Below, one piece after another: positions 1-17,187 of a stretch of 17,187 nt of DNA. How positions within the stretch are numbered: the first letter of the stretch is position 1; each line of letters begins with the position of its first letter. This DNA is from Coleofasciculus sp. B1-GNL1-01 (GTDB lineage Bacteria; Cyanobacteriota; Cyanobacteriia; Cyanobacteriales; Coleofasciculaceae): assembly GCA_040220235.1 (NCBI GenBank), contig JAVJTO010000107.1. One strand, written 5' to 3'. The notes beneath the pieces were generated by a model that saw nothing but the letters and a program-made list of their open reading frames with translations, was not told the DNA's origin and did no database searches. The translations under genes and the position numbers were made by a program.

Positions 1-138
1 GGGGAAGCAATGATACATTTTCCCTGATAATGGTGCAAAGGTATGAAAGGGTTTTATCCTTTTTCTTTGAAGATGAGCCAATGTTCATGCTACTCAAAGC
101 TTTGGTAGCCAAGGGTTTCGGTCTTGTGCAGCAAGCCC
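1..138. mobile_element. End of a MITE/IS-like element extending beyond the left edge of the window
   Basis: 123-138 reads GGGCTTGCTGCACAAG on the minus strand, 15/16 identical to 17055-17070 (GGGCTTGCTGCATAAG); both directly follow TTA. No transposase visible. Confidence 0.5.
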
Positions 139-189
139 TAATTAACGTGAACGGTGAAGAACTCGCGAGAGCGAGAAGCAAGCTACGTC
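139..189 (-). repeat. Dispersed 51-nt repeat, inverted copy of 16990-17040
   Basis: Reverse complement aligns to 16990-17040 at 43/51 positions without gaps. Confidence 0.8.
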
Positions 190-234
190 CTTTGTAAGTG
201 TAAGGGTTTGATATCATGTCCGCCGAAATAACCC

Positions 235-765
235 TTAAAAATTAATGCGACGATAGATTTCAGACAGGGGAACTTCTATGTTTAAACTGTGCAAGACGAT
301 CACCTGCTCAAGGTTAGAGTACACTTGCCACAGCCAGCGATCATTACTGCTAGGCTCAAGATTATGATACTGCTCAATGTAGGGTTCAGCTTGGCTCACC
401 AGCAGATATTCACAAAAACTAGCAAGAGAACGATATTTTCTGAACTTTTCACCTCGATCATAGGCTTCCATAGAAAGCGATAGAACTTCGACAATCAGGA
501 AAGGATTGAGAATTTCATCATTGCGCTCACCATTGAATTCTGGGAAGCCATTAACCACCATCAAATCAGTATAAGTCCCACACTGATATTCAGGAATCCA
601 AACTCGCAAGTCGCTGTTATACAAACGAAAATCGGTATCTCTGAGCAAAAACCCCAAGTAAATTAATAAGTTGCTAGCGATCGCACTATGGGCTTCAGAA
701 CCTCCCGACATTGTAATAATCTCTCCGTTGCGGTATTCATGACGTTCCGGGTGGGTTTCTTCCAT
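235..765 (-). CDS. Uma2-family (DUF820, PD-(D/E)xK-like) putative endonuclease; 5' end interrupted by the IS, possibly a pseudogene
   Basis: Motifs RHEYRNGEIITMSGGS, YTDLMVV, LIVEVLS, DRGEKF, EYLLVSQ. The frame continues upstream as LDEYRA to the IS right end at 785 and resumes beyond 2571 as RRFIT. Confidence 0.85.
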   Translation of the reverse strand: MEETHPERHEYRNGEIITMSGGSEAHSAIASNLLIYLGFLLRDTDFRLYNSDLRVWIPEYQCGTYTDLMVVNGFPEFNGERNDEILNPFLIVEVLSLSMEAYDRGEKFRKYRSLASFCEYLLVSQAEPYIEQYHNLEPSSNDRWLWQVYSNLEQVIVLHSLNIEVPLSEIYRRINF

Positions 766-768
766 CGC

Positions 769-1000
769 CCGATACTCGTCTAGCTTGACACTCCCCCTTT
801 TAGAAAAAGGGGGATTCTGTAGAACTCACATTCCACATATCCTGAGAAAACAGTTCTAATTGTCTTCCCAGGTTCCCAGGCACACGACGTTTACCCTTGC
901 GGGTGTCGTGTTTTCTCCCTTTAGGCGCTGTTAATTCAGCGCTGGGCGTTTCAAACAGATTTAACTGCTTGGGTTTCGCCGAGTCCCGACGTACCTTTGT
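769..1000 (-). ncRNA. Predicted TnpB omegaRNA/reRNA overlapping the tnpB 3' end and right end, with about 16-nt guide from the flank (784-769); 5' boundary approximate
   Basis: Inferred from the established architecture of IS200/IS605 TnpB loci; right-end hairpin 792-814 and TCAA are visible. Scaffold not folded or aligned. Confidence 0.55.
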
Positions 1001-2281
1001 TGTTACTAATTTCAAGCCATATTCAATAACGGCTTTACGCTTGATGTTTCTTGCCGCTTGCTGATCAGCATGGTCAAAATGTCCACACCTGGTACAGATA
1101 AACCGCTCTCTGTCCCGGTTGGCTTTATCAATATGACCACAGGCGCTGCACTCGATGGATGTATTCCGTGGGTTCACTTTGAGCAAGACCTTTCTCGACT
1201 TCACAGCCGCATACTCAATCTTGTTGATTAACTCTCCCCATGAGGCATCCAAAATGGAACGGTTCAATCCCCGTTTGGCTGATTGACCATTAGCCAAAAA
1301 GCGTCCAGTTCCCTCATCTGGCTTAGGCTTGCACCGCCTCACCATTCCTTGAATATTAAGGTCTTCTACGACAATCGCGTCGGCTTTTTTGACCAGCTTG
1401 TTAGCGACCTGCCACTGATAAGCGCTTCTATGGTTGGCGATTTTACGGTGTAGCTTGGCTACTGACTCTGCCCTTTTTTTACGGTTAGTAGAGCCTTTTT
1501 TAGCCCGACTGACACGCCGTTGGCGAATCAAGAGAGTCCGCTTAGTCTTCTGATTAGTGGCAAACCTAGGGTTGGGGATGTCACTGCCATCAGAGCAATG
1601 CACCAGTTTAGTTAAACCCATATCTAACCCGATCGCCGTTTTAATCTCGGAAGTGGGGCGGGGCATGAGTTCCGGAATTGACTTGTTCTCTAGGCGTACC
1701 GAGATGAACCATCCATCGGTTTTACGGCGAACTGTAACACTTCTAACGGCAAACCCATCGGGAATAGGGCGGGAATTGAAAAAGCGCATCCAACCGATTT
1801 TCGGCAGATAGATATTGCTTCCTTTGATCTTAACCCGACCTGGCTTATATTCAAACGACCGGAAGTTGCTGCGGTTTTTGAATACCGGAAAACCCCGCCC
1901 ATCAAAGAAGTTTTTATAGGCAGTGTTTAACCGAGCGATATTACGCTGTAGAACATCCGAGTCGATTGACTTGTACCAAGGACGGGCAGCTTTTAGGTCT
2001 ACCAGTGCGGCATCCTGAATCGTGCCAGCATTTCGTTTTTTACCGCTATTTTGCCAAGGATTACCCGTGGCACCATTTTTAACGATGCAGCAGGTCAATG
2101 GGTAAGCTTCGGCTTTAGTTCTTAAGCTACAGTAAGCTCCCTGAATAAACTGCTGATGATAGGTTTCAATTCGGTCAGCCAAGCACCAGTTGTAGGTCGC
2201 TCTAAGCATATCAAGCCACGACTGCATCTTGGCAGACTGGCTACCAGATGGACGCAGTTTGTAGACATAGCTTAGCATCAT
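800..2281 (-). CDS. tnpB: RNA-guided endonuclease TnpB
   Basis: N-terminal YVYKLRP...RATYNWCL, RuvC-I AIGLDMGL, RuvC-II IVVEDLNI, zinc finger CSACG/CTRCG, RuvC-III HADQQAARNI. Start probably ATG 2281 or 2278 (track uses TTG 2290). Stop codon lies within the right-end hairpin. Confidence 0.93.
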   Translation of the reverse strand: MMLSYVYKLRPSGSQSAKMQSWLDMLRATYNWCLADRIETYHQQFIQGAYCSLRTKAEAYPLTCCIVKNGATGNPWQNSGKKRNAGTIQDAALVDLKAARPWYKSIDSDVLQRNIARLNTAYKNFFDGRGFPVFKNRSNFRSFEYKPGRVKIKGSNIYLPKIGWMRFFNSRPIPDGFAVRSVTVRRKTDGWFISVRLENKSIPELMPRPTSEIKTAIGLDMGLTKLVHCSDGSDIPNPRFATNQKTKRTLLIRQRRVSRAKKGSTNRKKRAESVAKLHRKIANHRSAYQWQVANKLVKKADAIVVEDLNIQGMVRRCKPKPDEGTGRFLANGQSAKRGLNRSILDASWGELINKIEYAAVKSRKVLLKVNPRNTSIECSACGHIDKANRDRERFICTRCGHFDHADQQAARNIKRKAVIEYGLKLVTTKVRRDSAKPKQLNLFETPSAELTAPKGRKHDTRKGKRRVPGNLGRQLELFSQDMWNVSSTESPFF

Positions 2282-2282
2282 G

Positions 2283-2314
2283 ACTAACAAAGTATTATTG
2301 TTAGTATACTAACA
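2283..2314. promoter_or_regulatory. Putative bidirectional promoter/operator between tnpB and the small ORF
   Basis: Perfect 16-bp palindrome TGTTAGTATACTAACA (2299-2314) containing TATACT on both strands; third ACTAACA copy at 2283-2289. Confidence 0.55.
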
Positions 2315-2328
2315 CCTAAATCTAGGAT

Positions 2329-2505
2329 ATGCCATTCCAAAAAAGGAATAAACTGGGAGCCAAAAAATTTCTGCCCAAACCGTTGGACAAGCAACCTATA
2401 TGCTTTAAAGGCTACGAAGGACAAAAAGCACAGCTTAAAACCGTCCCCAACTGGCAGGAACGGCTAAGGGAATATGTGGAGCAACTTATAGCTGAATGCG
2501 AATAA
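2329..2505 (+). CDS. 58-aa hypothetical protein inside the IS, possibly ribbon-helix-helix DNA-binding
   Basis: Hand translation MPFQKRNKLGAKKFLPKPLDKQPICFKGYEGQKAQLKTVPNWQERLREYVEQLIAECE*; fills the space between the tnpB start and the left-end hairpin; strand-helix-helix-like pattern. Not in the ORF track. Confidence 0.7.
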   Translation: MPFQKRNKLGAKKFLPKPLDKQPICFKGYEGQKAQLKTVPNWQERLREYVEQLIAECE

Positions 2506-2575
2506 ATTCGCCGTGTCGGACTTCATCCCCGATTTAAAAATGCGGGGCTTCCGTCCTCCCGTTCTCTATTTGTGA

Positions 2576-2710
2576 TAAATCGGCGTAAAGTTAACGGTGG
2601 AGATTAGGCAACAGGCAACAGGCAACAGGCAACAGTAAGGGTTTGAGGCTTGTTGACATTTCTTAGTAAAGTGAACAGAATTGTAAGTTCAGATACTTAC
2701 ACCCAGGCTA
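2576..2710. repeat. Repeat/MITE-like segment with 4 x GGCAACA
   Basis: GGCAACA tandem at about 2607-2634; 2587-2603 (AAAGTTAACGGTGGAGA) resembles the repeat core at 146-161 and 17019-17035. Right boundary uncertain. Confidence 0.5.
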
Positions 2711-3423
2711 AAGCCTTATCCCCTGATTCCCCTTGGCAAATTCTTTCAATATGTTAAAACTGAGAAGTTAAGGCGTAGTTGTAGAGGAATGCTCACTTGC
2801 CACTCCAATTCCCCAAAGGTTATGGAGGCTCTCTTAACGGACGCATTAAACTAGATAGGGACTGGTGATTCATCCCGCGCTGAATGAAAAACGACAGCCG
2901 AGGGAACCTATCGCCAGATTAGCTAGAAATGAGTCAGGGGTGCAATTTTCGCTCTTCAAGCGAAAAATCCGTGAAAATACGGTCTACGAAATAAGTACCC
3001 ATTCGGTAAAGTCAAAGTATCTGCATCTGTTATAGTGTTGCACTCGCCAACACCGTTAGCTGATTGAACCTTTGATCTGATCAAAGGAGGTTGATGAGAA
3101 CGCGATCGCTGTTTCGGCAACGAGCGCAGGAATAGTCACTCAAGGCTTCGGGCGCTCAATGCCTTGTACCTTTGAGCGAAATTACTAGGGGACGGATTCA
3201 GGCTTTGCCCAAACCGTTCTATTTACAGCTAAACGTTTCTCGAATTAACTCCCTTGAATTGTTTAGTCAACTATCATTGACTCGGCAAAATTTCCGGGTG
3301 AGGATTAGTTCGGAGGTGAACGGTTGCGCCAAGAGTCCCATAAAAAATAGGGAGGGAATTGACCTGTCAATTTTCTGGAATTCAGACGTAACCGAGTGGT
3401 TTTAGCTAAAGCAGGTGGATGTT

Positions 3424-3429
3424 TATAAT
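3424..3429 (+). promoter_or_regulatory. Candidate -10 element for the cellulose cluster
   Basis: Perfect TATAAT about 150 nt upstream of ATG 3581; no convincing -35. Confidence 0.25.
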
Positions 3430-3580
3430 CAAAAAGCGTCACTGGCTATCCTCCATTATCTATAAGACAAGATTCAACCTTCATTCAACCAAGGTTATAT
3501 GAATCGCCAAGGACTAATTCCTTTGCTAAAGTGGCGACAGGGTGCAGGGCAAACATCAATCGGTCAAACGAACTCCGGTA

Positions 3581-6500
3581 ATGAACTTAATAGTCCCTGA
3601 TTCTCAACGATTCGGCTTGCTTAAGCCGCTGCTATGGATTAATCTGCTTAGTATTGGATCACTTATCGTTTTCTGGACGCTAGGATTACTTGAAATTAAA
3701 CCCGCTCAGGCGACTCTACCTGACTCAGAAGTCGCCAATCGGCAAGATATTGGAGAAGAAAAACCGTCCGGTGATTTCCAATTATCTCTGAATCAAGCCG
3801 ATCGCTTGCATAAATCGACTTCTGAGCTAAACCAACATCCCGATCCAGCATCCGTCTCTGCCCAAAGGGTAGAGCATGTCTCAAGACGAGATACGGCTCT
3901 ATCAACAAGCCTGAATTCTAACCCTTCAGTCGTAGCCGTTGAACTCAATGCTATAGCGCCGAAAACTTATGAAACCCTTGACCAAACCGTTCCAGCGAGA
4001 CACGAGGAACGACAAAATAACGATGATAGTCCTGCCCCCATCGATAGGGCAAAAGATAGGGGAACAGGGAGAACAGAAGCGGTAGAAACTAGAGCGTATT
4101 CCAACCGTATTGCTTCCCCCATCCCCAATCCCCCGATTCAAGCCAGTCTATCAACTCAGTCGGGTTTATCAGAACTAGCTTTAAACTCTGCTCACCAACC
4201 CTTAACGATTCAGGAAGAACCTCTTACTCCTGAATTGTCCTCTAATCAGAATTGTCACGATTCAACCCCCTGTAACCAACCCCTCGCCATTGAAACCTCA
4301 ATCCAGTTTAGGGATACCTTCGATGTGAAGGTGGCGCAGATTCCAACTCTGTTACAAAATTCATCTCCCCTCCCTGTACCGACAAACTCTATTCCTCTGG
4401 GTTCTACGGGATCTAACTCAGGACAGCTTCCTGCCTTTCCCACTCTCATTTCACCAAATGTGCAACCCCAGGGCGTGAATCCCTACAGCCAAACTTGGGG
4501 ACAGCCCTCTTCCTTTACTCAAACGCCCAATACCATCCCCACGCCCGGTACTGGGGCGGCGATGAATCCCAACTCCTACACCCAAACCTGGGGACAGTCC
4601 CTTTCTGGAACCCAAACGCCTACTTTTATTCCGATGCCCAATGCTGGGGCGGCTATGGGTAACAATCCTTATAATCAAACGGGAGGACAACCCTCGTATT
4701 TTGTCCCCACGCCTAACGTTATTCCGATGCCCGGTGCTGGGACGGCTATGGGTAACAATCCTTATAATCAAACGGGAGGACAACCCTCTTATGTTGCCCC
4801 AACGCCTAACTTTATTCCCGTGGCAACTCAGGGCTTTCCTGGAGGAGTCAACCCTTACAATCCAGGAGGGGGACAAGTTCCTTATCTGCCTCAACCTGTC
4901 ATCTTAGTTCCTGTCCAAACTATGGGAATGCCTCTAGGAGGTAATCCCTACAACCCAGGGGGAGTACAAGCTCCTTATCTGCCTCAAACCTTTATCCTTG
5001 TGCCAGTACAACCCATGGGAGTCCCGATGGGGGCAAATCCTTATAACCCCGGAGGTGGGCAGTTTGCTTACATTCTCCAAACGCCCCAAGGCGGGTCAAT
5101 GCCACCCACTCAGACTCCAGTTGGGTTTAATCCCTATAATCCCGGTGCAGGACAGTTTTATTCCTTACCCCAAAATCAAGCCGTCCAACCCGTACCGATT
5201 AACCAAAATCCGCAAAATTTTAATGGCTATAACCCAGGTGTAGGACAGTTTTCCTATCTACCCCAAAATCAAGCACCCGTTAATCCCAATTCCCTAGGTT
5301 TCAACGGTTATAACCCAGGGGCAGGGCAATTTTATTCCTTACCCCAAAACCAAGCCCCTTTACCTGCACCTGTTAATTCCAATTCCCAAAGTTTCAACGG
5401 TTATAATCCGGCGACGGGACAGTTTTCCTATTTACCGCAAAATCAAGCTCCTTTACCTGCACCTGTTAACCCAAATTCCCCAAATTTTAATGGTTATAAC
5501 CCAGGTGTAGGACAGGTTTACGCCCAGCCGCAAACGCAAGCCGCATTACCTCCACGGGTTAATCCCAATGCCAACCCAGTGAATGGGACGAATTCAGTGG
5601 CACAGTCTCCTTTCGTGTCACCCAATCCAGGTGTTGTACCCGGTACTCCTAACCCAAACCTGCCCCCTCCAGTGGCGACTCCGGCTCAGGAGTTTGACCC
5701 AACCCAGCCCAATCAACCCTCCTCTTCCCTGCTCCGCAGTACAGCATTACGAGATCCCACCTTACAGTTCCAAGGAAGCTATGTGGTACAGGGTGACTCG
5801 TCTGTGGCGCGGGCGCGGTTAGCTGGCGTCTATCCTCTAACTCCTAAGGCGCTATTTGCTGCCACATTAGATTTAACCAGCGAAGATAGTGGCTTGGCAG
5901 ATTCTCCCAACCAAGGATTAAATATTAACGAACTCTATTTTGCTACCGCTCCGTTTACCGATTTGCCGAATTTGCGCTTTGTACTGGGTCAACTAGATTT
6001 AACGTCTTACTTTGATCGCAATAGCTTTGCTAAAGATGGCGTTACTCATTTCTTTAACCCCGTTTTTCAAACCAATCCAGCCTTAAGTGCCACCGGAATT
6101 TCGTCTCGTCCTGGCGTCTTGGTCAATTGGACATTAACTGACAATATTGAAGCCAAAGCTGTTGCCTTTTCATCATCGGGAAGTATCGGTGATTTTGCCT
6201 TAGATGGATTTGCTGGAGAAGTGGGTTTACGCTATGGCAATGGCATTATTCGCGGCACCTATGCCACCGATCGCGACGCGGGTTCAGATACAGGATTTAA
6301 CGAAATTTTCTCCATCGCTCGCGGGGACAATAATTTTGGACTGGAAGAGGATGATCGGGAAGAGGCGTATGGTCTCAATGCTGAATACTTTATCCCCGAT
6401 TGGAATATGGGCATCTTTGGTCGTTATGGTCGGTATATCAACCGAGAGATTGACGAAGCGGCGACGACCTATAGTTTTGGTGTTAGCTTTTTGGATGTAT

Positions 6501-6712
6501 TTACCCAAAATGATCGCCTAGGTTTAGGCTATGGTCAGGAATTATCAAATAATCAAGGAGAAGAAGATCCCGACGTTTTAGAACTGTTTTATGATTTCCG
6601 ATTCTTACCCAATCTCCGTCTAGGATTTACTATCCAGCAACGCAATAACTTCTCCGAAACCGATGTCGGTGTGCGATTGAAAACCGAATTTGATGTGATT
6701 CCTAGAGAGTGA
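3581..6712 (+). CDS. Secreted protein with long Pro/Gln/Asn/Gly repeat region and C-terminal outer-membrane beta-barrel (carbohydrate porin/OprB-like)
   Basis: Hydrophobic N-terminus ending PAQA; last ~320 aa has alternating amphipathic strands (ELYF, LRFVLGQLD, GIFGRYG, LGLGYG, LELFYDF, LRLGFTIQ, VGVRLKTEF) and a DLTSYFDRNSFA..THFFN..F..NP segment reminiscent of cyanobacterial OprB-type porins. Start ATG 3581 or GTG 3542. Confidence 0.7.
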   Translation: MNLIVPDSQRFGLLKPLLWINLLSIGSLIVFWTLGLLEIKPAQATLPDSEVANRQDIGEEKPSGDFQLSLNQADRLHKSTSELNQHPDPASVSAQRVEHVSRRDTALSTSLNSNPSVVAVELNAIAPKTYETLDQTVPARHEERQNNDDSPAPIDRAKDRGTGRTEAVETRAYSNRIASPIPNPPIQASLSTQSGLSELALNSAHQPLTIQEEPLTPELSSNQNCHDSTPCNQPLAIETSIQFRDTFDVKVAQIPTLLQNSSPLPVPTNSIPLGSTGSNSGQLPAFPTLISPNVQPQGVNPYSQTWGQPSSFTQTPNTIPTPGTGAAMNPNSYTQTWGQSLSGTQTPTFIPMPNAGAAMGNNPYNQTGGQPSYFVPTPNVIPMPGAGTAMGNNPYNQTGGQPSYVAPTPNFIPVATQGFPGGVNPYNPGGGQVPYLPQPVILVPVQTMGMPLGGNPYNPGGVQAPYLPQTFILVPVQPMGVPMGANPYNPGGGQFAYILQTPQGGSMPPTQTPVGFNPYNPGAGQFYSLPQNQAVQPVPINQNPQNFNGYNPGVGQFSYLPQNQAPVNPNSLGFNGYNPGAGQFYSLPQNQAPLPAPVNSNSQSFNGYNPATGQFSYLPQNQAPLPAPVNPNSPNFNGYNPGVGQVYAQPQTQAALPPRVNPNANPVNGTNSVAQSPFVSPNPGVVPGTPNPNLPPPVATPAQEFDPTQPNQPSSSLLRSTALRDPTLQFQGSYVVQGDSSVARARLAGVYPLTPKALFAATLDLTSEDSGLADSPNQGLNINELYFATAPFTDLPNLRFVLGQLDLTSYFDRNSFAKDGVTHFFNPVFQTNPALSATGISSRPGVLVNWTLTDNIEAKAVAFSSSGSIGDFALDGFAGEVGLRYGNGIIRGTYATDRDAGSDTGFNEIFSIARGDNNFGLEEDDREEAYGLNAEYFIPDWNMGIFGRYGRYINREIDEAATTYSFGVSFLDVFTQNDRLGLGYGQELSNNQGEEDPDVLELFYDFRFLPNLRLGFTIQQRNNFSETDVGVRLKTEFDVIPRE
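4471..5520 (+). repeat. Intragenic repeat array, 12 units with core N(P/G)YNxxxGQ
   Basis: Units of about 30 aa counted in the translation; near-identical 93-nt-period DNA copies starting at 4628/4721 and 5351/5444. Confidence 0.9.
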
Positions 6713-6727
6713 AGAGAGTAGGAGGAG

Positions 6728-6760
6728 TGATCAGTTATCAGTGATCAGTTATCAGTTATC
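6728..6760 (+). repeat. Heptamer tandem repeat T(G/T)ATCAG
   Basis: tgatcag ttatcag tgatcag ttatcag ttatc. Confidence 0.9.
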
Positions 6761-6791
6761 GGGAGGTGGGGAAGACGGGGAAAATGAGGCA

Positions 6792-6854
6792 AATGACGAA
6801 TGACAAATGACGAATGACGAATGACGAATGACAAATGACGAATGACAAATGACT
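6792..6854 (+). repeat. Heptamer tandem repeat AATGAC(G/A) x9; the last unit supplies the TPR gene start codon
   Basis: ATG every 7 nt from 6793 to 6849. Confidence 0.92.
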
Positions 6855-9137
6855 AAACTCATTGGATTAGGACTAGCTGGATTAGCCATTAGCGCACCTA
6901 TGGTGTACACCATCCCGGCTGTTCATGCCCAAACCGTACCCACAGCCGTTCGCCAAGCCTTTTCACTGCTGAGTCAAGGACGAGTTCAGGATGCGATCGC
7001 GGCATTTGAGGCAGCGGTACGGCGTTATCCGGATTCCTTGGATGCCAAGTTAGGGTTAGCGATCGCTCATCGACGACAGGGGAATCTTCAGCAAGCCTGG
7101 AATGCTTATCAACAAGTATTGGCACAAGATCCCACCAATGAATTAGCCTTAAAATCGGTGGGTCTATTCGGAACCTATCGACCAGAATGGCAGGTTCAGG
7201 GGATTGAAGCACTAACTACATTGCTGAATCTCAATCCCAACGATATCGAAGCCCGTGGTTTGCGAGCCCAACTCTATGGCTTTCAGCAACGGTTTGCTGA
7301 AGCTTTGGCGGATTATCAAATTGTCCTCCAAGGAAATCCCCCGCCCAATATTCTGCTGGGGGCGGCGGAAACGTTTACCAATAGTGGGAACCCGGAACGG
7401 GGATTGGAACTGTTTAACCGTTACCTGGCGACAGGCGGACAAATTACCGGGTATCCCGCCCTGGCTTACGCCCGCGCCTTACAAGAAACCGGGAATCCGG
7501 CGGCGGCTGTCCAGATTCTGGAAGGACAACTGCGATCGCCCCAACTTTTACAAGATCAACAATTAGCCATCTTCACCCGAACGGCTTTATCCCAAGCCTA
7601 TCTCGCCAATCAACAGCCAACTGAAGCGTTAAATGTCTTAACCCCCCTACAAGGCAATCCCAATGCTACCTTACCCTTAGCACGAGCCTTGAATGAGATT
7701 CGCAATCAAACGGGTAACCAAGCCCTAACCCAACAAGTCGCGAATTTGTATCGTCAGGCGCTGGATCAAACCCCCAATCCTGAACCCAAACTCTTGCGGG
7801 AAATTGCTGATGTTTTTAGTGGGTTACCAAACCAACAGCAAACGGCTCTGAATCTCTATCGGCAACTCTTAAGTTTACAACCCAATGACCGCACTCTCTT
7901 AGTTAAACAAGTCGCCTTGGAACGGGAACTGGGGTTAATTTCCGAAGCCGAACTCAAAGCCCGTCTATTGAGCGCCCTGCAACCACTACCCGCTGATCCC
8001 AATGAACGCCAACTTATCGCCCAAGCCTTAGCCGGGATTGAACCCCCAGGACCAGAATTATTACCCATTTACACCAGTCTCCTCCAATCCGGTGTCAATG
8101 TTCCTTTTTTAAATTTCCGCATCGCCCAGATTTTGTTGGAAAACGATAACCTAGCCGGAGCAAGACAGGCGTTAGCTGCTTATGCAGCAACCCCCGCAGG
8201 CGCGGAAGACTTAGCTCCCCAATTGTTAGCCGCAGAAATTGAGCGTCGGGAAGGGAACTTAGAAGCCAGCGCCCAGCGTTATCAGGCTTTAATTGCCAGC
8301 AATCCAGCCGAACGAGATATTCTCAACGCGGCGATACGAGGGCTGGCGAATGTGCGGCTGCAACAAAATCGTCCCACGGAAGCCCTGGCTGTCTTTGATC
8401 AGTTAATTGCCCGTAATCCCCAAGACACGACACTGCAACTTGCCCGCGCCAATCTAGCCTACCAAGCGGATCTAATTTCAGAATCTCAAGCCCAAGCCGT
8501 TCTCAATTACTGGCTGCAAACTCAACCCGCCACCAATGCGCCGCCAGAACTATTTACCCTGGTGGGATCATTACCGCCATCTCCCGAACGGGAGGCACTT
8601 TATAACAGACTGCTTCAGCTTGATCCAACGAATTTGCCTGTCCAAATCCGCTCAATTCAGCTAATTGCCCAACGCAGTCCCGAACAAGCCAGAGTTAGAG
8701 TCGCGCAATTAGTCGCCCGCGATCCCACCAACATCCGCAACTACTTCTTACAAGGGGAAATTGGTCAGGCGATCGATGATTTAGAACTCGCTGAACAAGC
8801 CTATCAGTTAATTTTATCCGCACAACCAGCTAATCAAGAGGCATTATCCGCCCTCGCTGGGGTTCGATTTCAACAACGACGATTGGATGAAGCCAGAAAT
8901 CTTTATTCCCAAGCCTTAGCCCTTGACCCGAATGATCAAGGAATTCGTCAAGCGATGATTGGACTGAAACGAGTTCAAGACTATCAGCTTGAGGCTTTAG
9001 CGGATTTGGAAGCGATGCAAGTCGAACAACTTCAACAAGGAGGAACGTTAGATCCAGAATTATCAAATCAAATGCAACAAATTCAGGAAGACTTTTTACA
9101 ACGACGAGGATTTCAACCCCCATGGGAACGGTTCTAG
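6849..9137 (+). CDS. Secreted TPR-repeat protein (analogue of BcsC periplasmic domain / BcsK), no beta-barrel
   Basis: Signal peptide ending AVHA; TPR-type helices throughout (AIAAFEAAVRRYP, AYQQVLAQDP, LYSQALALDP); ends RRGFQPPWERF; lies in a bcs cluster. Confidence 0.85.
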   Translation: MTKLIGLGLAGLAISAPMVYTIPAVHAQTVPTAVRQAFSLLSQGRVQDAIAAFEAAVRRYPDSLDAKLGLAIAHRRQGNLQQAWNAYQQVLAQDPTNELALKSVGLFGTYRPEWQVQGIEALTTLLNLNPNDIEARGLRAQLYGFQQRFAEALADYQIVLQGNPPPNILLGAAETFTNSGNPERGLELFNRYLATGGQITGYPALAYARALQETGNPAAAVQILEGQLRSPQLLQDQQLAIFTRTALSQAYLANQQPTEALNVLTPLQGNPNATLPLARALNEIRNQTGNQALTQQVANLYRQALDQTPNPEPKLLREIADVFSGLPNQQQTALNLYRQLLSLQPNDRTLLVKQVALERELGLISEAELKARLLSALQPLPADPNERQLIAQALAGIEPPGPELLPIYTSLLQSGVNVPFLNFRIAQILLENDNLAGARQALAAYAATPAGAEDLAPQLLAAEIERREGNLEASAQRYQALIASNPAERDILNAAIRGLANVRLQQNRPTEALAVFDQLIARNPQDTTLQLARANLAYQADLISESQAQAVLNYWLQTQPATNAPPELFTLVGSLPPSPEREALYNRLLQLDPTNLPVQIRSIQLIAQRSPEQARVRVAQLVARDPTNIRNYFLQGEIGQAIDDLELAEQAYQLILSAQPANQEALSALAGVRFQQRRLDEARNLYSQALALDPNDQGIRQAMIGLKRVQDYQLEALADLEAMQVEQLQQGGTLDPELSNQMQQIQEDFLQRRGFQPPWERF

Positions 9138-9151
9138 TGTGCGCGTCTGTA

Positions 9152-9306
9152 GGGGGAGATGGGGAAGATGGAGGAGATGGGGAAGTTAAAACTAAACTCT
9201 ACCTTACCTATTCCTTATTCCCTATTCCCTACTCCCCATTCCCTATTGCCTATTCCCTATTCCCTGACAAATGACAAATGACGAATGACAAAGGACAAAG
9301 GACAAA
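9152..9306 (+). repeat. Three adjacent tandem arrays: GGGG(A/G)AGAT-like 9-mer, CCCTATT-like heptamer, A(T/G)GACAA-like heptamer
   Basis: Visible at about 9152-9185, 9203-9264 and 9265-9306. Confidence 0.88.
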
Positions 9307-10642
9307 TCACTGGGTTCGTAGTAGGCACTTTAGTGCCAGAAGCGCTAAAGCGCTGACTACAAGCATGACTACAAGCGCTATGTTACTGCTGTTGAATCTC
9401 ACCAGTTGTGTGTCCATAAAATTCTCCGAACCTGAACCGCCGGAAGCCTCGGTTTCCCCTTCTCCCTCTCCAGTAACGGCTTCCCCCGTGGCTGATTTTC
9501 CCGTTTTATCCCCATCGCCGCCTATCCAGGATATACTCGAACAAAGCTGGGTCATCTACAGACAACAATTCATTCAAGAGGACGGACGAGTAATCGACTA
9601 CGAAGCGAGCGATCGCTCCACCTCAGAAGGACAAGCCTACGCTATGCTCAGGGCTGTATTGATTAATGACCCAACCACATTTGCCCTCACTTTAGAGTGG
9701 GCAGAAGATAACCTGCATCGACTCACAGAAACAGGTGAACCTGAAGACAATCTTTGGGTTTGGCTGTGGGGTCAAGATGACGAGGGCAATTGGGGTGCTA
9801 TTGATCGAAATTTTGCCAGCGATGCTGATATTGATGCGATTACCGCATTAATTTGGGCATACCGCCGCTGGAATCGCCCGGACTATCTAGAGTTAGCGCG
9901 AATCAAGCTGCGCGATTTGTGGGACTACTCCACCATCGCTGGACCCGATGGCAAACGTTATCTCCTTCCTGGACCCAAGGAAGCCTTTGTCCCGTCGCCA
10001 TCGACTATTTATCTGAATCCCTCCTATCTCGCCCCTTATGCGTTTCGCCTGTTTGCTCAGGTTGATCCCGAACGAGACTGGCTGAGTTTGATAGACAGTA
10101 GCTACTACGTCTTGGAAAACTCCTCTAAAGTTTCGGCGGTTGGGTTACCGAGTGACTGGATTGCTTTGGATTTACAGACCAATCAATTTCAGTCCATACC
10201 CTCACAAAGCAAACTGAAAAGCGTCTATAGCTTTGATGCGTATCGCGTCTGGTGGCGAATCGCTTGGGATGCCGAATGGTTTCAATCAACGGAGGCGTTA
10301 AATTATCTGGAAACAGCAACCCAATACCTTGAAGATCAATGGCAATCGTCCTCTCGCTTGCCTGCTCGAATTAACCTCGATGGAGAATCTTTGGTCAAAT
10401 ACGATGCCACCTCCCAATATGCCATGCTTTACCCAGCTATGCGCTTAATCAATCCGGCTATAGCTGAACAACTATTGGAGCGTAAACTTCTACCCCAATA
10501 CAATCAGGGAATTTGGGATGATGAATCTGCCTACTATACCCAAAACTTAGCCTGGATCGCCCTAGTATCACCTGACCTGGTAAAGAATTCGCAATTTTTT
10601 CAACCCCAGCAGCAGTTTTCCAGAAACGCAATAAGGGAATGA
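9278..10642 (+). CDS. bcsZ: GH8 endo-1,4-beta-glucanase, predicted lipoprotein
   Basis: GH8 motifs TSEGQAYAM, NFASDAD, NPSY, FDAYRV; lipobox LTSC (Cys codon 9407-9409) followed by a Pro/Ser linker. Start uncertain (9278 or 9365). Confidence 0.92.
   Translation: MTNDKGQRTNHWVRSRHFSARSAKALTTSMTTSAMLLLLNLTSCVSIKFSEPEPPEASVSPSPSPVTASPVADFPVLSPSPPIQDILEQSWVIYRQQFIQEDGRVIDYEASDRSTSEGQAYAMLRAVLINDPTTFALTLEWAEDNLHRLTETGEPEDNLWVWLWGQDDEGNWGAIDRNFASDADIDAITALIWAYRRWNRPDYLELARIKLRDLWDYSTIAGPDGKRYLLPGPKEAFVPSPSTIYLNPSYLAPYAFRLFAQVDPERDWLSLIDSSYYVLENSSKVSAVGLPSDWIALDLQTNQFQSIPSQSKLKSVYSFDAYRVWWRIAWDAEWFQSTEALNYLETATQYLEDQWQSSSRLPARINLDGESLVKYDATSQYAMLYPAMRLINPAIAEQLLERKLLPQYNQGIWDDESAYYTQNLAWIALVSPDLVKNSQFFQPQQQFSRNAIRE
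9314..9364. repeat. 51-nt REP-like double-hairpin element
   Basis: Imperfect terminal inverted repeats GTTCGTAGT...ACTACAAGC enclosing GGCACT-tt-AGTGCC and AGCGCT-aa-AGCGCT. Confidence 0.75.
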
Positions 10643-10678
10643 TACAGAGGTCGATAACGTCTGTCAAGGCTTGAAACC

Positions 10679-10698
10679 GTTACGAATTAATTCGTAAC
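10679..10698. repeat. Perfect 20-bp palindrome in the bcsZ-bcsB spacer
   Basis: GTTACGAATTAATTCGTAAC equals its reverse complement. Confidence 0.85.
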
Positions 10699-11064
10699 CC
10701 CGAATAATCGCATCTTATATCAGGGTGGCATCGAGTCGAATACCGATTCAGAGGACTAGAAAAATGTCACCACCGTTTCTACAAATGACCGGGTTCAGTC
10801 AACCTGTTACTCGTTGGACTGAAGCGGGAATGCTATCTACAAACCGTCCTAATTCGGGCGGGTTCCGTTGATAAATGATGTTCCTTGCCATCGTTTAGGG
10901 GAGCCTGTCCGTTTGGCACAAATCGGTTGGGTAGAGCAATAGCCAAACCCAACAGCACAAATTGGCTTGTTTAAACATCCCCGAATTCCAGATAGTCGGA
11001 ATCGCATAATTTAGTTCCCAAGCAATACTAACTGGGCATTTCCATCAACCGTAAGAGTTCTCCT

Positions 11065-13641
11065 ATGAAACGCCTGTTTCGTCACTCCCAATCTCCAAAT
11101 CCTTCCACCCATCGCGGACGTCAGCGCTCCACCCGTGTATCTACAGGAACGCGACTCGGATTGTTGCTTCTGTGTAGCGTTTTAGTCGTCGGGCTGGTGA
11201 TCACCACCAACTTTGCCGTCGCTCAAAGCGACAGTAGCCTGCAAGAGCAGGAAGATCAGTTAATTCGCGAATATACCCTACCCACCACACCCCAGAAAGA
11301 ACCTGTTTACAAACCCGCTCCGGCGGCTCCCCCGAAAAAATCTACATCGCCAACGCGCAAGCGGACAACGCCAGCCCCTAATCAACCGCCGCCGCAGAGT
11401 CAGCCCACTCGTTCAGCGCCGCCATCAACCGAACCCGAAGAACCCGCACCCGCACGTCGTTCTCCTGCACCCTCCTCACCTGCTCGCGAGGAAGAAACGG
11501 CAGAGGCTGAACCCTTACCCACAGGTGAGTACGTCCTGCAATTCAATCGCTCTCCCATCGTCGGAAACCGCTTCCGCTTCCGAGGGGTGTATTCTGAAGC
11601 CCGACTTGGTTTTACCCGTCCCCGGGGCTGGAAAATCCAAGGGGCTAAAGCCCTAATTCGTTTCCAGCATTCACCTGCCCTGATTGCCAAGGACTCCAAT
11701 CTCACAGTCCGAGTGAATGGCACGAGTGTGGGTTCAGTCCCCCTCAACCGCCAACAATCGGAAGTTGGCAGCGTCCTCTTCAACGTCCCATCCCGACTGA
11801 TTCAGGACTATAACGAACTGACGATTGTCGCCCGACAAAGTAATGACGAAGAATGTAGCGATCCGGGTGACCCCACGCTTTGGACAGAAGTACTACCGGA
11901 TTCAGAATTACAGTTTGAATATCAGCCCCAACCGATTCCGCTCAACTTTAGCCGCTACCCCTATCCTTTCTTTGACGACCTCAGTTTAGATACCAATCGC
12001 ATTGTTTATCTTCTGCCCAAGGTTAACGACACCTGGTTAACCGCCGCGTCTCGCTTTCAAGCTGCATTAGGCAGAATGGCTGAATTCCGTCCCATTGATA
12101 CGGAAATCATTAACGATTTAGAGGATATAGAGTGGGGTCAACGGTTGGTCGTTATTGGCACACCCGCCGAACAACCCGCCATAGAGGATTTGGATCTGCC
12201 CTTTAGTATCAGTGGCAATCAAATTTTAGATGGAAACCAAGTCGCTTTACCCAGTGACGTAGGTATCTTAATGATGACCACCACCTTAGATGGGGCGGTT
12301 CCCGTTTTAGTGGTGACAGGCAATGGGGCTGACGGTGTTGCCAAAGCTGCCCAGTTTTTAGTCCAGCCTGACAGCCGTAAATTTGGTACAGGTCAAGCTG
12401 TATTAGTGGATAGTCTCAAACAGGTAGACACACCATCACTCCGGAATTGGCCCGGTTATTTACCGGAAGAAAATTCCTTTACCCTCAGCGAAATTAAAAC
12501 CCAAGAAAACGGTGATCCGTTCCAAGACATCACGGTACGTGGGTCAGCGGCACCCCCAATTCCAATTGATTTTCGCGCTTTGCCGGATGACCAATTTACG
12601 CGGGGGAGTTCCATGACCCTGCGTTATAGCTATAGTCCACAAATCAATCCCCGTACCTCGGCGGTAGAAGTCCTACTGGATGGCACGTTTATCGGTGGGG
12701 CGCGATTGACCTCAGAAGACGGCGCTACCCGAAAACGATTAAAAGTGGATTTGCCCCCCCATTTAATCAAGCCCGATTCCCAACTGGAAGTGGCATTCCG
12801 ACTCAATCCCAGAGAACCGGGTGTATGTGGTAAAGTCACCGACCAACAATTGACAGGAACCCTCCATGCAGACACTAGCTTCAACCTAAACCGCCAACAA
12901 TCGGTACAACTCCCCGATTTAGGACTGTTTCAGGAAGGTTATCCCTTTGCTGCACCCCAGGATTTGTCCAGAACCGCGATTGTGGTGCCGGATTCTCCCA
13001 GTAATACGGATTTGCTGACGCTGTTAACGGTTAGCGAACGTCTGGGACGACTGAGTAAGGCAGATTCGGTTAATCTGGATGCCTATACAACGACAACGTT
13101 GCCTGCTGAAGTCCGCGAGGGACACCATTTGGTGGGAATTGGTACCAGAGAGCAATTTCCCTTCCCAGAGGTGTTTGATGGCAGTGGTTTCCGCTTGCAG
13201 GATGCTTTTTCTCGCCAGTGGAATCAAGGCAGCATTCAAGCCTTACCCGATAACGAAGGCATGATTAAGGAAATCATGTCGCCAGAGAACAAGGAACGGG
13301 TGCTATTAGCGCTAACCGCACAGACGGCGAATGGGTTAGAACGAGTGCGGCAGGTGATTAGCAAAGATCCCTGGTTTTTCCAACTTCAGGAAGACACGGT
13401 TCTGATCAGCAGCAATCAGCAAGATACGGCTAGCTATGATCCGGATGCCTACACATTGGAATTCTTAGAACGTGCGCCTTCAACCAGTCGGATTGAAAAT
13501 ACTGGACTGTTGAGTAAGGTGTCACGCTTTATTCAAGACAACTGGTTCTTTTTACCGGCTGGCATTTTCGCGATCGCGCTTTTGCTATACGGGATTTCTC
13601 AGTTCTATCTCAAGCGGCTTAGTGATCAAAAGAGTCATTAG
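11065..13641 (+). CDS. bcsB: Cellulose synthase periplasmic subunit BcsB
   Basis: Signal peptide ending AVA, Pro-rich linker, two similar beta-rich modules each with one Cys (DEEC, PGVC), YPYPF and GYPF motifs, single C-terminal TM helix; directly upstream of bcsA. Confidence 0.92.
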   Translation: MKRLFRHSQSPNPSTHRGRQRSTRVSTGTRLGLLLLCSVLVVGLVITTNFAVAQSDSSLQEQEDQLIREYTLPTTPQKEPVYKPAPAAPPKKSTSPTRKRTTPAPNQPPPQSQPTRSAPPSTEPEEPAPARRSPAPSSPAREEETAEAEPLPTGEYVLQFNRSPIVGNRFRFRGVYSEARLGFTRPRGWKIQGAKALIRFQHSPALIAKDSNLTVRVNGTSVGSVPLNRQQSEVGSVLFNVPSRLIQDYNELTIVARQSNDEECSDPGDPTLWTEVLPDSELQFEYQPQPIPLNFSRYPYPFFDDLSLDTNRIVYLLPKVNDTWLTAASRFQAALGRMAEFRPIDTEIINDLEDIEWGQRLVVIGTPAEQPAIEDLDLPFSISGNQILDGNQVALPSDVGILMMTTTLDGAVPVLVVTGNGADGVAKAAQFLVQPDSRKFGTGQAVLVDSLKQVDTPSLRNWPGYLPEENSFTLSEIKTQENGDPFQDITVRGSAAPPIPIDFRALPDDQFTRGSSMTLRYSYSPQINPRTSAVEVLLDGTFIGGARLTSEDGATRKRLKVDLPPHLIKPDSQLEVAFRLNPREPGVCGKVTDQQLTGTLHADTSFNLNRQQSVQLPDLGLFQEGYPFAAPQDLSRTAIVVPDSPSNTDLLTLLTVSERLGRLSKADSVNLDAYTTTTLPAEVREGHHLVGIGTREQFPFPEVFDGSGFRLQDAFSRQWNQGSIQALPDNEGMIKEIMSPENKERVLLALTAQTANGLERVRQVISKDPWFFQLQEDTVLISSNQQDTASYDPDAYTLEFLERAPSTSRIENTGLLSKVSRFIQDNWFFLPAGIFAIALLLYGISQFYLKRLSDQKSH

Positions 13642-13653
13642 TTATTCGTCATT

Positions 13654-13824
13654 CTCCCTCTGCTTCCCCAGCTCCCCCAGCTTCCCCAGCTTCCCCGGCT
13701 CCCCCGGCTCCCTCAGCTTCCCCAGCTTCCCCAGCTTCCCCAGCTTCCCCGGCTCCCCCGGCTCCCTCAGCGTCCCCAGCTTCCCCAGCTTCCCCAGCTT
13801 CCCCGGCTCCCCCGGCTCCCCCTG
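13654..13824 (+). repeat. 9-mer tandem array CT(T/C)CCCC(A/G)G x19, organised as 3 x 54 nt plus one unit
   Basis: Units parsed by hand; the ctccctc variant recurs at 13654, 13708 and 13762. Confidence 0.92.
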
Positions 13825-13862
13825 CCTTCTACCTTCTTATTCACTAACCCCTACCGTTGAAT

Positions 13863-16487
13863 ATGTCTTCGTCTTCGTCTAAATTCCAGCGATTTCGTCC
13901 TCGACGCCCCTTTGCCACTGACTGGCTAGTTGATGTTCTGCCTCGGTTTTTTGATCGCTCGCTCGAACGAATCGGCTTGAGCCATTTGAAATGGCTGGTT
14001 CTGTTTCTTCTGGTGATCTCGATTCCCCTGGTGATTACTCCACTAAAGGTTTGGCAACAGGGGGTTGTCGCCGTTTTGCTTTTAGCGATCGGGCAAGTGG
14101 TTGTACGGGCAGAAAACCGAGTGTCAGACAAACAAATTAGTGAGTATTATCACTTATTTTTAGTCTGGTTGAGTTTAGTCACCACTGCCCGCTATCTCTA
14201 CTATCGCCTCAACTACACGCTCAATTTTGATACCTTTCTCAATGGTTTATTTTGTGTGCTGTTGTTGACGGCAGAACTCTATGCCATCCTGACGCTCGTT
14301 CTGGCGTATTTTCAAACCCTACATATTCAAGACCGGGAACCTGTCGATTTGTCGGCATATCCGCAAGACCAGTGGCCCAAGGTGGATATCTATATTCCTA
14401 CCTATAACGAAGACGTGGAAATTGTCCGCAAAACGGCAATAGGAGCCATAGCAATTGACTATCCGGAAGACAAAAAAAAGGTGTATGTTTTAGATGATGG
14501 TCGAGCCGAAAAATATAAAGCCCGTCGCGAAAGATTGCGGAAAATGTGCGAAGAAGTCGGCTGCATCATGATGACGCGGGATAATAACGAACATGCTAAG
14601 GCAGGGAATATTAATACCGCGTTTCGCCGCACCAAAGGAGATTTGGTGATGATTCTGGACTGTGACCATATTCCGCTGCGAGATTTTCTCAAAGATACGG
14701 CTGGCTTCTTTTTTGATCCCAATGTGGCATTTGTGCAAACACCCCACTGGTTTTTTAACCCCGATCCGTTTGAGCGAAATTTGCGTACAGATGGCAGAAT
14801 TCCGGTTGGTAATGAACTGTTTTATAAGGTGCTGCAAAAAGGAAATGACTTTTGGAATGCGGCTTTCTTCTGTGGTTCAGCAGCAGTAATTCGTAAAGAA
14901 TATGCGCTACAGGTTGGCGGGATTGCCACAGAAACGGTGACTGAAGATTGTCACACGGCATTCCGACTGCATTCTCTGGGATACAGGTCAATTTACTACG
15001 ACAAAATCATGATTGCGGGTCTCGCCCCGGAGAACTTTTCCTCCTATGTGGGTCAGCAAGTCCGGTGGGCGCGGGGTATGGCGCAGATTCTGCGGATTGA
15101 AAATCCGGTGTTTAATCGGAAGCTAAATTTGACAATTCCCCAGCGGATTTGTTATTTCAGCGCCACGTCTCACTTCTTCTATGGCTATCCCCGACTCATC
15201 TATGCCCTCGCGCCAACCCTGTTCTTATTGTTTGGAATTAACCCGATTCAGGGTTTGGGATTAGAAACCTTAGCGTATGCGTTTCCTCATATCCTCCTAT
15301 CCCTCAATGCCAACTACATTACCTATAAGCATGTGCGCTTTTCCTTCTGGAATGAAATTTTTGAATTTGTGATGGCATTCCAGGCGGGGTATGTAACAAC
15401 GATGGCGTTAATTAATCCCAATCTGGGTTCTTTTAACGTCACGGACAAAGACATGACCCTGGTTAAACGGGAATTTAGTTTATCAAACTTTGATTGGCAG
15501 TCTGTACGGGGGCTGTTAGGTGTAGCAGCTTTTGTGGTGTTGGCGTTAGGGTCAGTTCCCTTTTGGTTAATCCTGCGTCCCGAAGATGCAGAAGCGGTTT
15601 TGGTTAACGCCTTGTGGTGTATCTTTAACATGATTCTGTTAATGGCAGCTTTACTGGTTGCTTTTGAACAACCCCAAGAACGCACCGCCCACCGCTTACG
15701 GCGACGGCTGGGGGCAACAATTTATAGCTATGACAAAAGTTGGAGTGGCATGACTCTGGATGTTTCGGAAACCGGAACTCGAATGCTTTTAGAAGTTGAA
15801 GGTCAACCCAACTTACCCGATGAAATTGAAGTTGAATTGGTGGGTGATTATGGGGCAAGGGTGATTATGGAGGCTCAGATTGTAGTGGCAAAGTCGGTCA
15901 ATGACCATCAAATGGAATTGGCGGTTAAGTTTATTAATGTCACCCAAGCCCAGCGAGATAATTTAACCTTGGTGACGTATTCTGATGTGAAGGAATGGTA
16001 TTCACAAACACGGGAATATGTGGATAAACCGTTGCAGTCCTTAGGATTTTTGGCTACAGGTCTTTTCCGTGCCTTCCAGGAATTTAACGTGGAGAAAGGG
16101 GCAGGAAAAGTCCGCAAACGGGTTCAAGCTTCAGCTCAATTGTTTTGGGAAGGAGACTTTTATTTGGCAACAGTGACCGCAATTGGGGCGACAAGTTTGC
16201 GATTAGAACTCGATGATTCTATTACATCGAATGCTAAACTACTTAAGCCTGATAATTTAAAGAAAATGCAGCAAGAAAAACCTTTAGTGGGCTTGTTGTT
16301 AAGTCAAGACGCCATGAGCCAATCCCGGGAGCGATTTTTAACCCAAATCCTCTCATTAGAAATTATGGTTCCAGGGGATAGCAGTAGTTCTTCTCCGAAA
16401 AAAATTGCTTTAGAGTTAAGTTTCCCTGAGCAATTTAAGGATCGGCAGGCGGCTAAAATTAAGGAGCTAGTCAGAGTTTTGCATTAA
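13863..16487 (+). CDS. bcsA: Cellulose synthase catalytic subunit (GT2 with PilZ domain)
   Basis: DDG, HAKAGN, DCD, QTPH, FFCGS, TED, QQVRW, FNVTDK gating-loop motif, multiple TM helices, PilZ RTAHR and DVSETG. Start ATG 13863 (track uses TTG 13857). Confidence 0.96.
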   Translation: MSSSSSKFQRFRPRRPFATDWLVDVLPRFFDRSLERIGLSHLKWLVLFLLVISIPLVITPLKVWQQGVVAVLLLAIGQVVVRAENRVSDKQISEYYHLFLVWLSLVTTARYLYYRLNYTLNFDTFLNGLFCVLLLTAELYAILTLVLAYFQTLHIQDREPVDLSAYPQDQWPKVDIYIPTYNEDVEIVRKTAIGAIAIDYPEDKKKVYVLDDGRAEKYKARRERLRKMCEEVGCIMMTRDNNEHAKAGNINTAFRRTKGDLVMILDCDHIPLRDFLKDTAGFFFDPNVAFVQTPHWFFNPDPFERNLRTDGRIPVGNELFYKVLQKGNDFWNAAFFCGSAAVIRKEYALQVGGIATETVTEDCHTAFRLHSLGYRSIYYDKIMIAGLAPENFSSYVGQQVRWARGMAQILRIENPVFNRKLNLTIPQRICYFSATSHFFYGYPRLIYALAPTLFLLFGINPIQGLGLETLAYAFPHILLSLNANYITYKHVRFSFWNEIFEFVMAFQAGYVTTMALINPNLGSFNVTDKDMTLVKREFSLSNFDWQSVRGLLGVAAFVVLALGSVPFWLILRPEDAEAVLVNALWCIFNMILLMAALLVAFEQPQERTAHRLRRRLGATIYSYDKSWSGMTLDVSETGTRMLLEVEGQPNLPDEIEVELVGDYGARVIMEAQIVVAKSVNDHQMELAVKFINVTQAQRDNLTLVTYSDVKEWYSQTREYVDKPLQSLGFLATGLFRAFQEFNVEKGAGKVRKRVQASAQLFWEGDFYLATVTAIGATSLRLELDDSITSNAKLLKPDNLKKMQQEKPLVGLLLSQDAMSQSRERFLTQILSLEIMVPGDSSSSSPKKIALELSFPEQFKDRQAAKIKELVRVLH

Positions 16488-16499
16488 TGATAGCGACAA

Positions 16500-16525
16500 T
16501 CCCGACTTCTTTAAGACGTTGGGGA
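16500..16525 (+). terminator. Imperfect hairpin just after the bcsA stop; possible terminator or 3' stabiliser
   Basis: TCCCGACTTCTTTAAGACGTTGGGGA; no U-tract, may simply be a dispersed repeat. Confidence 0.3.
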
Positions 16526-16927
16526 GCCAGTCAGGAGTAAGCGGTTTGGCATTTAAACCTTAATGTCAATAATGGTGAAATCCTTGTAGTGCGTTTAGCG
16601 AAGCCATGCCGCAGGCTTTGCATCTTGCTCGCTACTCATACCCAATTGGCTCTTCGGTACTTGTGGCGGAAACCTTAGTTTTTAGGGAACTTACGGTCAG
16701 AGAGCAGGGAACAGGCAAAGCCTTATCCAGCAAGCCTTTAACCAAATTAAATATAGCAAATCGCTAGGCGTGTATTTACAACTCCCGTACCTGAAACTGA
16801 GTCCAGATGAGATGTTCGTACAAACAAAGTGTAACTAGACCAGCGCGAAGCGCTATAACTTTTCCTTATCACCATAACTCCCGAAGAGCCGCACAAAAAT
16901 GAGCTTCCAGCGTTTTATACCAAGGCT

Positions 16928-16948
16928 GGTGGGCATTGCCCACCCTAC
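16928..16948 (-). repeat. GTAG-family REP element
   Basis: Minus strand GTAG-GGTGGGCA-a-TGCCCACC: GTAG followed by a palindrome. Confidence 0.75.
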
Positions 16949-16960
16949 TATCAAGGGTTT

Positions 16961-17054
16961 TGACGAATGACGAATGACGAATGACGAATGACGTAGCTTG
17001 CTTCTCAAGGGAGCGAGTTCTCCACCGTTCACTTTAATTATGTCCACCTACTTA
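16961..17054 (+). repeat. TGACGAA tandem (4+ units) followed by the dispersed repeat matching 139-189
   Basis: Tandem 16961-16993; 16990-17040 is an inverted 43/51 match to 139-189. Confidence 0.85.
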
Positions 17055-17187
17055 GGGCTTGCTGCATAAGTGTGTAAGGTAGACTAGATAGGGGTTTCAA
17101 GCCATTTTTTGACCCAACAAGTGCAAGGTTTTTACACTACCACTCTCTTGCATCCTGGAATTTTTGCCAACCTCAGCGCCGAATTTT
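17055..17187. mobile_element. End of a MITE/IS-like element extending beyond the right edge
   Basis: Begins GGGCTTGCTGCATAAG after TTA, matching the terminus at 123-138. Confidence 0.5.

Follow-up and report, generated by a model that had tools for sequence, protein, structure and literature searches.

What does a gene of 58 codons do in the place where elements of the IS605 group carry their transposase gene, tnpA, and does it act on the tnpB gene from which it diverges? The question is raised by a window of 17,187 nucleotides from Coleofasciculus sp. B1-GNL1-01, the window being the whole stretch of DNA that was analysed. A prediction made from the sequence alone had described a 58-aa open reading frame without an HUH motif, divergent from tnpB and inside the ends of an insertion sequence, and had proposed that it encodes a ribbon-helix-helix (RHH) repressor binding repeated heptamers and controlling both genes. 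The position and orientation of the frame (2329..2505, + strand) and the lack of an HUH motif in it are all confirmed. We consider it likely that its product is a homodimeric repressor that binds a dyad in the spacer, blocks the tnpB promoter and holds TnpB at a low level, with autoregulation likely as well. The proposal of an RHH repressor has gained comparative evidence, with the difference that the unit recognised would be one 16-bp dyad and not a set of heptamers.

The element, its ends and its target

The element is of IS605 type and non-autonomous, spans 785-2571 and has TCAC as its target; four genomes of the genus carry copies of it at other sites, and these are 82-87% identical to the window from 785 to ~2570. 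Its left end (2506..2571, - strand), with a hairpin at ~2527-2547, is 94% alike over 72 bp to that of a sister element, L210, and beside it stands the target tetranucleotide TCAC (2572..2575, - strand), the predicted TAM, which is common to L001, L002, L017 and L081, the flanks of which differ. The right end (785..816, - strand) has a hairpin at 792-814 (z -3.1) and a terminal TCAA at 785-788. It is expected to form the 3' end of the guide-RNA scaffold. The element cuts a Uma2-family gene (235..783, - strand), and 765-784 would be the guide; a search of positions 1-3600 of the window against Rfam gave no match. In its hairpin ends, its insertion 3' of a fixed tetranucleotide and its lack of a target duplication the window copy has the features of a non-autonomous IS200/IS605 element.

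In the window the Uma2 gene is without its first ~17 codons and the DNA upstream of them (~190 bp). In relatives the gene is whole, and in these empty sites TCAC stands directly before the right junction (TGAC or TCAG in 2 of the 15 listed), the left junction of the window corresponding to a second TCAC ~190 bp upstream (L116, L119). The two junctions therefore correspond to two different TCAC sites ~190 bp apart, and the DNA between them, including the start of the Uma2 gene, has been lost in the window; we infer that this happened by adjacent deletion. An apparent match of the left flank to the beginning of the Uma2 gene proved, from the empty sites, to be a coincidence. Other features were noted around these and related ends. 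The left end in L207, which is at the same site as L017, abuts by eye a CRISPR-like repeat array. Positions 2586-2700 of the window hold a repeated element with four AGGCAAC units that is dispersed over many contigs of the genome. Further along, a cellulose-synthase cluster (6849-16487) encodes a TPR protein, GH8, BcsB and BcsA with PilZ, and upstream of it is a Pro/Gln/Asn-rich frame of 1056 aa (3542-6712) without a Pfam match.

The window element has no transposase; its genome holds 13 matches to Y1_Tnp, and these proteins might act on the element in trans. In the sister element L210, which has the same TnpB (89%) as well as the same left end, a Y1 transposase gene occupies the slot of the small gene; L211 has neither small gene nor tnpA in the slot and L209 a remnant spacer. 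A Y1 probe matched one oriented locus, ~2 kb from the small gene. Within the family the left ends are, by eye, of two kinds, hairpin ends and G-rich ends without a hairpin. Classing by regular expression gave 44 G-rich, 18 hairpin, 27 other and 3 cut, and because it mislabelled some clades the end types used here were taken from reading by eye. The G-rich ends look IS607-like, with a GG junction that agrees with a published description (10.1101/2023.11.20.567912). Inspection of open reading frames in 27 loci with a G-rich end found no serine-recombinase TnpA, and relatives with such ends score below the 350-bit cut-off of IS607_TnpB.

Two loci whose left end and TnpB clades are those of the family have other small genes in the slot (L377:948-1109, - strand; L399:1058-1210, + strand); these appear RHH-like by eye, and one of them is divergent and the other co-directional. 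Neither matched Pfam, and profile comparison with the family gave probabilities of 1.0% and 0.2%. The slot opposite tnpB, which can hold a transposase or other small genes, is thus an exchangeable module. In L040, and also in L232 and L233, the 3' end of a tnpB is adjoined by a copy of the small gene that lacks its start, which suggests tandem or nested elements. In L006, L050 and L075 the small gene and operator are kept and most of tnpB is deleted.

A conserved cyanobacterial gene

The 58-aa frame is a real, conserved cyanobacterial gene. All 40 of 40 candidates were homologues of its product, the family comprises 148 representatives at 50% clustering, and the median dN/dS is 0.25 (112 pairs, picked for dS 0.15-1). 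Among 401 genomes of the phylum 34 had matches to the gene, up to 13 per genome, and all 34 belong to the same order as the window; the window's own genome has a single copy. It had been called unannotated; the family (for example WP_114083307.1 and EDX72178.1) is without a name, but relatives do carry the annotation 'hypothetical protein'. Phage records gave no match to the small gene and viral contigs gave two loci, one of them a duplicate. A search of RNA runs gave one metatranscriptome with a share of 0.09, which does not count as evidence.

The occupation of the slot by tnpA in L210 might suggest that the frame is a decayed fragment of tnpA, or else a frame that arose by chance. No protein alignment to the L210 TnpA is obtained, however, the DNA likeness being confined to the left end, and the number of homologues and their dN/dS ratio are those given above. 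Both of the outcomes that had been named as fatal to the original prediction on this point, lack of conservation and descent from tnpA, were tested and neither was found; decay or chance has next to no prospect of being the right explanation.

Linkage to tnpB

The tnpB gene of the window (800..2281, - strand) encodes 493 aa with the RuvC residues D220/E306/D406 and the zinc-finger cysteines present, and scores 255 bits against the NCBIfam model guided_TnpB (cut-off 100). The protein has a basic C-terminal tail of ~75 aa (800-1030), also seen in L001, L002 and L017, the coding sequence of which runs through the expected guide-RNA region to the right-end hairpin.

A survey of gene neighbourhoods had been proposed as a check on the association of the two genes. 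It covered 110 loci (the best 80 of 185 plus 30, the window's included), of which 109 had a match and 101 were distinct. In this sample a divergent tnpB start was found at 81 of the 101 distinct loci, and TnpB models matched 80 of these 81 divergent frames (at least 60 aa). The rest consisted of 2 loci with a tnpB fragment, 3 with tnpB elsewhere and 15 without a tnpB match, although among these 15 NCBIfam does recognise a TnpB in L007, and several others are truncated or degraded. A second set of 86 further loci was reduced to 54 by removal of 32 that were duplicate, cut or already seen, and here 37 had a divergent tnpB, 3 a fragment, 3 were too short and 11 had none. Of 80 loci in a distant subgroup 20 were inspected, giving 19 strong TnpB matches and 1 weak, and AGTATAC was kept, by eye, in 16 of the 20. 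The small gene is therefore linked to tnpB, so that absence of linkage, another outcome named as fatal to the original prediction, was tested and not found either. In L010, L027, L034, L100 and L102 the partners are of at least 480 aa and the TnpB models match their RuvC part only.

Clustering at 35% identity divides the TnpB partners into 8 clusters, and on the small-gene tree there are 16 changes among 13 partner labels. This diversity bears on the alternative that the small protein acts chiefly by binding the nuclease, as an anti-TnpB or in the manner of an antitoxin, DNA binding being secondary, since a single family serves the TnpBs of all eight clusters. Such a role has been proposed from co-folding for archaeal RHH/MazE-TnpB pairs (PMC10691335), and a VapB model from Sulfolobales is weakly matched by 38 of 98 members of the family (best E 4.3e-5), but the cut-off of that model is far from reached (14.5 of 60 bits), the two genes are divergent and not co-transcribed, and the small protein has no tail after helix B. 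We hold an action mainly on the nuclease to be very unlikely and return to a protein that would act chiefly on DNA.

A palindrome over the predicted tnpB promoter

The spacer between the two genes (2282-2328) is 47 nt long, the shortest of 72, those of the family being usually 52-64 nt. As predicted, a perfect palindrome with overlapping TATACT hexamers on both strands can be read in it directly. The predicted operator, TGTTAGTATACTAACA, is a 16-bp perfect palindrome at 2299..2314, with TATACT at 2305-2310 (+) and 2303-2308 (-). The three ACTAACA units of the original prediction are all present (2283-2289 and 2308-2314 on the + strand, 2299-2305 on the - strand), but two of them make up the palindrome's arms, and only the window copy has the third (2283..2289, + strand), where it is possibly an extra half-site; its absence from relatives led to the three-heptamer model being dropped.

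Perfect 16-bp palindromes number 494 in the 8.66 Mb of the genome, so that ~0.002 would be expected per 47-nt spacer. When the genome was searched with a matrix made from other loci, near relatives included, the window site ranked first with 21.0 bits, and none of 43 other tnpB 5' entries reached 9 bits (two loci are counted twice among these entries and an artefact entry, C27, was left out). Across the family the operator has the consensus TRTWRGTW to the left of its centre and WACYWAYA to the right. With a symmetrised matrix the dyad scored above 3 bits in 88 of 92 loci, and in 81 of the 92 loci with a usable start its best centre was 23-24 nt upstream of the ATG. At fixed offsets the dyad signal peaks at the place found by the matrix, with 5.9 of 8 pairs as against at most 3.7 at four or more bases away, and 6.2 of the 8 dyad pairs match, as against 1.5-3.5 for slid partners. 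Pair -2/+1 is invariant, pair -7/+6 is complementary in 86 of 88 loci (46 G-C, 40 A-T), and the central pair, as A-T or T-A, is so in 80 of them; pairs -4/+3 and -5/+4 are weak, being complementary in 41 and 49 of the 88. This weakness, together with the absence of a loop, led to rejection of the palindrome as a hairpin. The sister L210, which carries tnpA, has no palindrome by eye.

The conserved motif overlaps the predicted tnpB promoter, the -10 box of which is TATACT at 2303..2308 (- strand), inside the operator. On the tnpB strand of the family at least 5 of the 6 bases of the -35 hexamer TTGACA are found at one offset in 46 of 88 loci (next best offset, 13), and this -35 overlaps the start codon of the small gene. 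A TAnnnT lies 16-18 nt from it, inside the dyad, in 81 of 88, a figure partly forced by the dyad itself. In the window copy the family -35 is degenerate, leaving no good -35, and a sigma-70 scan found no site in the window spacer. In the direction of the small gene the promoter is ill-defined, with at least 4 of 6 -35 bases in 29 of 72 loci and a -10 box at 16-18 nt in 23 of 72. As to the predicted control of both genes, the promoter geometry is plain on the tnpB side but faint on that of the small gene, and a joint control can be put forward only conditionally.

Conservation of the site would by itself be as compatible with activation as with repression. The protein that binds the palindrome could in principle be an activator, or a DNA-bending accessory factor for mobilisation; some RHH proteins are reported to activate (10.64898/2026.09.24.754181), the neighbours of the family in the Atlas include MobC_2 and NikA-like clusters, and the small gene sits in the slot of a transposase. 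The site lies, however, over the predicted -10 box and ~200 bp inside the left end, and the small gene is found, by eye, with both hairpin and G-rich hairpin-less ends. We think activation or an accessory role quite unlikely and prefer a repressor.

One residue and one base pair

That the small protein would itself recognise the palindrome is suggested by covariation between the two, which had been named as a further check. In 86 loci, two frameshifted genes being excluded, residue 7 of the protein (Asn in the window) was compared with the outer pair -7/+6: Asn occurs with G/C in 44 and His with A/T in 40, the two part-exceptions being one His with G/T and one Asn with G/T. Base -7 shares an adjusted mutual information of 0.92 with the first base of codon 7 and of 0.86 with base +6. 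When no motif search is used 76 of 81 cases obey the rule, and after collapse at 80% identity 14 plus 14 of 28 do. In the second set, some members of which are near-identical to the first, the left base was as predicted in 32 of 34 (17 of 19 Asn, 15 of 15 His), the other 2 of the 19 Asn proteins having A at -7. On a tree that excludes the covarying codons (~160 columns, with many forks unresolved) there are 20 changes of residue 7, and the 9 independent pairs that lie on well-supported branches all agree (p=0.004).

The operator and codon 7 are only ~40 bp apart, TATACT occurs on both strands and modules are swapped among elements of this kind, and it might accordingly be argued that the operator and first codons are exchanged as a block, the palindrome being simply two overlapping -10 boxes. 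Against this, every other base tested against base -7, between and around the two and including the third base of codon 7, gave at most 0.21, which argues against block transfer; positions -7 and +6 are outside the predicted tnpB -10 box; and proteins identical at 48 of 52 positions differ at residue 7, -7 and +6 together. Such hitch-hiking is in our judgement highly improbable, and the covariation supports binding of the small protein to the motif.

A second set of positions tracks the centre of the dyad. Residues 23 and 25 covary with the central pair (0.6-0.7) and residue 27 with base -3 (0.45). Pro23 is accompanied by T at +0 in 56 of 57 cases, all 29 proteins without Pro23 go with a centre of TA or TG, and all 7 proteins with Asn or Ala at residue 27 are without G at -3. 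These associations are supported by 3 independent pairs each (p=0.25), which is not significant.

The predicted fold

The small protein is predicted to have a strand at residues 22-28, which includes P23, C25 and K27 and follows a conserved N-terminal arm, and helices at 32-38 and 42-57. The monomer model (pLDDT 84) places the two helices after an extended stretch. When a model from a deeper alignment was compared with 48,161 chains by VIA-align, 37 were matched over residues 17-58 at Z 2.0-3.3, of which some 30 are, we take it, RHH proteins, the fold being named in four of the 37 titles. The best match was the RHH domain of PutA (rmsd 2.1 over 38 residues). With the first model just 2 of 24 rows were of RHH type, and Foldseek gave nothing at E 0.001 with either model. 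The Atlas neighbours, largely of RHH families at 0.85-0.89 (the nearest named clusters include RHH_1, RHH_3, CcdA, NikA-like and Arc, at 0.85-0.88), serve as a lead only, and these fold scores are below the levels at which the tools are trusted (Z at most 3.3, Atlas below 0.9). Sequence searches of Pfam, PHROGs and the PDB returned nothing consistent. The spacing of residues 23, 25 and 27, every second one, is that of the outward face of an RHH strand. Taken together the models point weakly but consistently to a ribbon-helix-helix fold.

A model for control of TnpB

In the mechanism that we propose, the strands of two copies of the small protein (residues 22-28) would come together as a ribbon and read the palindrome at its centre, while the outer base pair would be reached by residue 7 of each N-terminal arm, Asn going with G/C and His with A/T. 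Both the predicted -10 box of tnpB and, probably, the region in which transcription of the repressor gene starts lie under the palindrome. Because it lies over the -10 box, binding would be expected to block RNA polymerase, and TnpB and its guide RNA would be kept low by the bound repressor. The repressor would probably limit its own expression also, a step that is less well founded than the control of tnpB. The element would move with the aid of a Y1 transposase supplied in trans and would be retained by TnpB cutting empty TCAC sites. The sequence comparisons establish the gene, its linkage to tnpB, the ends of the element, the conserved dyad and the covariation of residues with bases, and the fold, the dimer, binding, repression, autoregulation and mobilisation in trans are predictions.

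It is possible, though we would sooner doubt than assert it, that the members of the family and their operators are cassettes which can replace one another and follow a readable code, in which the outer pair is specified by arm residue 7 and the centre by strand residues 23, 25 and 27, and that the cassettes diverge so that co-resident elements avoid silencing one another, much like the immunity groups of phages. One genome holds eight loci (L020, L021, L031, L055, L056, L071, L074 and L079) with at least six combinations of residues and operator. Were this true, an arriving element would produce a burst of TnpB, which would end once enough of its repressor had accumulated.

The switch between one residue and one base pair has recurred some 20 times in nature, and a single mutation suffices as a test of it. 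It suggests a variant of the RHH proteins that reads DNA by an N-terminal arm and could provide natural repressor-operator pairs, which may be orthogonal. A function is thereby proposed for a common unannotated cyanobacterial gene, and repressor control of TnpB, shown mainly in two clostridial elements, would be extended to many TnpB lineages.

Comparison with known systems

The original prediction knew of no characterised example of such a protein, and on this point it is superseded by the Arc proteins of IS605 elements (bioRxiv 10.64898/2026.09.24.754181). According to the main text of that preprint Arc binds and represses the tnpB promoter, as judged by ChIP-seq and reporters, the repression being shown in E. 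coli and the main cases tested being from Petroclostridium xylanilyticum and Clostridium botulinum. Arc-like genes were first noted in an earlier study (10.1101/2023.11.20.567912; PMC10690162), and the published Arc sets are of 770 and 8,024 sequences; the present family may be among the 8,024 of the preprint, the main text of which contains neither 'cyanobact' nor 'palindrom'. Two supplementary files of the earlier study hold no mention of Nostoc, Scytonema or Calothrix, of one family accession or of the N-terminal motif. A search of largely open-access literature found no paper on the cyanobacterial family or its code.

As described in the preprint, arc is a small RHH gene that, like the gene studied here with its predicted RHH product, lies inside the element and is divergent from tnpB, some elements having arc and tnpB only, and its motif overlaps the divergent promoters, as the dyad does the predicted promoter here. 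By analogy the small protein would work like the IS605 Arc, with differences in detail. Arc is reported to contact DNA by N5/N7/T9 in an N-terminal strand, a feature not shared by the small protein, in which an arm of ~20 residues precedes the predicted strand; two Arc dimers sit on opposed motifs, whereas here the site is a single dyad of 16 bp, the outer pair of which varies with residue 7; and arc adjoins tnpA, which the small gene replaces.

Arc_1 and Arc_2, encoded opposite cas12k in type V-K CAST (PMC9938897, PMC12416283), are likewise cyanobacterial, of 53-72 aa, predicted to be RHH proteins and divergent just upstream of a TnpB-derived effector. Their partner is Cas12k and not TnpB; the best five matches listed per divergent partner in our loci include no Cas12k model. 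In alignment, by eye, the CAST proteins have no arm and lack the conserved Trp of the family, their helix A is about five residues longer, and RHH_5, the domain of CAST Arc_2, had no match at E 0.1 in 98 members. The archaeal RHH/MazE-TnpB pairs resemble the present one in that a small DNA-binding gene (here a predicted one) accompanies tnpB, and an antitoxin role has been proposed for it (PMC10691335), but there tnpB is downstream and non-mobile with a rearranged active site, whereas here it is divergent and mobile with D/E/D intact. CcdA is an RHH protein reported to bind GTATAC palindromes, with low affinity for a single site (PMC5389731), and GTATAC is also the commonest core of the family operators. 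In contrast to the CcdA and VapB antitoxins the small protein has no toxin partner and no antitoxin tail and scores below the curated cut-offs, searches of its own genome being empty and its neighbour being tnpB. Repressors of this kind are thus already known in other bacteria, and what is new here is that one amino acid changes together with one base pair of the palindrome.
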